In this document: positions 1 to 64,000 of the stretch, piece after piece
Numbering within the stretch: the stretch's first letter is position 1
Layout of the letters: every line of letters starts with the position of its first letter
DNA from: a bacterium
GTDB lineage: Bacteria; Patescibacteriota; Microgenomatia; UBA1406; GWC2-37-13
Length of the DNA stretch: 64,000 nucleotides
Assembly: GCA_021825445.1 (NCBI GenBank)
Contig: JAKAHA010000005.1
Location: 21,316-85,315 of the forward strand
Direction of reading: 5' to 3'
Position numbers and translations under genes: made by a program
Notes under the pieces: model-generated
What the model saw: only the letters and a program-made list of their open reading frames with translations
Told to the model about the DNA's origin: nothing
Databases searched by the model: none

Positions 1-3000
1 GACAACAGATAATTTACCTGCAATTTCGGCAATTGGGGAGACAATCTTTGGTGTTCTTGTTTCAAATAATTCTTCGACACGTGGCAATCCTTGAGTCACG
101 TCGGAAATTACAATTCCTCCAAAGTGGCGGACACGCATTGTAAGCTGAGTTCCTGGTTCTCCAATTGATTGAGCTGCCATGACTCCGACTGGAACACCGA
201 TCTCAACAATTTTATTTGTCGACATATCAGTTCCGTAACATTTCTGACAGACCCCGTAAGGTGATGCACAGTATAGAGGTGATCTAACTGTGATTTTGGT
301 AATATTATTTTTTTCGATTAATTCGATTGCCTCGTTATCGATTAATTGATTGGCTTTAATCAAAACTTCTCCTTTTTCATTACTTAAATCATTTAGAATA
401 AATCTATTTTTAATTCTTTCTTTGAATTTTTCGCCTCGTGACATTGTGGTTGATATTGTTAAACCTTCGGTTACTTTACAGTCTTCTTCTCGGACAATCA
501 TATCGTGTGAAGTATCAACTAATCGGCGGGTCAAATATCCGGCATCAGCTGTTTTTAGAGCTGAGTCGGTCAAACCTTTTCTGGCGCCTCTTGCAGAAAT
601 TACATATTCAAAAATAGATAGACCTTGGCGATAGTTTGATTTGGTTGGGACTTCAATGATTTTACCCATTGGATCAACAACAAGCCCTTTCATAGCTGCC
701 AATTGTTTCAATTGTTCTTTAGAAGCTCTAGCTCCTCCTGATTTAATGATTATTTTTACTGGATTTTCTTCATCAAGTGCGGTCCATGTTTTATCTGCTA
801 ATTTTTCAGTGACTTCAATCCAAAGTTTATTAGAATATCTTCTTTTTTCTTCTGTCGTGAGTAATCCCTGTTCAAAATTTTTTGTTATTTTTTCAATCTC
901 TGTTTCCGCTTCATTAATAATCTTTGTTTTTTCAGGAATTATTTGACAGTCGAAAATCGATAATGACAATCCACCGGCAATAGTTGACGCCCAGAAACCA
1001 ATATCTTTCAACTTGTCAATCAAATCTCCAACTTTTTCATTTTCAAATATTTTCATGGCAGCAACAACGATATTTTTCAAATCTGATGCTTTAACTTCGG
1101 CATTCACAAATCTGAGTTCTGGAGGCAAGGCTTGATTAAATATGATTCGTCCAACAGTTGTTTTTATTATTTTTCCATTGATTCCTACATTTATTGGTTG
1201 TCGAAGACCAATTTTTCCGATTGCCTGAAATCTCATCGCTTCGTTTTCAGTTGCAAAGAATTTGATATCTTCGTCCTTTTCAATATCTAAATGACTATCG
1301 ATAGTTGTTAAGTAATAACAACCGAGAGCCATTTCTTTGTTTGGAAGAACGATAGGTGAGCCATCTGATGGTTTGAGCAAGTTGTGATAAGGAAACATTC
1401 TTGATTTAACTTCCTCGATCGCCATGTTAGATAATGGCAAAAATACTCCCATAGCATCTCCATCGAAATCGGCGTTGTATCCTGAACATACAGCAGGATG
1501 AAGTTTGATGGCATTGTCATCGGTGAGCATTGGATAAAATCCCAAGATTGATAGTTTGTGTAATGTTGGGGCACGGTTCAAAAGAACTGGATGATTTTTT
1601 GTGATTTGCTCCAGTATATCATAAACAACAGGATCTCTTTTTTCTAAGAATAATTTTGCACTTTTAATATTTGGAGCAAGACCTCGAATAATAATTTCAT
1701 GCAATAAATATGGTTTGAATAATTCCAAAGCCATTTCGCGTGGAAGACCACATTGATTTAATTTGAGTTCTGGTCCAACAACGATGGTGCTACGCCCAGA
1801 ATAATCAACTCTCTTTCCTAGTAAATTTTGTCTAAATCGTCCTTGTTTTCCTCTTAAAATATCGGACAATGATTTTTGTACTTTAGTATTTGCTCCAGCC
1901 CCTCGACTTTTCCCTCTGGATTTTTGCAAATCAATGAGCGAATCAACAGCTTCCTGTAACATTCTTTTTTCGTTTCTAAGAATTATTTCAGGTGCTCCAA
2001 GATCAATTAATTGTTTCAAACGATTATTTCGATTAATTACTCTTCGGTAAAAATCATTCAAATCTGATGTTGCAAATTTTCCTCCAGGCAGCTGGACAAC
2101 AGGTCGAAGATCTGGTGGGATAACTGGCAGGACTGTCAGCACAATCCACTTAGGATCAATTTTTGCTTTTATAAAAGCTTCAAGGACTCGGGCTTTTTTG
2201 AGAAGTTTATTTCTCTTTTCACCTTTTGTTTCACTTAATAATTCTAGAGTATGAGTATACTGCTTGGTAAGATTGTAATTTGACAAAATTTCATATAAAA
2301 CCTCAGAACCCATGCCAACACTCAAAAAGCTATCAATATTATTTTCTTTAAAGAACAAGTAATCATCTTCTTCTATAACATCAGTTGCTCTAATTGATCG
2401 GGCAATCTTTGCGACCCTTTCAAAATATGCTGATTTTTTGGTCTTTGTATCAACTTGTTCATTAGATAACAATTTTAATTGTTCTCGTTTCTTAAATTCT
2501 ACTTCTTGTTTTGCAATTTCCCATTGTTCTTTATTGGCAATTTTTTTCTCAAGTTGAGCGTATTGTTTTTCAAAATTTGTATTAATTTCTTCTTCTTTAA
2601 CAACAAAATCATCTTCAATTTTTTTCAATTCGGCTTTTTGTAATTCATCAATAACCTTAAGTGTCTTTTTTTGATTTTCTTTATCAACTTCTTTAACTAA
2701 ATAAAGAGCATAATAGATAACTCTTTCTAGAGCTTGTGGAGGGACATCTAAAATAACACTTAAAGTGGAAGATGTTCCTTTAAAATACCAAATGTGGGCG
2801 ATAGGAGAGGCAAGTTTGATATGACCCATTCTTTCGCGACGTACCGCTGATGTTGTGATTTCGACTCCACAGCGATCGCAAACGATTCCCTTGTAACGCA
2901 TTCTTTTATATTTTCCACAGTAACATTCATAATCTTTAGTAGGTCCAAAGATTCTTTCATCAAAAAGTCCATCCTTTTCAGCGCGAAATGTGCGATAATT

Positions 3001-3108
3001 GATTGTCTCTGGTTTAACAACTTCTCCATGAGACCATTTGATAATAGTTTCAGGTGAGGCAAAAGTAATTCTTAGTCCTGAAAAATCAACTGTGTTAATA
3101 TCTTCCAT
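1..3108 (-). CDS. rpoC: DNA-directed RNA polymerase subunit beta-prime, N-terminal 1036 codons (3' end lies beyond position 1, so it is absent from the ORF track)
   Basis: Hand translation of the minus strand from ATG at 3108 gives [36 protein letters not shown]. The same frame at 120..1 gives [40 protein letters not shown]. Both are conserved RpoC segments. The gene starts 3 nt after the rpoB stop. Confidence 0.93.
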
Positions 3109-3111
3109 ATC

Positions 3112-6100
3112 TTATTTACTGTAATCAATTGATAATCCTAATGCGTTTAATTCTTTAACCAATACGTGGAATGATTCAGGAACTGATGATTGTGGAATGT
3201 CGATACCTTTGATAATTGATTCAAAAGCTTTTGTTCGTCCACGGACATCATCACTCTTGATTGTTAATAATTCTTGCAATGTATGTGGGACTCGGTGTGA
3301 TTCAAGAGCCCAGACCTCCATCTCTCCAAATCGCTGTCCTCCAAGTTGTGATTTTCCACCAAGTGGTTGCTGAGTGACTAAAGAGTAAGGTCCGACTGAT
3401 CTGGCATGGAACTTATCTTCAATCATGTGAATCAACTTGATGATGTAGGTTGTTCCAACTAAAGCCTTTCTTTCATAAGGTAAACCTGTTTGACCATCAT
3501 AAAGAGTGACTTTATTATCAATAGGTAATCCAGAATCTTTAAGTTCATTAGTAATAAAATCTTCTTTTATTTTTTCAAAAACTGGAACGGAAATATCAGT
3601 ATGAGTATGTTTTGCAATAACCCCCATTAAATTTTCAAATAATTGACCCAAATTCATACGTGACAAAATTGAAAGAGGGGACAAGATAACGTCGACTGGT
3701 GTACCATCTTCCAAATATGGCATATCCCATGCAGGTAATATCTTTGAAATAACGCCTTTGTTTCCATGTCGTCCAGCTAGTTTATCTCCTACAGTTATTT
3801 TTCTAAGTTGAGCAGTATTAACAATGATTCTTTGCAATACACTCGGCTCAAGTTCGTTGGGATCTTTTTTACCATTGATTGTTTCGATATTGATAATTGA
3901 ACCTCTTTTTCCATAAGGCATTCTGAGGGATGTGTCTTTAATATCTTTAGCTTTTTCTCCAAATATTGCCCTAAGCAATCTTTCTTCGGCTGTTAATTCT
4001 TTTTCACCTTTTGGTGCAACTTTACCGACTAATACGTCTCCACCTTTTACTTCAGTACCGATTGTAACCAAACCTTCCTTGTCAAGATTTTGAAGAATTT
4101 CTTCTCGAACATTTGGTATATCTCGAGTCAATTCTTCTGGTCCAAGTTTAGTATCAATAACATCAGCAATGAACTCTTCCATTGTAATTGAACTAAGAAT
4201 ATCTTCTTTAACTAATCTATCTGAGATAACAAATCCATCTTCATAACCTAAACCGTTTAGCGATGAATAGGCGACCAATAAATTTTTTCCTAATGCCAAT
4301 CGACCTCTGTCGGTTGAAGGACCATCAATGATTATTTCACCTTTTTTTACTTTTTGATCTTTACTAATCTTTGGTCTTTGGTCAAACGCGACATTTTTAT
4401 TTGTACGATTATATCTTTCCAATTTATATTCATAAGTTTTTCCACTTTTTCCTTTATAAACTACTTTTTGACCATCAACATATTTGACGACTCCATCCTC
4501 TGACGCTTTTATAGTTCTTCCTAGTGAAATACTTACCTTTTCTTCAAGTCCAGTTCCAACCATAGGTGCTTCAGGATTTATCAATGGTACAGCTTGACAT
4601 TGCATGTGGCTTCCCATGAGAGCTCTCGACGCATCATCGTTTTGTAGGAAAGGAATAAGAGATGCTGATGCTCCAAGTACTTGACGTGGTGAAACATCAA
4701 TTAGATCAATTTTTTCAACTAGAGTTTCAATCAGATCGCCATCATGACGGGCCGTAAGTATCTGATCTGTCAAATATCCTTTTTCATCTATGTTGGCATC
4801 TCCTGAGGTAATATAATATTTTTCTTCATCATCGGCTTGCAAATATATAATTTCATTCGAAATCTTTACTTTTAATTTGCCTCCAACTTTTTCTTTAATG
4901 AGTTTTTTATAAGGAGTTTCTAAAAATCCATATTTATTTATTTTGGCATAAAGAGCCATATAAGTGACGACACCAATATTTGGACCCTCAGGAGAACGGA
5001 TTGGACAAATTCTTCCATATTGAGATGAAGAAATATCACGGATGGAGAAGGAGGCTCTCTCTTTTTCAATTCCACCAGGTCCACCGACTGTAATTCTTCT
5101 TAAATTATCAAGTTCTGACAATGGATTTGTTTGATCAACGATTGTTGAAAGCTGACTTGTTCTATAAAAAGAATTTATAGCAACGATTAATGGTTTTGAA
5201 TTAACAACCTGTGATGGGACGACATTTAATTCTTCCCCAGATATCAAACTCATTCGTTCTTTTATTTCTCGCTCTACTCGAACCATACCAACGCGAATTC
5301 CATAAAGGCTGATTAATTCTCCAACAGTTCGAAGTCTTCGGTTACCTAAATGGTCAATATCATCAAACTCTCCCTTGTTTTGAGTCAAAAGTAGAAGATA
5401 TTTAATAGAGGCAACGATATCTTCTTTAGTGAGTAATCTATTTTCTTTTTTTATTTCAATGTTAAGTCCAAGCTTTTTGTTGATTTTATATCTTCCAACA
5501 TCGGCTAAAGAATACCTTTTTTGATTGAAAAGAAGATTGTTTATTGTTTCGTAAGCATTTTCCAAAATCAAAGGTTCGCCTGGTCTTATTTTTCGATAAA
5601 TTTCCAACACTGCATCATCCTTGCTTTTAGTTTGATCTTTTTTGAGGGTTGGGATAAGATATTTTTCAACGAGACTTCGGTCAATATCAGAGAAGTAGTT
5701 GATAATATCTGATTCACTGTCATTTTCAAACACTTTCAAAAATACTGTTGATAAAAATTTTCTTTTTTTATTAATCTTCATTTCGATTAAACCATTTTTG
5801 TTAATCGTCATGTCAAGCCAAGCTCCAATATATGGTCTAATTTCTGCGTTGTATAAAGTTAACCCCGTTGTTTTATCAATCTCGGCAGTAAAGTAAACTC
5901 CAGGCGATCTAACAATTTGATTAATAATAGCTCTTTCAATACCATTGATGATAAAGGTTCCGCGATCGGTCATTTTTGGTAAATTAAAGAAATATATGTC
6001 TTGTTTCTTTTCAATATTAGTTTTTTTATTGACTAATCTTAATTTCAAATAAACGGGTGTATCGTAGGTTAATTTCTTTTTGTAGCATAGATCGATATCA

Positions 6101-6330
6101 TATCGAGGCTCGCCAAAATAAAGGTCTTCAAAATAAATTGTAAATTTCTTCTTTGTGTAATCATCAATAGGAAAGAATTCGTTAAATATCTCTTTTAATT
6201 TAAAATCAGTAAAATCAGCCCAAGAATTTTTTTGGACCTCAATTAGATTAAAGTTTTCAAGTAGTTCGTCTTCCTTTCCGAGAAATAAACTTTTGCGAGG
6301 TAAAATATTTGATTTAATAGTTTTGTTCAT
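3112..6330 (-). CDS. rpoB: DNA-directed RNA polymerase subunit beta
   Basis: 1072-aa ORF with hallmark beta-subunit segments (AGRHGNKGVISKI, SRMNLGQ, GGQRFGEMEVWALE), immediately upstream of rpoC. Confidence 0.97.
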   Translation of the reverse strand: MNKTIKSNILPRKSLFLGKEDELLENFNLIEVQKNSWADFTDFKLKEIFNEFFPIDDYTKKKFTIYFEDLYFGEPRYDIDLCYKKKLTYDTPVYLKLRLVNKKTNIEKKQDIYFFNLPKMTDRGTFIINGIERAIINQIVRSPGVYFTAEIDKTTGLTLYNAEIRPYIGAWLDMTINKNGLIEMKINKKRKFLSTVFLKVFENDSESDIINYFSDIDRSLVEKYLIPTLKKDQTKSKDDAVLEIYRKIRPGEPLILENAYETINNLLFNQKRYSLADVGRYKINKKLGLNIEIKKENRLLTKEDIVASIKYLLLLTQNKGEFDDIDHLGNRRLRTVGELISLYGIRVGMVRVEREIKERMSLISGEELNVVPSQVVNSKPLIVAINSFYRTSQLSTIVDQTNPLSELDNLRRITVGGPGGIEKERASFSIRDISSSQYGRICPIRSPEGPNIGVVTYMALYAKINKYGFLETPYKKLIKEKVGGKLKVKISNEIIYLQADDEEKYYITSGDANIDEKGYLTDQILTARHDGDLIETLVEKIDLIDVSPRQVLGASASLIPFLQNDDASRALMGSHMQCQAVPLINPEAPMVGTGLEEKVSISLGRTIKASEDGVVKYVDGQKVVYKGKSGKTYEYKLERYNRTNKNVAFDQRPKISKDQKVKKGEIIIDGPSTDRGRLALGKNLLVAYSSLNGLGYEDGFVISDRLVKEDILSSITMEEFIADVIDTKLGPEELTRDIPNVREEILQNLDKEGLVTIGTEVKGGDVLVGKVAPKGEKELTAEERLLRAIFGEKAKDIKDTSLRMPYGKRGSIINIETINGKKDPNELEPSVLQRIIVNTAQLRKITVGDKLAGRHGNKGVISKILPAWDMPYLEDGTPVDVILSPLSILSRMNLGQLFENLMGVIAKHTHTDISVPVFEKIKEDFITNELKDSGLPIDNKVTLYDGQTGLPYERKALVGTTYIIKLIHMIEDKFHARSVGPYSLVTQQPLGGKSQLGGQRFGEMEVWALESHRVPHTLQELLTIKSDDVRGRTKAFESIIKGIDIPQSSVPESFHVLVKELNALGLSIDYSK

Positions 6331-6362
6331 CAGGTAAGTTCAATTAATATTTTATTAACAAC

Positions 6363-6434
6363 AAAAACCCCAGTACACATGACGGGGAGTTAAAAAAACT
6401 AATATATCATACAAAACGCCATAAGTAAAGTCAA
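6363..6434 (-). promoter_or_regulatory. Putative sigma70-type promoter plus weak leader hairpin/U-tract upstream of rpoB
   Basis: Minus strand reads TTGACT (6434-6429), 17-nt spacer, TATGAT (6411-6406). This is followed by CCCC(6387-6384)...GGGG(6371-6368) and TTTTT (6367-6363). Confidence 0.3.
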
Positions 6435-6465
6435 TCGGTATTTATTTCTTCATTGTAAATAATGT

Positions 6466-7485
6466 TTATGGAATATATTGTTCAGTTATTTTAGTCACTG
6501 TTCCATTTTTTAAATCTATCCAATAAGGCAAATCTTTTGCTGCTGAGTTTGATTCAAGAATTTTTATAAAGTCACTCAAACTAACTGTTTTATTTGTCAT
6601 ATTGCCGTCAGCTGGATAAACTATTTGATTTATTAAAACATTTTGTTCAATGGGAAAATTTACAGTTTCATTTGAAGGGTTGTCTATTCGATAACCATTT
6701 GGTTGATTATTATCACTAATCATTTCAATTAAATCCAGAGAAATAGTGCTGCTATTAATCGATTTAATATAACTAAGTTTTTTTTCTGTAACTATTTTTG
6801 TAGAATTATCCACAAACCTAAACGTCGAGAGGATTTGGTCAATTTTTTGTAATGATCTTTTTTCAACATTCATGATCTGTACCATAGTAATGAATCTTGT
6901 ATTTGTAAAAAAATAATATTTTTGTGTTTTATCTTGAATTTGAGTATTTAAAGTAAGTGTATCCATATTGCCGATTTTAATAATATTTCTATCAATAATT
7001 TTTTCATTTGAATTAAAAATCGAAGAACATGAATTTTCAAAGCAAGATTTGACCTTATATGAGTCAATTAATTTTAGACCATCCTTATTTTCTGTAGAAA
7101 TAAAATATAATACTTTATTATCATTTTCATTGACCAAAGCAATATTAACTCCATAATCTGCCCCAACTTGTACTATTTTCCAGTTAGGAGGGTAGGAAAC
7201 ATAATATTTTATTAACTCATTTTTATAAGTCTTCCACGATGTCGTTTCGTCAGCTGGGGTGGTGGATAACGGTTTAATAACAGTAGTAGTCGGGATAATC
7301 TGTTGACTAATAATTTGGTTCTGAAGTTTTTGATTTTGGAAAATTAAATAGCCAATTAATCCTAATGTAATTATTGCCAATATGGGGAAAATAACTATTT
7401 TTAAATAGTTTGGTTTTGGTTGAAAGTAGGGAATTTGAATAGGAGTTTGAAGAGGTTGTTGGGGTGGGGTTTGGGTTGTGTCCAT
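6466..7485 (-). CDS. Hypothetical membrane-anchored protein (Pro/Gln-rich N-terminus, one TM helix, extracytoplasmic domain of unknown family)
   Basis: 339-aa ORF with hydrophobic segment IVIFPILAIITLGLIGYLIF. No family recognised. Confidence 0.6.
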   Translation of the reverse strand: MDTTQTPPQQPLQTPIQIPYFQPKPNYLKIVIFPILAIITLGLIGYLIFQNQKLQNQIISQQIIPTTTVIKPLSTTPADETTSWKTYKNELIKYYVSYPPNWKIVQVGADYGVNIALVNENDNKVLYFISTENKDGLKLIDSYKVKSCFENSCSSIFNSNEKIIDRNIIKIGNMDTLTLNTQIQDKTQKYYFFTNTRFITMVQIMNVEKRSLQKIDQILSTFRFVDNSTKIVTEKKLSYIKSINSSTISLDLIEMISDNNQPNGYRIDNPSNETVNFPIEQNVLINQIVYPADGNMTNKTVSLSDFIKILESNSAAKDLPYWIDLKNGTVTKITEQYIP

Positions 7486-7505
7486 AAAACAATAGTAGCA
7501 GAAGT

Positions 7506-7766
7506 TTATGACTTAAAGAAAGTTTTTTTGGAGTGATGAGGATGATAAATTCGGTTTTTCATTTTTTCAAGAAGCGTAGTCAAATTAACCTTCTTCTTCA
7601 CTATTTTATCCTTCTTGATTTCTGGATGTTTAATAACAAACTTAGTTTCTTTTCCATGATCTTTTTTTAATTGTTTTAAAAGTGAGATTAATTGGACGCT
7701 GACTATTATTAAAAGAACAGTGGTAATAGTGACGGCAGTTGAAAGTAGTAATTGTGTCGTATCCAT
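7506..7766 (-). CDS. Small single-pass membrane protein, unknown function
   Basis: 86-aa ORF, N-terminal TM helix then Lys-rich tail. Tightly packed between neighbouring genes. Confidence 0.5.
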   Translation of the reverse strand: MDTTQLLLSTAVTITTVLLIIVSVQLISLLKQLKKDHGKETKFVIKHPEIKKDKIVKKKVNLTTLLEKMKNRIYHPHHSKKTFFKS

Positions 7767-7768
7767 AT

Positions 7769-8509
7769 TTAAAGCTGTCCTAATCGGACTTTTTCAGCAA
7801 CAAGATTATTGGCTCGAAGAAGCTCATCATGAGAAGTTCCGGCGTCAATCCACCAATCAAGAAGATCACATGTCAAAGTGCCCTCTTTCAAATAAAAATT
7901 ATTAAGGTCGGTTACCTCCATTTCGCCCCTTGCAGATGGTGACTGTTTTTTTATAAAATCAAAAACTCTTTTATCATAAACATAGATACCAGTTTGGGCT
8001 ATATTTGATTTTGGTTTTTCCGGTTTTTCAACAATTGAAATAACTTTTCCAGCCGAATCGATTTCTATAACTCCATAATGTTTTGATTCCATTTCTGGCA
8101 TTTTTATTCCAAAAACCACCGCTCCTTTTTCTTGTTTTTTAAATTTTTCTATAGTCGGTTTTAAATCATAATTAAATATATTATCTCCCAAAACTACGGC
8201 GATCTGATCGCCTTTGGCAAATTCTTCAGCCTGTCCAATCGCATGGGCAATTCCTCCTTTTGGATTTTCTTGAACTGAATAATATAATTTGACACCAAAT
8301 TGATCCCCGCCTTTAAGTAAATTTGCAAATTGACCTGCATGATCAGGAGAGCTTGAGATAAGGATTTCTTTTATACCAGCTCTAACGAGTGATTCCAATG
8401 GATAGTAAATCATCGGCTTATTATAAATAGGCAAAAGATGTTTATTGGTTACCCAAGTTAGCGGGCGAAGTCGAGTAGCGAGACCTCCTGCAAGAATTAA
8501 TCCTTTCAT
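7769..8509 (-). CDS. Sugar-1-phosphate nucleotidyltransferase (short-form glucose-1-phosphate thymidylyltransferase-like)
   Basis: N-terminal MKGLILAGGLATRLRPLT (G-x-G-T-R-L signature). Length and overall pattern match RmlA-type enzymes. Confidence 0.85.
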   Translation of the reverse strand: MKGLILAGGLATRLRPLTWVTNKHLLPIYNKPMIYYPLESLVRAGIKEILISSSPDHAGQFANLLKGGDQFGVKLYYSVQENPKGGIAHAIGQAEEFAKGDQIAVVLGDNIFNYDLKPTIEKFKKQEKGAVVFGIKMPEMESKHYGVIEIDSAGKVISIVEKPEKPKSNIAQTGIYVYDKRVFDFIKKQSPSARGEMEVTDLNNFYLKEGTLTCDLLDWWIDAGTSHDELLRANNLVAEKVRLGQL

Positions 8510-8518
8510 AAATTTTTC

Positions 8519-8803
8519 TTATGGCAAAATAATAATTTTCAATAAAAAAATTACTATAAAAGCTATAAGGATATATTCTACCACAGTTTTCAAATGGAGG
8601 GTTCCACTTATTATGTGGTGGTAAATACCCCAAACGATGTAAAACAAAGCAAATGAAACTAGAACAAAAAATTCAATTTCTTTTTGTCCGCGAAAAATAT
8701 TGAAAAGAATTAAAAAAAATATTCCCGCTGTAAAAAGCAACAAATAGTCCAAGAAATGGTTCTTAAGTTCTTTTTCTAAATTTTTATAAAGATGTTTTGT
8801 CAT
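8519..8803 (-). CDS. Small polytopic membrane protein, unknown function
   Basis: 94-aa ORF with about three hydrophobic helices. Confidence 0.5.
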   Translation of the reverse strand: MTKHLYKNLEKELKNHFLDYLLLFTAGIFFLILFNIFRGQKEIEFFVLVSFALFYIVWGIYHHIISGTLHLKTVVEYILIAFIVIFLLKIIILP

Positions 8804-8806
8804 GGT

Positions 8807-9664
8807 TTATATTATTGTACCGATTGTCGACATAAATAAACCAATCAGTACAAAAATTATAAATAATAAATGAGCAGTGTTTTTTCCTCCAATTCTTATA
8901 ATGTTAAATTTGGATGCAAAATAAAAATCAAGTACCAATGCCAACATAAGAAACATCATGAAAATAATATTGAGGTTAAAGGTGAAGTGAAAAGCGTTGA
9001 ACTTTGGTTGAATGGCTTTTTGAGTAACAATTTGCTCAGTATTTTTTGGTACGACTTCACTTGCCTGGACTGCCGGAGGAGTAAATGGATTACTACTTGC
9101 CATTGGTTTTCCAAATTCTTGGACAACTAAAGTAGTTTGTTCACCATTTAAAGTTCCGTTGACGATTGCATAACCAACTTCTGTATATTCTCGCTTCAAT
9201 AAATTATCTCTATGAGTGGTCGAATTCATCCAAGCATCAACAACGCCATTGCTAAATAAAAAATTTTTTGCTAAATTTTCTCCGGCATACTCATATTTAT
9301 AACCAGCTCCCAATATAAAATCCCAAGGGGTTTTTCCATCGGGAGAGTAGTGCGACCAATAATTTTCTTGAAACATATTTTCAGCTTTTTTTTGAGCGGC
9401 TAATGCTAAAGAAGAATTTAGAGATAATGGTGGTAAACCGTTTTTTTGTCTTTGTTCATTTGTTAGTTGATAAAGTTTTTCCACACTAATGTCTGTTGCA
9501 AATCCCAGTACGTCATGTAGGTTCCCCTGTTTAAAAACCATCATCATTAAAAAGGCGATTACAAGGTAGATCGTTAAAAAATCGGTGTGTAAACTTTTGG
9601 CTCGAAAGTTATTTTCTTCATGTGGAACAAAAAGACGATGAATAAAAGTTTTTATTTTTTCCAT
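8807..9664 (-). CDS. CAP/SCP (PR-1-like) domain protein with flanking TM helices
   Basis: Contains LNSSLALAAQKKAENMFQENYWSHYSPDG...AGENLAKNF...VDAWMNSTTHRDNLL, typical of SCP/CAP domains. Confidence 0.75.
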   Translation of the reverse strand: MEKIKTFIHRLFVPHEENNFRAKSLHTDFLTIYLVIAFLMMMVFKQGNLHDVLGFATDISVEKLYQLTNEQRQKNGLPPLSLNSSLALAAQKKAENMFQENYWSHYSPDGKTPWDFILGAGYKYEYAGENLAKNFLFSNGVVDAWMNSTTHRDNLLKREYTEVGYAIVNGTLNGEQTTLVVQEFGKPMASSNPFTPPAVQASEVVPKNTEQIVTQKAIQPKFNAFHFTFNLNIIFMMFLMLALVLDFYFASKFNIIRIGGKNTAHLLFIIFVLIGLFMSTIGTII

Positions 9665-10955
9665 ATGATAATTTCATTCTAAATAATATTGAGCCGATAG
9701 TCAAAAGGGAATACGAAGAAGAAAGAATTGTCAAAAGATTGATTAACGAAGAATCATTATGATTAATTTTCGTTGAAACGCCAAGAATGTTTAAAGATGT
9801 TAAGCCCGCCTCTGTACTGTCAAGGATCGGACTACGGCGAGGCGAAGTAGGGGTCTGATTTATCAGACTCCTGTTAATTGGAATTGTTGTTTGACCAATT
9901 TTTGTTGGTGTCGTAGAGATGTCCAATTTGGGCGTCTGTGCTTCAATGGGGGTTGGGTTAGGTGTTGGATTAATACATGAATCATTGACAGAATTTTTAC
10001 TGGGTTCTTGAAGACAAAAATCATCAGAATCTATCGATGTTCTGCCTAAAGTTTTTCCTTGTTCGGTTTTTTGATATTCAAAATCGTCTTTTAAATTTTT
10101 ATTAAAATCCAACAAACGAACAGAATCTCCACTATTATTAAACATTGATGAAGTTAGATCAAAAACACCATAACTTTTCGGATTAATTTCTAAAGAAAAT
10201 ATTTTAGGAGTTGATCCTGCGTTTTCCAGATCATCGACATACCAGTTATTTAAGGAAACTACAAAATCATTATTATTATAAATTTCTATCCATTCTTTTT
10301 CACCGGGGAGGGAATTTACCATGACTTCGGAAAGATAGACGTTGTCATAAGAAAGGGAGCCCGCCTCCGTCAAGACTACGACGGGCGAAGTCGGAGTCGG
10401 TTGAATCGGTATAGAGGTTAAAATAATTGTTGGTGATAACGTCGGTACAGGTGTTAAGGTTGGAGTTAATGTCGAAGTTGGCGTTGGCGTCAACGTTGGG
10501 AACAAACATGTTTGTTCCATACCAGAATTATAAAATCCTAAATTTGCAGATCCTGTTGCCCAGTTATTTGTTCCATCCGGTGTTCTAAAAAATGAAATTC
10601 CGGAACCAGAACTGGATTTATAAGAAAAAGAATCTATTAATTGTTGTGAATTATCAATTAATCTAATAGTGTCAGTAGAAGATTTATTTAAATAAAAATT
10701 TGAAGAAAAAACCAAACAAGCATTAGGGTAAATTATTGAATTTGTAGGGATAGAATAAGTCCCGGAAGAAGAACCATCGTCGTCAATGATCCAACCAGAA
10801 ATATCAGCACTTTCCGTACCCGAATTAAATATTTCGACCGATTGAGGTTGGGGATCAATGAGGAATTCGTTGATTAGGATTTTAGAATCAGCAAAAACAA
10901 AATTAACAATAAACAATAACCTAATAAATATAATAATCAAAATTAATTTTTTCAT
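9618..10955 (-). CDS. Secreted protein with two lamin-tail domains (LTD), Thr/Pro-rich linkers and a C-terminal TM anchor
   Basis: Signal-like N-terminus. ILINEFLIDPQP..VEIFNSG..ADISGWIIDD and YLSEVMVNSLPGEKEWIEIYNNND..LNNWYVDD match the LTD pattern. TPTPTSTLTPTLTPVPT linker present. Confidence 0.75.
   Translation of the reverse strand: MKKLILIIIFIRLLFIVNFVFADSKILINEFLIDPQPQSVEIFNSGTESADISGWIIDDDGSSSGTYSIPTNSIIYPNACLVFSSNFYLNKSSTDTIRLIDNSQQLIDSFSYKSSSGSGISFFRTPDGTNNWATGSANLGFYNSGMEQTCLFPTLTPTPTSTLTPTLTPVPTLSPTIILTSIPIQPTPTSPVVVLTEAGSLSYDNVYLSEVMVNSLPGEKEWIEIYNNNDFVVSLNNWYVDDLENAGSTPKIFSLEINPKSYGVFDLTSSMFNNSGDSVRLLDFNKNLKDDFEYQKTEQGKTLGRTSIDSDDFCLQEPSKNSVNDSCINPTPNPTPIEAQTPKLDISTTPTKIGQTTIPINRSLINQTPTSPRRSPILDSTEAGLTSLNILGVSTKINHNDSSLINLLTILSSSYSLLTIGSILFRMKLSYGKNKNFYSSSFCST
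9805..9853. repeat. GC-rich hairpin element, family 3, copy A (inside the LTD ORF)
   Basis: Sequence cccgcctctgtactgtcaaggatcggactacggcgaggcgaagtagggg. The 3' 22 nt are identical to the copy at 23357-23378. Confidence 0.7.
10360..10396. repeat. GC-rich hairpin element, family 3, copy B (inside the LTD ORF)
   Basis: Sequence cccgcctccgtcaagactacgacgggcgaagtcggag. It aligns to copy C with 1 indel and a few substitutions. Confidence 0.7.
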
Positions 10956-10965
10956 AATTATGTAC

Positions 10966-11021
10966 GGAACAAAAATTTTTGTTCCCTACATTTTTATAAT
11001 TTAATGAATGTTTCTTGTCAA
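10966..11021 (-). promoter_or_regulatory. Putative promoter (TTGACA-17-TATAAA) followed by a perfect 20-bp palindrome, just upstream of the LTD gene
   Basis: Minus strand reads TTGACA (11021-11016), 17-nt spacer, TATAAA (10998-10993). GGAACAAAAATTTTTGTTCC (10985-10966) ends 10 nt before the ATG at 10955. Confidence 0.4.
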
Positions 11022-11159
11022 TCGTTTATAACCTACAAAATCACTCAATCGGACCAATAGAAAGCCATTATTAAGTCGATATATATTAAGGTTGTACTCG
11101 TCCCGCGAAGCTTTAGCGAAGTGGGATAACACGGAAAAAAATGATGATATACAAAGTTA

Positions 11160-12347
11160 TTATTGAGGTACAACTTTTCTTATTTCAAATATACTTCCTA
11201 CAGAATAATGACTAGTGAATGAAATTCTATGTCCATTTTCGATATATGGATCATGCATGACATAGTCTCCATTTGATCCGCTTATTAATACAACGAAATG
11301 AGTTCCACCATAAGCACGAACTCCAACGACGACTGGATTTCCAGATGAAAGAGTATCATCTATATATGCTCCGACTCGTGAAGTTGTTAATCCATCAGCA
11401 GAAATAGTATATTCTAGATAGGCGGGGTAGTATGAAGCAAAATTATTTGGATTAGAATTAATTGTTTGAGGATTAACACTTCTTCTTCCCAAATGAGTAT
11501 AAACCATCGCCATTGAAGTGACTAGACAACCATCACTTGCCAAAGTGTACCCAGTTCCATTTAGAGAATTTGCTCCCCACTGGCTATCTCTTTGACTATA
11601 ATAACAACCCCAATCATCACAAGATGTTTGATTGCTTAAAAGCGAAGATCCTCCCTGACCTTGTACAAAGCGTCCAAACGATGCCAACTGCTCTTGAGCT
11701 TGAGATAAAAGTCTCTGATAAGTAGCCTCATCGCTTTGAGTACTTGATAATAATCTTTGTTTTTGACTTCGTTGATTATCAAGAGCCTGTTTTTGATAGC
11801 TGAGCGTTTCATTCAATTTGTCCAACTCAATTTTTTTTTGTTCTCTTAGTTTTTTTTGTTCTTCGGCATTTGTCTTTGTTTCTTGAACCGTATAAAGAAG
11901 TTTTTGATTATTATTTTGAGCGCTTTTAAGATATTTAATTCGAGTTAAGAAATCACTGGCACCTTGACTATCCAAAAGAAGGGAAATAACTGAGAGAGGT
12001 TTTTTTTTATAGCCAATAACTATTCTTTGAATAAGTTGTTTAGATAAATAATCTAAAGATTGATCCAAGCCTTCGATTCTTGAGCCTAATAAATCAATTT
12101 CTTTTCCAGTGCTAACAATTTTTTGTTCCGTTTGATTTATCTGCAATGCTGTCAAATATATCTGAGTATCCATATATTGGATTTGTGAAGATAGTGTGTT
12201 TTTTTGTTGCTTCAATTCTTGGAGTTTTGTTTGGTATTCGCTAATTTTTTTTTCAAGATCAGATTTATTATCTTGGGCAAAAACGGATTCAGTAATATAG
12301 CAATTTAACAATATGACAATCAATAAAAAAAACGTTTTCAATTTCAT
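11160..12347 (-). CDS. Secreted coiled-coil protein with C-terminal papain-fold (peptidase C39-like/CHAP-like) domain; candidate FtsEX-controlled cell-wall hydrolase
   Basis: Signal peptide and long heptad-like Q/K/E/L-rich region. The C-terminal domain has a candidate catalytic Cys (SDGCLVTSMAMVY) and His (GGTHFVVL). It sits directly downstream of ftsEX. Confidence 0.7.
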   Translation of the reverse strand: MKLKTFFLLIVILLNCYITESVFAQDNKSDLEKKISEYQTKLQELKQQKNTLSSQIQYMDTQIYLTALQINQTEQKIVSTGKEIDLLGSRIEGLDQSLDYLSKQLIQRIVIGYKKKPLSVISLLLDSQGASDFLTRIKYLKSAQNNNQKLLYTVQETKTNAEEQKKLREQKKIELDKLNETLSYQKQALDNQRSQKQRLLSSTQSDEATYQRLLSQAQEQLASFGRFVQGQGGSSLLSNQTSCDDWGCYYSQRDSQWGANSLNGTGYTLASDGCLVTSMAMVYTHLGRRSVNPQTINSNPNNFASYYPAYLEYTISADGLTTSRVGAYIDDTLSSGNPVVVGVRAYGGTHFVVLISGSNGDYVMHDPYIENGHRISFTSHYSVGSIFEIRKVVPQ

Positions 12348-12354
12348 GATTTAA

Positions 12355-13251
12355 TTATACCTTTAGATATTTGTTAGTGGCGATATAAGAGGCAACCGAA
12401 GAAATAATGGCTCCAAATAAAGATATCGAAACAAAAACAATCATGAAGAAAATGTAATTTAAAGGCCAGATAATTAATTGATAATTAAAAACATCAACAG
12501 ATAAGGTCGTTACACCACGAAGGTATGATTGCAAAAACGGACTGAAATACAGGACTATCATAGAAAAAATACTAAAAGATAGAATCGAAGCAGACATTCC
12601 TAAAAATAAACTTTCCATAATATAAGGTTTTCTGATGTAAAAATTAGTAGCACCGATTAATCTTAATAAGATTATCTCACTTTCTTTAAGAGCAATTTTA
12701 AAAAGTATCATTGTTGTCAAAACAATAATTGACATAAGGATTAGGTAGCTAAAAAAAATAAGCGCAGTCATTCTTATGGTGTTTGTCAAAGATAGTAATT
12801 TATCAATAATGTCTTTCTCGTACTGGACTTCGTCAATATCTCCTTGTTTTTTTAAATATTCAGCGATTTCCGGAAGATAGATTGGTTTTTTTGCATAGAT
12901 TTCAAGAGATGGAGGGAGAATATTTGCCGAGACCATCTCAAGAAGTAGAGGATTATCCTTATTATCTTTTTTATAAATATTAAAAGCATCGTTTTTTGAT
13001 ATATATTTGATGCTCAAAACTTTTCCAGAATTCATGAGTTCCTCACGGACTTTAAATATTTGAGCCTCCTCAGTTTTATTTTGAAAATAAACAGTTACCT
13101 GAGGTTTTGTTTCTAGATACCCTAAAGTTCCGTAAAGAAAAGTTAGGGAAACAAATAATATCAGCGTTAAAAATAAAGTAAAAAATAAGACCAAAAAAGC
13201 AGACAGTGATTGATATGGGGTTCTTCTAATTGCGGTCCAGATTTGTTTCAT
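12355..13251 (-). CDS. ftsX: Cell-division ABC transporter permease-like protein FtsX
   Basis: 298 aa with 4-TM FtsX topology and a large first extracytoplasmic loop. 4-nt overlap with ftsE. Confidence 0.85.
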   Translation of the reverse strand: MKQIWTAIRRTPYQSLSAFLVLFFTLFLTLILFVSLTFLYGTLGYLETKPQVTVYFQNKTEEAQIFKVREELMNSGKVLSIKYISKNDAFNIYKKDNKDNPLLLEMVSANILPPSLEIYAKKPIYLPEIAEYLKKQGDIDEVQYEKDIIDKLLSLTNTIRMTALIFFSYLILMSIIVLTTMILFKIALKESEIILLRLIGATNFYIRKPYIMESLFLGMSASILSFSIFSMIVLYFSPFLQSYLRGVTTLSVDVFNYQLIIWPLNYIFFMIVFVSISLFGAIISSVASYIATNKYLKV

Positions 13252-13925
13252 AGGTCGTATCCTCCTTTTCTTTGGTCTTTAATTATCTTACCTTCTTTCA
13301 AAACCAACACTCTTTTTTGAAATGAATTGACAATATCCGTATTGTGAGTTGCAATGATAATAGTCTTTTTTCCTTCAAGTTTTTTAAATATTTTCATAAT
13401 ATCCCAAGAAGTTTTCGGGTCAAGATTTCCGGTTGGCTCATCGGCAATAATAATATCGCGATCTCCAATTATAGCTCGTGCAATTGCGACTCGTTGCAAT
13501 TCTCCAGCCGATAATTGAATTGGAAAAACGAATTCTTTTTTAGTTAAGCCGACGAGTTCAAGAGTTTTTTTTACCTCTGTTTTTATCTCTAAACTATCGA
13601 TTCCAACAACTTTTAGACTAACAGCGATATTTTCAAAAACATTTTTATCGCTTAAAACTTTAAAGTCCTGAAAAATAATTCCAATTTTACGACGCAACTC
13701 AATAATTTGTGAAAAATTTTTATCAGTCAGATCAAAATCATCAACAATTATTGAGCCACTAGTCGGGTTTATTTCCTTCGTGATCATTTTTAGAATACTG
13801 GTTTTTCCTGCTCCTGATTGACCGACTAAAAAGACGAATTGATTATCATCAATCTCAAAAGAAATATCATTTAAGGCAGTATTACCAAGAGGGAATTTTT
13901 TTGTGACCTTATCAAAAACAATCAT
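13248..13925 (-). CDS. ftsE: Cell-division ATP-binding protein FtsE
   Basis: Walker A GQSGAGKTS, signature [15 protein letters not shown], Walker B IIADEPT. Paired with ftsX. Confidence 0.9.
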   Translation of the reverse strand: MIVFDKVTKKFPLGNTALNDISFEIDDNQFVFLVGQSGAGKTSILKMITKEINPTSGSIIVDDFDLTDKNFSQIIELRRKIGIIFQDFKVLSDKNVFENIAVSLKVVGIDSLEIKTEVKKTLELVGLTKKEFVFPIQLSAGELQRVAIARAIIGDRDIIIADEPTGNLDPKTSWDIMKIFKKLEGKKTIIIATHNTDIVNSFQKRVLVLKEGKIIKDQRKGGYDL

Positions 13926-13931
13926 GGGTTA

Positions 13932-14050
13932 AATTCTAAATACTAAATTTCGAGTTCCAAATAAATTCTAAATAATAGGCACTAAATACTAAACTTTAGG
14001 ATTTAATATTTAATTATTTATAATTTATTTGTGATTTGAGATTTGTAATT
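13932..14050. repeat. AT-rich intergenic repeat, copy 1 (upstream of ftsE)
   Basis: Blocks aaattctaaatactaaatttcgagttccaaataaat... and aatttatttgtgatttgagatttgtaattt align to 14513-14633. About 47/58 positions match in the first block and 26/30 in the second, by eye. Confidence 0.6.
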
Positions 14051-14057
14051 TGAAATC

Positions 14058-14489
14058 TTATTTCTCAATTTCAACTAATCCAACATCCATCAGCCATCCG
14101 GCTTTTTGACCTGAAAAAGTTTGACCCCAAACCTTTACTTTTTTTCCAACATAGACTGATAAATCAACCGTGCTTGAAGTCAAATATGCATTTTGAGAAA
14201 TTCCCCCCGGACGCTCGATATGAAAGTTGCCTTCACCATCAATCCCACCTTCTCGCAGGATCCCTTCTACACTATCTTTAAAAGTTTTTTTATCAATAAC
14301 ACCTGCCGATTTGGCAGAGTCACCAGCTGCTTTACTTGTAATAGTTGTTTTTTTATTTAGGCGAGAAAATCCAAAACCCAAGATAGTACCGATGACAACG
14401 GCCAAAGCAACAAATGTAAAAAAAGAAGAATATGAAACCCCATCAACATCTTTTGAATCAATCGTATGAATCAAATTTTTATTTTCCAT
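14058..14489 (-). CDS. Hypothetical membrane-anchored protein
   Basis: 143-aa ORF with one TM helix (FFTFVALAVVIGTILGFGF). No family recognised. Confidence 0.6.
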   Translation of the reverse strand: MENKNLIHTIDSKDVDGVSYSSFFTFVALAVVIGTILGFGFSRLNKKTTITSKAAGDSAKSAGVIDKKTFKDSVEGILREGGIDGEGNFHIERPGGISQNAYLTSSTVDLSVYVGKKVKVWGQTFSGQKAGWLMDVGLVEIEK

Positions 14490-14512
14490 ATGAGTTTAGG
14501 ATAACAACTATT

Positions 14513-14633
14513 TAAAAAAATTACAAATCCTAAATTTCAAGTTCCAAATAAATAACAAATAATAAACATCAAATATTAATTTGTTTCAAATTTGTTATTT
14601 AGTATTTGAAATTTATTTGCGATTTGAGATTTA
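14513..14633. repeat. AT-rich intergenic repeat, copy 2 (upstream of the 143-aa gene)
   Basis: Paralogous to 13932-14050 (see that entry). Confidence 0.6.
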
Positions 14634-15647
14634 TTATTTAGAATTTTTCAAATAGGCTTCGATATATCCATCTATCTCTCCATCAAGTACGCGGTCGGTC
14701 TGGGTTTCTTCGTAATCTGTTCGAAGATCCTTAATTAATTTATATGGGTGAAGGACATACGATCTGATTTGATGCCCCCAAGAAGCCATTGTCTCCGTTT
14801 TAAATCCAGCGATAGTTTTTGCTTTTTTTTCTTGTTCTACTTTCCATAATTTTGCCCGCAAAATTTTCATAGCACTATCTCTGTTTTTACCTTGATCTCT
14901 TTCCGTTTGGCAAGTAATTATAATCCCTGTGGGTTTATGAGTTAAGCGAACTGCAGTTGAAACTTTATTAACATTTTGACCGCCGTGTCCCCCTGATCTA
15001 TAAAATTCCCATTCAACTTCATCATCTCGAACGCTAATTTCTTTATCTTCAATCATGGGTAATACTTCAACAAGTGAAAAAGAAGTTTGTCTAAGTTTAT
15101 CGGCGTTAAAAGGAGATTGGCGGACTAGTCGATGAACTCCTGCTTCGGATTTTAAATGACCATAAACAAATTTTCCGTAGACATTGATAATCGAACTTTT
15201 GATTCCTGCCTCCTCACCTACCACTCTATCAAACTCTTCGAAACGCCACCCTTTTCTTTCAAAATATCGGGTGTACATTCGAAAAAGCATAGACGACCAA
15301 TCCATGGCCTCAGTTCCACCTTGACCGGCGTGAATTGAAAAAACAGCCCCACCTTGGTCATATGGTCCAGAGAGAAAAAGTAGAACTTCATATTTATCAA
15401 TTAATTTTTTTGCCTCTTCAAGTTGGTTTTCGGCAAGTAAAAATTCCATCATTTCTAAATCATCAATTTCTTTTTTTAGTTCAGTAATCTTTTTCATAGT
15501 TTCGCCGGCGATTTTCGGATCACTCCAAAATGATGCTTCATAGCTTTGCTCCTCTAGAGTTTTTAATTCAGCTTTTTTGCCCTCCAAATCAGCTTTGCTA
15601 AGTATCGATTGATATTTTGATTTTAGTTGCTCGGCATCAATTTCCAT
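14634..15647 (-). CDS. prfB: Peptide chain release factor 2
   Basis: SPF motif (RQSPFNA), GGQ motif ([11 protein letters not shown]), and RF2-like N-terminus starting at [11 protein letters not shown]. Met25 of the track ORF is chosen as the start because the upstream 24 codons cover the intergenic palindromic element. The frame is continuous, with no internal frameshift site. Confidence 0.92.
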
Positions 15648-15662
15648 GGAGTTAATTATACC

Positions 15663-15698
15663 TGTAGTGGCGTGATTTATCACGCCATAATAATCAAT
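15663..15698. repeat. 36-nt element E1 containing the perfect 18-bp palindrome GGCGTGATTTATCACGCC
   Basis: 33/36 identical to 17317-17352. Two of the three differences are a compensatory pair within the palindrome. Confidence 0.65.
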
Positions 15699-15699
15699 A

Positions 15700-17151
15700 T
15701 TATTTAAAATCACTAGCAAAGATGATCACTGCGTCAGACGCCTCTTTAGCGTCAAGGACAGTGATTTTCGGAGAAGTTACATAATCCTTCAAATCGTCTT
15801 TGATCATATCTCCCAACTGTTTTTTATCACTTTTTATCTGAATTTCCGTTATTGTGTAATCAAAATTTAAAGCATTATCAGTCAAAATTTCCACATAACC
15901 TTTTTTTCTAAGAATTTCCTTTATTTCAGTAGCCTTACCACGAACCCCAGAACCGTTTAAGACTTTTATCTTAACTTCTTCTTTTTTGAAACTTGGTGTT
16001 GGAGTTGGGGATGGCGGAGTCAAAGTAGGAGTAACGATAATTATTTCTTTTTTTGCCATGAAATTTGGTAATTTAAAATTGCTGCTAAATTTAGAAATTA
16101 AGACAAAAAATAAAAATGAAATTACAAAAGAACCAACGAAAAGTAAAACTTCTTTCTTAGGCATGTTAATTTTTGGTATTGAAATTTTACCTTTACTTAC
16201 AAAAGAACCGCCTTTCAATAGGGAAAAGCTTTTATTTTCTTCAGCGAGTATGAATGCTCCAAAGCAAACGTCATAAGTTAAAATTGGAAAAGCCTTTCCA
16301 TCTTTGGGAATTAGCATTTTCAAATAAGTTTCATAAAAAGTCGGGACAATTCTCTTTAATGGATTAGTCCAAACTCCAACAGACTTTGTAAAAGTATCTT
16401 GACGGATAGTATCGGATTTTTCTCCAGAAATTATAATTCGGTTTACTTTCTTCTTTTCAATAGTTATTTCATCAATCTTTGTTTTTAAAACATCAGCTAT
16501 TTTATCGGTTTCGGAATATTTTATTGATATTTTTTTATCATCAATCAGACCGCAAGAGTCAAATAAATATCCACTTAAAACATCGAGTCCTAACTCAGCG
16601 TATAAAATTGTTTCCTTTTTTTCTTTTCGTAAGGTTTTTTCAAACAATTTGAAATATGACATTGTCTCGGGGATGATTGATACTATCTTCAAATTGATTA
16701 AAACAAGTGCTTGTCTGATACTAGTCAAAGTTTCTTGATTGATGCCAAAATAAGTAACGACTTTTTCTTGTTCTGACTCTGTGACAAAGTAATCACTAGC
16801 TAAATCGTTACTGTCGACTGGTAATATCGAACGTGCTTTATCTAAAATAAAAGAATTAAGGGCAGAGGATGCAATATCAGAAGGTACTGTAGTTCGGAAA
16901 AAACTAAAAAATTCCTGGGGCAATATTAGTCCAATTTGATTATCTGCGACTGGTTTGTTTGATGAAGAAATTACTTCTTTAATCGCTGAAGCAAGTAGAT
17001 CTATATTGGTAATCTTACCTTTTTCGAATAAATTAGATTCATACGTTTTTTGATTATAAAGAGTTTCCTGTTGACCAAAGACAGTTTTTTTTAGATAAAG
17101 CAGTTTTATCGTATTACGGTCAAGATAAAGATAGATCATATATAGATACAA
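15700..17151 (-). CDS. Membrane protein with PilM/FtsA-like (actin-fold-like) N-terminal region, one TM helix, Thr/Pro linker and C-terminal LytR_C-like domain
   Basis: C-terminus [27 protein letters not shown]...ITEIQIK fits the LytR_C pattern. The N-terminal [14 protein letters not shown] resembles the PilM start. TM at [18 protein letters not shown]. Confidence 0.55.
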
Positions 17152-17204
17152 TATAAAAGATTAAATATTAAATATCAAATAGAAATTAAGTCTAAATTTT
17201 ATAC

Positions 17205-17234
17205 ATGTTTCAATCTATCAATAGATTAAAACAT
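17205..17234. repeat. 30-nt palindromic repeat R-a
   Basis: ATGTTTcAATCTATcaATAGATTaAAACAT. Paralogous to 17433-17462 (about 34/40 including tails). Confidence 0.55.
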
Positions 17235-17315
17235 TCGTAATTTATCTATCTCACGATCGTGAAGGAGATACCAAAAAATATTAGAGAAAGCGTACGCTTC
17301 TGTTATTATATTTTG

Positions 17316-17392
17316 TTGTAGTGGTGTGATTTATCACACCAAAATAATCAATTTAATGAATTATTATTAAATAATGAATCGTTCCACTACAA
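17316..17392. repeat. Element E2: 9-bp terminal inverted repeat (TTGTAGTGG/CCACTACAA) enclosing the palindrome GGTGTGATTTATCACACC
   Basis: The inner 36 nt are 33/36 identical to E1. The right arm cgttccactacaa recurs at 34546-34558. Confidence 0.65.
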
Positions 17393-17432
17393 AAAAAAGC
17401 AAGAACCGTGAACTCTTATAATTTTTTTACAC

Positions 17433-17462
17433 CTGTATCAATATATCAATAGATTGATACAT
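17433..17462. repeat. 30-nt palindromic repeat R-b
   Basis: cTGTATCAATATATcaATAGATTGATACAT. Same register as R-a, with compensatory changes (tgtTt/aAaca to tgtAt/aTaca). Confidence 0.55.
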
Positions 17463-17469
17463 TCGTGAT

Positions 17470-17634
17470 TCAAGAAACTCTTTTTACTTTGCTATCGGGG
17501 AATATTTTGTGAACCTGATACAAAAACATTTTCCACATAACAAAAATTACGCATGGATTACCATGAACATCCTTTCCTTTTATTTTATGTTTTCTAAATG
17601 TGCTCGGCGACTTTGATTTTTTTTCTTTTTCCAT
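17470..17634 (-). CDS. Possible 54-aa basic small protein (below the ORF-track cutoff)
   Basis: Hand translation gives MEKEKKSKSPSTFRKHKIKGKDVHGNPCVIFVMWKMFLYQVHKIFPDSKVKRVS. No family recognised; could be spurious. Confidence 0.2.
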   Translation of the reverse strand: MEKEKKSKSPSTFRKHKIKGKDVHGNPCVIFVMWKMFLYQVHKIFPDSKVKRVS

Positions 17635-17696
17635 AATTATTTAATAATTTAACATTTCTTCTTCTTATCAAGTGTTTTTAGGCTCTAAGTGATAGA

Positions 17697-19475
17697 ATGT
17701 ACTTGATGGAAAACCAGATAGAAGAAATTAAAAGTAAAGTTGATATAGTCGAGTTTATTGGCGGATTTGTCACTTTAAAAAAAGCAGGAAGAAACTTCAA
17801 AGCCGTTTGTCCATTCCACCAAGAAAAAAGTCCCTCATTTGTTATTTCCCCCGATCGAGGAATTTGGCATTGTTTTGGTGCCTGTGGAGAGGGAGGAGAT
17901 GTAATTAAATTTTTAATGAAATGGGAAAATATCACTTTTATAGAGGCTCTAAAAGAGTTAGCTAAAAAAACAGGAGTTAAATTAACTCTCAATAAGATTA
18001 GTTTTGAAGATAAGACTTGGGAGAAAAAAGAAAAATATCTTGGAATGAACCAATTAGCGAGTGAATTTTTTCAATATATCCTAAACAAAACTGATTTTGG
18101 AAAAAAAGCCAGTGAATATTTAAAATCAAGACTTCTAAATAAGGCAATTATTGATAAATTTGGACTTGGTTATTCACCATCTTCCTGGGATTCCTTAAAA
18201 TTATTTTTGAAAAAAAAGAAATACGAAGAAGAGGAAATGTTTGAAAATGGCCTGATAGTCAAAAGCGAGAGAGGTACCTATTATGACCGATTTCGAGGTC
18301 GTCTGATGTTTCCACTTTCAGATAGTCGAAATAACGTTCTTGGTTTTTCAGGAAGGATACTTGAGGGGAGTGAGAAGGAGGCAAAATACGTCAATACTCC
18401 AGAAACCCCAATTTATCATAAACGAGAATGCCTTTTTGGAATTAATTTAGCTCTTGAAGAAATCAAAAAACAAAAGAATGTTTATATCGTTGAGGGCGAA
18501 CTTGATATGATCACCCCATATCAACACGGATACTCAAACTTTGTTGCCATCAAAGGAACAGCTCTCACCAACGAACAGTTAAAACTTCTAAAACGTTACA
18601 CTGACAAAATTACTCTGATGATGGACGCAGATGTTGCCGGTATTGAGTCAATAAAGAGAGGAATCGATGAGGCAGAAAAGTATGATTTTGAAATAAGAGT
18701 TGTCACGATTGATTATGCTAAAGATCCTGATGAAGCAATAAATAAAGACCCCGAAAAATTTAAAAAATTAATTACAAAGCCAATTCCAATTTACGATTTT
18801 TTGATAGACGTGGCTCAAAAAAAATATCCAGAAGATACGGCTTTTGCCAAAAAAAAGATTGGTGAAGAATTGATTCCGATGATTGAGAAAATCAACAATC
18901 CAATTGTTCGGACTTTTTATATTAAGAAAATAGCTGAAATTCTTGAAGTTTCCGAAAATACCGTTGAAAATTTAATCGGTCAATTAAAAAGAAAAAAGTT
19001 TCAACAGTCGCTAAATAAAATTAAATACAATAAGCCTATCGAAGATAATCGAGAATTAATGATTGATAAATATGTATTAAGTATCATGTTTCAAAGTAGC
19101 GATCCAAACAAGATTTATCACAATATCATAGAAATATTAAAACCTGAATATTTTTTAAATCCTTCATATCAAAAGATTGGTCGGTTATTTTTTGAAGAAA
19201 TTCAAAAGCAAGAAAAGATTAATATTAATATCTTTGGTAAAAAATTACCAGATGAACTTCGACCTATATTTGATGAGATATATCTTTATGCCTCGGCAGA
19301 TCATACTCTTGCAAATGAAAGTCTGGATAGATTGGCTTTTGAAATAAAAAAACATTATTTTAAGCGAGAAATTAAAAAGATTTTATCTGAAGAAGAGACT
19401 GAAGATAAGAAAAAACAATTAGTTGAGATCTCTAAAAATTTAAAAGAGGTAGAAAAAACACTTATTTCTTTATAG
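17697..19475 (+). CDS. dnaG: DNA primase
   Basis: Zinc-ribbon CPFHQEKSPSF..HCFGCGEGGD, TOPRIM segment VYIVEGELDMIT...MMDADVAG. Followed by rpoD in classic synteny. An alternative start is at 17706 (MENQ). Confidence 0.93.
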   Translation: MYLMENQIEEIKSKVDIVEFIGGFVTLKKAGRNFKAVCPFHQEKSPSFVISPDRGIWHCFGACGEGGDVIKFLMKWENITFIEALKELAKKTGVKLTLNKISFEDKTWEKKEKYLGMNQLASEFFQYILNKTDFGKKASEYLKSRLLNKAIIDKFGLGYSPSSWDSLKLFLKKKKYEEEEMFENGLIVKSERGTYYDRFRGRLMFPLSDSRNNVLGFSGRILEGSEKEAKYVNTPETPIYHKRECLFGINLALEEIKKQKNVYIVEGELDMITPYQHGYSNFVAIKGTALTNEQLKLLKRYTDKITLMMDADVAGIESIKRGIDEAEKYDFEIRVVTIDYAKDPDEAINKDPEKFKKLITKPIPIYDFLIDVAQKKYPEDTAFAKKKIGEELIPMIEKINNPIVRTFYIKKIAEILEVSENTVENLIGQLKRKKFQQSLNKIKYNKPIEDNRELMIDKYVLSIMFQSSDPNKIYHNIIEILKPEYFLNPSYQKIGRLFFEEIQKQEKININIFGKKLPDELRPIFDEIYLYASADHTLANESLDRLAFEIKKHYFKREIKKILSEEETEDKKKQLVEISKNLKEVEKTLISL

Positions 19476-19488
19476 AATATAGTACCTT

Positions 19489-20580
19489 ATGTTAAAACAC
19501 CACCTGCCTCGATCGCTTAAAGAATTAATTGGACAAGGAGAAGAAGACGGTTTTTTGGTCCAAGACGATATTTTACTTGTTCTTCCGAATCCTGAAAAAC
19601 ACATCAAAGACATCGATAGTTTTTTTGATGAAGCTTTGAAAAAGGGTATTGATATATTTGAGACAATCTCAACTCGTGAAGAAAGTGAATCGCAAAAGAC
19701 AGTTGAGGAAATTGAAAAAGAGCTTGAGCACCTGGTAGTTTTAAAGCACGGAGAATCACTTGATCCAATAAAGATGTATTTGAAAGAAATAGGAAAAACA
19801 CCACTTCTTAAATTTGCTGATGAAATTGATTTAGCCAAAAAATATGAAAAAGGTGATAAAGAGGCAAAAGATAAGCTAACAAAAGCTAATCTTCGACTCG
19901 TAGTTTCAATTGCTAAAAAATATTTAGGTCGTCGACTATCTTTCTTAGATTTAATTCAAGAGGGTAACAAGGGTTTAATTCGTGGAGTTGAAAAATATGA
20001 TTGGAGACGTGGGTATAAATTTTCAACCTATGCTACTTGGTGGATAAGACAGGCAATCACAAGAGCAATTGCCGATCAGTCTCGTACAATCAGAATTCCT
20101 GTTCATATGGTTGATCATATCAACCGTTTTTATAAAACTCAAAGAAGATTAACTCAAAAATTAGGACGAGAGCCACTAGTTAAAGAGACTGCCAAGGAAA
20201 TGGAGATGACTGTTCCCGAAATTGAAAATTTAATGAAAATTTCCCAGCAACCAAGATCACTGTCTACTCCAGTAGGCGACGATAAAGAAGCAACGCTTGA
20301 ACAATTTGTTGCCGATACTAATCAGCCGTCGCTTTACGATAAAGTGTCACGAGAATTATTGAAAGATGCATTGAATAAAGTTTTAGAAACTTTATCACCA
20401 AGAGAAAAAAAAGTGTTAATGATGCGATTTGGACTTGAAGACGGAAAACCAAAGACACTCGAGGAAGTTGGGAAAGAGTTTAAAGTAACACGAGAAAGAA
20501 TTCGTCAGATTGAAGCCAAGGCTATCCGCAAACTTAAACATCCAACAAGGGCTCGCAAATTAAAAGATTTTCTGGAATAA
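19489..20580 (+). CDS. rpoD: RNA polymerase primary sigma factor (sigma-70 family)
   Basis: Region 2 [28 protein letters not shown] and region 4.2 [30 protein letters not shown]. Confidence 0.95.
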
Positions 20581-20587
20581 TATCTTT

Positions 20588-21256
20588 ATGAAAGATAATA
20601 AGGTGACCCCGACTCAAAAGGCTTTAAATCTTTGGGCGGTGATCCTCATTGTTTGGAGTATCTACAGAACTTATTTAAAACTTCCTGAATGGTTTGATGA
20701 ATTTATTGCCAAGCCTTTAGTTTTTGTTCTTCCTATATTTTATTACGTTAAAAAAGTCGAAAAAAAAGAAATTTTTTCAGCTTTGTTTATTAATCGTAAT
20801 TTTAAAAGTTTTATTAAGGAATTTTTTATTAGTTTCGGGGTTGGGATTATTCTTCTATTAACGGCATTGTTTTCCGTGTATCTAAGATCTAATAAAATTA
20901 GTTTGTTTACCAATTTTCCAAACATTAGTCAATTTGGGCTAATTATTTTTACTGCACTGGCTACAGGAATAACTGAAGAAATTTTATCAAGGGGATTTGT
21001 ATTAAAGAGACTTTATGAAGAATCAAAAAACGCCTATACGTCATCTTTTTTCGCCAGTATCTTATTCTTTTTTCTCCATGTTCCTATTCTTTTTGTAAAC
21101 AATAGAATTAACGGACAGATGTTGCTTATGTTTATGGTTATGGATTTATTTTTAAGTATGGTTAATGGTTTAATAATGATTCAAAGAAAAAGCCTAACTG
21201 TTCCGATTTTGATTCATGCTTTTTATAACGTAGTTGTTGCACTTTCTTTTATATAA
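20588..21256 (+). CDS. CPBP-family (CAAX-like) intramembrane metalloprotease
   Basis: Motifs TEEILSRGF, FFLHV and HAFYN in a polytopic membrane protein. Confidence 0.8.
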   Translation: MKDNKVTPTQKALNLWAVILIVWSIYRTYLKLPEWFDEFIAKPLVFVLPIFYYVKKVEKKEIFSALFINRNFKSFIKEFFISFGVGIILLLTALFSVYLRSNKISLFTNFPNISQFGLIIFTALATGITEEILSRGFVLKRLYEESKNAYTSSFFASILFFFLHVPILFVNNRINGQMLLMFMVMDLFLSMVNGLIMIQRKSLTVPILIHAFYNVVVALSFI

Positions 21257-22815
21257 AAAATAGTTTCCGTCCCAACTTTAATTTCTTTGGAATTGGTTTT
21301 TTCTACTTCTGAAAAATCGTCAGGAAAACCGATGACGGCAGAATTTTTGATATTCTTATCGTTGGGCAGATTAAAAATAAACTTATCAAAATTTTCAACC
21401 TGTCCAAATCCATATTCATCAGGAGGCGATAATTTTGCAAATTTTTGATAGGTTTCTGGAGGATAGTTCAGATAAAAAAGTAGAAAAATATAAGGTTGTC
21501 CATTTTTTTTGGTGATGTAAAATTTATCATAATTATTATAATTAGTTTTGATATAATCAGCTAATTCCTTATATCCCGCTTGCCAACTTCGAAGAACAAT
21601 TGCCCGTTTTGGGTAGTGATTAAAGTAAAAATCCAAAGAGTAGAAAGAAAGTATCAAGTAGCAAGTAGTAAGTATTAAGTATGGAAAAACGCCTTTTTTG
21701 TTGAGAAGATTTACAAGACCGTAGGCGGAAATCATAAAAATTGGAATAAAAATAAAAGTCGATCGAGTCAAAGAAGTGCCTGCCCAACTTAGAGAACCGC
21801 TAATAGGAGAAAATAAAAAAATAGATAAAACAAAAAGTCTCCATTTTTCCTTATTGTGAAAAAGATAGTAAAGTCCAATAAAAATAAATAGATATTCAAG
21901 TAGGGTAATAGGCGAAATCCCAGGAGATCCAAATCGTGGATTTTCATCACCAGCAATGACTAAGAACTCTGGTGAAAAATACTTTATGTAGTTAAAACCC
22001 AAATCCTTAATTCCAATTGTTAGCTTGTTGTAAAATAAATATTTTCCTCCTTCTCCTCGCAATTCGTTGATTTTCAGGGAAAAACCTATATTGTTAAAAA
22101 AAAGTAAATTTTGGACACGTGTAGGTTTATACATCAAATCAGTAATTCCAAAAAGAAAAACTGTAAAAATAAAAATTAAAAGAAACCATTTCGGAAGACT
22201 TTTTTTGAATACAAAATATAAAAGTAAAAGAAAATAAAAACCAGCCCAAAGACGAGAAAAATGATATCCAAAAAGAGAGATAAAAAAACAAAGATTAAAG
22301 ATAAAAAAATTTGATAAATTTTGTTTTTTGTAAAAATGTAAAAATAAATAAAAAGATAAGGTTAGAAAAAAAACCGTCATATATCCTTCATGAGCTTGAC
22401 GTCCAAGAAGTTGCAATCCCGGGGCAAGTGCAGAAAGAAACGAAGCCAATAGAGAGACGTTTTTTTTATTAAATAACTCCTGGGTAAGCAAAAAAACAAT
22501 TAATGGGAAGAGGAGTACAAATGGGAAGTTGACCATTCTGATTCCTATTTCAGTCAGTCCAAATGCTCGAATGAAAGGAATAGACAAATATGTCAAAAGA
22601 GGCAGCTTGTAATCGCCAAATGATTTAAAACGAAGTGGCATAAAAGCACCGTATTGATCATGAGCAGTTTTTAAAATCGAATAAGCGTCATACGCGTTAG
22701 TCGCCTCATCGGCATTTAGTGCAGGAGGAGAGACATTCATTTTATAAAAAAATAGAGTGATGGAGAGGAGGGAAATTATTATTAGTAAAATTAGCGTTAG
22801 GTATTTTTTTATCAT
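21223..22815 (-). CDS. GT-C fold glycosyltransferase (ArnT/PMT, GT39/83-like)
   Basis: 530 aa, more than 10 TM helices, first-loop acidic motif LNADEATNAYDAYS, C-terminal soluble domain. Confidence 0.75.
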   Translation of the reverse strand: MIKKYLTLILLIIISLLSITLFFYKMNVSPPALNADEATNAYDAYSILKTAHDQYGAFMPLRFKSFGDYKLPLLTYLSIPFIRAFGLTEIGIRMVNFPFVLLFPLIVFLLTQELFNKKNVSLLASFLSALAPGLQLLGRQAHEGYMTVFFLTLSFYLFLHFYKKQNLSNFFIFNLCFFISLFGYHFSRLWAGFYFLLLLYFVFKKSLPKWFLLIFIFTVFLFGITDLMYKPTRVQNLLFFNNIGFSLKINELRGEGGKYLFYNKLTIGIKDLGFNYIKYFSPEFLVIAGDENPRFGSPGISPITLLEYLFIFIGLYYLFHNKEKWRLFVLSIFLFSPISGSLSWAGTSLTRSTFIFIPIFMISAYGLVNLLNKKGVFPYLILTTCYLILSFYSLDFYFNHYPKRAIVLRSWQAGYKELADYIKTNYNNYDKFYITKKNGQPYIFLLFYLNYPPETYQKFAKLSPPDEYGFGQVENFDKFIFNLPNDKNIKNSAVIGFPDDFSEVEKTNSKEIKVGTETIFYIKESATTTL

Positions 22816-22823
22816 ACGAACAT

Positions 22824-22888
22824 GTCATTCCCGTGAAAACGGGAATCTATAAAATCGAACACTGGATCCCTTTCTTCAAGGGGATGAC
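22824..22888. repeat. Pair of inverted family-1 GC-rich hairpin units (MITE-like)
   Basis: Forward unit gtcATTCCCGTgaaaACGGGAATc (22824-22847). Inverted unit ctggATCCCTTTcttcAAGGGGATgac (22862-22888). The same unit recurs at 43426-43452. Confidence 0.75.
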
Positions 22889-22899
22889 AATCAACACTT

Positions 22900-23808
22900 T
22901 TAACTTTTGAATTGGTTTAATATTTCCTTGTCAGTTTTTTTAAACAATTTTACTGTTTTTTTTCTTGATGTCAAAATTTTTGGTAATTTTACAAGTGCGT
23001 CAAAAAACCCGGGAATAAAAATAAATTTTGGGATATTAACAATGTGTTTGATAATCAAATCTTTATCGGTCAAATTTTTCCAGTGAAAGAATAGTTGATT
23101 TCGGAAAGCAGTCCGTAATATTTTAGATTTGTCAAAATATTTTCCAATCGTTGATTCATGATGATGTTCGACTTTAACGTTGGGGTCGTACATTATTTTA
23201 TATCCTGCTTTCCATGCGCGATATGAAAGATCAATATCTTCCCAGTAAAAAGGATTAAAAAGCTCATCAAGCATCCCAAGAAAAATAAACAAATCTTTTC
23301 GGAAAAGGGAAGAGCCGCCTTCTGCCCAAAAAATAGGAATCCCGCCTTCGTTAAGACTACGGCGAGGCGAAGTAGGGAGTAGGGAAGAATGGTTAATTAA
23401 GCCATTTTCAAAATATCCTTTGTTTGCTCCGACGATTTTTCCGTCTTTTTCAATTTGTGCAAAACCAACGGCAAACAAATTTTTATCCTTTTTAAAATAT
23501 TCCAAAGCTCTTAAATAAGAATTGTCTCTTAAAACTACATCAGAGTTTAAAAGAAAAACAAAATCTCTCGTCGACCTTAAAACACCACTATTGACATTGC
23601 CGGCAAAACCAAGATTTATTTTGTTATTAACAACAGCTATATTAGGGTATATTTTTTTTGTTTTTTTGGTTATGTTTTCCCCAGGATAGTCATTCATTAC
23701 AATTACTTCGCAGCCAGAAAAATATTTTTTGTTAATTTCTAAAAACTTAAAAAACATTTCATAATTCTTATAGACGGGAATAATGATGGAAATAGGATAT
23801 GTTTTCAT
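22900..23808 (-). CDS. Family 2 glycosyltransferase
   Basis: ISIIIPVYKNYEMF...VIVMNDYPGE...LNSDV pattern (GT-A fold with DxD-like motif). Confidence 0.85.
   Translation of the reverse strand: MKTYPISIIIPVYKNYEMFFKFLEINKKYFSGCEVIVMNDYPGENITKKTKKIYPNIAVVNNKINLGFAGNVNSGVLRSTRDFVFLLNSDVVLRDNSYLRALEYFKKDKNLFAVGFAQIEKDGKIVGANKGYFENGLINHSSLLPTSPRRSLNEGGIPIFWAEGGSSLFRKDLFIFLGMLDELFNPFYWEDIDLSYRAWKAGYKIMYDPNVKVEHHHESTIGKYFDKSKILRTAFRNQLFFHWKNLTDKDLIIKHIVNIPKFIFIPGFFDALVKLPKILTSRKKTVKLFKKTDKEILNQFKS
23341..23378. repeat. GC-rich hairpin element, family 3, copy C (inside the GT2 ORF)
   Basis: Sequence cccgccttcgttaagactacggcgaggcgaagtaggga, encoding PTSPRRSLNEGG within the enzyme. Confidence 0.7.
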
Positions 23809-24878
23809 AACAATTTTTTTATTTTTTCTTTAAACACTTCGTAACTAAAATTTTCTTTTACAAACTGTTTACCGTTTTTAATAATTTTTTCTTTTAATAA
23901 TTTATCAGAATTAACTTCAATCATTTTATCAATTAATTCATTGCTGTCAGAAAATAAAAATCCATTATCGTTATTTTCTATCATTTCTTTTGGTCCTCCG
24001 GCTTTATAACAAAACGTCAGACAACCGGATGCCATTGCCTCAAGCGGAGTAATCCCGAAGTGTTCAACTTGCTCTGGATTCTTTTCTTCATCGACTCCCA
24101 GTCCTGTAAAATGCCAGTAGAAAGTTGAAAGTCCGTAAAGTCTATAAAGTTCGTAAAGTGATATATTTGGTTTAAAAATAATAGATGAGTCATTATCTGC
24201 AAGTTTTTTTAAACTCTCAAAGTATTCCTGGTCTTCCTTCATTAGTCCTCCTGCCAATACTAACTTGTAATCTATAAATTCTTTTGACTTCTTTTTTAAA
24301 TCTTTGAATGTTTTAATCATCAGATCCTGTTTTTTACTATGAAGATGAGAAAAAAATCGACCGACCGAAAGAATAATTTTTTCCTTTTTTTCAAAATTTA
24401 TACTTTGATTAATCAGTTTACTATCTAAATACGGCATGATTACTTCTGATTTTGTTCCAAATTTACTAAGCCATTTTTGAGTAAAGACAGAGTGGGTAAT
24501 AAACTGATAATTAATTAATTTAAGTCGATTGATGAGGTTTTTTGAATAAAGTTTTTTATCGGGAATCATCGCATATATAAAATTTTTTTTAGCTCCGGAA
24601 AAAAAATAACTACCATCGGTAACATAAAAAAAATAGTCGAAAGTCTGTAAACCTTTTAAAGTCTTTAAAGGTAGAAACTTCAATCGTTTAATCGATTGAA
24701 GTGAAAAACGATTTTTGATTTCCTGCGTCAAATTTTTATTCCAAATAATATTTATCTCGTATCCAAGTTCGGCGAAGACGTCCATGATAGAAAGAATATA
24801 TTTTTCTCCACCACCCAAAGTATCCAAAAACGGGTCGTACATACCAACCTTAATTTTTTTTATTTCTTGATTTTTCAT
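23805..24878 (-). CDS. Family 4 (GT-B) glycosyltransferase
   Basis: C-terminal EHFGITPLEAMASGC (E-x7-E-type motif). The start is taken at MKNQEIKKIKVGMYDP; the track ORF extends to 24938. Confidence 0.85.
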   Translation of the reverse strand: MKNQEIKKIKVGMYDPFLDTLGGGEKYILSIMDVFAELGYEINIIWNKNLTQEIKNRFSLQSIKRLKFLPLKTLKGLQTFDYFFYVTDGSYFFSGAKKNFIYAMIPDKKLYSKNLINRLKLINYQFITHSVFTQKWLSKFGTKSEVIMPYLDSKLINQSINFEKKEKIILSVGRFFSHLHSKKQDLMIKTFKDLKKKSKEFIDYKLVLAGGLMKEDQEYFESLKKLADNDSSIIFKPNISLYELYRLYGLSTFYWHFTGLGVDEEKNPEQVEHFGITPLEAMASGCLTFCYKAGGPKEMIENNDNGFLFSDSNELIDKMIEVNSDKLLKEKIIKNGKQFVKENFSYEVFKEKIKKLL

Positions 24879-25668
24879 ATAAAAATAAATATGTAATAGT
24901 CTTCGAAAAAGCTTGATAAATTGATTCAATGATCCCAAATGTTCCGTCTAAAAAACCTAAATTTTTTATTAATCTTCGATAAAGTTCAGCTAAAAATTTT
25001 CTGAAAAAAGTTTTAGTTGTGGTTTTTTTGCCAGCTTTGTAAAGTAACTCCGATTCAATATCTTCAAAGATAACAGTTTTATTTACCATATTACTTAAAT
25101 CTCCGTGAAAATAATGAATAAGTGGGTTACTCAAAAGTCCAAAGTTCCCTTTTATAACTGGTGTCGAATGGATTCGTTTTGGCCAGTTAACAAATGATTT
25201 TTTATTAATTAGTCGGATTTGATAATCGGGAGACCAACCGCCATGTTTTAACCACTTAACACCTGCAAATATGTTGTGACGAGGGATTTTAAAATGAGTT
25301 AAATTAGTTAAATTGGTTAAATCAGTTGAATTGGTGACTGATTCAACTGACTCCGACTGATTCAACTGACTCCGACTGATTATTGATTTTATTTCTTTCG
25401 CGAGTTCTTTGGTAATCCTTTCATCCGCGTCGAGTATCATGACCCAATCTGTTTTTGCCTGCTTGATTCCAAATTCGCGGGCTGGTTCGACGTAATTTGA
25501 TTTAGGAAAATCATAAACAGTCGCTTTTAAATTTTTAGCTATTTCTACAGTTTTGTCCGTACTTTCCATATCAATTAGGATTATTTTATCAGTCAGTAAT
25601 TTTGCGGAGTTAATACAGTCGGAAATATTTTTCTCCTCGTTATGTGTATGAATAATTATAGTCATCAT
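24850..25668 (-). CDS. Family 2 glycosyltransferase carrying an internal tandem-repeat insertion
   Basis: MMTIIIHTHNEEKNI...ILIDMESTDKT...ILDADE (GT-A signature). A low-complexity insert SQLNQSESVESVTNSTDLTNLTNLT is present. Confidence 0.8.
   Translation of the reverse strand: MMTIIIHTHNEEKNISDCINSAKLLTDKIILIDMESTDKTVEIAKNLKATVYDFPKSNYVEPAREFGIKQAKTDWVMILDADERITKELAKEIKSIISRSQLNQSESVESVTNSTDLTNLTNLTHFKIPRHNIFAGVKWLKHGGWSPDYQIRLINKKSFVNWPKRIHSTPVIKGNFGLLSNPLIHYFHGDLSNMVNKTVIFEDIESELLYKAGKKTTTKTFFRKFLAELYRRLIKNLGFLDGTFGIIESIYQAFSKTITYLFLYEKSRNKKN
25298..25381. repeat. Composite tandem repeat: 9-nt units x4 followed by 19-nt unit x2.2
   Basis: gttaaatta gttaaattg gttaaatca gttgaattg, then gattcaactgactccgact at 25340-25358 and 25359-25377, plus a partial gatt. 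Confidence 0.8.
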
Positions 25669-27089
25669 AATATATGGAAAATAGTTTCTTCACCAACTTT
25701 AATAATTTCATATTTAGTCTGCAAATAATCAATTAAAAACTTATCCATATCTTCATTTTTACCAACCACCCATTTAATCTCCTTTAAATTAATTCTTTTT
25801 TTTAGTGATTGTCGACTTATAAACAATTGACTATCTTTTGCACCTTCGTAAGATGAAATTACTTTACGATCAGAATAATAAACGGTTGTTGGGTAGAGAT
25901 GATCAAGTCTAACAATAATGTCGTTATTATTTGTTAGTTTATCTAACTTAATACTGATCGACTTTAGTGATTCTGGACCGCTTGTGTCTATGACAGACAT
26001 TATATTAATATTTAAGGTTTTATATGAAATATAAATTGAGATAATTAAAAATACTCCAATCAAGATAGATCCATATTTAAATTTTTTTAACAAATTAAAA
26101 ATAGAAAAAGTGGCGAGAGCTATAAGCATCGACCAAAACGCCATTGATGGCAATAGATACCAATTATTATTTTTGGCAGTAAAACTTAATTGAATAATAA
26201 GACCACAAGCAAATAAAATTTGAAGCAAATACTTTTTGTCTTTTAATTTTGTCAAAGCTATGGTTATTCCTAACAAAAATAACCAAAAAAATCTTCGTTG
26301 AAGTGAATAATAGGCATAACCTAAGTAATCCCATTTAAAATGAGCTATAGATATATTTGAAACACCTTGATCGCCGTGAAATAAAAAATATTGATAAAAG
26401 CTTGGTCCAATTTTAGATGTTCCGATATAAAGCCATACTCCGATTGTAATTGCAAACGCCAAAAGTAATTTTATATAACCTGGAATATTTAAATATAATT
26501 TTTTTCGTTCATAAATAATTTCGACTAACACAAAAACCAAAAACGGAAAAATAGCAACTGTAAGTTTTGTCAAATATATTAATCCTAAAAATATTCCTAT
26601 AAAAACATACTTATATTTTTTATTACTTACTACAAGAAAATATAACAACAAAAAAAATAAGCTAAGTAATGAATCGAGATTACCACTGCGGGCTCGATAT
26701 ATAAATACATTATTGAACACTAGAGTGCTAAAACTAATGAGTGCAGGGACTAAGCCAAAATTTCTATACGAATATATCAAAACAAGAATAATGGTCAAAA
26801 AACCACTTATAGCCGAAGTAAATCTAAAGGAAAATTCTGTTAAACCCATAAACTTTGATGCAATCGTGCTAAGCCACATATAAAGAGGTGGCTTGTCAAG
26901 AAAAACAGCATGGTTCCAATATAAAACAAAAAAATCCTTGTTTTTTATCATATTTCTAGTAACATCTGCATACCAGGCTTCATCCCAATTATCTAAGGCG
27001 GCTACACCAAGTTTATAAAAACAAATATATAAAGCGAAAAAACCTGTGATTATAAAAATTAGGTAAGTGATAAATTTTTTTAAGGTCAT
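25665..27089 (-). CDS. GT-C fold glycosyltransferase (ArnT/PMT-like)
   Basis: ALDNWDEAWYADVTRNM and LDKPPLYMWL motifs, many TM helices. The start is taken at MTLKKF; the track ORF extends to 27107. Confidence 0.8.
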   Translation of the reverse strand: MTLKKFITYLIFIITGFFALYICFYKLGVAALDNWDEAWYADVTRNMIKNKDFFVLYWNHAVFLDKPPLYMWLSTIASKFMGLTEFSFRFTSAISGFLTIILVLIYSYRNFGLVPALISFSTLVFNNVFIYRARSGNLDSLLSLFFLLLYFLVVSNKKYKYVFIGIFLGLIYLTKLTVAIFPFLVFVLVEIIYERKKLYLNIPGYIKLLLAFAITIGVWLYIGTSKIGPSFYQYFLFHGDQGVSNISIAHFKWDYLGYAYYSLQRRFFWLFLLGITIALTKLKDKKYLLQILFACGLIIQLSFTAKNNNWYLLPSMAFWSMLIALATFSIFNLLKKFKYGSILIGVFLIISIYISYKTLNINIMSVIDTSGPESLKSISIKLDKLTNNNDIIVRLDHLYPTTVYYSDRKVISSYEGAKDSQLFISRQSLKKRINLKEIKWVVGKNEDMDKFLIDYLQTKYEIIKVGEETIFHIL

Positions 27090-27090
27090 A

Positions 27091-27900
27091 TTATTTATTA
27101 AATACAATTTCTTTTATCAGGTGAAGTTTAGTTCTAAAGGGAGCGTATTTTAGACCAAAAATCAATCTATTTTTCTTCTGATATTTCTGGTGTAGTAGAG
27201 AACCTGAGCCACCGGTTGACTGAGCATTTTTATGCCAGATAATAACTTTCGGGTTATAAAATAATTTAAATCCTGCATTTTTTGCTCTTTCACAAAAATC
27301 AGAATCTTCAAAATACAAAAAATATTTTTCATCCCAAAACCCAACTTTACTAACAACTTTTTTATTAAAAAATAACATACATCCTGTGATAAAATCAGTC
27401 TCTTCGAATTTATTAAACTGTTTATTATCTACTTCATCAACTCCTCGATGAGCCGTGTAAACGTTTCTCCAATCATTAATCCCTCCTGCATACCATAGTA
27501 TTTTGCCAATATCTTTTTTTTGGTATTTATCGTGATATTCATATCCTGGAGCATAATATATTTTTCCTCCAAAGATATCAGCTTTTTCAAATCCACGATG
27601 AGCTTCTGATGAGAAATTCCTGTCAAAAAAAATATCATTATTAATTGCACAAAATTTATCCAAGCCCTGATTAATGAAATATTTTGTTCCCTCATTAATT
27701 CCAAAAGCGTATCCTTTATTTGGAAGTGGTTTGATGACTACCTTCATTGGGTATTTCTCTGTTTTAAAAACTTCTTTGCTTGTCGAAACGTCAGCGATAA
27801 ACACCGATAAATCCTTAGCATTATTAACGGTTGCGAGTGAGTCGAGAAATTCCCGGGTTAGCTTATATTGGTTATAATTTACAGTAGTTAGACCTATCAT
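27091..27900 (-). CDS. Family 2 glycosyltransferase
   Basis: GT-A like pattern: MIGLTTVNYNQYKLT..., INNDIFF, YFEDSDFCERAKNAGFKL. Confidence 0.8.
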   Translation of the reverse strand: MIGLTTVNYNQYKLTREFLDSLATVNNAKDLSVFIADVSTSKEVFKTEKYPMKVVIKPLPNKGYAFGINEGTKYFINQGLDKFCAINNDIFFDRNFSSEAHRGFEKADIFGGKIYYAPGYEYHDKYQKKDIGKILWYAGGINDWRNVYTAHRGVDEVDNKQFNKFEETDFITGCMLFFNKKVVSKVGFWDEKYFLYFEDSDFCERAKNAGFKLFYNPKVIIWHKNAQSTGGSGSLLHQKYQKKNRLIFGLKYAPFRTKLHLIKEIVFNK

Positions 27901-27902
27901 TT

Positions 27903-29399
27903 TTATTTAGTTGGATAATATTCCCATAGTTCAAAAGTAACGTCGTTATGGACAGGTACGACCTTGACTAGTTTTCCGGTAGCGGGGATATTGTCTTTTC
28001 TATATTGTTTAATTCTAAATTCAAAATGTTCATTCATCTCACTTTCAAAAATATACCAGCATTGGTTATTGGTATAGTTGGTGGTAGGCCTTACTTTTTG
28101 TTTAAAATCATGGAAATAATCAAATAAATAATCGTACGTATATGGAATTACTGGAGGAGTATATATTCGGACACAAAAATCTTTTTCGTTTTTATTGATT
28201 TGATACATTTTTTCTACAGTCACAATTTGTTTTTTTAGACCTTGGGCAGGAGGCAGTTGACTATTTTTTATTTGGTTATACAAATTTAATAAATTAATAA
28301 TTAATAAAAGCGTGAACAACAACCAGGGTAAAATTTTAACTAGTTTATTTTTGACTAGAAAAAAACCGTAAAATCCTAAAGTCATCATTAAAATAAAATA
28401 ATATCTTATGCCTTCGTAGTAGTTATCCCAAAAAGAATCCTTATAGAAACATGACATTACTAAAAATAAAAAGAGCATTGTGGGTGCAAACAAATAAAAT
28501 TTGTCAAGTTTTTTCTTACTTTTTATTATTGCGATTATAATTCCGATTAACGATATTAAAAATAAACCATAAATTATAAAAGGTTGATCAATTGGAAATA
28601 CCAGAACTAAATAGTCTTTAAAAAGCGATATCCTATCCTGTAAAATGGCATAAAATGGTTTTGGATTATGGAAAGTCGGGTGAAAAATGAAATTTAAGAT
28701 CGTTCTGGTTTGAGGCAATTTTTTAATCAATTCGTACAATATTCGAGGGGCAGTGGGGATGAGTAAGCCAAAAAAAATATTTTTTAATCCATCTTTTGAA
28801 ATAAACAACTTGATCTTTTTGAATAAAAACATAACTATCACGAAGGCAATTGCCGTAAACGCACCATTTGTCAGTTCCGACTCAAACATAAAACCAAGTG
28901 ACAGAAAAATCCAAAACAAATATTTTTTATTATCAGTTTTTAAAAACAAATAAACAAAATAAAAAAATAAAAGAATAAAAGGAAATCCAAGCACGCCATT
29001 AATGACAAAAAAAGACATCATCGTGAAGTATGGTGACCCTGCCACAAGTAGGGCAAACATAAGCGATGGAAACCAACCAAACTCCCTCTTGAGAAAATAA
29101 GAAAATAATAATAGCTGCAATAAGCTAAATATAAAAATAAAAACGGAAAATCCAATTGGCAAACCGAAAAATATAAGGTAGGGAATTGCCAAAAAATAGT
29201 ACCACCAAACTCCATGATTTAGTCCCGGTATGCCAGTTGTTGGTCCGCTTAAGACTGGTTTGAAATCTCTAATAATTTGTTGAGCTTTAATAAAATCTCG
29301 ACCTTGGTCGTATGTATAGGGAACAGTTTGTAAAAAGATTGGTTTTAACCTAAAATAACAGAAGAGAATAACGATTAAAAGGAAAATAAACTTTTTCAT
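27903..29399 (-). CDS. Polytopic membrane protein, GT-C-like
   Basis: More than 10 TM helices. The first-loop motif YTYDQGRDFIKAQQI parallels FLGDQGRDVIIAKRI of 41388..42848. The start is taken at MKKFIFLL; the track ORF extends to 29450. Confidence 0.55.
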   Translation of the reverse strand: MKKFIFLLIVILFCYFRLKPIFLQTVPYTYDQGRDFIKAQQIIRDFKPVLSGPTTGIPGLNHGVWWYYFLAIPYLIFFGLPIGFSVFIFIFSLLQLLLFSYFLKREFGWFPSLMFALLVAGSPYFTMMSFFVINGVLGFPFILLFFYFVYLFLKTDNKKYLFWIFLSLGFMFESELTNGAFTAIAFVIVMFLFKKIKLFISKDGLKNIFFGLLIPTAPRILYELIKKLPQTRTILNFIFHPTFHNPKPFYAILQDRISLFKDYLVLVFPIDQPFIIYGLFLISLIGIIIAIIKSKKKLDKFYLFAPTMLFLFLVMSCFYKDSFWDNYYEGIRYYFILMMTLGFYGFFLVKNKLVKILPWLLFTLLLIINLLNLYNQIKNSQLPPAQGLKKQIVTVEKMYQINKNEKDFCVRIYTPPVIPYTYDYLFDYFHDFKQKVRPTTNYTNNQCWYIFESEMNEHFEFRIKQYRKDNIPATGKLVKVVPVHNDVTFELWEYYPTK

Positions 29400-29437
29400 T
29401 TTTATAAATTTAATTATAACACAGCATAAACTTACCC

Positions 29438-30535
29438 ATGATATATGCACTATATTTTATTGTTGTACTGATTTTTTCAATATATTCTTATTCTTTAGTT
29501 GACCTAAATCTAACTTTATTTAACAATCAAATTTGGGATAACTTTAGGTCTTTTATAATCCAAATAGGTTATTTCAATAAAGGTTTGTCGACAATAATAT
29601 TTTTTTCTTGTCTTGGTATTTTTTATTTACTTTATTTTTTATCAAAAAAATACAAGCCAAATCCGATTAAGTTGGCTTTTGTAATTGGATTAGTTTCTCT
29701 GATTGCTTATCCATTTTTGTCTCACGATTTTTTTAACTACATGTTTGACGCCAAGATTTTAACTTTTTATGGCAAAAATCCCTATCTTTTTCGGGCCCTG
29801 GATTTTCCATCTGACCATTGGACCAGGTTTATGCATTGGACTCATCGCGTCTATCCTTATGGTCCGACTTTTTTACCTATAACTTTAATTCCGTCTTTTT
29901 TATCGGGAGGCAAATTTATTCTTAGTCTTCTCTTTTTTAAAATGACTTTTGTATCATTTTATTTGGGGGCTGTTTGGGCAACTAATAAGATAAATAAAAA
30001 TATGGCACTAACGATTGCGACTCACCCTTTGATAATTATTGAGGGATTAAATACTCCACACAACGATCTGATTGCGATGAGCTTGGGGCTAATTGGTGTT
30101 TATCTACTATTTAACAAAAAAGTTTGGTCGAGGGCTCTGTTTATTATCTCCGGGTTAATCAAATACTCAACTTTACCTATCCTGATTTTATCCAAAAAAA
30201 ATAAGTGGTTAAATATACTGGCGTTTATTGGAACCCTCATACCTCTTTATTACCTAACTTTTTATTCAGAAATTCAACCGTGGTATTTTTTAATTTTATT
30301 TATTTTTTTGCCGATTTTTCCAAATTTGATTAAACGAATAGAGTTATTTCTGATGGGCTTAATTTTTTCTTATTTTCCATATATTTTTCTTGGAGGTTGG
30401 AATTCACCGGACAAAGTAGCTATAAAACATCAAATAATTATTTATTTTTCAATTGCGAATTTACTTGCGTTGGGTATTTATAAGATCTTTTATTTCATCA
30501 AGAAGCGCTCTGCCCTTAATTCTATAAATAATTGA
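29438..30535 (+). CDS. Polytopic membrane protein, GT-C-like (DUF2029/GT87-like by pattern)
   Basis: 365 aa, about 10 TM helices, loop LSHDFFNYMFDAKILTFYGKNPY. Embedded in the glycosyltransferase island. Confidence 0.45.
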   Translation: MIYALYFIVVLIFSIYSYSLVDLNLTLFNNQIWDNFRSFIIQIGYFNKGLSTIIFFSCLGIFYLLYFLSKKYKPNPIKLAFVIGLVSLIAYPFLSHDFFNYMFDAKILTFYGKNPYLFRALDFPSDHWTRFMHWTHRVYPYGPTFLPITLIPSFLSGGKFILSLLFFKMTFVSFYLGAVWATNKINKNMALTIATHPLIIIEGLNTPHNDLIAMSLGLIGVYLLFNKKVWSRALFIISGLIKYSTLPILILSKKNKWLNILAFIGTLIPLYYLTFYSEIQPWYFLILFIFLPIFPNLIKRIELFLMGLIFSYFPYIFLGGWNSPDKVAIKHQIIIYFSIANLLALGIYKIFYFIKKRSALNSINN

Positions 30536-31927
30536 GAAGTAAGTTGCTGCCGATCCGATGATTGCAAGACCTGTGAGTAATATATTATTTGTCAAAAATC
30601 TTCCTATCCAAAATTTAATTAAAATAAGATAAATTACCATTGCTATCGAAGAAATTAACGGTGCACCAAAAGCATTCTGTAGAGAAAAATCGACAGCTGA
30701 CTTGGCTTTGATAAAGACAAAAATAAATGATAAAGAGATGATAAAGAAAGCAATCGAGATACCTTGAAAACCAAATAATTTAATCAAAGGCGGGATAAAA
30801 AGCCAATTAAGTCCGGTCAAAATTATCATAATTACTAGAGTGAGTTTGACTTTGCCAATGGCATTAAAAAGACTGATGAGAGGTGAATAAAGGCTGACAA
30901 AAAGAGCCGAAAAAGAGAAAAAATAAAAAGAAACTAAGGCGACTTGCCATTTTGCAAAGTAGCCAGGCATAAGTTTAAGTAGGTTATCAAAAATAAATAC
31001 GGCTCCGATTATGATTGGAAAAATAAAAAAAGCTTCATAAAAAAGAATTTTTTCAACACTTTTTTTAAGGAGAACTTTGTTATTTTGAAATTGGGAATAA
31101 ACCGGAAAAGCAACGCGATTAATATTATCCATAATCAAACGGATTGAGAACTCCGCGTATTTTTTGGCAAAAGTGACGATGCTAAGTTTTTCAAAACCGA
31201 TGACCGCTCCCAGATAAATAATCATCAGATCATCCTTGATAAGGGCTAAAAAAGAATTTCCTTGAAAAGGGACTCCGTATGATAAAAGTGATTTTGCCGA
31301 AGACTTTGAAAAAATAAGTTTTGGTGACCAGGGGTTCATTATGTAAATCAAGATGACTCCAATTAAAGATCGGGCTATCACTGCCACAACCAAACTAAAA
31401 ATATCCATATTCATAAGGGACATGACAATGACTGCAGAATAAAAAACTAAATTTTCAATGAGTGAAACCAAGACAACCTTATAAATTTGAATCTTTTTTT
31501 CAAGCAGCACAGAAGGAATGGTCTTAAGTGATAAGAAAAAGAAAGAAAAAAGAAGTGACCAGTATAGATAAACGGCATTTTTTGGTAAATCTTTATAGAT
31601 TACAAAAAGATAATTGGTCAAGAAAAAACCAACAATTATTATAAATATGGATAGGGCAGTTTGGATAATAAATGCGGTACTTAGATCTTTTTCATCGACT
31701 TCTTTTTTTTGGATTATGGCTGCAGCTAGTCCAAGACTCGAGAAGTAGTTAAAAAAAGCCATCATGGCAAGCACTGTGTTATAAATACCGAGAAGATAAA
31801 GATTTGATTTTAAAGTCAAGATAAAAAAAGCCGCAAATCCAAGGAGAGCCGAAAAACCACTTTGAAAAAGAAGGCTCCCCGCACTTAAAACACCTCGTTG
31901 TTTTATCTGTTTAATATTGTTGTTCAT
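30461..31927 (-). CDS. MOP-superfamily polysaccharide/oligosaccharide flippase (Wzx-like)
   Basis: 488 aa, about 12-14 TM helices, N-terminal pattern typical of polysaccharide biosynthesis proteins (GSLLFQSGFSALLGF...). Confidence 0.8.
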   Translation of the reverse strand: MNNNIKQIKQRGVLSAGSLLFQSGFSALLGFAAFFILTLKSNLYLLGIYNTVLAMMAFFNYFSSLGLAAAIIQKKEVDEKDLSTAFIIQTALSIFIIIVGFFLTNYLFVIYKDLPKNAVYLYWSLLFSFFFLSLKTIPSVLLEKKIQIYKVVLVSLIENLVFYSAVIVMSLMNMDIFSLVVAVIARSLIGVILIYIMNPWSPKLIFSKSSAKSLLSYGVPFQGNSFLALIKDDLMIIYLGAVIGFEKLSIVTFAKKYAEFSIRLIMDNINRVAFPVYSQFQNNKVLLKKSVEKILFYEAFFIFPIIIGAVFIFDNLLKLMPGYFAKWQVALVSFYFFSFSALFVSLYSPLISLFNAIGKVKLTLVIMIILTGLNWLFIPPLIKLFGFQGISIAFFIISLSFIFVFIKAKSAVDFSLQNAFGAPLISSIAMVIYLILIKFWIGRFLTNNILLTGLAIIGSAATYFSIIYRIKGRALLDEIKDLINTQRK

Positions 31928-31946
31928 ATTTTATATAATTAAAAAG

Positions 31947-33662
31947 ATGAAATTCTTTAAAAAATTATTATCTTTCGAATTTATTACTCTCATCATTATA
32001 ACAGTTTTGGCTATTTTCGGACTTTTTAATAATCAATATTTTGTTGTTCACGATGACCAACATATTGCCAGACTTTATTTACTGGATCAGGCAATCAGAC
32101 AAGGAAGTCTATACCCCCGCTTTGTTGGGGGATTAGGATTTAATTTTGGATACCCTCTATTTAATTTTTATCCACCACTTATTTATTATGTAGCGGAATT
32201 TTTTCACCTAATTGGATTTAATTTACTTTGGTCTTTAAAATTAATGATCTTTATCGGTTCTTTCGTTTTTTCAACTGGAATGTATCAGTTGGGCAAAAGA
32301 TTTTTTGATAAAAAAACTGGTTTGTTAGTTGCGACTTTATCTACTTTTTTCTTTTATCGAATGATCACGATTTATATTAGAGGTGCATGGGCGGAATTTT
32401 TTGCCATGTCTATTTTGCCGTTTGTTTTTTTGGGGTTAGACAATATTTATAAAAATAAAAACTTAAAATCAGTAACACTTTTTAGTGTTAGTTTAGTACT
32501 ATTGGTATTAGCTCATCCTTTAATTGCTTTTCCGGCGTTTTTTTACGTAGGATTATTTTTTATTTTTTATTTTTTGAAATCTGGAAACAGACTAATATTT
32601 TTAAGGAATTTTTTACTTGGTGTTTTTTTTGGATTGGGTTTATCAGCATTTTTTTGGTTACCTTCAATAATTGAAAAACAATATACGCTAGTTGATGCGA
32701 TCCTGACCCACGAACTTGCTAGTTATCAAATTCACTTTATCTACCCCTTTCAACTATGGTTTTCACCTTGGGGATATGGAGGGTCAATCGCAGGACCCGT
32801 CGACGGAATGAGTTTTCAACTTGGAAAAATTCATATTTTTTTGACAATTTTTTCACTGGCTATTAGTTTGTTTTATTTTATTTCAAAAAAAAATAGGGAA
32901 CAATTAGGACTATATTGTTTCTTATTTTTTTTACTTTTATTTTCGCTATTTATGTCCCTTACTTACTCTCAGTTTGTTTGGGACAAAATAAAATATCTTT
33001 GGTATTTACAATTTCCTTGGAGGTTTCTGACGTTTACGGGAATATTTATTAGTTTAATTGCCGGAGCGGGAGTTTATTACTTAGGAAAGTTAACCAAAGC
33101 ACCATCTAATCTATTGATGATAATTTTAATTTTTATAACAGTTTTAAAATATATATCCTATTCAAAACCTCATGATCTTAAAGCATATGACGAAAAAAAG
33201 TTAACGGGTTTTAAGGAAATCTCCTGGCGGGTGAGCAAAACTTCTTTTGAATTTGCGCCAAAGGGGATCAAGACAAAGAAGACGGAATTAGAAACAACAA
33301 CGATTGGACTAGAAAAAAAAGATCTGACAAAAGATGTTTATGCTGTTATTTCCACTGATAAAAAGGGGGTAAAAATAAAAACTATTTTGGATTTGTTTGC
33401 GAAAAAAGAATTTGAGGTTTATTCAAAAAAATCTTTTCAATTTAGGTTAAATACTTTCAACTTTCCTGGGTGGAAGGCAAATATAGATAGTAAGGAAATA
33501 AAAATTAATGATGATAATGACTATAAATTAATTACCGTTTTAGTCCCCAAGGGGAATCATAAACTATCTTTTGTATTTGAAAATACCTTAATAAGGAAAT
33601 TGGGGAATTTGACAAGTATTATCTTCTTAATAGGATTGCTATTCTGTATAATACATAAATGA
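31947..33662 (+). CDS. Large polytopic membrane protein with C-terminal soluble domain, GT-C-like
   Basis: First loop HDDQHIARLYLLDQAIRQGSLYPRF, many TM helices. The start is taken at MKFFKK because the track start 31917 would overlap the divergent flippase start. Confidence 0.5.
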   Translation: MKFFKKLLSFEFITLIIITVLAIFGLFNNQYFVVHDDQHIARLYLLDQAIRQGSLYPRFVGGLGFNFGYPLFNFYPPLIYYVAEFFHLIGFNLLWSLKLMIFIGSFVFSTGMYQLGKRFFDKKTGLLVATLSTFFFYRMITIYIRGAWAEFFAMSILPFVFLGLDNIYKNKNLKSVTLFSVSLVLLVLAHPLIAFPAFFYVGLFFIFYFLKSGNRLIFLRNFLLGVFFGLGLSAFFWLPSIIEKQYTLVDAILTHELASYQIHFIYPFQLWFSPWGYGGSIAGPVDGMSFQLGKIHIFLTIFSLAISLFYFISKKNREQLGLYCFLFFLLLFSLFMSLTYSQFVWDKIKYLWYLQFPWRFLTFTGIFISLIAGAGVYYLGKLTKAPSNLLMIILIFITVLKYISYSKPHDLKAYDEKKLTGFKEISWRVSKTSFEFAPKGIKTKKTELETTTIGLEKKDLTKDVYAVISTDKKGVKIKTILDLFAKKEFEVYSKKSFQFRLNTFNFPGWKANIDSKEIKINDDNDYKLITVLVPKGNHKLSFVFENTLIRKLGNLTSIIFLIGLLFCIIHK

Positions 33663-34534
33663 AATTTAATAAAACTTATCTAATTCTTTTTCTTGGAATG
33701 ACATTATGGGGGTTGCTTCCGTTATTTACTCATAAGTATGTAATGACGATCGATCCACTTTTTTTAGTTAGTATTTCAACGATAACTGCGTCCATTCCAT
33801 TTTTTATATTACTTCTTGCAGGAAAACAAATTAGAAATTTCTTTTCAATAAATTTTTTGAAAGATATATTTTGGGTAGCCACATTAACTGCAATCGGACA
33901 AGGATTGTTATTTATTGGAACAAAATTAACTTCTGGTACAAACACAGGTTTATTGCTTCAATCAGAGCCGATATATTCTTTAATTTTAGGGGCGATTTTT
34001 TTGGGCGAGATAATCAGCGGTGGACAGATTTTAGCAACTTTGTTTATGGTATTGGGTGCAATGGCTATAGTATATAGGGGAGGATCAAGTCTTAATCTTG
34101 GTGACATTTTTATTTTACTGTCACCTTTGATGTTTCAAATGTCTCATTTGATGGGAAAAAAACTTTTGAACAGAAAAATTTCCGTTAATATGATTTTGGC
34201 TGGTAGGCAATTTTTTGGAGGATTAATATTGGTATTTTTTACCCTCATCACAAGTAAATCTACTGTTGTATTCAATATTCACAACTTTGGTGTCGGTCTA
34301 TATTTAGGGATGTTGACGGCGATTGTTGCTTTATGTTGGTATTCATCAATAAAAAAAATTCCTGTTTCAACTGCATCGTCTTTCCTTCCATTGACTGCTC
34401 TTGTTTCACTACTTGGATCAGTCTTTTTTCTCAAAGAGATAGTCGGTATTCAACAATATATTGGTTTTTTCTTAATAGTCGGAGGGATGATCTGGCAAGC
34501 AAATCTCCATGTTCATAAAGTTTTAACTTCTTAG
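33659..34534 (+). CDS. EamA/DMT-family transporter
   Basis: 291 aa, 10-TM duplicated EamA-like organisation. ATGA start/stop overlap with the upstream gene. Confidence 0.8.
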   Translation: MKFNKTYLILFLGMTLWGLLPLFTHKYVMTIDPLFLVSISTITASIPFFILLLAGKQIRNFFSINFLKDIFWVATLTAIGQGLLFIGTKLTSGTNTGLLLQSEPIYSLILGAIFLGEIISGGQILATLFMVLGAMAIVYRGGSSLNLGDIFILLSPLMFQMSHLMGKKLLNRKISVNMILAGRQFFGGLILVFFTLITSKSTVVFNIHNFGVGLYLGMLTAIVALCWYSSIKKIPVSTASSFLPLTALVSLLGSVFFLKEIVGIQQYIGFFLIVGGMIWQANLHVHKVLTS

Positions 34535-34561
34535 ACAAATATACGTTCCACTACAAGAAAA

Positions 34562-36076
34562 CTATTTAATTAACTCAAATAAATAGTAAGCAGTTCTGTT
34601 TCCGGGCTTTTCGTACTTTTTAATAAGTTTTATTGGCCAGTTTGAGGGGAATTCTTTTTTTTGGGAAAAGACTACGTAGACTAAATTTTCTTTTAATTCT
34701 TTTTGATTTGCTAACAGTGCTTTTTCATCAAGTGGCCAGAAACCACGAATATTTATTTTATCATCGTCATGCAAATATACATTTAACATATCTCCAATCA
34801 ATCCAAAATCTCCCTCAGCCAAGATAATCACTTGTTTTTCTTTTGATTTAACACGTGCAAATTCCATTATTTCCTTCGTTCCCCAACCTGCTGTTTCTCC
34901 TTCTATGTATTGACCTTTATCAATTGGGGGGAAAGGAATCAAAGATGGATTAAAATAAAATCCATAAGCAAAAAATCCAGAGATCAATAAAAATATTGTC
35001 AAAGATACTGATTTAATAAGCTTTGATTTTAAATTTGACAAGAGATATGCAGAAAAAATTGTCAGCAGAGTTGTCAAAAATATTAAATATCGTGGAAATA
35101 TGACTCGCGAAAAACCGGCAATGGCAAAGTATGGGGCGATTAGCCAGATTGCAAAGTATAGACCTAAATTAAAATCTTTTACCAATATGAAGATAAGTCC
35201 GACGATTCCCAAAAATCCGGTTAGCCAACCCATCTCAGAAAATACATAGTATGGGATAAGCTTTAAGTTTGGCAAAAGGACAGCAAAAGGAGCTTTGATA
35301 AATTCTCCAAACGGCATGACAAAAGTATTATTTTTTTGCTCAATATAGTGCATAAAAGGAGAGAGTCTTTGAATGTTATAAATAACAATTGCCATTACGA
35401 AAACAAAAGCGAATAAGATAAAGTAATTTATAGTTTTTTTAATAATATCTTTTTCATTTTTTTTCCAAACAAGAATTGGGGCAATCGAGGCAAGTCCGAT
35501 AAACATTCGAACAGATGATTTGGTAAGCATTGATAACCCAGCCATTATTCCAAAAAACAAAGCTAGATCAAGTCTGAGAGTTCGAACAACTAATATTGAA
35601 AAGAATAAAATCCAAATAAACCCAGCATTGACGGCAGAATCGGCAAGAGCTATTCGATCGTAAAAAATAAAAAAAGGAGTAAAAATATATAAAAAAGCTC
35701 CCCAAAAAGCCGTTTTTTTACCAAATAAATAAAATAGCAAACTAAAGATACCTGTCAGCGAAGCAAAGCCAGTTGCAACTGAAAACATTCGTCCACCAAT
35801 TAAGAGATTTGGAGAAAATATTTTTAAAAAAGGAATCATTCCCCAAGTTTGTAGGGGTTGGCGACCGTCGGTGAGCGAAATAAATCTCCAAGAGGCGTCG
35901 TGCCAGGCGACTTTCGCCCAATGAATATAGATTCCCTCATCACAAAATATCGGGAGCTTTTCTAAAAAAATAATTCTGGTAAGTAGAAATAAGGCAACCA
36001 ACCCAAAAGCTAAAAGAATATCTTTGAGATTAAAGTTTTTTTTGAAGAAAGAGAAAAGTTTATAAATATCAAACAT
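34562..36076 (-). CDS. GT-C fold glycosyltransferase (ArnT/PMT-like)
   Basis: First-loop FCDEGIYIHWAKVAW, many TM helices, C-terminal soluble domain. Confidence 0.75.
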   Translation of the reverse strand: MFDIYKLFSFFKKNFNLKDILLAFGLVALFLLTRIIFLEKLPIFCDEGIYIHWAKVAWHDASWRFISLTDGRQPLQTWGMIPFLKIFSPNLLIGGRMFSVATGFASLTGIFSLLFYLFGKKTAFWGAFLYIFTPFFIFYDRIALADSAVNAGFIWILFFSILVVRTLRLDLALFFGIMAGLSMLTKSSVRMFIGLASIAPILVWKKNEKDIIKKTINYFILFAFVFVMAIVIYNIQRLSPFMHYIEQKNNTFVMPFGEFIKAPFAVLLPNLKLIPYYVFSEMGWLTGFLGIVGLIFILVKDFNLGLYFAIWLIAPYFAIAGFSRVIFPRYLIFLTTLLTIFSAYLLSNLKSKLIKSVSLTIFLLISGFFAYGFYFNPSLIPFPPIDKGQYIEGETAGWGTKEIMEFARVKSKEKQVIILAEGDFGLIGDMLNVYLHDDDKINIRGFWPLDEKALLANQKELKENLVYVVFSQKKEFPSNWPIKLIKKYEKPGNRTAYYLFELIK

Positions 36077-36148
36077 AATTAAACATTATTATATAATAAT
36101 AGAGTACAAATTATTATTTAATAAATTCGTAATAAATTCGGCATCGTA

Positions 36149-36195
36149 TTTTTCGACCGCCTCACCCTAAAGGGACCCAGGCGATTGTCTCAAAA
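36149..36195. repeat. GC-rich hairpin element, family 2, copy F1 (upstream of the GT2 gene)
   Basis: tttttcgacCGCCTcaCCCtaaaGGGacccAGGCGattgtctcaaaa. Aligns to 50191-50240 and 39348-39398. The outer stem shows a compensatory change (CGCCT/AGGCG versus CGCCA/TGGCG). Confidence 0.7.
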
Positions 36196-36224
36196 TACTA
36201 ATGCCTCATTTATTTTTGTTCAAA

Positions 36225-37151
36225 ATGAATTACTCAGTAATTTTGCCTGTTTTCAATGAACAGGAAAACTTAGAGTCTCTTTATAAAAGAGTTGTTAAAG
36301 TTTTAACTGGTTTGAAAGAAGAATATGAAATTATTTTTGTCAACGATGGTTCACTTGATAGGACAGGGGATATCTTAATGGAGCTTAATAAAAAAAATAA
36401 CAAAGTAAAAATCATTAATTTTTCTCGTAATTTCGGTCACCAGATAGCGGTTTCGGCAGGACTCAATTTTGCCACAGGAGACAAGGTTGCAATATTGGAC
36501 GCCGACTTGCAGGATCCACCTGAAATATTACCTAAATTTTTTTCTAGACTTGACGAGGGTTATGATGTTGTCTATGCAGTTCGAAAAAAAAGAAAGGAAA
36601 ATATTTTTAAAATAATCTCTTATAGCGTTTTTTATAAGATACTTCGTCTGATAGCCAACATCGATATCCCCCTTGATAGCGGAGACTTTTGTGTTTTAAG
36701 TCGAAGAATGGTCAAAACTATTAATTCTTTTCCAGAACGCAATCGATTTGTCAGAGGGCTTCGCAGTTGGGCTGGTTTTAAACAAATAGGACTAGAATAT
36801 GAAAGAGAAAAAAGGTTTGCGGGGACAAGTAAATATGGAATCAGAAAATTGTTTAAGCTGGCGTTTGACGGAATTTTTTCTTTTTCATTTGTTCCGTTGC
36901 AAATAATGTTTATATTGGGGTCAACATCTCTTTTTTTATCAATTATAGGGATCTTTTGGGCAATTTACATGAAATTTTTTACGACTGCCTACGCTCGAGT
37001 CCCAGGGTTTGCTACAACTACAATACTAATTATGTTTGTTGGAGGCCTACAATTATTTTCAATTGGAATAATGGGTGAATATCTAAGACGAGTGTATGAT
37101 GAAGTAAAACAAAGACCACAATATATCATCGAGTCAAAGGTTGGATTTTAA
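36225..37151 (+). CDS. Polyprenol-phosphate glycosyltransferase (GT2; ArnC/GtrB/DPM1-like with two C-terminal TM helices)
   Basis: YSVILPVFNEQENL, VNDGSLDRT, ILDADLQDPPE, then two TM helices. The track ORF starts at 36201. Confidence 0.85.
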   Translation: MNYSVILPVFNEQENLESLYKRVVKVLTGLKEEYEIIFVNDGSLDRTGDILMELNKKNNKVKIINFSRNFGHQIAVSAGLNFATGDKVAILDADLQDPPEILPKFFSRLDEGYDVVYAVRKKRKENIFKIISYSVFYKILRLIANIDIPLDSGDFCVLSRRMVKTINSFPERNRFVRGLRSWAGFKQIGLEYEREKRFAGTSKYGIRKLFKLAFDGIFSFSFVPLQIMFILGSTSLFLSIIGIFWAIYMKFFTTAYARVPGFATTTILIMFVGGLQLFSIGIMGEYLRRVYDEVKQRPQYIIESKVGF

Positions 37152-38564
37152 TTACTTCATTATTAGAAAATAATCTCCAAACTGTTTTGTATTTCCGGTT
37201 AAATAATTTGCGTCATTTTTATCTATAACAAAACATCCTTTATTTTTATAAATATTATCAAAATCTTTTGTTTCATAGTAAAAGTTTATTTTTTTACCAA
37301 AATAATAAACCATTGAAGGATGTTCTCCCCACCATTTGGTAGTGGTGATAAGTAACCCAAGTTTATCAAGAGTGACAAAGCTATCCCGATTGGTTTTATT
37401 GATTAGTATTTCGAGCGACTGACATTTATTTTTTGCAAAGAGGGAAAGATCATAGTATGGCTCTTGTTTTGAATAATTAACTGCCAATACATTTTGCCTG
37501 TATGATTGATTAAATAAAAGTATTACCAAAAAAATTCCAAAAATTATTTTAAATATTTTGCTGTTAAACTGATTGATAAATACAACAGCCAGAAATGCAA
37601 ATTGAGGAATGACTGGATAAAAATACCAAAAAATTTTAGTCTTCGTTAAATTTAAAAAGATAAACCAAAAAAGAAGATAGAAAGAATAAAAAGCGTTTTT
37701 AGATGAAATTTTATTTTTGAAAAAACTGATTAAAGTTATTATTCCTCCAATTATTCCAAGATAAAAAAATCTTCCCATTTGATCAGCGGCTAAGGTTATA
37801 TAAAAAGTTCTTTGCCCAAAATGAAATTCAATCGAAGATGTCACTCTTCTGAAATGTGATTCAATGATATGTTGCCAAAAGAACGCCTTCCCAAAAACGA
37901 AAAACATTGCCACAAACCAAGAAAGCAAAATTAACGACTGAATAAATATTTTTTTTATTATTTTTTCAAGATCTTTTTGTCCAATTTCTTTTTTAAAGAA
38001 TTTATAAAAATAATAAATAAAAATTAAGGCAACCGGATAAAAACCAATTAAAGATTTTCCCATCACGGCTATAAACAAAAAGAAAAGACTGGCAAAAAAA
38101 TTGTCAAAAAAAAGGATGTATCCCAACCAGCCAAGCAAGATAAAAATATCAAGGTTGACGGTCTGGGTTCTTTGCAGAAATAAAGGAGTAAAGGCAGTGA
38201 TTGCGACAGTCAAGGTTGATAGCCAGCGATCTTTTAAGACTCGGTTATAAAATACATAAACAAAGGCAAGAATAATTATTGAAATAAACAGACTAAAAAG
38301 TCTAGTGGTGATTTCCGGGACGGCGAGAAAAGTCAGTTTGGCAACCAAACCATAGATAAGTGGAATTAGAGGTGGTTTATCCAACCAGTATTGTCCTTGC
38401 CATACCGGCATAAGAAATTTATTTTGCCCTATCATCTCTTTTCCAGTTTGGACGTAGAGCGATTCATCCCAGTCAAAAAAAGGAGTGGGGTGAGAAATTA
38501 ATTTGACTGCAATTAATGCAAAAAAAATACTTAAAAAAATAATGACTGGCCAGTGTTTTTTCAT
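37152..38564 (-). CDS. GT-C fold glycosyltransferase (ArnT/PMT-like)
   Basis: FFDWDESLYVQTGKEM and LDKPPLIPL motifs, many TM helices. Confidence 0.8.
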   Translation of the reverse strand: MKKHWPVIIFLSIFFALIAVKLISHPTPFFDWDESLYVQTGKEMIGQNKFLMPVWQGQYWLDKPPLIPLIYGLVAKLTFLAVPEITTRLFSLFISIIILAFVYVFYNRVLKDRWLSTLTVAITAFTPLFLQRTQTVNLDIFILLGWLGYILFFDNFFASLFFLFIAVMGKSLIGFYPVALIFIYYFYKFFKKEIGQKDLEKIIKKIFIQSLILLSWFVAMFFVFGKAFFWQHIIESHFRRVTSSIEFHFGQRTFYITLAADQMGRFFYLGIIGGIITLISFFKNKISSKNAFYSFYLLFWFIFLNLTKTKIFWYFYPVIPQFAFLAVVFINQFNSKIFKIIFGIFLVILLFNQSYRQNVLAVNYSKQEPYYDLSLFAKNKCQSLEILINKTNRDSFVTLDKLGLLITTTKWWGEHPSMVYYFGKKINFYYETKDFDNIYKNKGCFVIDKNDANYLTGNTKQFGDYFLIMK

Positions 38565-39889
38565 GGTTTTAATTTAGCTTTAATAGCTTTTTCTAATGGT
38601 AATTTTATCTCAAACGCCTGATCAAATACAATGGATTGATATTTAAAGTAAGAACGAAGCTCATAGACACAGGAAACGGTAAGTATCAAGTAAAAAGTAG
38701 AAAATATTAGGTATTTAGCTATTTTTTTATTTAATGACAATCTTGTAGCGATCGCTACAAGATTGTAAATAGCATTTCCAACAAAATATACTATTGAAGG
38801 AAGTGCAGTAAAAGTTCGAAGCATATTTGGATTTTCCCAAGGGTAAGTCATAAGAGCCGGAAATAAAGAAATTAAGAAATAAAATAGAAAAAAATAGTTC
38901 GTAGTTCGTAGTACGTAGTTCGTAGTTGCTGTTATTAAACCTATCAAGAACAAAATTCCCATGATTGGATTTAGGGCGGGTTTGTTGGGATAGTTATGGC
39001 GACCATTGACATCACCTTTAAAATTAAACATCAAAGACGTCTTGGAAATATTACTCCAAAGTCCGCCTATTTTTTCATTAATCGTCACTTCGTTGTTTTT
39101 TAAAAAAAATTGTTGGTCAACACGAATGTCTTTGTTTGACATAAGGTAAGTCGTTAATGGAGTGATGATGATTATGAAGGGAATTAGAAACAATAAAAAT
39201 TGTTTAATTGTTACATTGTTCCATTGTTTTATTGTTAAAAACAAATACATAACCGGCAAAAGAAAAAAGATTCGTCCGGGGGTGTAGGAGAGAAAAGCGA
39301 GACCTGCAAATAAACCAGAAATTATCAAGTAAAAGCTCGATTCCGAATTTTTTAGCCCGCCACACCCCCACGGGGGCCCCTGGCGATTAGCTAAAAAACC
39401 CGGACTCTTTGCTTTTGAAAATTCATCGAACTTTAATAAAAAATATATTGACATTAATTCCAAAAATAAAAGGAAAGTTGCTTCAAATGAAAAACGAGTA
39501 AAATTCAAAAACCAACGTGATGTTAGGAGGATTATAGGTAGAGACAAGGCAATGCCTTGTCTGTACAAAATGTTTTTTTGATAAATAATTTTCAGGATAA
39601 AATAAAATATAACTACTGATAAAATTCCAAAAATTGCTGCTGGAAATCTGAGGGCAAAAGTATTTATTCCAAAAGTTTTTAAAGAAGTAAGCAATACGTA
39701 AAAATATAAAGTTGAGTGACCTGTTGCCAATTGAGAATATGGAATATATGGTTTGTTATTTAGGGATAGTGCAAGTTTAGTAAATTCAACTTCATCAAAA
39801 GTAAGATTTTTTGGAATCTCGGAAAAACGATAAAAAATTAGAAAAGCAGAAATTATTGTTAAAAAAATAATTGGAAGAATTTTTTTCAT
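38561..39889 (-). CDS. GT-C fold glycosyltransferase-like membrane protein carrying two nucleotide-level repeat insertions
   Basis: First loop LTFDEVEFTKLALSL, many TM helices. Contains the heptanucleotide array (38895-38929) and family-2 element F2 (39348-39398). Confidence 0.7.
   Translation of the reverse strand: MKKILPIIFLTIISAFLIFYRFSEIPKNLTFDEVEFTKLALSLNNKPYIPYSQLATGHSTLYFYVLLTSLKTFGINTFALRFPAAIFGILSVVIFYFILKIIYQKNILYRQGIALSLPIILLTSRWFLNFTRFSFEATFLLFLELMSIYFLLKFDEFSKAKSPGFLANRQGPPWGCGGLKNSESSFYLIISGLFAGLAFLSYTPGRIFFLLPVMYLFLTIKQWNNVTIKQFLLFLIPFIIIITPLTTYLMSNKDIRVDQQFFLKNNEVTINEKIGGLWSNISKTSLMFNFKGDVNGRHNYPNKPALNPIMGILFLIGLITATTNYVLRTTNYFFLFYFLISLFPALMTYPWENPNMLRTFTALPSIVYFVGNAIYNLVAIATRLSLNKKIAKYLIFSTFYLILTVSCVYELRSYFKYQSIVFDQAFEIKLPLEKAIKAKLKP
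38895..38929. repeat. Heptanucleotide tandem array (tagttcg x5, imperfect) inside the ORF
   Basis: tagttcg tagttcg tagtacg tagttcg tagttgc. 38902-38925 is 21/24 identical to 61460-61483. Confidence 0.7.
39348..39398. repeat. GC-rich hairpin element, family 2, copy F2 (inside the ORF, antisense to it)
   Basis: ttttttagcCCGCCAcaCCCCCacGGGGGccccTGGCGattagctaaaaaa with outer TTTTTTAGC/GCTAAAAAA arms. Translated in the host ORF as FLANRQGPPWGCGGLKNS. Confidence 0.7.
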
Positions 39890-39911
39890 TTGTTTTTATT
39901 ATAATAAATTT

Positions 39912-40685
39912 ATGTCACAATATTATAATCCTAAAAGAAAATCATATCTTTATACGCCAGGGTCACCTTCACCATTTCGTTTAAGTCGAAGTAAGATTGA
40001 TTTATTTTTAAATTGTCCGAGATGTTTTTACTTTGACAGGCGTTTAGGAGTGGCACAACCTCCAGGGTTTCCTTTTTCACTTAACTCTGCAGTTGATAAA
40101 CTGCTCAAAAAAGAATTTGATATCCACAGAGCCGATGGGACTCCTCATCCTTTGATGAAAACATATAAGATTGACGCAGTTCCCCTGAAAGATAAAAATA
40201 TGGATAAATGGCGAGACGCACTTCGCGGGGGAATCGAATATTTTCATAAAGATACAAAATTAAATATTACTGGAGGAATTGATGATATCTGGGTCAATCC
40301 AGCGGGCGAGCTAATAATAGTCGATTATAAAGCGACTTCAAAGACCGGAGATGTATCGCTTGACGCTGATTGGCAGATTGGATACAAGAGGCAGATGGAA
40401 ATTTATCAATGGTTATTTCGAAAAAATAATTATAAAGTTTCTTCAACGGGTTATTTTGTCTATTGTAACGGCGACGCCGACCGCGAGGCTTTTGACGGAA
40501 AACTGGAATTTGATATTAAGATTTTGCCATATGTGGGGGATGATTCTTGGATTGAGAAAACAATTTTAGATATTCACAAATGCCTAAACGGGGCTCTTCC
40601 CGAGTCGGGAAAAGATTGTGATTATTGTAAATATCGCGAAGCCATCAATGATATTTTCCCTGCAGGTCAAGTAACTTTATTTTAA
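39912..40685 (+). CDS. PD-(D/E)XK nuclease superfamily protein (Cas4/RecB-nuclease-domain-like with Cys cluster)
   Basis: N-terminal CPRCFYF plus C-terminal CDYCKY cysteines. Core D-x(n)-IVDYK (GELIIVDYKATSK) and QMEIYQWLF (QxxxY). Confidence 0.75.
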   Translation: MSQYYNPKRKSYLYTPGSPSPFRLSRSKIDLFLNCPRCFYFDRRLGVAQPPGFPFSLNSAVDKLLKKEFDIHRADGTPHPLMKTYKIDAVPLKDKNMDKWRDALRGGIEYFHKDTKLNITGGIDDIWVNPAGELIIVDYKATSKTGDVSLDADWQIGYKRQMEIYQWLFRKNNYKVSSTGYFVYCNGDADREAFDGKLEFDIKILPYVGDDSWIEKTILDIHKCLNGALPESGKDCDYCKYREAINDIFPAGQVTLF

Positions 40686-41391
40686 AAATATCTTTTAAAG
40701 TCTCAATTGTATCTCGAATAAAATTGACATTTTTTGTCTCCACATGTCTCCAAACGACAGGTACTTCGATTATTTTATAACCAAATTTTTGACCTAAAAA
40801 TAAAAATTCTATATCAAAACCTGCAGAAACCGATGAGTCTTTAGCGATTCTTTTGTCATGAAAAACCTGAAGTTTATCGATAATTTTCAAAGCAGCTTGC
40901 CTTTCAAATAATTTAAAACCGCACTGAGTATCTTTAATTCCTTTTAAACCAATAATTATGTTTCGAATTATAATAAATCCTTTAGCCATAATTTTTCGAA
41001 GAATCGGGGCACCTACCCGACTATTGTTACGTGAGCCAATCACAATTTGCCCGCCTTCATTTGTTTTGGAAATTAATTTTTCCACTTCTTCAATTGGGGT
41101 TGCCAAGTCAATGTCTGAGAAAACTACATAATCATATTTAGCTTGTCTAATACCAGTTAAGACAGCAAATGCTTTTCCCTGATGGGAGTTTTCTATCAAC
41201 CTAAATTTTGGAAAAGTTTTTAAGTATTTATTTTTTATGACTTTTTTTGAAGAATCATTTGAACCATCATCAACGATTAAAACTTCAGAAAACCTAACAT
41301 CTTGCATTGTGTAATTACCGATTTTATCCAAAACACCTTTTTGAATATTAGCCTCTTCGTTATAGCAGGGAATTATTAAAGATGTCTTCAT
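40645..41391 (-). CDS. Family 2 glycosyltransferase, dolichyl/polyprenyl-phosphate sugar synthase-like catalytic domain
   Basis: SLIIPCYNEEANI, IVDDGSNDSS, FSDIDLATP, TQCGFKLF. Confidence 0.85.
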   Translation of the reverse strand: MKTSLIIPCYNEEANIQKGVLDKIGNYTMQDVRFSEVLIVDDGSNDSSKKVIKNKYLKTFPKFRLIENSHQGKAFAVLTGIRQAKYDYVVFSDIDLATPIEEVEKLISKTNEGGQIVIGSRNNSRVGAPILRKIMAKGFIIIRNIIIGLKGIKDTQCGFKLFERQAALKIIDKLQVFHDKRIAKDSSVSAGFDIEFLFLGQKFGYKIIEVPVVWRHVETKNVNFIRDTIETLKDIFKIKLLDLQGKYH

Positions 41392-42848
41392 CTGACTAAT
41401 TTGTAAATTTTAACACCCGCCACCTCCCACTCTCCAATTATTTTATTTGGTGCAAAAAAGGCAATATCCCATTGAGGATTGCCTATGATAAGAGGGCATT
41501 TTTTTTCACAGACGACAAATAGCTCATTTGTCTTTTCAATCGAATCTTTTTCCTCGGCTCTTTTCCCCCAGATCTCCAGAAAATAACGATATGATGAATC
41601 GGAATATTTTTCCGGTAGTGCAGTTACAGTATATTTTTTGTCTCCAACATTATCAAAAATTTTTTTGGCAATACTTTTTGCAAACGAAATTTGGTTATTC
41701 GGTTGTCTATTAAAATAAGGATATTTTTGAAAATTAAGAAAGATAAAACCAATTATAAAAAAAATCGTTAAAAACTTTTCTAAAATAGTTCCTTTTGGGA
41801 AATCTAGAAAATATCCTATGATGATGTAATAAAGTGGGTAGAGGATCACAAGATAATGAGGATGTTTTGGACCACTATATAGGGACATTCCTAAAATTGC
41901 CAAAAGAAATATAAAAAGCAATGTTTTTAAATGAGATTTTTTTATGATTAAAGTAAATAAAATCATAAAAAGAAACAACATTAAGAGATAAACAAAGATT
42001 TTATTCAGATCGATATTAAAAGAATATAAATTTAAATAATAAAACGAATCAAAAAAACTGTTTACCTTTGTCAAAAAACTGGAACCTGAAGATCGAAAAA
42101 GATTTATAAAATTTTTACTATTTAGAAAATTGTGTCGAAGATCAAAGACGATAAGGGGAGAAGAAAAAAAGATAAAAGAAAAAATCATCAGTAAATAATT
42201 GCTAAATTGCTTCATTGTTATATTGCCAGACTGTTTTATTTTTTTTATTAAATCGTTTGCAAATAATACAGCAATTGGTGGAATAAGAAAAAGAGCCAGA
42301 TAATGAAGCTGAATGGAAAACGAAATAAAGGTGCCAAGCAGTGCAAAAAAATACCACTTATTAGTTTCCAAACTTTTTATTGCAAAATAAACTGTCAGTA
42401 AAGTAAATAATGGCAAAAGATTGGGATTCCATGAGTATCGAGAAAAGTCGATCAATACTGATGAGAAACTAAGAAATAAAGTAGAGATTAAAGAAATTCT
42501 TTTGTTAAATAACTCTTTGACAATTAGATAGTTAATTAAAAGATAGATCGAGGAAAAAAAAGCAACTCCAAAAGCCAGACCTACTGGTTGGTAATTAAAT
42601 AAAAGTAGCCAGGGAGTTATGAAATAATAATAAAAAGGACCCAAGTATACTTGACCGATTGATGTTGGAGCACCGATTGCCGGAAGATGTTCTAATGTTA
42701 ATATTCTTTTGGCGATAATTACATCTCGCCCCTGATCGCCTAAGAAAGTGACGAAACCTTCAAGACGATAAAATCGCAAAAATATACCCACAAGAATCAC
42801 TACGATTAAAATCCAATTCTTTGCTACAATGTTAGTTATGCGACGCAT
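41388..42848 (-). CDS. Polytopic membrane protein, GT-C-like
   Basis: 486 aa, many TM helices, first-loop FLGDQGRDVIIAKRIL, C-terminal soluble domain. Confidence 0.6.
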   Translation of the reverse strand: MRRITNIVAKNWILIVVILVGIFLRFYRLEGFVTFLGDQGRDVIIAKRILTLEHLPAIGAPTSIGQVYLGPFYYYFITPWLLLFNYQPVGLAFGVAFFSSIYLLINYLIVKELFNKRISLISTLFLSFSSVLIDFSRYSWNPNLLPLFTLLTVYFAIKSLETNKWYFFALLGTFISFSIQLHYLALFLIPPIAVLFANDLIKKIKQSGNITMKQFSNYLLMIFSFIFFSSPLIVFDLRHNFLNSKNFINLFRSSGSSFLTKVNSFFDSFYYLNLYSFNIDLNKIFVYLLMLFLFMILFTLIIKKSHLKTLLFIFLLAILGMSLYSGPKHPHYLVILYPLYYIIIGYFLDFPKGTILEKFLTIFFIIGFIFLNFQKYPYFNRQPNNQISFAKSIAKKIFDNVGDKKYTVTALPEKYSDSSYRYFLEIWGKRAEEKDSIEKTNELFVVCEKKCPLIIGNPQWDIAFFAPNKIIGEWEVAGVKIYKLVR

Positions 42849-43947
42849 ATATTCTTACTTAATTTTAACAGCTATTGTTTTAATTTCTACTATTGTTCTT
42901 TGGAGAAGTGTTGGAATGCTCACTATATATAGACAATATGATGGACCGCTATACATAGTACCAGCAAAAACTTTTTATGATCCAGCAAAAATTGAACAGT
43001 TAAAATTAGAGACAGGGTTGAGCACAAAATATTATGCAGCTCATCTACCGTTGTATCCTGTACTTATTAGACTAATGAGTCTAATTCCAATTGGAAATCT
43101 TAAATATTTAAAATCGATGATTGGAATAAATTTGTTATCAACAATTGGATTGGTATTATTTTTTTATTATCTACTAAAGAAGTTTAATCTGACAAAAAAT
43201 CCATTAATGCTGGCTTCAGTATTATTATTTCTTCCTAGATTTTTGGTAGTCAGATCGGCTGGAGCACCAGAAAGTTTGTTTATGTTGCTTATTTTGTTAT
43301 CACTTTTCTTTTTTGAAAAGGAAAAATTTTGGCTGGCAGGGTTATTTGGAGGACTGGCGACGATGACAAAAACACCTGGAATTCTTTTATTTCCCGCATA
43401 CATGTTTGTGTTATTTGAGTCATTTGTCATCCCCGTGAAGACGGGGATCCAGTCTAAAATGTTCAACTTTAAATGGCTTTATCTATTATTAATTCCTTTA
43501 GGTTTATTAGTTGTGTTTGGAATTTATGCGGTACAATATAAAGATTTTTTTGCCTACTTTCATTCTGGAGACAATATTCACTTGGTTTTTCCTTTTTCCG
43601 TTTTTAATTTTCAAAAACCTTGGGTTGGGACGGCATGGCTTGAAGAAATAATATTTTATTATTTTATGTATGGGCTGGCAATCATCAATTTGAAAGACAG
43701 TAAATATAGAAGTTTTTTTTATTTCGGTTTAGTATTTTTTACAGCTACTTTATTTGTGGAGCATCGTGATATCAGTCGTTACTCTTTACCCCTTTGGCCA
43801 CTGGCTTTAATTGCTTTTGAAAAGTTTTTTACTTCAAAAAAATTTCTGATTATTTTTGTAATATTATTACCAGCCATTTTTTTATATGCTTGGAATTTAC
43901 TGCTTTATAATGTCATGCCGATCAGTGATTGGGCGGCATTTTTGTGA
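42838..43947 (+). CDS. Polytopic membrane protein, GT-C-like, carrying an in-frame family-1 element
   Basis: About 10 TM helices. Alternative starts are at 42829 or 42838. Contains VIPVKTGIQ, encoded by the palindrome at 43426-43452. Confidence 0.5.
   Translation: MRRIYSYLILTAIVLISTIVLWRSVGMLTIYRQYDGPLYIVPAKTFYDPAKIEQLKLETGLSTKYYAAHLPLYPVLIRLMSLIPIGNLKYLKSMIGINLLSTIGLVLFFYYLLKKFNLTKNPLMLASVLLFLPRFLVVRSAGAPESLFMLLILLSLFFFEKEKFWLAGLFGGLATMTKTPGILLFPAYMFVLFESFVIPVKTGIQSKMFNFKWLYLLLIPLGLLVVFGIYAVQYKDFFAYFHSGDNIHLVFPFSVFNFQKPWVGTAWLEEIIFYYFMYGLAIINLKDSKYRSFFYFGLVFFTATLFVEHRDISRYSLPLWPLALIAFEKFFTSKKFLIIFVILLPAIFLYAWNLLLYNVMPISDWAAFL
43426..43452. repeat. Family-1 GC-rich hairpin unit inside the ORF
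   Basis: gtcATCCCCGTgaagACGGGGATccag. Stem substitutions are compensatory relative to 22827-22846. Confidence 0.75.
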
Positions 43948-43958
43948 TAGAATTGGAT

Positions 43959-44975
43959 ATGAAAAAATTTTTGAAAAAACGATGGTATTTAATCCTAATA
44001 ATTTTAATTATTGGATTTTTTATTTATCGAAATCAAACAACCGTTCAAGGTAAAATCGAGACGTATAAAATAAAAAAGGAAGATTTAAGAGAAACTCTTT
44101 CTTTATCGGGAAAGATTGAGGCTGATGAAAAAGTTAATTTAAAATTTCAAACCTCAGGAAGATTGGCTTGGGTTGGGGTCAAAGAGGGAGATGCTGTAAA
44201 AAAATATCAAATGATTGCCACTCTTGACCAAAGAGATTTGAAAAATCGCATGCAAAAATATTTGAATACTTTTGCTTCAGCTCGCAATACTTTCGAACAG
44301 ACGAAAGTTGAGAATTGGAATGAGCAGTTTGATATTTCCGAAACTGTCCGAAAAGCGGCGGAGCAAACACTCAAAAATAATCAATTTAGCTTAGAAAATA
44401 CCGTACTGGATGTTGAGTATCAGAATTTAAGTTTGGAATACGCCAATCTTTGGACTCCGATTGAGGGAATAGTTACCCACGTTTCAGCTCCTTTTCCTGG
44501 AGTAAACATCACTCCTGCCGGAGCGGAATTTGATATTGTTAACCCAAAGACTTTATATTTTTCAGTGACGGCAGAACAGTCTGATGTGATCAAATTAGAA
44601 GAGGGGATGGTGGGCGATATAATTTTGGACTCTTATCCTGATGAAACTTATCAAGGAAAACTATACTATGTTTCTTTTGCCCCAAAAGATGGTGAGACTG
44701 GAACGGTCTACGAACTGAGATTAAATTTAGATGATAAAATAAAAAAATTACCTCTGAAGTTGGGGATGACAGGAGATCTAGATTTTGCTTTAAGAGAGAT
44801 AACAGACGTCATTTCCGTTCCAACAAGATTTATCAAAAAAGATTCTAAAGGAAATTTTGTTCAGATTATAAAAGATAATAGTAAAGAAAAAAGATATATT
44901 AAATTAGGACAAGAAATCGATGGAAAAGTAGAAATTAAATTTGGGGTAACGAGCGGAGAAGTAATATATGATTAA
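43959..44975 (+). CDS. HlyD-family periplasmic adaptor (MacA-like)
   Basis: N-terminal TM, then a barrel-sandwich/coiled-coil pattern (LSGKIEADEKVNLKFQTSGRLAWVGVKEGD). Upstream of the MacB-type ABC genes. The track ORF starts at 43929. Confidence 0.8.
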   Translation: MKKFLKKRWYLILIILIIGFFIYRNQTTVQGKIETYKIKKEDLRETLSLSGKIEADEKVNLKFQTSGRLAWVGVKEGDAVKKYQMIATLDQRDLKNRMQKYLNTFASARNTFEQTKVENWNEQFDISETVRKAAEQTLKNNQFSLENTVLDVEYQNLSLEYANLWTPIEGIVTHVSAPFPGVNITPAGAEFDIVNPKTLYFSVTAEQSDVIKLEEGMVGDIILDSYPDETYQGKLYYVSFAPKDGETGTVYELRLNLDDKIKKLPLKLGMTGDLDFALREITDVISVPTRFIKKDSKGNFVQIIKDNSKEKRYIKLGQEIDGKVEIKFGVTSGEVIYD

Positions 44976-45639
44976 AATTTCTCATGTTAATAAAGAATAC
45001 GTTTTAGATGCTGACAATATTTTTCATGCACTGACCGATATTAATGTTGAAATAAAAGATAAGGAATTTGTCTCAATCATTGGACAATCAGGATCGGGAA
45101 AATCTACCTTAATGCACATTATTGGTTTACTAGATAGACCGACCACAGGTAAAGTAACTGTCAATGACCAAGATGTCTCAAAACTTAATGATGATGAAAT
45201 TTCTTTGCTTCGAAATGATTTTGTCGGATTTATCTTTCAACAATTTAATTTAATTAACAAATTAACAGTAATAGAAAATGTTATGTTGCCGTCAATTTAT
45301 TCTAGGAAAAAGTTGACTTTTGATCCTCAACAAAAAGCCTTTGAACTTTTGAAAAGGTTTGGACTTGAGACAAAAATTAAATCATATCCAAATAAACTTT
45401 CGGGTGGACAACAACAAAGAGTTGCGATCGCCAGGGCACTGATTATGAGTCCAAAATTAATTCTTGCTGATGAACCAACGGGGAATCTTGATTCAAAATC
45501 AGGTGAAATAGTACTTTCATTAATAAGGGATTTAAACCATAAAGAAAAGATTACAGTAATTATCGTTACTCACGATATGAATGTTGCCAAACAGGCAAGC
45601 AGGATCATAAGGATTAAAGACGGTAAAATCGAGAAATAA
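44968..45639 (+). CDS. ABC transporter ATP-binding protein (MacB/LolD type)
   Basis: Walker [10 protein letters not shown], signature [15 protein letters not shown], Walker [13 protein letters not shown]. Confidence 0.92.
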
Positions 45640-45648
45640 AAACTACTT

Positions 45649-46860
45649 ATGAATTATTTTATATTTATTATAACCAGTGCATATGTCGACTTAATGCGTA
45701 ATAAAGCTCGGACATTTTTGACAACTTTAGGAATTGTAATCGGAGTTGCGTCTGTTGTTTTGCTCCAGGCTTTTGGACTAGGACTTAAAGCGTATATTAA
45801 GGGGCAGTTTGATAGTCTTGGTACAAATTTAGTTTTTATATTGCCTGGAAATATGTTTAGGGCGGGAGGAAGCGGGTTTGGAGCAGGCTCAATGGGGTCA
45901 GCAATCTCTTTTGACGAAAAAGATTTAAATAGTCTAAAAAGAGCTAGTGATGCAGAAATTATAGTACCATCGACCATGAAAAGTTCTAAAATTGAGGCAT
46001 TGGGAAAAAGTGAATATGCAACAATTTATGGAACGAGTGAAGAAATTTTTCCCACAAGAAATTTAGAAATTGATAAAGGGACATTTTTTTTAAAAAGCGA
46101 TATAAATAAAAGAACAAAAGTGGCTGTAATGGGTCCAAAAATTGCTGAAAAACTTTTTGGACAAGCTGAATTTGCGGTAGATCAAAAGATTAGCATTGAT
46201 AAAATTACATTTAAAGTAGTTGGCGTTTTGAAATCAAAAGGAGGTGGAGGATTTGGCGGACCTGATTTTGATAGTTATGTTTATATTCCTTATAAAACTG
46301 CCTTTTTAGTAAATAATAAAAAAAGCTTCTCAAGCTTTGTTATTAAGGCGATATCATCAGAAAGAATTACTGATTTAAAGAATGAAACAGATAAGATTTT
46401 ACTGAAAAGATATAAAGAAGAAGATTTTTCAGTAGCCGAATCAAAGGAGATATTAAACACCGTTGAATCAATTTTCTCAATGTTAAATATGGTATTGGTT
46501 GCAATTGGAGGAGTTTCTCTTGTAGTTGGAGGAATAGGGATAATGAATATTATGTATGTATCGGTCACCGAGCGGATAAGAGAGATTGGCATAAGGCGAG
46601 CAATGGGAGCTTTGGAAAAAGATATTTTACTTCAATTTTTGTCGGAATCAGTATTGCTTTCACTGCTTGGAGGAGTGTTGGGATTATTATTGTCTTTTCT
46701 TATCGTTTTAATTTTAAGAATATTTTTTCCTGCATATATTGATTTGAGTTCAATGTTGATGGCGATATTTGTCTCGTCAGCTATTGGAGTTGGTTTTGGT
46801 GTATTTCCTGCTAGGTCAGCCGCAAAACTTCTACCTATTGAAGCGATTCGTTATGAATAA
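45649..46860 (+). CDS. MacB/FtsX-type ABC permease with large extracytoplasmic domain, paralog 1
   Basis: 403 aa. MacB_PCD-like loop, poly-Gly KSKGGGGFGG, C-terminal FtsX domain (ERIREIGIRRAMGA). Confidence 0.88.
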   Translation: MNYFIFIITSAYVDLMRNKARTFLTTLGIVIGVASVVLLQAFGLGLKAYIKGQFDSLGTNLVFILPGNMFRAGGSGFGAGSMGSAISFDEKDLNSLKRASDAEIIVPSTMKSSKIEALGKSEYATIYGTSEEIFPTRNLEIDKGTFFLKSDINKRTKVAVMGPKIAEKLFGQAEFAVDQKISIDKITFKVVGVLKSKGGGGFGGPDFDSYVYIPYKTAFLVNNKKSFSSFVIKAISSERITDLKNETDKILLKRYKEEDFSVAESKEILNTVESIFSMLNMVLVAIGGVSLVVGGIGIMNIMYVSVTERIREIGIRRAMGALEKDILLQFLSESVLLSLLGGVLGLLLSFLIVLILRIFFPAYIDLSSMLMAIFVSSAIGVGFGVFPARSAAKLLPIEAIRYE

Positions 46861-46875
46861 TATAATGGTAACGAA

Positions 46876-48087
46876 ATGATAAAGGAATTTATTCATCTTC
46901 TGACTTTTGCCTTAGAGGATTTTTCACGTAATAAGCTACGAACTTTTTTAACATCACTTGGAATAATGATTGGTGTCTCATCAGTGGTTCTTCTACTGGC
47001 TTTAGGATTGGGACTTAAAGAATATATACGTCTTCAGTTTGCAAGCCTTGGAACAAATTTAATTATGGTCATGCCAGGAGGTGGTGGAGGAGGCAGTCTT
47101 AAAAGTATGGGTTCATCAATGGTAGGAGGTATAAGTTTTGATAGTCGCGACACCGATAAAATTAAAAGAATAAAAAATGTCAAAGTGGTGGCACCGTTTT
47201 TTATTAAATTTTTAGAGATAAAAGGGGAGAGGGATAGCGAATATGTTGAAGTAGCCGCTTCAACGGCAGATGTATATTCAGTGATGAATTTGGAAGTAGA
47301 TCAGGGTAGTTTTTATGACAAGGCAGATGCTGATCGGGGTCTTAAAGTAATAATTATTGGTCCAAAAATTGCCGAAAAACTTTTTGGAACCATTGAAAAT
47401 GCGATTGGAAAAAAAGTTGATTTAGGCGAACAAAGTTTTAAAGTAATTGGTGTTCCAAAATCTAAAGGCGGGGGAGGACTTGGAGGAGCGAGTATTGACG
47501 ACCATGCATATATTCCTTTAAAGTCGGCAAGTGCCTGGAATCCTAATAAAACGATTTATGCATATTATATTAAGGCGTCGAGTGAAGAAGTTATTCCCGA
47601 GTTAAAAAAGGATATTGAAAATGTTTTGTTGAAAAGATATAAGAAAGATGAATTTTCAGTTGGAGAAATGACTGATATTCTTAACATGGTAAATCAAATT
47701 TTTGCGATGTTAAATTTGGTATTAGTTTCAATTGGGGCAATTTCTTTACTTGTTGGCGGGATTGGAATAATGAATATTATGTATATCTCAGTTTTTGAGA
47801 GGATTAGAGAAATTGGAATTAGACGAGCGTTTGGGGCGACCAATCGTGATATCATGTCTCATTTTATAAGTGAAGCGGTGTTTTTATCTCTCTTTGGTGG
47901 GCTAGTGGGACTAATATTTTCTTATTTGGTTGTTTTGTTGATTAGGTTATATTTTCCGGCATACATCGATGTCTGGTCAGTCATAATTGCTCTTGGAGTT
48001 TCGTCTGGAATTGGAATAATTTTTGGAATTATCCCTGCTAGAAAAGCCTCGTCTCTTGATCCAGTTGAAGCGATGAGATATGAGTAG
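46876..48087 (+). CDS. MacB/FtsX-type ABC permease, paralog 2
   Basis: 403 aa, colinear with the preceding permease (ERIREIGIRRAFGA, KSKGGGGLGG). Confidence 0.88.
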   Translation: MIKEFIHLLTFALEDFSRNKLRTFLTSLGIMIGVSSVVLLLALGLGLKEYIRLQFASLGTNLIMVMPGGGGGGSLKSMGSSMVGGISFDSRDTDKIKRIKNVKVVAPFFIKFLEIKGERDSEYVEVAASTADVYSVMNLEVDQGSFYDKADADRGLKVIIIGPKIAEKLFGTIENAIGKKVDLGEQSFKVIGVPKSKGGGGLGGASIDDHAYIPLKSASAWNPNKTIYAYYIKASSEEVIPELKKDIENVLLKRYKKDEFSVGEMTDILNMVNQIFAMLNLVLVSIGAISLLVGGIGIMNIMYISVFERIREIGIRRAFGATNRDIMSHFISEAVFLSLFGGLVGLIFSYLVVLLIRLYFPAYIDVWSVIIALGVSSGIGIIFGIIPARKASSLDPVEAMRYE

Positions 48088-48922
48088 TTTGGCATTTTGG
48101 ACAGAAAAAAGAGCTGCGACCGTTGTGTTTTATTCGTTTAATTAAGGTCTTACAGTTTAGGCAAGGTTCTCCTTCCCGCTCATAAACCAAAAAATTTCTT
48201 TGATGACCGCCACGTGATCCATCAGGAAGTATAAACGCCTCATCAGCCCCCGAGGAACCACAGTCTTTAATCCCTTGATTAATTGTTTGTTTAATTGTTT
48301 TATATAATAATTTTATTTCTTGATCTGTTAAAGAGTTCGATAATCTTTGCGGATGAATTTTAGCAAGAAATAGAGAATCGTTGGCATAAATATTTCCAAT
48401 GCCTGTTATAAAATCCTGATCCATTAATAGCACTTTGATTGGTTTGCGAGTTTTTTTGGCGATTGAAGAAACTAGTTCTGGAGTAAATTTATTATCTAAA
48501 ACATCAACTCCTTTTGGTTTTAGGGGTTGGTCACTTACTTTTATCCAGCCAAATTTACGCAAATCGTTGAAAAATATACCTGAGTCATCGGTAAATTCAA
48601 CAATGACTCTTGTTGTATTTGCTGGCATTTTGTTTCCGCCAGTAAAAGGAATTATGTTTTTAAAAACTGCGTGTTCGACATTTTTTGAAAAAAGAATTTG
48701 TCCGGATAATTTAAAATGAATGTTTAAATATTTTTTATTATTTAATCCAAAAACTAAAACTTTTCCATATCGATCAACGGAAATTATTTTTTGTCCAATA
48801 ACATCGTTTTTATTACCAATAAAATTTTTTGGGGAAAGAATTTGGATGTCAGAAATGACTTTTCCAATAACGTTTGGAGCAAGTTTACGTTTTATAGTTT
48901 CAACTTCAGGTAGTTCTGGCAT
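48038..48922 (-). CDS. mutM: Formamidopyrimidine-DNA glycosylase
   Basis: N-terminal MPELPEVE. Zinc finger CLNC...CPKCQ near the C-terminus. Confidence 0.9.
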   Translation of the reverse strand: MPELPEVETIKRKLAPNVIGKVISDIQILSPKNFIGNKNDVIGQKIISVDRYGKVLVFGLNNKKYLNIHFKLSGQILFSKNVEHAVFKNIIPFTGGNKMPANTTRVIVEFTDDSGIFFNDLRKFGWIKVSDQPLKPKGVDVLDNKFTPELVSSIAKKTRKPIKVLLMDQDFITGIGNIYANDSLFLAKIHPQRLSNSLTDQEIKLLYKTIKQTINQGIKDCGSSGADEAFILPDGSRGGHQRNFLVYEREGEPCLNCKTLIKRIKHNGRSSFFCPKCQTTHISSLQLDQETRLF

Positions 48923-49018
48923 GCGTAAAATTTCTAATTTCTAATTGACCTAATTAACCTAAACAATTCCCAATTGATTATTAGATATTTTTTAGATCAA
49001 TTAGAATAATTAGACAAA

Positions 49019-50152
49019 TTAGGTTAATTTAGATTTCACAAATTGCTTGATATTTTCTTCAAACTTTTCTTCTGTGAATCTCTCCGCTGTTTTTCTTGCT
49101 TCTTTTCTCATTTCCAGATATTTTTCTTTATTAAGTTTTTCAAATTCCGCAATTTTTTTTATAAGACTAGATTCGATTAATTGGTCAAATAGGAATCCGT
49201 TTTTTTCATTAATAACGTATTCAGGTATTCCACCAGAGCGAAAAGCAATGACGGGTAATCCATAACCCATCGCCTCGACTACCGCGATACCAAACTCTTC
49301 GTCACGGGATGCAAATAAAAATGCTTTTGCGTTTATATAAGTTTTTTTTAGCTCTTCGTCTGTCAGATTTCCTAAGAATTCAACAGTTTTACCAGCTATT
49401 TTTCTTAATCTTTCTTCATCTCGACCACTTCCTACAATTTTTAAATTAAATTTAAGTTTGTTTGAGGCTTTGATTAAAACATCGATATGTTTGGCTCGAG
49501 CGAGACGAGAAACCGTTAAGAAATATTCAGTTTTAAATTGTTGAAAATGGTTATAAATAGTTTTAAATAGTTTTGAATCAGAGATGTCAACCGGGGGGTA
49601 AATGACGGTAGAGTCGCGGCGGTAAAATTTTTCGATTCGTCTTTTTGTTTCCTCACTATTGGCAATTAAAAAGTCGGCTCGCTGAGTTGAAGTAAAATCC
49701 CAAATTCGCAAAAAATGATTAATAATATATCCATAAATTTTTATGAAAAAATATTTCTGCCATTCAATGGCTGTTTCATATCCATAAAGATAGCGTGGTG
49801 GATGGTGAATATAAGAAATATGAACGGTCGGTTTTTTAGTTTTAATTCCTTTAGACATCCAACTTCCACTGGATGAAATTACTAAGTCGTAACCAGAAAA
49901 ATCAAAGCTTTCCCAAATTAGAGGAGTCAGGAAGCGGAAGGGGGAGTAAAATCGGTTTAGAAGTGGGATCTTACCAAACCAAGAAACGTTGACTTTCCAG
50001 TCTTTAATTAAATTTTTATGAATGCCAAGAGAATTCAAATCAAAAGTTGTTGTATAAATATCAGCTTGGGGAAAGATTTTTTTTAAAGAAACCAGAACAC
50101 GTTCGGCTCCTCCAAATTCGCGTAATTGATCATGAACAAGGGCAACTTTCAT
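49019..50152 (-). CDS. Family 4 (GT-B) glycosyltransferase
   Basis: MKVALVHDQLREFGGAERV N-terminus and EEFGIAVVEAMGYGLPVIA motif. Confidence 0.88.
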   Translation of the reverse strand: MKVALVHDQLREFGGAERVLVSLKKIFPQADIYTTTFDLNSLGIHKNLIKDWKVNVSWFGKIPLLNRFYSPFRFLTPLIWESFDFSGYDLVISSSGSWMSKGIKTKKPTVHISYIHHPPRYLYGYETAIEWQKYFFIKIYGYIINHFLRIWDFTSTQRADFLIANSEETKRRIEKFYRRDSTVIYPPVDISDSKLFKTIYNHFQQFKTEYFLTVSRLARAKHIDVLIKASNKLKFNLKIVGSGRDEERLRKIAGKTVEFLGNLTDEELKKTYINAKAFLFASRDEEFGIAVVEAMGYGLPVIAFRSGGIPEYVINEKNGFLFDQLIESSLIKKIAEFEKLNKEKYLEMRKEARKTAERFTEEKFEENIKQFVKSKLT

Positions 50153-50190
50153 ATGTCTAATTATAACGTATCAGATCCTTGATATCGTGT

Positions 50191-50240
50191 TTTTTCGAAC
50201 GCCACACCCCAGGAGGGGACCCCTGGCGATTTTCTCAAAA
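50191..50240. repeat. GC-rich hairpin element, family 2, copy F3 (upstream of uppP)
   Basis: tttttcgaaCGCCAcaCCCCaggaGGGGaccccTGGCGattttctcaaaa. The flanks atcgtgtttttt and ttctcaaaa are also shared with F1. Confidence 0.7.
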
Positions 50241-50254
50241 ACAGATATCTGCGA

Positions 50255-51061
50255 ATGAATCTGCAAAAAATGATAAAATATCTGATGAATATATTTAATT
50301 CGTTGATTTTAGGACTTGTTGAAGGGATTACAGAATTTCTTCCAATTTCCTCAACTGCTCATTTGATAATTTCCTCAAAATTACTAAATATTCCTCAAAC
50401 GGAATTTCAAAAATTTTTTGAAGTATTTATCCAGTCCGGGGCAATTTTGGCGGTAGTAGTCATTTATTGGAAAGTGATTTTAAGAAACAGAAATTTAATT
50501 ATTAATATTATTTTATCTTTTATTCCAACAGCGGTTGTTGGTTTATTACTTCATAAAATAATTAAAGGAGTTTTTTTTGAAAGTTTTACTTTGATTGCAA
50601 CAAGCTTATTTATCATCGGATTATTATTTATTGTTTATGAATATTTATTAAAAAATAAATATGTTAAGGCAGAAAAAAAAATTATTCAGATGACAATTAT
50701 TCAAGCGTTATTAATTGGCGTTGGTCAATCGCTGGCGGTTGTGCCGGGAGTATCAAGAGCTGGGGCAGTTATTCTTACAATGTTGATAATGGGTTTTAAT
50801 CGTGAAGAGTCGGCTCTCTATTCTTTTGTTCTGGCAGTGCCAACGTTACTGGCAGCATCTGCTTTTGATTTTATTAAAACAAAACCAGAAATAATTTTTA
50901 CTGGTAATAATCCTTTGTTTTTGATGATTGGTTTAATTACTTCATTTTTCAGTGCAATGATAGCTATTAAATGGTTTATTAAATTCCTACAAAAGAATAC
51001 TTTAACTTACTTTGGAATTTATAGAATAGCTCTTTCTATTTTTACTTACTTAGTTCTTTAA
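50255..51061 (+). CDS. uppP: Undecaprenyl-diphosphate phosphatase
   Basis: VEGITEFLPISSTAHL and PGVSRAGA motifs, 8-TM pattern. The true start is possibly at 50285 (MNIFNS). Confidence 0.9.
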   Translation: MNLQKMIKYLMNIFNSLILGLVEGITEFLPISSTAHLIISSKLLNIPQTEFQKFFEVFIQSGAILAVVVIYWKVILRNRNLIINIILSFIPTAVVGLLLHKIIKGVFFESFTLIATSLFIIGLLFIVYEYLLKNKYVKAEKKIIQMTIIQALLIGVGQSLAVVPGVSRAGAVILTMLIMGFNREESALYSFVLAVPTLLAASAFDFIKTKPEIIFTGNNPLFLMIGLITSFFSAMIAIKWFIKFLQKNTLTYFGIYRIALSIFTYLVL

Positions 51062-51103
51062 TACTCCTGATTGATATAATATGAGAGTGGAATTTATATT
51101 GTA

Positions 51104-51174
51104 GGGCCTATGGTTCAACGGTAGAATGTGGCATTCGCATTGCCAAGATCCGAGTTCAATTCTCGGTAGGTCCA
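51104..51174 (+). tRNA. tRNA-Ala (anticodon CGC)
   Basis: Hand-folded cloverleaf. Acceptor GGGCCTA/TAGGTCC with the G3:U70 Ala identity pair. Anticodon stem TGGCA/TGCCA, loop TTCGCAT. T arm CCGAG-TTCAATT-CTCGG. Discriminator A. CCA is not encoded. Confidence 0.9.
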
Positions 51175-51204
51175 CACGAAATTTGATATAATCTCTGGTA
51201 AAAT

Positions 51205-51276
51205 GGATCTGTAGTTCAACGGTTAGAACGGTACTCTTATAAAGTACAGGCGATGGTTCGACTCCATCCTGATCCA
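51205..51276 (+). tRNA. tRNA-Ile (anticodon UAU)
   Basis: Hand-folded. Acceptor GGATCTG/CTGATCC with one U-U mismatch. D arm GTTC-AACGGTTA-GAAC. Perfect anticodon stem GTACT/AGTAC with loop CTTATAA. T arm GATGG-TTCGACT-CCATC. Confidence 0.8.
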
Positions 51277-51290
51277 CAGAATGTAGTTTT

Positions 51291-51363
51291 GCCGAGATAG
51301 CCAAGGTGGTCACGGCGGAGGTCTGAAAAACCCCAGATGCGTGTTCGACTCACGCTCTCGGCA
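51291..51363 (+). tRNA. tRNA-Phe (anticodon GAA)
   Basis: Hand-folded. Acceptor GCCGAGA/TCTCGGC. Anticodon stem GAGGT/ACCCC with one A:C mismatch, loop CTGAAAA. T arm GCGTG-TTCGACT-CACGC. The D arm GCC-AAGGTGGTCA-CGGC is atypical. Confidence 0.75.
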
Positions 51364-51389
51364 CCGTTTTTTGATTTGACAACATTTTT

Positions 51390-52898
51390 ATGCGAAAAAT
51401 TCCAGGTACGATGATTTCTCAACATCCGGACCATGGTAATAAACCTTATTGGCAAAAAAATGCTTTCATAAAAACTGGGGATGAAATAAAAGAATGTTTT
51501 TTATCTTTTTCTGAACTTGGAACTTCTGAATATAAGTGGGACTGGGAAGGGAAATATGTTGACGAATCAGTGATCGAGAAATTGTTGAGCGAACACCACG
51601 AATATTTTAAAAAAAATCTACTTGGAAAAGAAAAATTTTTAACTTTTAGATTACCTAATCCAAAAGTAGAAACAGAATTTCGGTTGGGACGAGCATTTAT
51701 GGGAATACTGGGCGCAGCTGGACTTGCCAAAAAAATTGGTCTTCATAGTCCGCCACTATTTGAAGTAATTCTACCAATGACTGAGTCAGCCGAAGAAATG
51801 ATTGCAATTCAAGAAGCTTTTAAAGAAATAGCATCGCTTAAACACGCTCTTTATGATTTTGGAGAAGAAAGCTTAAAGCATATTGAAATAATTCCGTTAT
51901 TTGAACAAGTGTCAACAATTATCAGCTCGCATAAAATTTTGGAAAAATATTTACAATTGCATAAAAAAATATTTAATTTTAAACCGCTATATATTCGACC
52001 ATATTTAGCTCGCTCTGACCCGGCTTTAAATTCAGGACTTGTCCCTACAGTTTTGGCTATCAAAATCGGACTTTCGCATTATCTGGATTTTGAGAAAAAA
52101 TATAATATTAAACTTTATCCAATCATTGGTTCGGCATCTTTGCCTTTTCGTGGAGGGCTGACACCAAATACGGTTGAGCAATTTTGTCATGAATACAGGG
52201 GGATAAAAACAGTTCTGATACAAAGCGCTTTTAGATATGATTATGAAAAAAAATCAGTCATAACGGCAATAAAAAAATTGGAAAAAATTCTTCCTTCAGG
52301 AAAAGCCGATTCAATTTCAAAAAAAGAGGAAGAAAAATTGGAAAAAATAATTTCTGTTTTTGAAAAATATTATCGAAGTTCAGTTGAGACAATCGCTGAA
52401 CTGGTCAACAATGTATCGGGATACTTGCCAAAAAGACGGGAAAGAGTCTTGCATATTGGACTTTTTGGATATTCTCGAGGCGTAGGTAAGGTGAGATTAC
52501 CAAGAGCGATTGGTTTTACTGGTGCTTTATATTCATTGGGAATTCCGCCAGAAATAATCGGGACTGGTCGGGGAATAAAATATGCAATTGAAAATAATCA
52601 GATAAAATTATTAGAGAAATATTATTTAAATATCAAAGATGATCTAAAAAAAGCTGGTCGATTTGTCCAAAAAGATGAGCTAATAAAATTAGCACATGGA
52701 GGATCCCAAGTTTGGAAAGATATTTTAAACGATATTGTAGAGATAGAAAAATATTTAGGAGAAAAATTTATACCAAAGACAGCCGCCGAAAGAGAACATT
52801 TTGTGCTTGTTAAAAAACTTCACGAAAAAATCGACTCTGGAAAAAATTATCAAATATATCTCAATAAATTGGCTGTTCTTAGGAAAAGTTTGGGATAA
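51390..52898 (+). CDS. ppcA: Archaeal-type phosphoenolpyruvate carboxylase
   Basis: N-terminus MRKIPGTMISQHPDH matches the characteristic atPEPC start (IPR-MSTQHPDN). The roughly 500-aa length fits atPEPC rather than the roughly 900-aa bacterial Ppc. Confidence 0.85.
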   Translation: MRKIPGTMISQHPDHGNKPYWQKNAFIKTGDEIKECFLSFSELGTSEYKWDWEGKYVDESVIEKLLSEHHEYFKKNLLGKEKFLTFRLPNPKVETEFRLGRAFMGILGAAGLAKKIGLHSPPLFEVILPMTESAEEMIAIQEAFKEIASLKHALYDFGEESLKHIEIIPLFEQVSTIISSHKILEKYLQLHKKIFNFKPLYIRPYLARSDPALNSGLVPTVLAIKIGLSHYLDFEKKYNIKLYPIIGSASLPFRGGLTPNTVEQFCHEYRGIKTVLIQSAFRYDYEKKSVITAIKKLEKILPSGKADSISKKEEEKLEKIISVFEKYYRSSVETIAELVNNVSGYLPKRRERVLHIGLFGYSRGVGKVRLPRAIGFTGALYSLGIPPEIIGTGRGIKYAIENNQIKLLEKYYLNIKDDLKKAGRFVQKDELIKLAHGGSQVWKDILNDIVEIEKYLGEKFIPKTAAEREHFVLVKKLHEKIDSGKNYQIYLNKLAVLRKSLG

Positions 52899-52944
52899 TA
52901 AATGCTCTTGATTTTTATTTTGAAAACTTTATTATTATTACATT

Positions 52945-54150
52945 ATGAAAAATATTAAAGTTTCGGGTAGGTTGTTGGAAGTTCCTGCGTCACCTATTAG
53001 AAAGTTAGTTCCCTATGCAACTGCGGCAAAAAAAAGAGGGATAAAGGTTTATCACCTCAATATTGGTGATCCCGATATTAAAACTCCAGAGGTAATGATA
53101 GATGTTTTGAAAAATTGGAAGGATAATCCAATTGCCTATGGTCAATCTCAAGGTCAACCAAAATTTCTTGAGTCATTAGTCGGTTATTATAAAAAACTTG
53201 GTTATTCGTTTGTGGAATCAAAAAATATTCAGGTGACAACTGGTGGATCAGAAGCGATCTCGATGGCACTTTTTGCAGTTTGTGCACCTGGCGAGGAAGT
53301 AATCACTTTTGAGCCGTATTACGCAAACTATAATTCTTACTCAAAGATAAATGGCGTAAAGATAGTTCCGGTTTTAACAAAAGGGGAGACTGGGTTTCAC
53401 TTGCCAGATAGAAAAGTAATTGAAAAGAAAATTGGTAAAAAAACCAAAGCAATTCTTATCTGTAATCCAAGTAATCCCACAGGAACCGTTTATACAAAGG
53501 AAGAGATGGAGATGTTGGTTTCGATTTGTGTAAAAAATAATTTGTTTTTGATATCGGACGAAGTTTATCGAGAATTTGTCTATGACGGAAAAAAATATTT
53601 TTCGATTCTTGAGTATATGAAAAAATATCCAGACAAAATGATTTTACTCGATAGTCTTTCAAAACGTTATAGTCTTTGTGGAGCACGACTGGGAATGATT
53701 GTCTCCCTAAATAAAGATTTAACCGACGGAGTTTTGAGAATGGCTCAAGGACGACTTTCTTCCGGGTATGTCGATCAAGCGATGGCTGAAAAATTAACTG
53801 AAGTCGACGACAGTTATTTCAAAGCAGTCCATAGAGAATATCAGACTCGTCGGGATCTTCTTTACAAAGGACTAAAGTCTATCCCTGGAGTTTATTTGGA
53901 AAAACCAGAAGGAGCTTTTTATACAATCGTCAAATTGCCAGTAAAAGATAGTGAAGATTTTTGCCAATGGTTGTTGGAAAAATTTAGTTACAAAAATGGA
54001 ACGGTGATGGTGGCACCAGCTGCCGGATTTTATGGAACTCCCGGAATGGGAAAAAATGAAGTGAGAATTGCCTACGTCCTCAATGTCCAAGACTTGGAAA
54101 AAGCGATTGAGATAATCGCCCACGCTCTGGTAGAATATAACAGGAAATAA
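52945..54150 (+). CDS. Class I/II PLP-dependent aminotransferase (aspartate aminotransferase-like)
   Basis: ICNPSNPTG and LDSLSKRYSLCGARLG (PLP-lysine motif), 401 aa. Confidence 0.88.
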   Translation: MKNIKVSGRLLEVPASPIRKLVPYATAAKKRGIKVYHLNIGDPDIKTPEVMIDVLKNWKDNPIAYGQSQGQPKFLESLVGYYKKLGYSFVESKNIQVTTGGSEAISMALFAVCAPGEEVITFEPYYANYNSYSKINGVKIVPVLTKGETGFHLPDRKVIEKKIGKKTKAILICNPSNPTGTVYTKEEMEMLVSICVKNNLFLISDEVYREFVYDGKKYFSILEYMKKYPDKMILLDSLSKRYSLCGARLGMIVSLNKDLTDGVLRMAQGRLSSGYVDQAMAEKLTEVDDSYFKAVHREYQTRRDLLYKGLKSIPGVYLEKPEGAFYTIVKLPVKDSEDFCQWLLEKFSYKNGTVMVAPAAGFYGTPGMGKNEVRIAYVLNVQDLEKAIEIIAHALVEYNRK

Positions 54151-54157
54151 ACCATAT

Positions 54158-54210
54158 GCGGGCGTAGTTTACCGGTAAAATGTCCCGCCTCGGCGGGAAG
54201 ACAACGGGTC
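54158..54210 (+). pseudogene. Truncated tRNA-Gly-like fragment (positions 1 to about 56: acceptor 5' strand, D arm, aberrant anticodon arm, variable loop, start of T arm)
   Basis: 54155-54182 is 28/28 identical to 54446-54473. It continues with the hairpin TCCCGC-CTCG-GCGGGA (not a 7-nt anticodon loop), AGACA (identical), and ACGGGTC versus GAGGGTC. No 3' acceptor strand follows. Confidence 0.6.
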
Positions 54211-54212
54211 AT

Positions 54213-54458
54213 ATGTTTACGGTTTATATTTTAAAGTCGAAAACAACAGGTAAGTTCTACATCGGTTGTACAAATAACATTATTAGAAGATTGCAAGAAC
54301 ATAACGCAAATAAAACACGGTCAATAAAAAATAAAGGACCATTTGAATTAATTCATCAAGAAAATTATAATAGCTTGTCTGAAGGAAGAATAAGGGAGCG
54401 AAAGATAAAGTTATACAAAGGAGGAAATGCCTTTAAAAAGTTGATTATGCGGGCGTAG
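54213..54458 (+). CDS. Small GIY-YIG nuclease-domain protein (catalytic domain only, 81 aa)
   Basis: MFTVYILKSKTTGKFYIGCTNNIIRRLQEHN...RERKIK shows the GIY, YIG, Arg and Glu motifs. The 11 extra N-terminal codons in the track ORF are encoded by the tRNA fragment. The last 3 sense codons and the stop (M-R-A-TAG) lie in the tRNA-Gly acceptor stem and positions 8-10. Confidence 0.85.
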   Translation: MFTVYILKSKTTGKFYIGCTNNIIRRLQEHNANKTRSIKNKGPFELIHQENYNSLSEGRIRERKIKLYKGGNAFKKLIMRA

Positions 54459-54520
54459 TTTACCGGTAAAATGCCTCCTTGCCAAGGAGGAGACAGAGGG
54501 TCCAATTCCCTTCGCCCGCT
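54449..54520 (+). tRNA. tRNA-Gly (anticodon GCC)
   Basis: Hand-folded. Acceptor GCGGGCG/CGCCCGC, discriminator U. Anticodon stem CCTCC/GGAGG, loop TTGCCAA. T arm GAGGG-TCCAATT-CCCTT. Note C where the near-universal U55 is expected. Confidence 0.88.
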
Positions 54521-54525
54521 CATTT

Positions 54526-56271
54526 TTACAGACCAGATTGAATAACGGCAGTTCCTGCGTTTGTGTCTCCAGCACTTACAGTTCTAACTATTGGATCTCC
54601 ACCTGGATATATCCATTTAACTGGCAAGGCTGCTAATGAATATTCATCATCGATTTTACAAAAACCATTTGTAAGAAAATGTATCATACCATCATTGTTA
54701 TTATTATGTAAAAAATTAGAAAGTTGAATTATCTTATATATACCTTCAACCTTTAATGCATTTGTTAACGGTGTATTATCTGATGCATCAGGAGTGATCT
54801 TTCTATCCAATAGCCATTGTACTACTCGTAATTTTCCATATCCTAAAGCCAACACTTCTCTTTTCATTTTTTCCGTTGTGGCATTTTTTCGAATAGAAAT
54901 ATCGATATCTTGACCATGGATGTGCAGTCTTTCAACTTCCAAATATTTGGCTAGAGTAAAAGCATTTTCATAAAACGCAATTATTTTATCGTCGCTTTTA
55001 CTTAATTCTAAACCTAATTCTTCATGGAGATTTTTTGTAATTTTCCCAAATTCTTCATCGTTAATGCTAAAACTATCAATATTTCCTTTAAGTACATCTC
55101 TGAAAAATTTTAGATCTTCAAATTTCCCGGAAAATTCAAACAAAATTTTTAATTTACCTGAAGAGCGTAATATCTTAAATTGTTCAACCATTTTTTTTGA
55201 AATTTCAGAATATCTGTCTTGAGGTATTCTTTGAAGTTGGTTTGGATCAGTTGCAAAAAAATAATCATAATTTTGAGCAATCATTTTCAATTGATCATCA
55301 GTAAAATTTAATATTGGATCCGTATCCATGTTATTTCCATCCTTGTCATAATAGTGACTAACAACTGCTATTCGATCACTTTTTTTTACTTCATATGTTT
55401 TTTTTCCAATTATAATTTTTATATCTTTTTTAAATTCAATCGGATAATTAATTTTAGTCGGTGCCTCTGGAGTTGCAGATTCAACAATTGTTTTATTTTT
55501 TATTTTTCCATCCTCAATGGATAGAAATTTTAGTTTATCATTTTTGAATGTTGCTGCTAATTCTGAAGAATTGTGTTGTGTTGTGAGAGTTACGTCTTCA
55601 CCAATTGAATCAAGAAGTTTCGTCAAATGAGCTGCCGATCCACCCACTTTAAAAAAATCTGGATTAGGAGAAAATATCTCATTAATCCAGTCTCTTAGCT
55701 TAAGACCTGTTCCGACCTTACCATCAAGATCATTTATTTGCATTCTGCCGTTACCTTTACCTATAAATTGTCTAATAATGTGAGCAATAATCTCTTCGCG
55801 TGTTGTAACTATATATGGAATATTGCCATCAGTTTCCACTATTTTAATAATTTTTTCTATTACATTTTCATCGGTAAACTTTTGTGCACTGGTTATGGCT
55901 TTATCTATTATGTCGTTGGCATTATCAGGATTTAGATTTATTAACTTATCAACACAAACACTATTACCTAATAATATTTTTTTATTTGTAGGAGTCAACT
56001 TTTTACTTTCAGAAAATAATTTACTTAAACTGTAGACTCCACTATAAATAATTTTATGAGTGATACCTTTTAATTGTTTTTCTAATAATTTCATATCTTT
56101 AAATTGTTGAAGTGGGAGAGTAAAAAGTCGAGGTTTACCTGTATCAGCGTGATATGCTTGAGAATGTATTTCAACCATGACTAAAATAATATCATATTTA
56201 ATCAAAAATACATCAATTATTTTAAGTATCTCCCTATAAATATGGTCAGCCAGAGGAAAATCAGAAGGCAA
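54526..56271 (-). CDS. ADP-dependent (archaeal-type) sugar kinase family protein (ADP-PFK/GK-like, ribokinase superfamily)
   Basis: Colinear matches to recalled ADP-GK motifs: KVGGSAAHLTKLL (cf. RMGGQAGIMANLL), FEFSG...SFSINDEEFGKI (cf. LEFA...VGLNEVELASI, NxxE), ERLHIHGQ (cf. KRIHFHT), TVSAGDTNAG (cf. TVGIGDTISS). The start may be at 56178 (MVEIHS). Confidence 0.65.
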   Translation of the reverse strand: MPSDFPLADHIYREILKIIDVFLIKYDIILVMVEIHSQAYHADTGKPRLFTLPLQQFKDMKLLEKQLKGITHKIIYSGVYSLSKLFSESKKLTPTNKKILLGNSVCVDKLINLNPDNANDIIDKAITSAQKFTDENVIEKIIKIVETDGNIPYIVTTREEIIAHIIRQFIGKGNGRMQINDLDGKVGTGLKLRDWINEIFSPNPDFFKVGGSAAHLTKLLDSIGEDVTLTTQHNSSELAATFKNDKLKFLSIEDGKIKNKTIVESATPEAPTKINYPIEFKKDIKIIIGKKTYEVKKSDRIAVVSHYYDKDGNNMDTDPILNFTDDQLKMIAQNYDYFFATDPNQLQRIPQDRYSEISKKMVEQFKILRSSGKLKILFEFSGKFEDLKFFRDVLKGNIDSFSINDEEFGKITKNLHEELGLELSKSDDKIIAFYENAFTLAKYLEVERLHIHGQDIDISIRKNATTEKMKREVLALGYGKLRVVQWLLDRKITPDASDNTPLTNALKVEGIYKIIQLSNFLHNNNNDGMIHFLTNGFCKIDDEYSLAALPVKWIYPGGDPIVRTVSAGDTNAGTAVIQSGL

Positions 56272-56849
56272 TAAACAGTCTCTGATATGGCGTTAAAATA
56301 GTTAAAAAACAAAAAAATATTTCCTGCAATTGTTTCTACAAGAATTAATAATTTTGAAAAATGAACAAAGTTTTCGCTATTTGTTAATCTTGCCAAAGTA
56401 TATTGTGAAGATATCCAGGAAAAAAAAGTAATGATAAAAATTATTAAATGAATAAAAGGGAATTGGCTAACTGGGAAAAATCCAAGTAATCCAAAAGACA
56501 AAATTGCCACGAGTAAAACTGCAGCGGGCAATGTCTTTAATCTCAAATTATAAAACTTAAAAACGTAATAAGCAAAGCTTAGATCCAAAAAACTTTTTAT
56601 AAAAAATAAAGAATTGAAAATAGACAGATTTTTACTATCCAAAAAACGAGCTAAACCAGAAATTGTATAATCGGAAAAATTATAACGATTAGTTTTGACG
56701 CCCATATAGAAAGTTGAAGATAAGAAAAATAAGATTGAAAGAATCGCATTGTATTTAAAGATCGTAAGCCGATTGGTAGATTTGGATTCGTCCATAAGAC
56801 CATTATAATCCTTGGAGAATTTTTTCGAAAGCCTCTTTGTCAGAGTCAT
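56217..56849 (-). CDS. Polytopic membrane protein (DUF998-like by pattern)
   Basis: 210 aa, about 6 TM helices, DYTISGLARF motif. Confidence 0.45.
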   Translation of the reverse strand: MTLTKRLSKKFSKDYNGLMDESKSTNRLTIFKYNAILSILFFLSSTFYMGVKTNRYNFSDYTISGLARFLDSKNLSIFNSLFFIKSFLDLSFAYYVFKFYNLRLKTLPAAVLLVAILSFGLLGFFPVSQFPFIHLIIFIITFFSWISSQYTLARLTNSENFVHFSKLLILVETIAGNIFLFFNYFNAISETVYCLLIFLWLTIFIGRYLK

Positions 56850-57279
56850 AAGTCAGGGTTTTTTTTACTTCATCTTGACTCACAAATTTTGCATCACTCA
56901 TTTCGAAGTCGTGATTTTTTGGATCACCCGATACGTATTCCATGAGGAAATAATAAACGGTTTTTTTGTATAGTACTCCTCCAAATTGATATTCGTATTT
57001 ACTAATAATAGGTTCAGGGTTAATAATTTTTGCCTTTATCCCGCCCTCTTCCTCAACTTCGCGGATGGCAGCTGTTTCGTTTGTCTCATTTTTATCTTTG
57101 TCACCTACAAACCCCTTAGGGAAAACCCAGCCTTTATGTTGAGAATGCTGGCAGATGAGCCAAGTTAGATCATAGATATTAGATCCTAGATGATAGATTT
57201 TTTTGAATACAATTCCTCCGGCGGAAACTTGATTAATTATTTTCATAACCAATTGCGTCTTTAATATTTTTAAATCCAT
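56803..57279 (-). CDS. NUDIX hydrolase
   Basis: Nudix box GWVFPKGFVGDKDKNETNETAAIREVEEEGGI. The start is possibly at 57246. Confidence 0.85.
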   Translation of the reverse strand: MDLKILKTQLVMKIINQVSAGGIVFKKIYHLGSNIYDLTWLICQHSQHKGWVFPKGFVGDKDKNETNETAAIREVEEEGGIKAKIINPEPIISKYEYQFGGVLYKKTVYYFLMEYVSGDPKNHDFEMSDAKFVSQDEVKKTLTYDSDKEAFEKILQGL

Positions 57280-58801
57280 CTTTTTCCAATAACTCCTCCA
57301 ACTCTAGGTTAATTTGCGATATTATTTGTGGTCCTTGATATATCATTCCTGTGATCATTTGAATAAGCGATGCCCCAAGCTTTATTTTTTCATAGGCATC
57401 CTGACCATTAAAAACTCCACCACAACCGATGATCAATAATTTTTTACCAAACTTTTTGTATGTCAATTTAATCAGTTCATTTGATCTTTTCTCACAAGGT
57501 TTACCGCTAAAACTCCCAACAGAAAATTTTTTTACCTCTTGTTTGTCTAGCAACTTACTTTTTCTGTCCTTCCAAAGATTTCCAATGATCACTCCTTTAA
57601 CAAATTTATATTTGATAACGACATTAAGCAAAGAAACAAATTCTCGGTCGGGGATAGATATGGGCATCTTGACGAAGATTGGCTTTTTTAACTTCAATCG
57701 TTTAATCGATTGAAGTAATTGATTAAAGTTTTCTGGTTTATAAAAGTCAACATCGGTATTGAGCAAATTTGGGCAGCTGATGTTAATCTCATAATAGCTA
57801 TTTTTTATTTTTAACTTTTCAAATATTTTAAATGAATTGACAATATCTCCAATCGCTTTTTTTGTTGAATCTATAGATTGATTGTTGGACATTCCGATAC
57901 TGATCCCCATCGGGATCATAAATCCTTCGACTCCGCTCAGGACAAGTTTTTTAGAAGTTTTTTCGGCTCCTAAGTTTCTAAAACCTTTATTAACCATTAA
58001 AGATCGTGATCTTGGTAATCGTCCTAAGCGAGGAGGAGGATTACCTTGATAGGATAAATTAGTTATTGTCCCCACACTTTGAAATCCAAAACCGATGGAA
58101 TAAAGAATCTGAGTTAATCTTGACTCATAATCAAATCCGGCAGCTAGTCCAATAGGTCCTTCAAAATTGATTCCGACCAATTTTTGTTTTAATTTTGTTG
58201 ATGAATAATTAAATTTCCAATTAATATATTTTTTAAAATAGCTATTTCCTAATAGCTCACCTAAAAAAATATGTGAATTGTGAATAAATTCGGCGTCAAA
58301 CAAAAAAAAGATTGGCTTAATAAATTTCTGGTATATAAAAGCAATGATAGACAATCTGAGAATAAATCTCTCTTTTTTGAATATTTTATTAACAAGAAAA
58401 AAAATTGTAAAACTCAATAATGCAGACAACATGCAATAAGTACAAATACTATTTAAGATAACAAGTTGGATATAGATAAAATATAAAGAAAAGATTGCAC
58501 CGATTGCAGATTGAAGAATAAGCCAATATATAAATATTTTTTTTCTGTAAATTGCAAACAATATTATTGCGATCAAAAGAAAAGAATATTGAATAACTCC
58601 AAAAACAGCCAGTGGAACTCCAAACATTATGGAATAGGAACTTCTCAAAACTTTGCCACAGTCTGATGCAATCGGTAAGAATCTGTTGACCTTACATGGG
58701 GGAATGACCTGGCTATAATGTTCATAAGTTAAATATCCTGCGTCTGTGATACCTAAAATGATAAAGAGAGTAAGTAAAAATGTTTTTAATTTCATAGACA
58801 C
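57233..58801 (-). CDS. pyrD: Fusion protein: N-terminal VKOR-family thiol oxidoreductase domain + C-terminal class-2-like dihydroorotate dehydrogenase
   Basis: VKOR part: loop cysteines C..(11)..C (PPCKVNRFLPIASDCGKVLRSSYS..FGVPLAVFG) and CTYC in a TM helix. DHODH part: GLAAGFD, GTITNLSYQGNPPPRLGRLP..MVNKGFRNLG, EINISCPN, IIGCGGV. Single uninterrupted 522-codon frame. Confidence 0.85.
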   Translation of the reverse strand: MSMKLKTFLLTLFIILGITDAGYLTYEHYSQVIPPCKVNRFLPIASDCGKVLRSSYSIMFGVPLAVFGVIQYSFLLIAIILFAIYRKKIFIYWLILQSAIGAIFSLYFIYIQLVILNSICTYCMLSALLSFTIFFLVNKIFKKERFILRLSIIAFIYQKFIKPIFFLFDAEFIHNSHIFLGELLGNSYFKKYINWKFNYSSTKLKQKLVGINFEGPIGLAAGFDYESRLTQILYSIGFGFQSVGTITNLSYQGNPPPRLGRLPRSRSLMVNKGFRNLGAEKTSKKLVLSGVEGFMIPMGISIGMSNNQSIDSTKKAIGDIVNSFKIFEKLKIKNSYYEINISCPNLLNTDVDFYKPENFNQLLQSIKRLKLKKPIFVKMPISIPDREFVSLLNVVIKYKFVKGVIIGNLWKDRKSKLLDKQEVKKFSVGSFSGKPCEKRSNELIKLTYKKFGKKLLIIGCGGVFNGQDAYEKIKLGASLIQMITGMIYQGPQIISQINLELEELLEKDGFKNIKDAIGYENN

Positions 58802-58817
58802 ATTATACTTCTATTCG

Positions 58818-59744
58818 TCATTTATTTTTATAGTTTTCGAAAAATTTAATTATATTATCATAAGAAAAACTCCCGGCACGAAAGCGAGATAGATAAAATA
58901 AATTATTACCAGATTGCCAAATCCCAGGAATCACAGACACGGCTGCAGTATAACCTGCAGATCTTACAGTATCGAGACTGTATTGATCAAAGGCACCAAA
59001 AGGATATGCAAATGTTTCTATTTTTATATTAAATTTATTTTCTAGTATTTTTTTACTATCAATTATTTGTTTTGTTGCAATTGATTTTGGCGATTTTTTT
59101 AAATAAAAATGATCAAGAGTATGAGAGCCAATTTCAACCAAATTGCTATCTATAATTTCCTTAATTTCTTTTTCATTCAAAAATCCTTTACGACCAATAA
59201 AATCATCAACTATATAAACCGTTGCCTTAACTTTATACTTTTTAAGTAGAGGAAAAACATCGGTATAAAAATCTTCATAACCATCATCAAAAGTCAAAAC
59301 AGCACTTCTTGAAGAATACGGAGTGTCGCCGGAAAGAATTTTAGGGACTTCCTTAACAAAGATAGTTTTATACTGGTTATCATTTAACATTTTTAATTCT
59401 TTTTCAAAAACAGATGGAATAATATCTAAGCTTTTTCTGATCGTGTCTCCTTGATCTTTTACATACTCAACGTAGTGGTACATGACAATCGGAATACGAT
59501 AGCTTTTTTTTTCTACTGTTGAATACATTCTATTTAATGTTTGTAGATTTTTGGGTTTTTCAAATACAGCCTTTTCATAATATTGTGAAATCAGTTCTTT
59601 TTCGGAAACGATTTTTTTAGTGTTTTTGTGAAATGATGGTTTTGAAGTAAAGACGGTAAATATTATTGCGAAAACAAATCCAAAAAATATTCCTAAAAAA
59701 ATTTTCTCCAAATATTTTTTGTTTTTTAAACCTAAACTAACCAT
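58818..59744 (-). CDS. Polysaccharide deacetylase (CE4, NodB homology domain), membrane-anchored
   Basis: VLTFDDGYEDFY, KATVYIV, GSHTLDH motifs. 13-nt overlap with the upstream gene. Confidence 0.85.
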   Translation of the reverse strand: MVSLGLKNKKYLEKIFLGIFFGFVFAIIFTVFTSKPSFHKNTKKIVSEKELISQYYEKAVFEKPKNLQTLNRMYSTVEKKSYRIPIVMYHYVEYVKDQGDTIRKSLDIIPSVFEKELKMLNDNQYKTIFVKEVPKILSGDTPYSSRSAVLTFDDGYEDFYTDVFPLLKKYKVKATVYIVDDFIGRKGFLNEKEIKEIIDSNLVEIGSHTLDHFYLKKSPKSIATKQIIDSKKILENKFNIKIETFAYPFGAFDQYSLDTVRSAGYTAAVSVIPGIWQSGNNLFYLSRFRAGSFSYDNIIKFFENYKNK

Positions 59745-61024
59745 TCTTTGATTGTATCAAATATGAGACACAACATACCCAACCCGAAAAGAGTAATTGT
59801 TTGAAGGGAAATATTTTTATTTGTTTCGGTTGTTTCAACACCGAGTATTTGTTCGGATATTGATGTGGGTGTTGGTATTTTTGTAGGGGTCGGGTTTTCC
59901 GATCCTCTTGTAAAGATAATTGTTGGTGTTGGTGATGGTGTCAATGTGGGAATTGATGTTGGTTGTGGTGTTGCGGTTGGTATCGGGGTGCTAGTCGGTG
60001 TTGCCGTCGGTGTGTTTGTAGGGGTCGGGTTTCCCGACCCTGTTGTTGGCGTTGGCGTAATGATGGTTGGATCAAATATTTTTAAAATCCATGATTTTCC
60101 GGAGAGAGCAATTATAGCCTGAGCAGTTGTTGTTGAATTTGAAACAAATTTGTTTGAACCATAATCAAAAGCCAAAAATCCGCCGTCATCTTTTGATTGT
60201 TGGGAAATAAGCCAATTTTTAGTATTTGCAGATGCAGTAGAATCTTTCATATCAAGAACGTTAAAAGCCATGAGGACCCAACCTGTCGAATCAGAGTCAC
60301 TTGAACCATAATATCCGAATCCTCCATCGCCATTTTGATTAGCAAGCAAATAGTTTTTTGCACGATTAATTGCATTATCTAGTCCCGAATCAGTTAAGTC
60401 ATTATTTTTTGCCGAAACCAACGCTTGAATAGCAGCTCCAGTCATATCGGCGGAAGTTGAATACCAAGCACAACCCGGGGCAGAATATCCAAAACCCCCA
60501 TCAATAGAATCCTGTTTTGAAATAAGATAACTCAAGATACTTTGTTTTATTTGAGAATTTGAAGTAGATCCTGCGGAAATTTCGGCAAGTAATCCAAAGA
60601 TATCATCATTTAAGGAACACTCATCTCCAATTTGATTATTTTTATATAAATTTTCAAGATTGGTGACATAATTTGTTCCTTTGTAATTGGTTGGATCGCC
60701 GTTTGTTGCAACAATTGCTAAAATTCTTGTTTCCCAATCGGTTGCTGCAGACGACGAACTTGGGACATTGTCAGTTAAAAAATCCTGGAGTGAAATCAAT
60801 GGATTTTTAATTGTAGAAATATCAATTCCATTTGCAGCAAAAGCGATTGATGACCATTGAGATGGAGCAGAAAAACCATTTGTGATTCTACCTGTTGAGT
60901 CTTGTTTGGATTTTAAATAATTTAGTCCGTTATCTATGATAGAATCAGCGGAAATAGTTTTGGAAACAAAAAAACATAAAAATAAGACTAAAAATATTTG
61001 AAAAATAATTTTTTTGCTCTTCAT
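59732..61024 (-). CDS. Surface-anchored alpha/alpha-toroid protein with prenyltransferase/terpene-cyclase-like repeats, Thr/Pro-rich stalk and C-terminal TM anchor
   Basis: Signal peptide. Repeats YLKSKQDSTGRI, YLISKQDSIDGGFGY, YLLANQNGDGGFGYY, WLISQQSKDDGGFLAF. Long TPTPT... linker and terminal hydrophobic helix. Confidence 0.7.
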   Translation of the reverse strand: MKSKKIIFQIFLVLFLCFFVSKTISADSIIDNGLNYLKSKQDSTGRITNGFSAPSQWSSIAFAANGIDISTIKNPLISLQDFLTDNVPSSSSAATDWETRILAIVATNGDPTNYKGTNYVTNLENLYKNNQIGDECSLNDDIFGLLAEISAGSTSNSQIKQSILSYLISKQDSIDGGFGYSAPGCAWYSTSADMTGAAIQALVSAKNNDLTDSGLDNAINRAKNYLLANQNGDGGFGYYGSSDSDSTGWVLMAFNVLDMKDSTASANTKNWLISQQSKDDGGFLAFDYGSNKFVSNSTTTAQAIIALSGKSWILKIFDPTIITPTPTTGSGNPTPTNTPTATPTSTPIPTATPQPTSIPTLTPSPTPTIIFTRGSENPTPTKIPTPTSISEQILGVETTETNKNISLQTITLFGLGMLCLIFDTIKEWLV

Positions 61025-61049
61025 AATAATTTATTTAATTTTTTGATTG

Positions 61050-61637
61050 TCAATTTCCTATATATTCCCAAACAATATTGTCTCCATTATTTGCCTTTAT
61101 ATAGCTACAACCTTGGCTGGGGGATTGACCGTTGACTTTGAAAGTCCACCAGACAGTGTTTTCTTTTCCGATTCCGTTTATTTGGTAAACAGCGTTAGTT
61201 CCCAAATCGTTATTAAATCTCATGTTTAAACTTTGTATCTTTCCTTGCGAGAGGGCATGAGTCAAAACATCACACTGATTTGAATCTTGGGGAATTCCAA
61301 AAGAACCAACTAAAGAGCCGTTGATATTTAATGAAACAGCAAGTCCTTGTTCCTCCTTGGTTGAAGTTTCGGCAGGCGGTGGGGTGTTGGTTGGTTGTGG
61401 AGCTGGTGTGTTTGTAGGTTCTATAGAATAATTTGTGATTGTGGGAGATAAATAGGGTGTAGTGCGTAGTACGTAATGCGTAGGAGATACGCTAACTTTT
61501 GATGAAATATGTTTTTTTGCAACAGATTTATTTTTAACAAGCCTTTTTGATGTTATTTTATTTGAATTATAAAAAGAAGCTCCCGCAAGAAGAAAAAAAA
61601 CTATTGCCAGAATTTTAAAAATATTTCTTTTAAACAT
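61050..61637 (-). CDS. Membrane-anchored DUF4430 (transcobalamin beta-domain-like) protein
   Basis: N-terminal TM, TNTPAPQPTNTPPP linker. The C-terminal VSLNINGSLVG...VWWTFKVNGQSPSQGCSYIKANNGDNIVWEY fits the DUF4430 pattern. Confidence 0.75.
   Translation of the reverse strand: MFKRNIFKILAIVFFLLAGASFYNSNKITSKRLVKNKSVAKKHISSKVSVSPTHYVLRTTPYLSPTITNYSIEPTNTPAPQPTNTPPPAETSTKEEQGLAVSLNINGSLVGSFGIPQDSNQCDVLTHALSQGKIQSLNMRFNNDLGTNAVYQINGIGKENTVWWTFKVNGQSPSQGCSYIKANNGDNIVWEYIGN
61460..61483. repeat. Heptanucleotide-periodic 24-mer shared with 38902-38925
   Basis: tagtgcg tagtacg taatgcg tag. It encodes HYVLRTTPY here and NYVLRTTNY in the unrelated GT-C protein. Confidence 0.5.
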
Positions 61638-61639
61638 AA

Positions 61640-61770
61640 CCTTAGACTTTTCGCTCGAAAGTCAAAACTCGGTAAAAACAAAGGTAAGTTTTCTGGCTGT
61701 AACAGTTACGGCATAGCCACGGACTTGTCACCGTGATTTCCTTTTAAGACTTGCGTCCCCTTTGTCAAAC
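61640..61770 (-). promoter_or_regulatory. Cobalamin riboswitch-like leader (compact, Cbl-II/AdoCbl-variant-like) with expression-platform hairpin next to the RBS
   Basis: Minus strand: P1 ACAAAGG(61765-61759)/CCTTTGT(61684-61678). GGAC-GCAA-GTCT hairpin. AAAAGGAAA junction. CACGG-TGACAAGT-CCGTG (core GGTGA.AA.TCC). GCCGTAACTGT. B12-box-like AGCCAGAAAACTTACC. Then GACTTT-CGAGCGA-AAAGTC and TAAGG before the ATG. Confidence 0.72.
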
Positions 61771-61839
61771 AATACGTTTCCAACTATACACCTATCAATA
61801 ATATTTTGTCAATGAGAAAAAAATTGATAAAATATAACC

Positions 61840-63081
61840 ATGATTAAAAACAATATTATCTATAACAGCTTTTCGGATTATCAATTTGAAATTTCCAAAG
61901 CACAGGATAGTTATATTTGGGACGAAAAAGGGAATAAATTAATTGATTTTACTTCCGGATGGAACGTTGTTAATTTAGGCTGGAATAATAAAGAGGTAAA
62001 TGAGGCAATTGTTAGGCAAGCTAAAAAAAATGTTTACACATCAATGTGGCTTGCCGATCCGATTCAAGAAGAATATGCCAAGAAACTTACAGCGTCTCTA
62101 CCAAAATCATTAAATACTGTAACGAGAGAAGTTAGTGGAGTTACGGCAAATATAATGGCGATAAAAACCGCAAGAGCCTTTACGGGTAAAAGAAAAATTT
62201 TATCCTTTCGAGATACTTTTCACGGGTCACTTTATCAGACTCTTCAGCTTGGCTATTCTCCAGAATATCCAATATCAAAAGCAATATTTTTAGACTTTAA
62301 AGATAATATTCAATTAAAATATCCGCGAGTCAATTTTGAAGATAAAAATGAAAAGGAAATATTGTCTAATTTTTTGCGTGAATTTGAAAAAATATTAAAG
62401 ACTGAAAAAGAAATAGGTGCGTTTATAACAGAGTCAGGAATAATTACCGGTTGGGGTTCAACATTTATTGCACCACGTAGTTATTTAACTAAGGTTAGAG
62501 AATTGACAAATAAATACGGAGTTTTACTAATCCTTGACGAAGTTGGCACAGGATTTTCTCGAACAGGAAAACTTTACGGTATGAATCATGAAAATGTAGT
62601 TCCTGATATTGTGACTTTTGCCAAGGGCATTGGAAACGGAGCAACGATCGCCGCAACTGTGACTACTCAAGAAATTGCAGAAAAAACATTTTCGAAATCA
62701 AATCCTCAGTCCACTTTTGGCTGGAGTCCTTTAAATGTTGCCGGAGCACTTAAAACTCTCGAAATTCACTTGCGAGATAATGTTTGGGAAAAAGCCGAAA
62801 AGGACGGAAATTATATTATGAAAACTTTAAGAGAAGAATTGAAGGACGTTTCTTATGTAGAAGATATTAATGGCTTAGGAATGGAAATCGGAGTAAGACT
62901 TGCCAATGGTTTGAAAAACTTTAATATGGTTCGTTTTATTGAAAAAGCCAGAAGTAATGGATTACATTTAGCTAATGCCGATAGCTATAGTTTCCAACTC
63001 ATGCCACCCCTAACAATTGAAAGAAAAGTTTTGGACAATGGTCTTGAAATATTTATTAAAGAAATAAAATCATTTTTTTAA
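61840..63081 (+). CDS. Class-III PLP-dependent aminotransferase (ArgD/GabT-like)
   Basis: LILDEVGTGFSRTGKLYGMNHENVVPDIVTFAKGIGNG (PLP-lysine motif), 413 aa. Confidence 0.88.
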   Translation: MIKNNIIYNSFSDYQFEISKAQDSYIWDEKGNKLIDFTSGWNVVNLGWNNKEVNEAIVRQAKKNVYTSMWLADPIQEEYAKKLTASLPKSLNTVTREVSGVTANIMAIKTARAFTGKRKILSFRDTFHGSLYQTLQLGYSPEYPISKAIFLDFKDNIQLKYPRVNFEDKNEKEILSNFLREFEKILKTEKEIGAFITESGIITGWGSTFIAPRSYLTKVRELTNKYGVLLILDEVGTGFSRTGKLYGMNHENVVPDIVTFAKGIGNGATIAATVTTQEIAEKTFSKSNPQSTFGWSPLNVAGALKTLEIHLRDNVWEKAEKDGNYIMKTLREELKDVSYVEDINGLGMEIGVRLANGLKNFNMVRFIEKARSNGLHLANADSYSFQLMPPLTIERKVLDNGLEIFIKEIKSFF

Positions 63082-63095
63082 CCGTGACTTCTGTT

Positions 63096-63665
63096 TTATA
63101 TAGATAAAACATTTTTTAGGTTGTTTCTATCTGTTGCCCAGTTCGTTTGATTATCTTTAATATATTCTTGAACATAATGAAATGATTTTTTGGTACGGAT
63201 GATATTGTCATAAAATCCTGGTTGCCACCCAAAAGTTGCATTGGTTTTATGAATCATTTTAGTGCAGATTGATTTATATGATCCAACAATTGATGAAATT
63301 GTATGTTTTCCCTGGTTTTGAAATCGATTTATTTTTATGTTTGTATCCGCTGTAGAGAAAAGGCAATGCCTTTTCTCTACGTAGGAAACGACATTGTTGA
63401 TAATCAAAATTCCATGAACGTGATTTGGCATTATTTGAAATTCATCTAATTCTACAAAGGAAAAATGTTTTGGAATTTCAAACCAATATTTATGTACAAT
63501 TTTTCCAATTTCTGACAAATTCATTTTATTATCGACGATTTCACCAAAATAATGTCTACGTTCCTGTGTGCAAATCGTAATAAAATAATACCCATTTCTA
63601 GAATAATCCCAACATGGTAATCGTGTCGATGGAATTCTATATTGATTTTTAAATTTATCTGACAT
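63096..63665 (-). CDS. IS200/IS605-like HUH (Y1) transposase-domain protein, REP-associated tyrosine transposase-like
   Basis: YFITICTQERRHYF, HUH motif MPNHVHGILII, C-terminal GWQPGFYDNIIR...YIKDN pattern. Confidence 0.8.
   Translation of the reverse strand: MSDKFKNQYRIPSTRLPCWDYSRNGYYFITICTQERRHYFGEIVDNKMNLSEIGKIVHKYWFEIPKHFSFVELDEFQIMPNHVHGILIINNVVSYVEKRHCLFSTADTNIKINRFQNQGKHTISSIVGSYKSICTKMIHKTNATFGWQPGFYDNIIRTKKSFHYVQEYIKDNQTNWATDRNNLKNVLSI
63352..63380. repeat. 29-nt palindrome inside the transposase ORF
   Basis: GTAGAGAAAAGGCA-a-TGCCTTTTCTCTAC (14-bp arms), encoding YVEKRHCLFST right after the HUH motif. Confidence 0.8.
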
Positions 63666-63676
63666 ATTTGTATTTT

Positions 63677-63703
63677 TAGAGAAAAGGCAATGTCTTTTCT
63701 CTA
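63677..63703. repeat. Second copy of the transposase-associated palindrome, 12 nt upstream of the transposase ATG
   Basis: TAGAGAAAAGGCA-a-TGTCTTTTCTCTA (one G:T in the stem). Confidence 0.8.
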
Positions 63704-64000
63704 CATTAATACATTAAAAATGTAAATATATAAAAACAAAATGTCCACAGCTTATAACCTACAAAAGTAAGTTTTTAGATTATTACAATAACAAAAAAAT
63801 CACGATATACCCTTTATTACTCTAGCTTTTATAATGGACCTAAAATCATGAAAAAAAGAGATTAATTCTCACTTTTTCACGACTTTGACTGCTTATATCG
63901 TTAATTTGATCAATTTGAATATTTAGAGAAAAAGGGATTTGGAAGATTGGAAAAGTTTGATTAAAAGCGAAACTACTTCCTGGCAAAGAAAAGAAATATT

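Follow-up and report, generated by a model that had tools for sequence, protein, structure and literature searches.

Why does an intact tRNA gene stand beside a broken copy of its own 5′ part, with a gene for a very small nuclease fitted between the two? This question is raised by a tRNA-Gly(GCC) locus next to an aminotransferase gene in the 64-kb window analysed here (the whole stretch of DNA under study). Comparison with 80 homologous loci and with the same site in relatives, complemented with profile searches, structure prediction and folding, makes it probable in our view that the region holds one member of a widespread family, in which very small selfish cassettes reside at tRNA genes.

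The locus reads, in order, promoter-like site, disabled 5′ fragment with a hairpin, ORF and intact tRNA-Gly (Table 1). It is framed by a direct repeat, TATGCGGGCGTAGTTTACCGGTAAAATG, of 28 nt, 100% identical and spaced by 291 bp (repeat search), which is the sole significant self-match of the region; this repeat, and the completeness of the tRNA in its second copy, had already been claimed in a sequence-only reading of the window, and both claims hold. The insert comprises the hairpin, a 12-nt tRNA piece, the ORF and the repeated 5′ part of the tRNA, with 246 of the 291 bp taken up by the GIY-YIG ORF, and its phasing is arbitrary inside the repeat (54155–54445 is equivalent to 54183–54473). At its 3′ end the ORF reads ATG CGG GCG TAG. 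The stop codon is U8-A9-G10 of the intact tRNA-Gly, in agreement with the earlier claim that the last codons, M-R-A-TAG, are taken from the tRNA; for the Met codon that claim does not stand, as its A and T lie upstream of the tRNA. The promoter-like site, whose TAGAAT block is kept in filled and empty relatives, is the putative native promoter of tRNA-Gly and may now drive fragment, ORF and tRNA together. Elsewhere in the 64-kb window there are no further copies of the ORF or the hairpin, and no intron family of Rfam matches 53900–54800 at E≤10.

Table 1. Features of the tRNA-Gly cassette locus, in positions of the window.
Feature	Position	Strand	Basis or remark
Promoter-like site TTGAGA-18 nt-TG.TAGAAT	54107..54136	+	inside 3′ end of aminotransferase gene; 10/12 consensus matches, extended −10
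Direct repeat copy 1	54155..54182	+	TAT plus tRNA positions 1–25; 100% identity to 54446–54473
Disabled partial tRNA-Gly copy (H5′ fragment)	54158..54210	+	direct reading of sequence; not a tRNA by Rfam or ARAGORN
GC palindrome/hairpin TCCCGCC-TC-GGCGGGA	54183..54198	+	family consensus YCCCGCC-N2-3-GGCGGGR
291-bp insert relative to empty-site relatives	54183..54473	+	comparison with L092, L093, L095, L096; repeat spacing 291
81-aa minimal GIY-YIG nuclease gene	54213..54458	+	Pfam PF01541 5e-13
Direct repeat copy 2	54446..54473	+	100% identity to 54155–54182
Intact tRNA-Gly(GCC), functional copy	54449..54521	+	ARAGORN; Rfam tRNA 60 bits, E 2.6e-12

What is left of the first tRNA copy? Positions 1–25 (54158–54182) are followed by the hairpin TCCCGCCTCGGCGGGA in place of the anticodon arm, by AGACA (54199–54203), which is the variable loop, and by ACGGGTC (54204–54210), which is the 5′ strand of the T stem plus the first two T-loop bases. 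Direct reading bears out the earlier description of these parts, except that the copy does not break off exactly at the ATG (54213) but ends 2 nt (AT) upstream of it. Local alignment to the intact tRNA covers positions 1–54; missing from the copy are an anticodon loop, the T arm beyond its 5′ half and the 3′ strand of the acceptor. Neither Rfam, even at E≤10, nor ARAGORN recognises the copy; it is therefore not a complete tRNA, and its reading as a functional or unusual tRNA was rejected. The T-stem ACGGG of this copy is the allele present in the tRNA-Gly of the relative L096. The hairpin, 6 bp plus a tetraloop (−5.9 kcal/mol as DNA, z −2.6, by folding), was also considered as an intrinsic terminator of the aminotransferase gene and rejected as such, because no T-run follows it and the terminator scan gave no call. 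Between the window and the cassette-bearing relative L081, fragment positions 1–25 differ at 0/25 sites and the hairpin stem at 0/14, with differences in the hairpin centre, despite an ORF dS of 0.65. The identical flanks and non-uniform divergence claimed earlier are thus real, and the unchanged segments appear to reflect constraint or conversion.

The orthologous locus is filled in the window and in L081–L090. In L092, L093, L095 and L096 it is empty: the aminotransferase stop is followed after 4–8 nt by a single intact tRNA-Gly, and no tRNA fragment, hairpin or ORF is present at these sites. Flanking genes are the same at filled and empty sites. The unit of about 290 bp that had been suspected of mobility behaves as an insertion, and the duplicated 5′ part keeps the tRNA intact, as had likewise been proposed. 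The intact tRNA-Gly of the window matches the tRNA of L081 and that of the empty site in L093 with 99–100% identity, and no difference separates the tRNA retained in L081 from the empty-site allele of L093; were the tRNA sequence the target, a cassette-bearing chromosome would therefore not be immune. The C at position 55 of the T loop, shared by both copies, is real, but the recognition or immunity role proposed for it is contradicted by the empty-site tRNAs of L092 and L096, which have C55, and by the filled L081, which has the canonical T; the base is polymorphic within this bacterial clade. A two-copy arrangement without the ORF, which the sequence-only reading had named as evidence that would count against it, does occur in L091. 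There, however, a foreign tRNA-Gly allele stands beside a 3′ fragment that bears the hairpin and derives from the allele usual in the clade, and this ORF-less relic reads as a decayed element and not as evidence against mobility.

Does the cassette follow the lineage of its host? Between the window and L081 the ORF has a pS of 0.43 and the adjacent aminotransferase a pS of 0.69, a contrast that rests on about 55 synonymous sites. The functional tRNA-Gly of L091 is 100% identical to that of L095, with aminotransferases of the pair 73% identical, and it is only 75% identical to the tRNA-Gly of the window, yet here the aminotransferase is 90% identical. Together with the switching of tRNA type in the ORF tree described below, the low pS of the ORF and the discordant tRNA allele of L091 carry the signature of horizontal spread independent of host lineage. 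Presence/absence polymorphism at a conserved site and horizontal spread are two of the marks of a homing endonuclease gene, and in these comparisons the cassette bears both. It is also kept at one locus by lineages whose ORFs share 85% identity.

What kind of enzyme would such a cassette encode? The 81-aa ORF matches the Pfam GIY-YIG family (PF01541; E 5e-13, 49.6 bits against a cutoff of 22.6), as had been recognised from its translation. Among 42 homologs the catalytic Tyr, Tyr, Arg, His/Tyr and Glu are conserved, with Y5, R26, H30, E62 and K66 invariant and Y16, G18 and N72 at least 90% conserved, and a dN/dS of 0.1–0.2 shows purifying selection on the ORF. The AF2 model (pLDDT 91) has a beta-beta-alpha-beta-alpha core. 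Profile comparison with the PDB gives the UPF0213 proteins BH0048 (1zg2, 2e-11) and EF2693 (1ywl, 7e-10), followed by Slx1 (3e-5) and I-TevI (9e-4), and Foldseek ranks 1zg2 first, then Slx1 (TMq 0.65–0.71), then I-TevI and UvrC. Judged by model and profiles, the protein is a minimal Slx1/UPF0213-type GIY-YIG domain without any accessory domain, and its subfamily is marked by a distinctive C-terminal YKGGNAFK helix. The phage-type homing endonuclease suggested earlier would look different: enzymes of the I-TevI/Seg type join an N-terminal GIY-YIG domain through a linker to a C-terminal DNA-binding domain, in roughly 200–250 aa. This architecture was not found, as TIGR01453 reaches 23.7 bits (cutoff 56) over residues 3–37 only, and matches to homing endonucleases in PHROG and PADLOC span only the first 35–53 residues. 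A known defence system was rejected on PADLOC matches that are weak and partial only. We know of no UPF0213 member with a known cleavage activity or target site. Databases call a 92-aa version that starts at 54180; its N-terminal extension is not conserved, and in L081 the extension lies in another reading frame. 'Double-domain' relatives of 205–214 aa were considered as a fused dimer and rejected as such, because they are translations that read through tRNA-ORF-tRNA-ORF units in tandem, the T arm being translated into linker peptides such as PWFES and RFES.

How general is the arrangement? The survey set of 80 homologous loci was drawn from GTDB species representatives and retrieved through an intact YKGGNAFK peptide, so that sampling is biased towards intact ORFs, and all 80 ORFs are intact. 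A same-strand tRNA directly adjoins the ORF in 75/80 loci (2.4% expected) and an antisense tRNA in none; the enrichment of small GIY-YIG ORFs beside tRNA genes that the sequence-only reading had predicted thus holds for this subfamily. The order is ORF>tRNA only in 52 loci and tRNA>ORF only in 21. These tRNAs represent 11 amino-acid specificities, and tRNA-Gly, named earlier as the target, is thus not the only one. The ORF ends inside the tRNA in 31 of the 55 upstream ORFs (54 loci plus the window), eight of which, the window's ORF among them, stop at U8-A9-G10, and in the tRNA>ORF class the ATG often lies −1 to +5 nt after the tRNA. Opposite the intact tRNA, the ORF is usually flanked by a partial copy of the same local tRNA, which in the window and in the many strict-motif loci holds the hairpin. 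In an NJ tree built on about 80 residues, and weakly resolved, the ORFs of the window and L001, both of the ORF>tRNA order at tRNA-Gly, stand apart from the main Gly clade and cluster with elements of the tRNA>ORF order at tRNA-Thr and tRNA-Gly; two genomes have two loci each at different tRNAs (L004/L017 and L049/L076). Tree and two-locus genomes suggest, at this weak resolution, movement between tRNA targets.

The hairpin, described earlier as a different GC hairpin in this copy, is a conserved hallmark of the family. Its strict form, YCCCGCC-N2-3-GGCGGGR, occurs 89 times in the 80 related loci against 0.05 expected, and 70 of these 89 copies lie within 150 nt of the ORF (a 59-fold enrichment), mostly inside the partial copy of the local tRNA. 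In the stem, the outer pair covaries (42 C..G, 41 T..A), and the loop varies in length from 2 to 5 nt. Within the tRNA the hairpin replaces whole arms at cloverleaf junctions (26|44 in Gly, Thr and His, 10|27 in Pro) and elsewhere sits in loops (15|18 in the D loop, 34|35 in the anticodon loop). The distance from hairpin to ORF junction is roughly constant at 7–25 nt, on either side and whatever the position of the hairpin in the tRNA, and the fragment ends at position ~28–32 with a D-loop hairpin and at 53–60 with a hairpin that replaces the anticodon arm. The end of the fragment thus keeps a roughly constant distance after the hairpin and not a fixed position in the tRNA, contrary to the idea of T-loop targeting. 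In the 'full' loci (L002, L003, L007, L019, L024 and L041), hairpins with identical loop sequences are present in both outer tRNA fragments. Arrays of tRNA fragments occur in L026, L058 and L074, and L037 holds a full-length, hairpin-bearing tRNA-like copy without an ORF. In annotations, hairpin-bearing pseudo-tRNAs appear as 'tRNA-???'.

How might such a cassette spread? Each cassette consists of a minimal, catalytic-domain-only GIY-YIG gene, the conserved GC hairpin and a partial copy of the host tRNA that holds the hairpin, with an intact copy of the same tRNA adjoining the other end of the cassette gene. In the explanation that we favour, the nuclease would break DNA in or beside the tRNA gene, or in the hairpin, and the break would be repaired by recombination with a cassette-bearing copy, the tRNA sequence serving as portable homology; cutting would in this way drive the spread. 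The outcome would have the geometry of single-crossover (Campbell-type, 'ends-in') integration, in which the homologous tRNA segment is duplicated on both sides of the insert, and the 'full' loci, with their identical hairpin loops in both outer fragments, match this geometry. As one tRNA copy is intact after the duplication, the cell would keep its tRNA function. The ORF, presumably without a promoter of its own and often without its own stop codon, would be expressed from the tRNA transcript, and tRNA processing would set one end of its mRNA. As for the hairpin, our best guess is that it acts in cis as a recognition site for the nuclease. Against this explanation stands that an 81-aa domain without a DNA-binding module is unlikely to be a sequence-specific homing enzyme, that retention at the same locus with all sampled ORFs intact would also fit a host-useful gene, and that no phage, plasmid or viral relatives as possible vectors were found by tblastn against phages and plasmids or by an IMG/VR scan.

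A sharper version of the selfish-cassette explanation, which we regard as unlikely, is a hairpin-ended, structure-targeting, transposon-like element. Its nuclease would recognise stem-loop or cruciform DNA instead of sequence, cutting tRNA genes at loops or where helices meet, and also next to the hairpin of the cassette; the hairpin-bounded segment would be excised and pasted, and a tRNA arm exchanged for the hairpin. The hairpin in place of whole arms at cloverleaf junctions or in loops would suit such an element, as would the roughly constant 7–25 nt to the ORF junction, the identical-loop hairpins at both outer boundaries of the 'full' loci and the ORF-less copy of L037, which could be a footprint; in addition, 11 amino-acid specificities are hard to explain by sequence recognition with 81 aa, and the fold is Slx1-like. 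A nuclease alone, however, cannot join DNA, and the analysis met with no circular or excised forms. Far from being scattered through the genome, the hairpin has one copy in 64 kb; junction positions vary, and ordinary homologous recombination plus deletions can yield all of the architectures.

A further reading, which we consider quite improbable, is a host-beneficial (domesticated) nuclease, co-expressed with tRNAs and acting, for instance, on tRNA transcripts or stabilising tRNA loci. It would be served by the strong purifying selection with 80/80 ORFs intact and by one-locus retention across diverged relatives, but the closest relatives have clean empty sites, the synonymous divergence of the ORF is below that of the flanking gene, and the tRNA allele is incongruent with the flanking gene. 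The hairpin would then be an RNA element that stabilises the mRNA end not capped by a tRNA, and the fragments by-products of local recombination. Indeed, the hairpin always lies on the ORF side away from the tRNA (5′ in ORF>tRNA, 3′ in tRNA>ORF); yet an RNA-stability hairpin needs no conserved sequence, and hairpins are also found beyond the tRNA and in ORF-less arrays, where no service to an mRNA is possible. Similarly, the tight punctuation of the ORF by the tRNA suits an RNA-based function, and a TrmH-GIY-YIG fusion has suggested an RNA role for prokaryotic Slx1-like proteins (PMC1564403), but RNase P processing would remove the stop codon in 31/55 upstream ORFs.

An old tandem duplication of tRNA-Gly, in which the first copy decays and a small, unrelated ORF lies between the copies by chance, has in its favour the two tRNA-derived copies in tandem, but is refuted by the comparative data and can be dismissed: about 75 independent loci, at 11 tRNA types, share the three-part architecture, the hairpin is conserved and not decayed, decay is not uniform (0/25 and 0/14 differences against an ORF dS of 0.65), and empty sites exist. 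The edge of an integrase-mediated genomic island or prophage with a duplicated partial tRNA (attL/attR) has a negligible chance of being correct, even though integration at tRNA genes is classic and usually leaves a partial tRNA duplication as its scar, as it is refuted by the insert size (291 bp in all, 246 bp of GIY-YIG ORF, no integrase) and by the empty-site comparison, in which flanking genes are the same; moreover, the duplicated part is 5′, not 3′, and no phage, plasmid or viral relatives were found.

Which known systems does the selfish cassette resemble? SegB of phage T4, a GIY-YIG homing endonuclease that is free-standing and encoded in the tRNA gene cluster of T4, cuts in the tRNA region and favours inheritance of itself and its flanks by break repair (PMC2330249), and is also reported to promote segmental amplification (PMC13096335). 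In both cases a GIY-YIG nuclease gene is set among tRNA genes, and the nuclease-linked tandem amplification resembles the tRNA-fragment arrays of our survey. However, SegB is phage-borne and of the multi-domain Seg/I-TevI type, in the UvrC/HEase lineage of the Dunin-Horkawicz scheme, whereas the protein described here has 81 aa, is catalytic domain only, of Slx1/UPF0213 type, and chromosomal in uncultured bacteria; its cassette always includes a conserved hairpin and a duplicated tRNA fragment and is absent from phage, plasmid and viral collections. Closest by profile and fold are the UPF0213 proteins BH0048 (B. halodurans) and EF2693 (E. faecalis), which share the minimal domain without accessory module; the stand-alone Slx1-like protein YhbQ of E. 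coli belongs to the same family. UPF0213 proteins count as repair-type proteins of unknown function that are inherited vertically, and neither linkage to tRNA nor mobility is described for them (PMC1564403), in contrast to the cassette subfamily with its YKGGNAFK helix, its linkage to tRNA and hairpin, and its presence/absence polymorphism.

Other mobile elements share single traits with the cassette. Tyrosine-integrase elements that target tRNA genes have the same landing site, likewise regenerate the tRNA from a carried segment and exploit the stem-loop symmetry of tRNA arms, but they extend over kilobases to hundreds of kilobases, as against 0.3 kb; the 291-bp insert has no integrase gene or kilobase-scale cargo, only the GIY-YIG ORF, and its duplicated copy is broken by a hairpin. 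Organellar free-standing homing endonuclease genes (the Allomyces atp6 element, rps3-embedded HEGs) carry a replacement of the gene segment that they displace. There, too, the insert duplicates part of the target gene and a functional gene lies beside a dead fragment, but the targets are mitochondrial protein-coding genes, the enzymes are larger and the dead copy has no hairpin, whereas the cassette has a tRNA gene as its target and may duplicate the 5′ or the 3′ part of it. With REP/RAYT and IS200/IS605 the cassette has in common a small nuclease gene beside a conserved GC-rich palindrome, with a variable loop and a covarying stem as expected of a folded hairpin; their enzymes are HUH/Y1 transposases and their hairpins genome-wide, in contrast to a GIY-YIG enzyme and a hairpin that, across the DNA examined, lies mostly beside the ORF, inside tRNA fragments, with one copy in the 64-kb window. 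Finally, group I introns with GIY-YIG homing endonucleases occur in anticodon loops of bacterial tRNAs (PMC3984707), and these are also GIY-YIG-associated insertions in a tRNA gene, often in the anticodon arm, that leave tRNA function intact. The cassette, however, is without a ribozyme (no Rfam match), and it is duplication, not splicing, that preserves function. We could not find tRNA-linked Slx1-like cassettes or the hairpin in the part of the full-text literature that was covered or in the GIY-YIG phylogenomics paper, and the widespread family is apparently undescribed.

If the proposed explanation is true, about 6,000 sequence clusters of 'hypothetical GIY-YIG proteins' would gain an explanation, and the cassettes, which measure roughly 0.3 kb and encode an enzyme of 81 aa, would rank with the smallest known selfish elements that are autonomous. 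The Slx1-like branch of GIY-YIG proteins, held to be vertically inherited repair proteins, would also have given rise to selfish elements. The tRNA genes of streamlined CPR and other uncultured bacteria would be hotspots at which fragments are duplicated, tandem arrays form and tRNA alleles are replaced horizontally, which is relevant to phylogenetics and to tRNA annotation, including the pseudo-tRNAs called 'tRNA-???'. In addition, the pair of compact nuclease and hairpin could serve as a tool.

Beyond this, we tentatively consider, as a somewhat unlikely possibility, that the family represents an unrecognised class of mobile DNA, in which an Slx1-like structure-specific nuclease and a 16-nt hairpin would target folded (cloverleaf or cruciform) tRNA-gene DNA and not its sequence, with swapping of arms, regeneration or import of the tRNA, and expression by tRNA transcription and processing. 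If such targeting of folded DNA is true, tRNA genes of any specificity, in many phyla, would be open to invasion by a 0.3-kb element, and this element would drive the turnover of tRNA alleles between lineages.

In the window, TATGCGGGCGTAGTTTACCGGTAAAATG occurs twice with 100% identity at a spacing of 291 bp, and the second copy continues as tRNA-Gly(GCC) (ARAGORN; Rfam tRNA, 60 bits). The first copy comprises tRNA positions 1-25, then a GC hairpin instead of the 17-nt anticodon arm, the variable loop AGACA as in the intact tRNA, and ACGGGTC; it is scored as a tRNA by neither ARAGORN nor Rfam. Two bases further begins the ATG of an 81-codon ORF encoding a GIY-YIG domain (Pfam, 5e-13), whose 3' end reads ATG-CGG-GCG-TAG, the stop TAG being tRNA positions 8-10. 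Repeat, hairpin for anticodon arm, GIY-YIG ORF and stop codon within the tRNA are thus as the sequence-only reading described them. Neither the ORF nor the hairpin has a second copy within the 64-kb window, whose GC content is 32%. The same region is found in assemblies GCA_027424365.1 and GCA_027348375.1, and the named close homologs of the window are Candidatus Roizmanbacteria and other Patescibacteria.

Coordinates of features in the window and, where a locus is named, in homologous (L001-L080) or orthologous (L081-L096) loci
Feature	Location	Strand	Remarks
tRNA-Ile, anticodon TAT (UAU)	51205-51277	+	in Ala(CGC)-Ile(TAT)-Phe(GAA) cluster
Counterpart of the post-tRNA-Phe site	51365		empty
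Archaeal-type PEP carboxylase	51390-52898	+	PF14010, 3e-134; adjoins aminotransferase
Promoter-like site TTGAGA-18-TG.TAGAAT	54107-54136		aminotransferase 3' end, ~20 nt before fragment; consensus match
Repeat, first copy	54155-54182
Hairpin TCCCGCCTCGGCGGGA	54183-54198
GIY-YIG ORF	54213-54458
Promoter-like site TTGAAT-17-TATAAT	54343-54371	+	inside ORF, ~75 nt upstream of intact tRNA
Repeat, second copy	54446-54473
tRNA-Gly(GCC)	54449-54521
tRNA-Gly position 55	54502
581-aa ORF	54526-56271	-	begins 4 nt past tRNA-Gly
Degraded GIY-YIG remnant	L001 2540-2820		after tRNA-Phe
Second GIY-YIG gene, 84 aa	L096 1628-1956		directly after tRNA-Phe
Hairpin-fragment array	L026 2015-2440		partly N-masked
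Hairpin-fragment array	L037 1744-1990		partly N-masked
Hairpin-fragment array	L058 3310-3460
Hairpin-fragment array	L074 2600-2880
Region with a distant hairpin-bearing tRNA-Tyr 3' fragment	L018 3001-4160		fragment ~670 nt past intact tRNA

Among 80 homologous loci from GTDB species representatives, scanned for tRNAs, the ORF directly abuts a same-strand tRNA gene in 75, against 2.4% predicted from local tRNA density; this adjacency of small GIY-YIG ORFs to tRNA genes was a check that the sequence-only reading had named. An opposite-strand tRNA never abuts the ORF in the 80 loci, and in the five exceptions the contig ends <100 nt from the ORF (three) or the tRNA lies 120-190 nt off (two). The ORF precedes the tRNA as the sole arrangement in 52 loci and follows it in 21, the ATG then often lying -1 to +5 nt past the tRNA. 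The stop codon falls within the tRNA in 31 of 55 upstream ORFs (54 loci and the window), and in 8 of the 55, the window's included, the near-universal U8-A9-G10 serves as stop. Many homologs end in MRA, LRV, KRV or longer tails encoded by tRNA 5' ends, and several carry N-extensions encoded by hairpin sequence. The tRNA types are Gly, Tyr, Ser, Thr, Pro, Glu, His, Ala, Lys, Trp and Gln; in L096, a relative of the window, tRNA-Phe additionally carries a second copy, and the family locus L001 has a degraded remnant in the same position. Two genomes hold two loci each at different tRNAs (L004/L017 and L049/L076). The hosts of the 80 loci are mainly CPR bacteria, some records bearing the names Bacteroidota, Ignavibacteria, Omnitrophota, Calditrichota and others. 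A profile search returned 6,082 clusters (50% identity) at E<=1e-10. When the hairpin with its tRNA-Gly surroundings was used as a search pattern, more elements, in both arrangements, came up in the window's tRNA-Gly type.

The hairpin, which had first been noted only as a different GC hairpin, is a hallmark of the family. In most loci a partial copy of the same local tRNA lies on the ORF side opposite the intact tRNA, and in the window and many strict-motif loci this copy is interrupted by a palindrome with the consensus YCCCGCC-N2-3-GGCGGGR. The loci, 401 kb in all, contain 89 strict motifs where shuffles predict 0.05. Of these, 70 are within 150 nt of ORF ends, a 59-fold local enrichment; at least one lies within that distance in 52 of the 80 loci, and degenerate forms are visible in most others. 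The outermost pair covaries (C..G 42 times, T..A 41 times), and the centre measures 2 nt in 50 copies and 3 nt in 35. Elements at Gly, Thr and His tRNAs have the hairpin instead of the entire anticodon arm (26|44), those at Pro tRNAs instead of the D arm (10|27), and those at Tyr and Ser tRNAs carry it within the D loop (15|18) or anticodon loop (34|35); two or three hairpins in one fragment are common. The ORF-side end of the fragment has no fixed tRNA coordinate but follows the hairpin by a roughly constant ~10-20 nt, falling at position 28-32 with a D-loop hairpin and at 53-60 with an anticodon-arm hairpin. The window's fragment therefore breaks at the T loop because of where its hairpin lies, and not because the T loop is the target, as had been proposed.

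Loci with the ORF downstream are the mirror image: tRNA, ORF, tRNA positions ~10 to 26, hairpin, positions 44-76. About one fifth of loci are full, with a hairpin-bearing 5' fragment, the ORF and intact tRNA in either order, and a hairpin-bearing 3' fragment; their two hairpins often share identical loops (L002, L003, L007, L019, L024, L041). Some tRNAs are flanked by ORF-less tandem arrays of hairpin-bearing fragments, which lie upstream or downstream of the intact tRNA with a period, spacers included, of ~88-155 nt; one full-length hairpin-bearing array copy is called 'tRNA-???' with a 2-nt anticodon by ARAGORN. The distant 3' fragment of L018 suggests extra DNA, possibly cargo, between the halves of a split tRNA.

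Does the cassette move? Gene order is conserved among the window's relatives (PEP carboxylase, aminotransferase, cassette where present, tRNA-Gly, DUF998, NUDIX), and the cassette is present in the window, its conspecifics L087-L090 and a second lineage, L081-L086 (ORF 85% identical). Empty sites, which had been suggested as a thing to seek, exist in four relatives (L092, L093, L095, L096; aminotransferase identity to the window 70-87%), where a single intact tRNA-Gly lies 4-8 nt past the aminotransferase stop and fragment, hairpin and ORF are all absent from the locus; compared with them, the insert is exactly the 291-bp repeat unit. The nearest relative by aminotransferase, L091 (90%), lacks the ORF. 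It carries a foreign tRNA-Gly allele, 7 nt, then CGGTAAAATG, the hairpin and AGACAGAGGGTCCAATTCCCTTCGCCCGCTCA, this second piece corresponding to position 17 through the last position of the tRNA-Gly usual in the clade, with the hairpin for the anticodon arm. Its working tRNA-Gly is 100% identical to that of L095 (aminotransferase 73%) and 75% to the window's, and the tRNA allele appears to have been replaced horizontally, the resident allele being reduced to a hairpin-marked stump. Synonymous-site differences between the window and L081 are 43% for the ORF and 69% for the adjoining aminotransferase (~3.5 standard errors by our own estimate, on ~55 ORF synonymous sites), and the cassette thus looks younger than the host split. 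The ORFs of the window and L001 cluster with tRNA-first elements at tRNA-Thr and tRNA-Gly, outside the main tRNA-Gly clade, in a neighbour-joining tree whose resolution is weak because the protein is short.

The gene and its hairpin are maintained. The ORF is intact in 80 of 80 loci, a count biased by retrieval through an intact peptide, with dN/dS of 0.08-0.22; degenerate remnants occur in L001, L013, L050, L055 and L072. Between the window and L081 the ORF has dS 0.65, and ~40% of the compared fragment and hairpin sites would differ under neutrality. The differences are 0/25 in fragment tRNA positions 1-25, 0/14 in the hairpin stem, 2/2 in the hairpin centre and 3/12 plus an indel in the 12-nt piece past the hairpin. 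The stem is probably under selection, since the window holds no other copy to correct it, and for the 5' repeat the explanation is either selection or ongoing conversion by the intact tRNA. In each lineage the fragment agrees with the tRNA of its own locus (L001 has GCGGGTG...GGCAAAACG in both copies), perfectly so, 25/25, in the window, L009, L017, L034 and L039. The T-stem alleles of the window differ, ACGGG in the fragment (the allele of the L096 tRNA) versus GAGGG in the intact tRNA, so the two copies are not simply one duplicated sequence.

The protein is a bare catalytic domain with a short C-terminal helix bearing the family motif YKGGNAFK. Its family profile matches UPF0213 structures first (BH0048, 1zg2, 2e-11; EF2693, 1ywl, 7e-10), then Slx1, then I-TevI; the confident AlphaFold model (pLDDT 91) has as nearest folds 1zg2 and the Slx1 nuclease domain (TMq 0.65-0.71 for Slx1), with I-TevI and UvrC behind, and the protein fails the group-I-intron endonuclease model (23.7 bits, cutoff 56). 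Slx1 is a structure-specific nuclease (PMC1564403; also PDB titles). A phylogenomic survey of GIY-YIG proteins describes prokaryotic stand-alone Slx1-like proteins as vertically inherited and repair-type, and traces selfish members to the UvrC lineage, with tRNA linkage unmentioned (PMC1564403).

What could produce such loci? We infer that the direct-repeat geometry is exactly the product of a single crossover (Campbell-type, 'ends-in') between a tRNA gene and DNA with the ORF beside a tRNA-like homology segment in which the hairpin replaces an arm. A crossover 5' of the hairpin would give fragment, hairpin, ORF and intact tRNA, the window's form; one 3' of it would give intact tRNA, ORF, hairpin and fragment; and integration into a copy already marked by a hairpin would give the full form, where duplication leaves a hairpin at either end. 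If the repeats later recombined with each other, the unit would be excised and a clean tRNA left behind, and the empty sites look like that product. As tRNA genes are the most conserved homology between genomes, this would explain both the cassette's use of tRNAs and its crossing of lineages. The nuclease would stimulate these events through breaks in the tRNA gene or hairpin or close to them; T4 SegB acts in this way within a tRNA cluster, and is also reported to promote the amplification of segments (PMC2330249, PMC13096335).

That the nuclease recognises folded DNA is an attractive, unproven possibility, because 11 different tRNA sequences are probably too many for a Slx1-like domain of 81 aa to read, and because the hairpins sit at helix junctions and in loops and the place of the ORF junction depends on that of the hairpin. 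Alternatively, the hairpin could be an RNA element protecting the mRNA end that lacks a tRNA cap, as it always lies on the ORF side away from the tRNA; however, its conserved sequence, and hairpins beyond the tRNA and in ORF-less arrays, point to a DNA-level role. The cassette may also have a host-beneficial function. Simple sequence immunity, for which C55 had been suggested as a possible site, cannot explain how the host chromosome stays uncut, since the retained tRNA-Gly of L081 is 100% identical to the empty-site tRNA of L093.

Expression of the cassette is probably tied to the tRNA. With a promoter-like site upstream of the fragment, whose TAGAAT block is conserved in empty-site relatives too, the cassette would have the probable tRNA promoter on one side and the tRNA on the other, and it probably shares a transcript with the tRNA. 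Processing of the tRNA 5' end by RNase P would in that case strip the stop codon from the window's ORF and from 31 of 55 upstream ORFs, which, speculatively, may keep nuclease levels low. The second promoter-like site, a consensus match in AT-rich DNA only, could drive the intact tRNA independently.

The surroundings are also variable. Identity to the window across L091-L096 is 75-100% for tRNA-Gly(GCC) and 68-90% for aminotransferase, the two being incongruent, and in L094 the tRNA is inverted; turnover of tRNA-Gly here is unusually fast for a tRNA gene. In several lineages of the clade, namely the window, L091, L092 and L096, of which L092 and L096 are empty sites, the tRNA-Gly T loop is TCCAATT or TCCGATT and so has C where U55 is near-universal; L081 and L093 have TTC. 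C55 is a clade polymorphism at an otherwise invariant tRNA position. The 581-aa ORF has no Pfam match and is distantly related to archaeal-type ADP-dependent phosphofructokinase (PDB 6c8z, 1.4e-11; TIGR02045 57 bits, far under its cutoff). It is absent from L081, L091 and L092, where DUF998 directly follows the tRNA, and so represents a lineage-specific 1.7-kb insertion at the tRNA-Gly 3' side. PEP carboxylase is present at the locus in L087-L092 and absent in L093-L096. A tRNA-Ile with a UAU anticodon is uncommon in bacteria; the cluster containing it is conserved in relatives, usually after Arg(CCG).

In the full-text literature, as far as our incomplete coverage of it goes, neither the hairpin nor any Slx1-like GIY-YIG cassette linked to tRNAs turned up. 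Gene callers mis-annotate cassettes of this kind: the database 'proteins' P0163 and P0164, 205-214 aa long and each with a pair of GIY-YIG domains, result from translation reading through tandem tRNA-ORF-tRNA-ORF repeats, and T arms encode the linkers (PWFES.., RFES..). The architecture and generality of the cassette, its empty sites, the selection on it and its horizontal signatures are matters of observation. We place it with the free-standing genes for homing-type nucleases, already known, whose target is preserved because it is duplicated, and there is a substantial chance that its recognition principle, structure and not sequence, is new.

What the first reader, a model, noticed from the sequence alone, without database searches (positions are those of the whole stretch)
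57233..58801. VKOR - dihydroorotate dehydrogenase fusion with a class-2-like scaffold but Cys at the catalytic-base position
Seen: one uninterrupted 522-codon frame joins two domains. The first is a canonical VKOR domain, with a loop Cys pair (C-x11-C), the conserved Ser/Gly-Pro segment, and CTYC in a TM helix. The second is a DHODH whose N-terminal helices and GNPPPRLGRLP..VNKGFRNLG segment look class 2 (membrane, quinone-linked). Its active-site loop reads NISCPN, whereas as I recall class 2 enzymes have Ser (NISSPN) and class 1 enzymes have Cys. Established: VKOR homologues pass electrons from extracytoplasmic thiols to a quinone, and class 2 DHODH passes electrons from dihydroorotate via FMN to a quinone. 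Inference: the fusion places two quinone-linked redox modules on one polypeptide. CPR-type organisms generally lack a respiratory chain, so it might share a bound quinone. Alternatively it might use the VKOR CXXC disulfide as the sink for dihydroorotate oxidation, exporting reducing equivalents. Either would be an unusual solution for pyrimidine synthesis. I do not know of a characterised example.
Basis: partly seen in the sequence, partly recalled or inferred. Interest (0 to 1): 0.65.

Follow-up and report, generated by a model that had tools for sequence, protein, structure and literature searches.

The report
VKOR fused to Cys-type quinone DHODH
A candidate-phyla-radiation bacterium encodes one membrane protein that joins a disulfide-bond enzyme (VKOR) to a pyrimidine-synthesis enzyme (dihydroorotate dehydrogenase); the fusion is real, conserved in many related uncultured bacteria and uncharacterised, and it puts two normally quinone-dependent reactions in cells that have no respiratory chain.

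Summary
The ORF lies on the minus strand at 57233-58801 (522 codons from GTG, 520 from the likelier ATG). It encodes a complete VKOR domain: four TM helices, loop pair C36/C48 and C120-T-Y-C123. A 15-18-residue helical linker joins it to a class-2-type DHODH with NISCPN, where solved class 2 enzymes have SSPN.

It is not an artefact. More than 120 protein clusters and 47 of the best 80 GTDB species loci carry the same fusion, in Roizman-, Woese- and Gottesmanbacteria, other Microgenomates and some Paceibacterota. All four VKOR cysteines are invariant down to 35% identity.

- **The Cys base is not fusion-specific.** It marks a large, mostly unfused CPR DHODH clade, and it has a published precedent in anaerobic fungal class-II enzymes.
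- **Direct electron transfer is excluded.** Predicted topology puts the CXXC on the outer face and the DHODH in the cytoplasm, so FMN cannot pass electrons directly to the disulfide. Any coupling needs a quinone.

New here: the class 2 FMN/orotate lysine is relocated by a reciprocal K/Y swap (225↔272).

Best reading: a bifunctional enzyme in which both modules reduce one local, probably scavenged, quinone pool. The terminal sink is unknown. This is a new, uncharacterised variant of known kinds.

The parts
57233..58801 (-). Whole ORF: VKOR-DHODH fusion protein. 522 codons from GTG at 58801; the likelier start is ATG at 58795, giving 520 aa. Stop codon at 57233-57235.
58391..58777 (-). VKOR domain (aa 9-137), a four-TM bundle. 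TM1 is about aa 7-26, TM2 59-84, TM3 89-112 and TM4 116-137.
   Evidence: Pfam PF07884 80.7 bits; hydropathy and positive-inside pattern; AF2 helices 3-30, 55-85, 88-115, 121-140; alignment to Synechococcus VKOR 4nv2/3kp9
58658..58696 (-). Extracytoplasmic loop cysteine pair C36-x11-C48, the electron-shuttling pair of VKOR homologues. The conserved VLRSSYS serine segment follows at 58631-58651.
   Evidence: Invariant in 116/116 aligned close homologues and in all 18 divergent fused sequences; in register with the loop cysteines of Synechococcus VKOR
58433..58444 (-). C120-T-Y-C123 redox CXXC at the outer end of TM4
   Evidence: 121/121 conserved; invariant to 35% identity; aligns to the CMYC motif of 4nv2
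58337..58390 (-). Linker aa 138-155 (NKIFKKERFILRLSIIAF). It is K/R-rich at the cytoplasmic end of TM4, then helical and amphipathic, and runs straight into the first DHODH helix.
   Evidence: (H121-140 followed by H142-165, pLDDT 89-95); unfused relatives begin at the equivalent of aa ~156
58202..58336 (-). DHODH N-terminal helical domain (aa 156-200), the class 2 quinone-tunnel domain. It includes the F-D-x-E-x-x-H motif with His174 (58280-58282).
   Evidence: NCBIfam class 2 models align from profile position 2 at aa 156-159; H. pylori alignment daefiHn/daedaHe; His conserved in 113/114 Cys-type reps; Foldseek TM 0.8 to full-length class 2 structures
57287..58192 (-). DHODH catalytic (FMN) barrel, aa 204-505
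   Evidence: Pfam PF01180 171 bits; TIGR01036 229 bits vs cutoff 200; PDB class 2 hits to 8e-48
57767..57784 (-). Active-site loop N340-I-S-C343-P-N345. The Cys343 codon (57773-57775) sits at the catalytic-base position, which is Ser in canonical class 2.
58127..58129 (-). Tyr225, at the position of the class 2 FMN/orotate lysine (GFDK becomes GFDY)
57986..57994 (-). V270-N271-K272. Lys272 is the reciprocal partner of Tyr225 and is the relocated lysine. The canonical N-R-M is replaced.
   Evidence: (225,272) = (K,Y) in 46 reps, (Y,K) in 35, never (K,K) or (Y,Y)
58019..58021 (-). Arg261, equivalent to the quinone-site Arg of class 2 enzymes (PRxFRL)
   Evidence: 122/122 conserved
56803..57279 (-). 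Downstream NUDIX hydrolase gene that overlaps the end of the fusion ORF. The arrangement is conserved among close Roizmanbacteria only, and its role in the system is doubtful.

Best explanation
This is a bifunctional integral-membrane enzyme of a Roizmanbacteria-like CPR bacterium.

**Shown**
- An N-in/C-in four-helix VKOR bundle carries its loop pair (C36/C48) and CXXC (C120/C123) at the outer face.
- TM4 continues through a 15-18-residue helix directly into the N-terminal helical domain of a cytoplasmic class-2-type dihydroorotate dehydrogenase.
- That DHODH keeps the quinone-site His174 and Arg261 and the FMN/orotate residues. It uses Cys343 in place of Ser, and its lysine has moved from position 225 to 272.

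**Inferred mechanism**
- Outside: a DsbA/MdbA-like oxidoreductase delivers two electrons to C36/C48, then to C120/C123, then to a quinone held in the bundle. This supports disulfide formation in pilins and surface proteins.
- Inside: dihydroorotate is oxidised to orotate at FMN with Cys343 as the base, and FMNH2 is reoxidised by a quinone entering the helical tunnel.
- The two quinone sites lie in opposite leaflets a few nanometres apart on one polypeptide, so both reactions draw on the same small, probably scavenged, quinone pool.
- The VKOR bundle doubles as the membrane anchor that single TM helices or amphipathic helices provide in other class 2 enzymes.
- The Cys-type active site is a clade-wide adaptation to life without respiration, not a consequence of the fusion.

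The terminal oxidant of the quinol is not identified.
For: - **Domain identity.** Both domains are full length and score well above their curated cut-offs.
- **VKOR is under redox selection.** All four VKOR cysteines and S54 are invariant across fused proteins down to 35% identity, so the module is a redox domain and not only an anchor.
- **Topology.** The hydropathy profile, the K/R distribution and the AF2 model (pTM 0.83) agree. A variant with VKOR plus two extra TMs keeps an even TM number.
- **DHODH competence.** H174, R261, N340, N345, K378 and N408 are conserved, and the 225/272 Lys-Tyr swap is perfectly reciprocal.
- **Distribution.** The fusion is widespread: 47 of 79 ORFs in the best GTDB loci, across several Microgenomates lineages and some Paceibacterota.
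- **A natural split.** In a Woesebacteria locus the order is dsbA-like (CPAC), then vkor, then tRNA-Gly, then pyrD. This ties the VKOR module to a DsbA-type partner and keeps VKOR next to DHODH even when they are separate genes.
- **Anchor role.** Other membrane domains (PAP2, single or multiple TMs) are fused at the same N-terminal position in related DHODHs.
- **Literature.** VKOR plus MdbA-like proteins are CPR-enriched and were proposed to oxidise pilins (PMC6744442). CPR lack electron-transport chains (PMC7507113). Cys-type class-II DHODs support anaerobic pyrimidine synthesis in fungi (PMC8520639).
Against: - Both modules reduce quinone, and no quinol-oxidising enzyme, quinone-biosynthesis gene or fumarate reductase lies in the 64-kb window. 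As stated, the scheme lacks a sink.
- No pyrB, pyrC, pyrE or pyrF signature lies within 10 kb of any of 83 loci. A role in de novo pyrimidine synthesis is therefore assumed, not shown.
- The quinone-tunnel Tyr (human Y356) is Ile, and the Thr after the conserved Asn (T409) is Leu, in this clade. The fungal Cys-type enzyme ArUra9 does not use quinone (PMC8520639). The DHODH acceptor may therefore not be a quinone.
- A DsbA-like gene is adjacent in only 1 of 80 loci.
- The interdomain geometry could not be measured, because no model coordinates were available.
Confidence: 0.5

Rival explanations
1. Coupled transmembrane conduit, the quinone-mediated form of the first reader's second idea. Dihydroorotate oxidised in the cytoplasm reduces FMN, then a captive quinone. 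The VKOR module runs in reverse and passes the electrons through C120/C123 and C36/C48 to an extracytoplasmic disulfide, either an oxidised DsbA-like protein or another acceptor. External disulfides thus become the terminal sink that lets pyrimidine synthesis proceed without respiration, or the system supplies reducing power outside the cell.
For: - It solves the missing-sink problem raised by two quinone reducers in a cell without an electron-transport chain (PMC7507113; window survey).
- The covalent link is tight and short and is conserved over deep divergence.
- All four VKOR cysteines are retained.
- Overall thermodynamics are favourable. DHOD-bound FMN lies at about -242 to -330 mV (PMC8520639), against roughly -120 mV for DsbA-type disulfides (my own knowledge).
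- The Cys-type DHODH clade is associated with respiration-independent function in fungi (PMC8520639).
Against: - The step from menaquinol-type quinol to disulfide is uphill (my own knowledge of the potentials).
- VKOR and DsbB homologues are known as thiol-to-quinone enzymes.
- The one syntenic partner found is a DsbA-like protein with a CPAC motif, typical of oxidising pathways.
- Many sister lineages have the same Cys-type DHODH without VKOR, so the DHODH does not need VKOR to find an acceptor.
- The L038 split shows the covalent link is dispensable.
Confidence: 0.17
2. The DHODH domain acts as the electron sink for oxidative protein folding. External thiols reduce VKOR, then quinone, and the quinol is reoxidised through the tunnel by the FMN of the Cys-type DHODH. 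That FMN then reduces a cytoplasmic acceptor at its Cys-containing site, such as fumarate as in class 1A, free flavin or O2. The 'DHODH' would be mainly a quinol-oxidising terminal reductase.
For: - The Cys base is the hallmark of class 1A enzymes, which reduce fumarate at the same site. Evolved yeast depending on a Cys-type class-II DHOD acquired fumarase mutations (PMC8520639).
- No pyr genes accompany the gene in 83 loci.
- In the PMC6744442 supplement the DHO_dh family occurs in more CPR genomes (894) than the ATCase/OTCase family (547), which hints at orphan DHODHs.
- Residues around the flavin and tunnel are altered: the K/Y swap, T409L and Y483I.
Against: - Electron flow from quinol to a DHOD-type FMN (-242 to -330 mV, PMC8520639) is strongly uphill.
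- Orotate as the acceptor is thermodynamically excluded for thiol-derived electrons (my own knowledge of the potentials).
- The orotate-binding Asn residues and the curated equivalog scores point to genuine DHO/orotate chemistry.
- The unfused majority of the clade has no VKOR to serve.
Confidence: 0.08
3. The fusion is only a membrane anchor. The VKOR moiety is a degenerate relic that tethers the DHODH and has no thiol-oxidoreductase function.
For: Unrelated membrane domains (PAP2, single-TM and multi-TM extensions) occupy the same N-terminal position in related DHODHs, and eukaryotic class 2 enzymes use a TM anchor.
Against: - All four redox cysteines, the loop serine and many TM3/TM4 polar residues are invariant across fused proteins down to 35% identity.
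- The domain scores 80.7 bits against a 27.5 cut-off.
- A stand-alone version sits next to a dsbA-like gene in L038.
Confidence: 0.04
4. The fusion is an assembly or frameshift artefact that joins two separate genes.
For: Logan contigs from the source runs do not span the junction. Two related loci do have the halves as separate ORFs.
Against: - The same architecture occurs in more than 120 independent clusters from NCBI, JGI, ENA and Logan.
- It also occurs in 47 GTDB species genomes, including contigs over 0.5 Mb and a complete chromosome.
- The linker sequence is conserved (KER.., Y157, Q158, K162).
- The two split cases have specific causes: a tRNA-Gly insertion in L038 and a deletion plus frameshift in L042.
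Confidence: 0.01

Closest known systems
Bacterial VKOR homologues (Synechococcus VKOR-Trx fusion, PDB 3KP9/4NV2; Actinomyces oris and M. tuberculosis VKOR with MdbA/DsbA)
   Same: Four-TM bundle, loop Cys pair, conserved Ser segment and CXXC at the outer end of TM4, all in register. One split locus has a DsbA-like partner gene. VKOR plus MdbA-like proteins are reported as CPR-enriched (PMC6744442).
   Different: The known fusions add a fifth TM and an extracytoplasmic thioredoxin-like partner. Here the C-terminal fusion is to a cytoplasmic flavoenzyme that is itself a quinone reductase. There is no fifth TM, so the partner domain lies on the opposite side of the membrane.
Class 2 (quinone-dependent) DHODH: E. 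coli PyrD (1F76), H. pylori (6B8S), M. tuberculosis (8OFW), human DHODH
   Same: N-terminal helical tunnel domain with the conserved His and Arg; FMN barrel; N-x-S-x-P-N loop; Foldseek TM about 0.8; passes TIGR01036 and NF003652.
   Different: Cys replaces the catalytic Ser. The GFDK lysine is moved to position 272. N-R-M becomes V-N-K. The Thr after the conserved Asn becomes Leu, and the tunnel Tyr becomes Ile. The protein is covalently anchored by a polytopic redox domain.
Cys-type class-II DHODs of anaerobic or facultative fungi (ArUra9, SjUra9, DbUra9; Bouwknegt et al. 2021, PMC8520639)
   Same: Class-II scaffold with Cys at the catalytic-base position. They occur in organisms living without respiration. 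SjUra9 and DbUra9 keep the N-terminal quinone-associated domain.
   Different: These are eukaryotic enzymes that arose independently and have no VKOR fusion. ArUra9 is N-terminally truncated, cytosolic and flavin-dependent. The CPR clade has further coordinated substitutions (the K/Y swap, T to L, Y to I) that were not reported for the fungal enzymes.
Class 1A/1B DHODH (L. lactis PyrDa/PyrDb-PyrK)
   Same: Cys catalytic base in an N-x-S-C-P-N loop. Class 1B also pairs PyrD with a dedicated electron-transfer partner.
   Different: Class 1 enzymes score much lower (E 1e-14 to 1e-22, against 1e-48 to 1e-88 for class 2). They lack the N-terminal tunnel domain and are soluble. Their acceptors are fumarate, or NAD+ via FAD and an Fe-S cluster.
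E. coli DsbB and PyrD sharing the (mena)quinone pool
   Same: The same pair of reactions, periplasmic thiol oxidation and cytoplasmic DHO oxidation, feeds one membrane quinone pool (my own knowledge).
   Different: In E. coli they are separate proteins, the quinone is made by the cell, and respiratory oxidases or reductases reoxidise it. None of those is evident here.

Membership tests
VKOR family (PF07884) | Profile match above the curated threshold | tested here: met
   80.7 bits vs 27.5, aa 9-137 covering profile positions 2-133 of 134. NCBIfam VKOR models match only below their cut-offs (60.3 vs 120).
VKOR family (PF07884) | Four-TM helix bundle with N and C termini cytoplasmic | tested here: met
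   Four hydrophobic segments, K/R-rich N-terminus, RKK in the TM2-3 loop and KIFKKERFILR after TM4. AF2 helices 3-30, 55-85, 88-115, 121-140. This is a prediction, not an experiment.
VKOR family (PF07884) | CXXC redox motif at the extracytoplasmic end of TM4 | tested here: met
   C120-T-Y-C123; 121/121 conserved; aligns to the CMYC motif of Synechococcus VKOR
VKOR family (PF07884) | Loop cysteine pair between TM1 and TM2, plus a conserved Ser/Thr | tested here: met
   C36 and C48 are invariant, and the VLRSSYS segment with S54 is invariant
VKOR family (PF07884) | Quinone reduction driven by a Trx-fold partner | not testable with these tools
   The only indirect support is a DsbA-like CPAC gene directly upstream of the split vkor in L038 and the literature on CPR MdbA/VKOR (PMC6744442).
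Class 2 (quinone-dependent) DHODH | Curated equivalog models | tested here: met
   TIGR01036 pyrD_sub2 229.4 vs 200; NF003652 267.6 vs 267 (borderline). The other class 2 sub-models fall below their cut-offs. Class 1 models score only 72-78 bits vs 269-301.
Class 2 (quinone-dependent) DHODH | N-terminal two-helix extension forming the quinone tunnel, with the conserved His and Arg | tested here: met
   Class 2 profiles align from aa 156-159 at profile position 2. AF2 helices 142-165, 170-186, 189-197. H174 and R261 are conserved. However, the tunnel Tyr (position 483) is Ile.
Class 2 (quinone-dependent) DHODH | Serine as the catalytic base | tested here: not met
   Cys343 aligns to the Ser of H. 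pylori and rat enzymes and is invariant in the family. The protein is therefore filed as class-2-type with an atypical base, as in the fungal Cys-type class-II enzymes (PMC8520639).
Class 2 (quinone-dependent) DHODH | FMN/orotate lysine in the GFDK motif | tested here: not met
   The motif is GFDY225. A lysine appears at 272 in strict reciprocity across 81 representatives, so the function is probably retained from another position. That last step is an inference.
Class 2 (quinone-dependent) DHODH | Quinone as the physiological electron acceptor | not testable with these tools
   Needs an enzyme assay. The fungal Cys-type precedent shows that the acceptor can differ (PMC8520639).
Class 1A/1B DHODH | Cys base in a soluble enzyme without an N-terminal tunnel domain; profile match | tested here: not met
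   The Cys base is present, but the class 1 models are far below their cut-offs, and the N-terminal domain and a membrane fusion are present.

The most novel reading that the evidence does not exclude
The two modules are redox-coupled through a captive quinone, which would make a self-contained transmembrane electron conduit in a cell with no respiratory chain. Cytoplasmic dihydroorotate oxidation would be discharged onto extracytoplasmic disulfides through a VKOR running in reverse. In the opposite sense, the Cys-type flavoenzyme would serve as the terminal sink for oxidative protein folding. Either version would be a previously undescribed way of linking nucleotide metabolism to envelope thiol-disulfide chemistry, and a minimal substitute for an electron-transport chain in CPR bacteria.
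Probability: 0.22. Interest if true: 0.85.

Novelty: new variant of a known kind. Interest (0 to 1): 0.58.

Why it matters
CPR/Patescibacteria are reported to lack electron-transport chains (PMC7507113). Even so, nearly half of the surveyed CPR genomes keep a DHODH-family protein (PMC6744442 supplement), and this window's gene is of the quinone-dependent type. They are also enriched in VKOR and MdbA disulfide-forming proteins (PMC6744442). What accepts the electrons from these two reactions is an open question.

A conserved protein that welds the two modules together gives a single, expressible object for asking it. It can be tested for which quinone, if any, it binds, which acceptor the Cys-type class 2 scaffold uses, and whether electrons cross the membrane between the modules.

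The work also defines a large bacterial clade of Cys-type class-2-like DHODHs with coordinated active-site changes. The Lys/Tyr position swap is the clearest of these. This parallels the anaerobic fungal enzymes and bears on how pyrimidine synthesis works without respiration.

Tried and rejected
- **Read-level frameshift test.** Logan contigs from four mine-drainage runs are fragmentary and stop short of the junction, so the test is inconclusive.
- **Transcript evidence.** Metatranscriptomes of the same study hold none of the sequence's words.
- **Gene neighbourhood.** Clustering 1,301 ORFs from 80 loci found only lineage-local synteny (NUDIX, DUF998, an aminotransferase). No conserved redox or pyr partner emerged.
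- **Stand-alone VKOR near unfused DHODH.** An HMM search found only the split locus L038 and the frameshifted L042.
- **DsbA-like neighbours.** A jackhmmer search found them in 2 of 80 loci.
- **Pyr-gene motif screen.** Regex searches for PyrB/C/E/F/CarB signatures gave no hits. The motifs came from memory, so this negative result is weak.
- **Window survey.** Annotating all 50 larger ORFs found no quinone, respiratory, pyr or Trx genes.
- **Single or multiple fusion origin.** The NJ tree interleaves fused and unfused forms, and P0144 lies among unfused (C,K,Y) types. Bootstrap support was nil, so no claim is made.
- **Literature.** Seven of the nine searches used looked for the fusion or for DHODH/VKOR in CPR; none returned a paper describing the fusion.
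- **Interdomain geometry.** Model coordinates and PAE are not retrievable here, so whether the VKOR pocket faces the DHODH tunnel was not tested.
- **Direct thiol relay, rejected.** FMN or Cys343 passing electrons directly to the CXXC is rejected on topology, and because no cytoplasmic cysteine is conserved across the fused family.
- **Orotate as sink, rejected.** Orotate reduction as the sink for thiol-derived electrons is rejected on redox potentials (my own knowledge, plus the FMN range quoted in PMC8520639).


Full report
**1. The observation**

The frame reported at 57233-58801 is a real ORF, but it lies on the minus strand. It has 522 codons from a GTG. An ATG two codons in (58795) fits the 520-aa database entry P0001 and the 'MKLK' starts of orthologues better.

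- Pfam finds a complete VKOR domain (aa 9-137, 80.7 bits against a 27.5 cut-off) and a complete DHO_dh domain (aa 204-505, 171 bits).
- NCBIfam ranks quinone-dependent (class 2) DHODH models far above class 1 models. The protein passes TIGR01036 (229 vs 200) and, narrowly, NF003652 (267.6 vs 267).
- Alignments to solved structures put NISCPN on NLSSPN of H. pylori DHODH and NVSSPN of rat DHODH. The offsets to L. lactis DHODA are consistent with C343 aligning to Cys130.
- The VKOR half aligns to the Synechococcus VKOR structures with the loop cysteines, the VL-S-S serine segment and the TM4 CxxC in register.

**2. It is not an artefact**

The 120 best-scoring database clusters (58-99% identity, from NCBI, JGI, ENA and Logan) all carry both Pfam domains. 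An exhaustive search of 50%-identity representatives adds fused proteins down to 35-50% identity.

A scan of GTDB species genomes kept the best 80 of at least 593 relatives. In these, 47 of 79 DHODH ORFs are fused. They come from Roizmanbacteria, Woesebacteria, Gottesmanbacteria (including a complete 995-kb chromosome), other Microgenomates, Cerribacteria and some Paceibacterota.

The window sequence itself occurs in four mine-drainage metagenome runs. Their Logan contigs show no indels where they cover the gene, but they do not reach the domain junction, so that particular check is inconclusive. The window has 32% GC and a typical CPR gene content.

**3. Anatomy and topology**

Hydropathy gives four TM segments: about aa 7-26, 59-84, 89-112 and 116-137. 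Positive charges cluster at the N-terminus, in the TM2-TM3 loop (RKK) and after TM4 (KIFKKERFILR). This indicates an N-in/C-in topology.

An AlphaFold2 model built on 51 homologues (pLDDT 79.8, pTM 0.83) shows the same four helices. TM4 (121-140) runs almost without a break into a helix at 142-165, followed by helices at 170-186 and 189-197. Class 2 profiles begin to align at aa 156-159 at their position 2, and unfused relatives start exactly there. The true linker is therefore only about 15-18 residues.

Three consequences follow:
- The CXXC and loop cysteines face outward.
- The FMN barrel and its N-terminal tunnel domain are cytoplasmic.
- The tunnel domain is tethered directly to the cytoplasmic end of the helix that carries the CXXC at its other end.

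A divergent variant with VKOR plus two further TMs keeps an even helix count, which is consistent with this topology. Foldseek matches the model to full-length class 2 DHODHs with a target-normalised TM-score of about 0.8.

**4. Is each half functional?**

*VKOR half.* In 121 close homologues every cysteine is conserved. Across 18 fused sequences down to 35% identity, C36, C48, C120, C123 and S54 remain invariant. That is strong purifying selection on the VKOR redox centre and argues against a mere anchor.

*DHODH half.* The quinone-site His (H174) and Arg (R261), the orotate/FMN residues N340, N345, K378 and N408, and the glycine-rich FMN loops are all conserved. The residue equivalences to human and E. 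coli enzymes come from my own knowledge of those sequences.

One apparent defect turned out to be informative. The class 2 lysine of the GFDK motif is Tyr225 here. Across 150 representatives, positions 225 and 272 are (K,Y) in 46 and (Y,K) in 35, and never (K,K) or (Y,Y). This reciprocal swap implies that the two side chains are neighbours and that the lysine function is retained from position 272. I take this as good evidence that the domain is catalytically competent.

**5. The Cys base belongs to a clade, not to the fusion**

Of 138 representatives with the S-x-P motif, 124 have Cys at the base position, and most of these are unfused proteins of about 360-380 aa with the N-terminal helical domain. 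Ser appears only among the most distant hits.

The sequences form a graded series:
- the canonical type: S, K225, N-R-M, T409, Y483;
- a few proteins with a canonical scaffold that differ only by Cys;
- a (C,K,Y) type with V270, L409 and I/V/L483;
- the (C,Y,K) type, to which the query and nearly all fusions belong.

Unfused members come from Levybacteria and from Saccharibacteria-, Nomurabacteria- and Magasanikbacteria-labelled genomes.

The literature has a precedent. Bouwknegt et al. 2021 (PMC8520639) showed that rare fungal class-II DHODs with Cys at this position support anaerobic, respiration-independent pyrimidine synthesis.
- The Cys is essential for that in SjUra9.
- The truncated ArUra9 uses free flavins rather than quinone.
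- Strains dependent on DbUra9 acquired fumarase mutations.

The CPR clade is thus a large bacterial counterpart. Its acceptor should not be assumed to be a quinone merely from the scaffold.

**6. Context**

The 64-kb window contains no pyrimidine, quinone-biosynthesis, respiratory or thioredoxin-fold genes. It is dominated by glycosyltransferases and envelope functions.

Across 80 related loci, synteny is only lineage-local: a NUDIX gene immediately downstream, then DUF998, within Roizmanbacteria. A motif screen found no pyrB/C/E/F within 10 kb of any locus (this is weak, because the motifs came from memory).

One locus is instructive. In Woesebacteria GW2011_GWC1_42_9 (L038) the gene order is a membrane-anchored DsbA-like protein (CPAC), then a stand-alone VKOR, then a tRNA-Gly(tcc) gene, then an unfused DHODH with its own ATG. 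This ties the VKOR module to a DsbA-type partner. It also shows that the two halves stay adjacent even when a tRNA gene has split them.

Other relatives carry PAP2, single-TM or unknown multi-TM domains at the same N-terminal position, and one carries a C-terminal cytidylyltransferase. Anchoring is therefore a recurrent theme, although the VKOR version is by far the most widespread.

**7. Background from the literature**

- Méheust et al. 2019 (PMC6744442) found VKOR and an MdbA-like oxidoreductase enriched and often adjacent in CPR, and proposed that they form disulfides in pilins. The paper does not mention a DHODH fusion.
- Its supplementary table lists the DHO_dh family in 894 CPR genomes. 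By comparison, universal families are in about 2,000, the ATCase/OTCase family in 547, NuoK in 2 and COX1 in 33.
- Beam et al. 2020 (PMC7507113) conclude that no Patescibacteria genome encodes a complete electron-transport chain.
- I found no paper describing the fusion.

**8. Mechanism**

*Shown.* This is a polytopic VKOR with an intact outward-facing redox centre, covalently and tightly joined to a cytoplasmic, apparently competent, class-2-type Cys-base DHODH.

*Inferred, and my best reading (about 0.5).* The two modules work in their usual directions. A DsbA/MdbA-like protein passes electrons to the loop pair, then the CXXC, then quinone on the outside. Dihydroorotate passes electrons to FMN (with Cys343 as base and Lys272 assisting), then to quinone in the tunnel on the inside. 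The fusion anchors the DHODH and holds both quinone sites, in opposite leaflets a few nanometres apart, at one small and probably scavenged quinone pool in fixed 1:1 stoichiometry.

*The weakness.* Both reactions reduce quinone, and no sink is visible.

*Rivals.*
- The main rival (about 0.17) closes the loop by running VKOR in reverse, so that external disulfides accept the electrons from dihydroorotate. This is thermodynamically feasible overall, but the quinol-to-disulfide step is uphill, and it runs against the DsbA-type partner found in L038.
- A second rival (about 0.08) makes the flavoenzyme the sink for VKOR-derived quinol, using fumarate, flavin or O2. The low potential of DHOD-bound FMN argues against it.
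- The pure-anchor model (0.04) and the artefact model (0.01) are effectively excluded.

**9. Verdict**

The protein is a member of the VKOR family by all sequence-testable criteria. Its second half is a class-2-type DHODH that fails two textbook class 2 features, the Ser base and the GFDK lysine, in a way shared by a large CPR clade.

The fusion is a new, widespread and uncharacterised variant that combines two known kinds. It is not categorically new, but it offers a concrete handle on how CPR bacteria dispose of electrons from quinone-type enzymes without a respiratory chain.

Noticed in passing
window 58127-58129 (Y225) and 57986-57988 (K272); representatives P0121-P0270: There is a perfectly reciprocal Lys/Tyr swap between the class 2 GFDK lysine position and a position in the N-R-M-G-F loop: (K,Y) in 46 representatives and (Y,K) in 35, never both or neither. 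It splits the Cys-type DHODH clade in two and implies the two residues are in contact in the active site.
   Followed up: yes
L038:9169-11581 (Woesebacteria GW2011_GWC1_42_9, LCET01000005.1): A tRNA-Gly(tcc) gene (10382-10456) sits exactly between the stop of a stand-alone VKOR gene and the ATG of an unfused DHODH gene. A DsbA-like CPAC gene lies directly upstream, and tRNA-Arg and tRNA-Leu lie before that. This looks like fission of the fusion gene by a tRNA insertion.
   Followed up: partly
L042:9962-11415 (Roizmanbacteria GW2011_GWA2_35_19): The fusion gene is broken by a deletion of about 30 codons, which removes the first DHODH helix, plus a frameshift. It is either a pseudogene or an assembly error.
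   Followed up: partly
P0145, P0143, P0158, P0192, P0258, P0134 (representative proteins): The same DHODH clade has other fusions: PAP2-DHODH, DHODH-cytidylyltransferase, single-TM and unknown multi-TM N-terminal extensions, and a VKOR-plus-two-TM-DHODH variant.
   Followed up: partly
P0144 / L081:2111-3658 (44% GC contig, GCA_025491035.1): This VKOR-DHODH fusion has a (K225,F272) DHODH half that is closest to unfused (C,K,Y)-type proteins. It may represent an independent fusion event, but the NJ bootstrap could not resolve this.
   Followed up: partly
window 57494-57496 (C436) and 57422-57424 (C460): Two extra cysteines lie in the FMN-phosphate loops (SGKPC and GCGG). They are conserved within the close Roizmanbacteria family but variable in more distant fused and unfused relatives. 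Their significance is unknown.
   Followed up: partly
window 51390-52898 (+): This ORF is an archaeal-type phosphoenolpyruvate carboxylase (PF14010 PEPcase_2, E 3e-134). It sits next to a cluster of three tRNA genes (51104-51363), and a further tRNA is at 54449-54520.
   Followed up: no
window 21223-44000: A long block of glycosyltransferases (GT2, GT4, GT87), several PMT_2-type mannosyltransferase-like membrane proteins, a polysaccharide flippase and several large ORFs without any Pfam match. It is a cell-envelope glycosylation island.
   Followed up: no
window 54526-56271 (-): A 581-aa ORF with no Pfam family at E<=0.001, lying two genes downstream of the fusion gene.
   Followed up: no
window 8807-10955 (-) and 59732-61024 (-): These encode predicted secreted or surface proteins: a CAP (cysteine-rich secretory) domain protein, a lamin-tail-domain protein, and a prenyltransferase/terpene-cyclase-like alpha-toroid protein with a Pro/Thr-rich tail and a C-terminal TM. 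They are possible substrates of an extracytoplasmic disulfide system.
   Followed up: no
window 63096-63665 (-): A weak IS200-like Y1 transposase match (PF01797, E 9e-6) near the end of the window.
   Followed up: no
record titles of L002, L007, L011-L013 and others, and names: Many binchicken co-assembly MAGs that carry this typically CPR gene are titled 'uncultured Gammaproteobacteria' or 'Pseudomonadales', which look like placeholder or erroneous labels. Some GW2011 proteins are named 'dihydroorotate dehydrogenase 2, nonfunctional', and one partial copy is attributed to Ignavibacteriaceae.
   Followed up: no

Follow-up and report, generated by a model that had tools for sequence, protein, structure and literature searches.

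Behind a leader that resembles a cobalamin riboswitch, two adjacent genes on the minus strand of the 64-kb stretch of DNA analysed here (the window) encode surface-anchored proteins, one with a DUF4430 domain and one with an alpha/alpha toroid, which raises the question whether the two serve together in the capture of vitamin B12. The host is a tiny-genome bacterium belonging to the Patescibacteria. Members of this group have minimal genomes and are mostly ultra-small episymbionts that depend on other cells, and to our knowledge it is largely unclear how they acquire cofactors. Literature searches turned up no paper on B12 uptake or cobalamin riboswitches in Patescibacteria, nor any published B12-binding data for a bacterial transcobalamin-like protein. 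From the evidence set out below it is likely that the locus is a B12-repressed operon whose first two genes supply a device that captures corrinoids at the cell surface; a role in B12 capture is well supported, and the assembly of the two chains and their binding of B12 are what we infer from it.

The leader RNA and its conservation

The leader contains GCCGTAACTGT and AGCCAGAAAACTTACC, as read from the sequence, and its assignment as a cobalamin riboswitch aptamer of the AdoCbl-II/variant type (61677..61767, minus strand, as for all features below) is supported by Rfam family RF01689, by two custom models (R1 and R2), by covariation and by orthologous leaders. The predicted aptamer is closed by a P1 of 7 bp (ACAAAGG at 61759-61765 pairing with CCTTTGT at 61678-61684) and comprises an extra P2 hairpin (GGAC-GCAA-GTCT, 61747-61758), a P4 hairpin with the GGTGA.AA.TCC motif (CACGG-TGACAAGT-CCGTG, 61718-61735), P5 with a GCC loop L5 (61707-61715), and P6 with the B12-box region (61685-61705). 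The core elements follow one another in the expected order, i.e. J3/4 GGAAA, L4 GGUGA.AA.UCC, L5 with CC, ACUGU and a B12-box-like AGYCAG, and the motif hairpin, the other core elements and the 7-bp P1 that had been noticed in the preliminary description were all recovered in place on the minus strand.

A scan of the whole window against Rfam at gathering threshold gave no cobalamin match. In a permissive search of the leader, RF01689 (AdoCbl-II, clan CL00101) was the best of the Rfam families, with 32.9 bits (E = 3e-6) over the full model and with model positions 1-81 aligned full-length at high posterior probability, which leaves the window copy 3.6 bits short of the gathering score of 36.5 bits and hence outside the family's membership threshold. 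Such a score fits the inserted P2 hairpin, which the RF01689 model leaves unpaired or does not contain. Orthologous leaders scored 39.4 (L010), 38.8 (L011) and 36.6 bits (L021), all over gathering, and the window copy itself reached 117.5 bits under R1 and 92.4 bits under R2. The preliminary description had tied its proposal to an Rfam hit above gathering, which the window copy formally fails to give; the comparative evidence overrides this, and the proposed short Cbl-II/variant class stands, with RF01689 as the best family, orthologues over gathering and strong covariation.

In a survey with R2 of 80 Patescibacteria loci (sampled species-level genomes with a toroid gene), 69 had the aptamer, nearly always on the same strand and immediately 5' of the DUF4430 gene or of a gene in which both domains are fused. 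Among 7 close leaders the core does not vary, and it can still be recognised in 75 copies; over 7 related genomes the aptamer is ~95% identical, whereas the proteins are only ~70-75% identical. Compensatory base changes occur in P1 and P3-P6, with each helix affected across the 75 copies. In alignment A4, 94.5% of the cells are paired and both sides change in 21 of 25 pairs, while in A5 91.7% are paired (57.6% when shuffled, 34-44% with slid partners) at a covariation score of 0.68 versus 0.16 in shuffles; both alignments (91.7-94.5% paired, as opposed to 58-68% in shuffled and 33-45% in slid-partner controls) were fitted to the covariance model, which somewhat inflates these figures.

Transcription probably starts from a sigma-70-like promoter (TTGACA-18 nt-TATAGT, 61783..61812, 11/12 matches), which implies a start ~8-10 nt ahead of the aptamer; its -35 TTGACA and a hexamer resembling a -10 element are kept in position in relatives (L007-L011 and L034). 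On the other side of the aptamer, 14 nt past P1, lies a P13-like hairpin (GACUUU-CGAGCGA-AAAGUC, 61645..61663), followed immediately by the Shine-Dalgarno sequence TAAGG (61640-61644) and the ATG of the DUF4430 gene (61635-61637), so the hairpin reported to abut the ribosome binding site is indeed there (GACTTT-CGAGCGA-AAAGTC in DNA). This hairpin is present in 52 of 73 leaders, with CGAGCA, CGAGCGA or CGAGCUA as its loop and 30 different covarying stems. Its G(A)GC is complementary to the GCC of L5 with one bulged A, in agreement with the L5-L13 pairing rule that includes an unpaired purine (Polaski 2016), and the pairing is compensatory in two cases (L029 and L019), with L028 as a counter-example. 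Support for this contact is thin, and the loop is a candidate kissing partner of L5.

The known system that comes closest is the AdoCbl-variant/AdoCbl-II riboswitch (RF01689, with env8HyCbl as structural prototype), with which the window leader shares the short core, a four-way junction that lacks a large P6 extension, the J3/4 GGAAA, a T-loop-like L4, the GCC of L5, a B12-box-like J6/3, and a P13 stem-loop beside the ribosome binding site whose candidate pairing with L5 needs an unpaired purine. It differs in having an additional GNRA-capped hairpin between P1 and P3, in its Shine-Dalgarno sequence (just 3' of P13, not within L13), in a J1/13 linker of 14 nt instead of the 7 nt in env8, and in an L13 loop (CGAGCA) that is unusually invariant across Patescibacteria.

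It could be argued that the leader does not function as a riboswitch here, but is a degenerate or chance match in front of constitutively expressed genes. The score under gathering would agree with this, as would the minimum-free-energy fold of the leader, which is not more stable than that of shuffled sequences (z = +1.19), and the result that no terminator was found from aptamer to start codon in the window clade (terminators are present in 34 of 62 related leaders). However, an aptamer that is better conserved than the proteins, with compensatory changes in each helix and a P13-like hairpin conserved beside the Shine-Dalgarno sequence, makes this highly improbable.

The two proteins and their natural fusions

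The first gene (61050..61637) encodes the beta-half protein of 195 aa, which has an N-terminal TM/signal anchor (~aa 7-25), a Pro/Thr-rich stalk (~aa 45-100) and a DUF4430/SLBB domain (~aa 100-195). Pfam identifies this domain as PF14478 (beta-grasp, SLBB) with 43.2 bits against a cut-off of 23.8 bits, in line with the DUF4430 domain, anchor and stalk described earlier. When the DUF4430 family profile was compared with PDB sequences, the beta domain of transcobalamin (5NO0) ranked first, although its E value of 0.69 is not significant. The second gene (59732..61024) encodes the alpha-half protein of 430 aa (Pfam SQHop_cyclase_C and Prenyltrans), consisting of a signal peptide, an alpha6/alpha6 toroid (aa 27-320), a Pro/Thr stalk (aa 322-405) and a C-terminal TM helix (aa 407-429), because of which it is taken to be extracytoplasmic. 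Both Pfam and the AF2 model, which is confident for the toroid (pLDDT > 95), disordered along the stalk and helical at the C-terminal anchor, bear out the domain layout that had been read from the sequence.

Whether the two chains belong together is less evident from the toroid by itself. Its sequence searches matched solely cyclases and prenyltransferases, with none to transcobalamin or PF01122-type proteins. In a Foldseek search of the toroid alone, transcobalamin and intrinsic factor appeared at E = 1e-5 to 2e-4, with better matches among single-domain terpene cyclases (8PAK, E = 2e-7, TMt 0.65, versus 2V3N, E = 1e-5, TMt 0.44). An alternative is therefore that the DUF4430 protein binds B12 alone, and that the toroid is a separate, co-transcribed surface enzyme or a binder of an isoprenoid, lipid or cell-wall ligand, without any two-chain clamp. 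Besides these neighbours in sequence and fold, the alternative can draw on the invariant NDDIFG of the toroid (aa 139-144), whose NDD (aa 139-141) is similar to the acid motif (DxDD) found in class II cyclases, on stand-alone DUF4430 proteins, which occur in many loci as well, and on the isolated transcobalamin beta domain having been crystallised by itself (PDB 5NO0 family). However, the protein lacks the first Asp of the catalytic motif (S-L-N-D-D at aa 137-141) and, being extracytoplasmic, resides away from prenyl diphosphate substrates; NCBIfam cyclase models score it at 23-31 bits, versus cut-offs of 320-850.

This separation of functions is unlikely, also in view of the way in which both domains occur in relatives. 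DUF4430 and toroid genes are neighbours in every split-type locus (L007-L037), and 81 of 86 loci have a DUF4430-like ORF adjoining the toroid. In dozens of Parcubacteria and Saccharibacteria relatives the two are fused into one Pfam-confirmed chain in the alpha-to-beta order of transcobalamin (L036-L085 and P0121-P0197), and such fusions are common in the protein database. When a natural fusion was modelled and compared with the PDB, each of the top 15 matches was to transcobalamin, intrinsic factor or haptocorrin (with E from 5e-11 to 1e-8, ~450 columns, i.e. across both domains), so that the transcobalamin-like fold is shown at the level of a model; the alignment to transcobalamin has an rmsd of 7-14 Å (TM 0.5-0.6), which means that the predicted inter-domain geometry is unlike the closed, B12-bound state. 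Each window protein is a homologue of the corresponding half of the modelled fusion, and the window toroid is 36% identical to the toroid half of fusion P0121 (E = 9e-30). Of the earlier proposal of a split transcobalamin-like pair, adjacency, fusions, PDB ranking of the fusion model and homology to both halves thus speak in favour, while the toroid alone remains nearer to terpene cyclases.

The extracellular B12 carriers transcobalamin, intrinsic factor and haptocorrin likewise consist of an alpha6/alpha6 toroid and a beta-grasp (SLBB/DUF4430) domain, and extracellular B12 capture is what would be predicted here. In contrast to these single chains (alpha then beta), the window has two genes, ordered beta then alpha, each product with its own TM helix and Pro/Thr stalk, and receptor-mediated endocytosis has no part in the window system. 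Alpha and beta proteolytic fragments of intrinsic factor reportedly reassemble on cobalamin (Fedosov et al.).

The concept as such is already known, and the earlier remark that a bacterial two-chain system of this kind had no known precedent was overstated. That surface-anchored SLBB and toroid proteins of bacteria scavenge B12 is a prediction of Burroughs, Balaji, Iyer and Aravind 2007 (PMC1796856). Their examples, mainly Firmicutes, are secreted or surface-anchored SLBB proteins with a fused or accompanying toroid, from hosts without B12 synthesis; the anchors are of the LPXTG kind and the operons include ECF genes of the CbiO/CbiQ type, whereas the window operon has no ECF/ABC gene, TM-helix anchors, a Patescibacteria host and explicit riboswitch control. 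In Lactobacillus sakei, the adjacent exported beta-like and alpha-like proteins Lsa1839/Lsa1840 were modelled as a heterodimer on transcobalamin/haptocorrin templates (bioRxiv 10.1101/864751); unlike the window pair, they are described as soluble instead of stalk-anchored, with no riboswitch reported, and belong to an ECF operon (Lsa1836-1838) assigned to heme uptake. What is new here is the spread across Patescibacteria, the link to a riboswitch, and DUF6580 as a partner.

Gene neighbourhood and the nature of the ligand

Downstream of the pair, a block of genes (54526..59744) with ORFs that overlap or lie <= 25 nt apart encodes a CE4 deacetylase (58818-59744), a VKOR-DHODH fusion (57233-58801), a NUDIX protein (56803-57279), a DUF998 membrane protein (56217-56849), all four identified by Pfam, and a 581-aa protein of unknown function (54526-56271). 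The tight packing reported for these genes is real, and with just one weak terminator-like site in the block they may share the transcript of the pair, with which the spacing is compatible; the linkage is, however, conserved only in close relatives (L007-L011, L027 and L034). No B12-related function was detected among the downstream genes. Likewise, six-frame ORFs of the 64-kb window yielded no DUF6580/CbrT, ECF-S, PduO or NrdJ homologue, and the window contains no transporter and no B12-dependent enzyme.

In the loci of relatives, DUF6580, PduO adenosyltransferase and a class II (B12-dependent) ribonucleotide reductase are found nearby, with DUF6580 in 31 of them and, at a single locus (L021), a riboswitch immediately in front of it. 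In the PDB, the DUF6580 profile matches only 6FNP chain A (E = 1.3e-5), which, this chain being unique to 6FNP, is read as CbrT, the S-component of the B12 transporter ECF-CbrT. Since no EcfA/A'/T module was found near any locus examined, DUF6580 might do without one, in the way proposed for BtuM. The arrangement resembles that of Lactobacillus delbrueckii, with its nrdJ-cbrS-cbrT-pduO genes and ECF-CbrT (PMC5997447), in that relatives have the riboswitch-controlled pair, then the CbrT-like DUF6580, with PduO and the class II reductase near; the window clade differs in having none of DUF6580, PduO and NrdJ at the locus. B12 auxotrophy of the host is plausible.

It is against this background that a different ligand has to be weighed, as the pair could capture another tetrapyrrole or an incomplete corrinoid (heme or cobinamide) instead of complete cobalamin. 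The split homologues of L. sakei are tied experimentally to heme uptake through their ECF operon, with heme docked at the interface, cobinamide is also transported by ECF-CbrT, and archaeal versions may scavenge yet another metabolite (Burroughs 2007). In the Patescibacteria, however, a cobalamin riboswitch stands over the genes in most loci, the neighbours are PduO and B12-dependent ribonucleotide reductase and not heme-using genes, and the relatives' membrane partner is closest to the B12-specific CbrT, which renders a ligand other than cobalamin very unlikely.

A proposed B12 uptake route and its implications

In the proposed mechanism, transcription would begin at the promoter near 61783-61812, and the leader would fold as an AdoCbl-II/variant type aptamer. 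At sufficient intracellular cobalamin, the ligand is expected to stabilise the kissing of L5 (GCC) with the P13-like loop (CGAGCGA), and it is proposed that in the window clade, where this hairpin abuts the Shine-Dalgarno sequence, this contact prevents translation of the first gene; more distant relatives have the module coupled to an intrinsic terminator instead. When B12 is scarce, both proteins would be produced and exported, the DUF4430 (beta) domain on its N-terminal membrane anchor with a stalk of ~75 residues and the toroid (alpha) domain on its C-terminal anchor with a stalk of ~85 residues, and by analogy to transcobalamin and intrinsic factor both domains may close on one corrinoid molecule. 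In relatives, the CbrT-like S-component (DUF6580) would then take over the ligand, PduO would adenosylate it, and class II ribonucleotide reductase would use it.

A wider reading, put forward tentatively and as a whole at somewhat below even chances, is that Patescibacteria share a riboswitch-controlled pathway dedicated to B12 piracy, with the transcobalamin-like clamp as its outermost part. In Microgenomates this clamp would consist of two separately tethered chains with length-matched stalks, closing only with the vitamin, which would be passed to a solitary CbrT-like S-component (DUF6580) without an ECF module, and the same leaders would point to B12 genes that are as yet unrecognised (families f53 and f89).

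This type of locus gives a testable pathway, from a sensor RNA and a split or fused surface binder to a CbrT-like membrane component (annotated merely as DUF6580), PduO and a B12-dependent ribonucleotide reductase. The many bacterial counterparts of transcobalamin, both fused and split, are useful to test a bacterial origin of animal B12 carriers, as well as for studying ligand-induced domain assembly. If the wider reading is true, the pair would be the first case in bacteria of a two-chain B12 binder that its ligand assembles, and the pathway would be the main route of B12 entry in a very large radiation.

The leader RNA and its expression platform

The sequence ahead of the DUF4430 gene (61050-61637, minus strand) had been read, from the window alone, as a cobalamin-riboswitch leader, and all RNA elements listed in that preliminary description are indeed found in the window sequence. 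The Rfam check bears the assignment out in part. A scan of the whole window at the gathering thresholds returned tRNAs only and no cobalamin family, but in a permissive scan RF01689 (AdoCbl-II) is the best match and spans its whole model on the leader (32.9 bits, E = 3e-6), which is 3.6 bits under the curated cut-off and has the outer helix mispaired, while orthologous leaders from three further genomes score above that cut-off. The other matches of the permissive scan (KRAS_3UTR, twister-P5, SNORA33 and ARRPOF) were dismissed as low-scoring, AT-rich or partial. Minimum-free-energy folding of the leader missed the aptamer and gave a structure whose stability did not exceed that of shuffled sequences, so the result was not taken as evidence.

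Since MAFFT on its own scrambled P1 when run on diverse leaders, covariance-model alignments were used instead. The first model, with the structure P1(7)-P2-P3(3)-P4(5)-P5(3)-P6(3), came from seven closely related leaders, the second from the 32 matches of the first. With the second model, 75 aptamer copies were found in 69 of the 80 loci (all fetched through the toroid protein), nearly all of them on the coding strand and directly 5' of the DUF4430 gene or of a fusion gene. In the 75-sequence alignment, standard pairs occupy 91.7% of the pair cells, versus 57.6% after column shuffling and 34-44% with slid partners, and both-sided changes occur at all P1 pairs and most P3-P6 pairs, as they did in the first round; these covariation figures are somewhat inflated, the alignments having been fitted to a covariance model. 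P5 (UAU/GUA, UGU/GCA, AGU/GCU, AAU/GUU) and P4 can, however, also be made out in the raw sequences. Together, the model matches, the covariation and the visibility of P4 and P5 in raw sequences show that the window leader (61677-61767, minus strand) truly is a short-type aptamer of the cobalamin clan. In the window RNA a GNRA-capped hairpin (GGAC-GCAA-GUCU) is inserted between the P1 5' strand and the 3-bp P3, and an A-U to U-A swap is seen in this hairpin at three loci (L007, L011 and L034).

Downstream of the aptamer, a hairpin at 61645-61663 (minus strand) abuts the TAAGG Shine-Dalgarno sequence. In 52 of 73 leaders the aptamer is followed, at a median distance of 19 nt, by a hairpin with a near-constant loop and 30 different stems, the loops being CGAGCA (n = 30), CGAGCGA (n = 8) and CGAGCUA (n = 4); both in the window and in the relatives (loci L013-L086) it is probably the riboswitch P13/L13. 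According to Polaski et al. (2016, PMC5028336), riboswitches of the AdoCbl-variant class regulate through kissing of L5 with the loop of a P13 stem-loop further downstream; cobalamin, when bound, stabilises this contact, in which one or more nucleotides are invariably left unpaired. In the present leaders L5 is GCC in nearly all copies and can pair with the G(A)GC of the conserved loop, with one A bulged. Two loci combine an altered L5 with matching loop changes (GAC/GAUC in L029, GUC/GAAAC in L019), whereas L028, without a matching change, is a counter-example, so that an L5-L13 kissing loop is likely but not established. The conservation of the L13-like loop far exceeds what a simple complement of L5 would need.

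A strong intrinsic terminator then follows in 34 of 62 leaders, and none was found in the leaders of the window clade. With no terminator there, and with the hairpin touching the Shine-Dalgarno sequence, control in the window clade is probably translational. From the riboswitch class and the gene functions, the response to B12 would be OFF.

A split transcobalamin-like pair

The DUF4430 protein (195 aa; PF14478, 43 bits) consists of an N-terminal hydrophobic anchor, a Pro/Thr-rich linker and the DUF4430 domain, while the protein of the following gene (59732-61024, minus strand; 430 aa) has a signal peptide, a toroid domain matched by squalene-cyclase/prenyltransferase toroid models, a Pro/Thr-rich stretch and a C-terminal hydrophobic helix. 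The flexible stalks are of similar length (~75 and ~85 residues, respectively) and the anchors lie at opposite termini, from which it can be inferred that both domains would sit at a similar height above the membrane. An 85-aa plus-strand ORF at 59865-60122, an antisense reading of the region encoding the Pro/Thr stalk with a Gly/Val-rich translation, is almost certainly not a gene.

The AlphaFold2 model of the toroid protein (66 homologs) has 12 helices at residues 27-320 (pLDDT >95), a disordered stretch at 322-405 and the terminal helix. Its first Foldseek matches in the PDB are single-domain squalene-hopene-cyclase-like enzymes (8PAK, E = 2e-7, TMt 0.65), with transcobalamin and intrinsic factor appearing from rank 13 (E = 1e-5 to 2e-4); following this ranking, the lone toroid is, as modelled, a generic alpha6/alpha6 barrel, which fits transcobalamin without being specific to it. 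Searched by sequence against the PDB, the DUF4430 protein matched nothing, and the sole match of its profile, the transcobalamin beta domain, was non-significant. NCBIfam gave no informative names for the proteins queried.

The proposal of a transcobalamin-like split pair finds its decisive support in the relatives. Toroid relatives number in the hundreds, almost all from Patescibacteria. Among 80 species-level genomes, Microgenomates-like loci are of the split type found in the window, with the DUF4430 gene preceding the toroid gene, and in most Parcubacteria and Saccharibacteria loci DUF4430 lies on the C-terminal side of the toroid ORF, which is the transcobalamin domain order. That the DUF4430 matches in these long ORFs were a Pro/Thr-linker artefact of the custom HMM was ruled out, as Pfam also finds PF14478; the fusion was confirmed by Pfam in six examples, and precomputed Pfam annotations show dozens of such database proteins. 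The shortest such fusion was modelled (P0121, a 428-aa Doudnabacteria protein; pLDDT 88), and the first 15 places among its PDB matches are all taken by transcobalamin, intrinsic factor and haptocorrin from rat, human and bovine sources (E = 5e-11 to 1e-8). These alignments cover both domains over ~450 columns; prenyltransferase beta subunits come next, over ~295 columns. The rmsd to the transcobalamin-type carriers is large (7-14 Å), meaning that the closed holo arrangement is not reproduced by the model. The window toroid aligns to the N-terminal half of P0121 (36% identity, E = 9e-30), and the DUF4430 family to its C-terminal domain (alignment probability 98.8%). The carrier-like fold of a modelled fusion and the homology of the window proteins to both of its halves indicate, at the level of homology, that the window pair represents a bacterial transcobalamin architecture in split form.

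Several further features of these proteins were observed. A near-invariant Leu-Gly ([VI]LG, L394-G395) precedes the C-terminal transmembrane helix in toroid homologs (aa 390-430; window 59732-59850, minus strand), and may be a sorting or processing signal. Two cysteines are conserved in split-type DUF4430 domains (NQC...GCS), and cysteines also occur in the DTCSLNDD and APGCxWY stretches of the toroid consensus. In fused-type loci, a ~180-aa protein (signal peptide, Ig-like/ASH-type beta-sandwich, C-terminal transmembrane helix) sits between the fusion gene and a second, stand-alone DUF4430 gene (L036:7584-8123, plus 32 loci).

Neighbouring genes in the window and in relatives

In 31 loci a 6-TM protein of ~185 aa, DUF6580, is encoded directly downstream of the toroid gene (e.g. 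L013:7380-7943), and at one locus (L021) it is preceded by its own riboswitch. In the PDB its profile matches one chain only, the membrane chain of 6FNP (182 aa; E = 1.3e-5, over nearly the full length), which is read as CbrT because it is unique to that entry. PF12822 is also touched by three DUF6580 members. The 6FNP structure is ECF-CbrT, the B12 transporter from L. delbrueckii, which has been validated by experiment and is encoded within an nrdJ-cbrS-cbrT-pduO cluster (PMC5997447). Near DUF6580, neither ECF ATPase nor T genes were seen, which suggests that it may act alone. Other downstream genes in relatives encode PduO-type cobalamin adenosyltransferase (11 loci), class II (B12-dependent) ribonucleotide reductases and an ECF-S-like protein. 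In two database proteins (P0201 and P0207, one of them from Solirubrobacterales) the toroid is fused to an ECF S-component domain (PF12822), by domain content a further physical link of the toroid with membrane uptake. The CbrT-like DUF6580, PduO, the class II reductases, the L021 riboswitch and the S-component fusions place the pair, as judged by gene context, in a pathway of B12 capture, transport, adenosylation and use. At L016:3450-4944, L033:8369-10219, L069:4998-5844 and L086:1322-2104, extra cobalamin riboswitch copies precede members of two protein families, f53 (448-560 aa) and f89 (~200 aa), neither of which has a Pfam match (nor f53 an NCBIfam match), and which are candidates for B12-related functions in Patescibacteria.

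The window clade (L001, L007-L011, L027 and L034) continues instead with an optional CE4 deacetylase, a VKOR-dihydroorotate dehydrogenase fusion (57233-58801, minus strand), a NUDIX hydrolase and DUF998, none with a detectable B12 link; DUF998, which takes the place of DUF6580, was rejected as its relative (hhalign probability 0.6%). It is conceivable that the VKOR domain forms disulfides of the conserved DUF4430 and toroid cysteines. The locus is flanked by a divergent class-III aminotransferase gene (61840-63081, plus strand) and, on its other side, by seven closely packed minus-strand genes, the string ending at 54526 with a 581-aa ORF (54526-56271, minus strand) that has no Pfam match. Because the downstream genes overlap or are separated by gaps of at most 25 nt, with one weak terminator-like site only, they probably share the transcript, as had been supposed, but their linkage is lineage-specific.

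Neither a B12 transporter candidate nor a B12 enzyme was found in the 64-kb window, the gene content of which is typical of Patescibacteria (housekeeping genes, a long glycosyltransferase/PMT_2 run, FtsEX and a MacB-type ABC system). The window also holds a three-tRNA cluster (51104-51363) and one more tRNA (54449-54520), an IS200-like Y1 transposase remnant adjoining the aminotransferase gene (63096-63665) and a PEPcase_2-family (PF14010) PEP carboxylase (51390-52898).

Precedents and meaning

Overall, the observation is confirmed and its earlier interpretation supported, but the central idea had been published before as a prediction. In defining the SLBB superfamily, Burroughs, Balaji, Iyer and Aravind (2007, PMC1796856) reported transcobalamin-like SLBB proteins from bacteria, in organisms without B12 synthesis; these proteins are either secreted or anchored, carry an alpha/alpha toroid fused in either order and often come with a second SLBB protein. 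The authors proposed B12 scavenging, as well as a bacterial origin of the animal carriers. In an ECF operon of L. sakei, adjacent separate beta-like and alpha-like exported proteins were modelled as a heterodimer, with heme as the ligand (bioRxiv 10.1101/864751). In the literature searched, no paper was found that reports B12 binding by any bacterial member, deals with DUF6580 or treats cobalamin riboswitches of Patescibacteria.

It seems quite likely that a B12-responsive leader controls a corrinoid-capture pair here, and with less assurance we lean towards the two chains forming a ligand-closing heterodimer. The locus belongs to a known but uncharacterised kind, to which the present analysis adds a distribution across the phylum, the link to a riboswitch and a CbrT-like partner.
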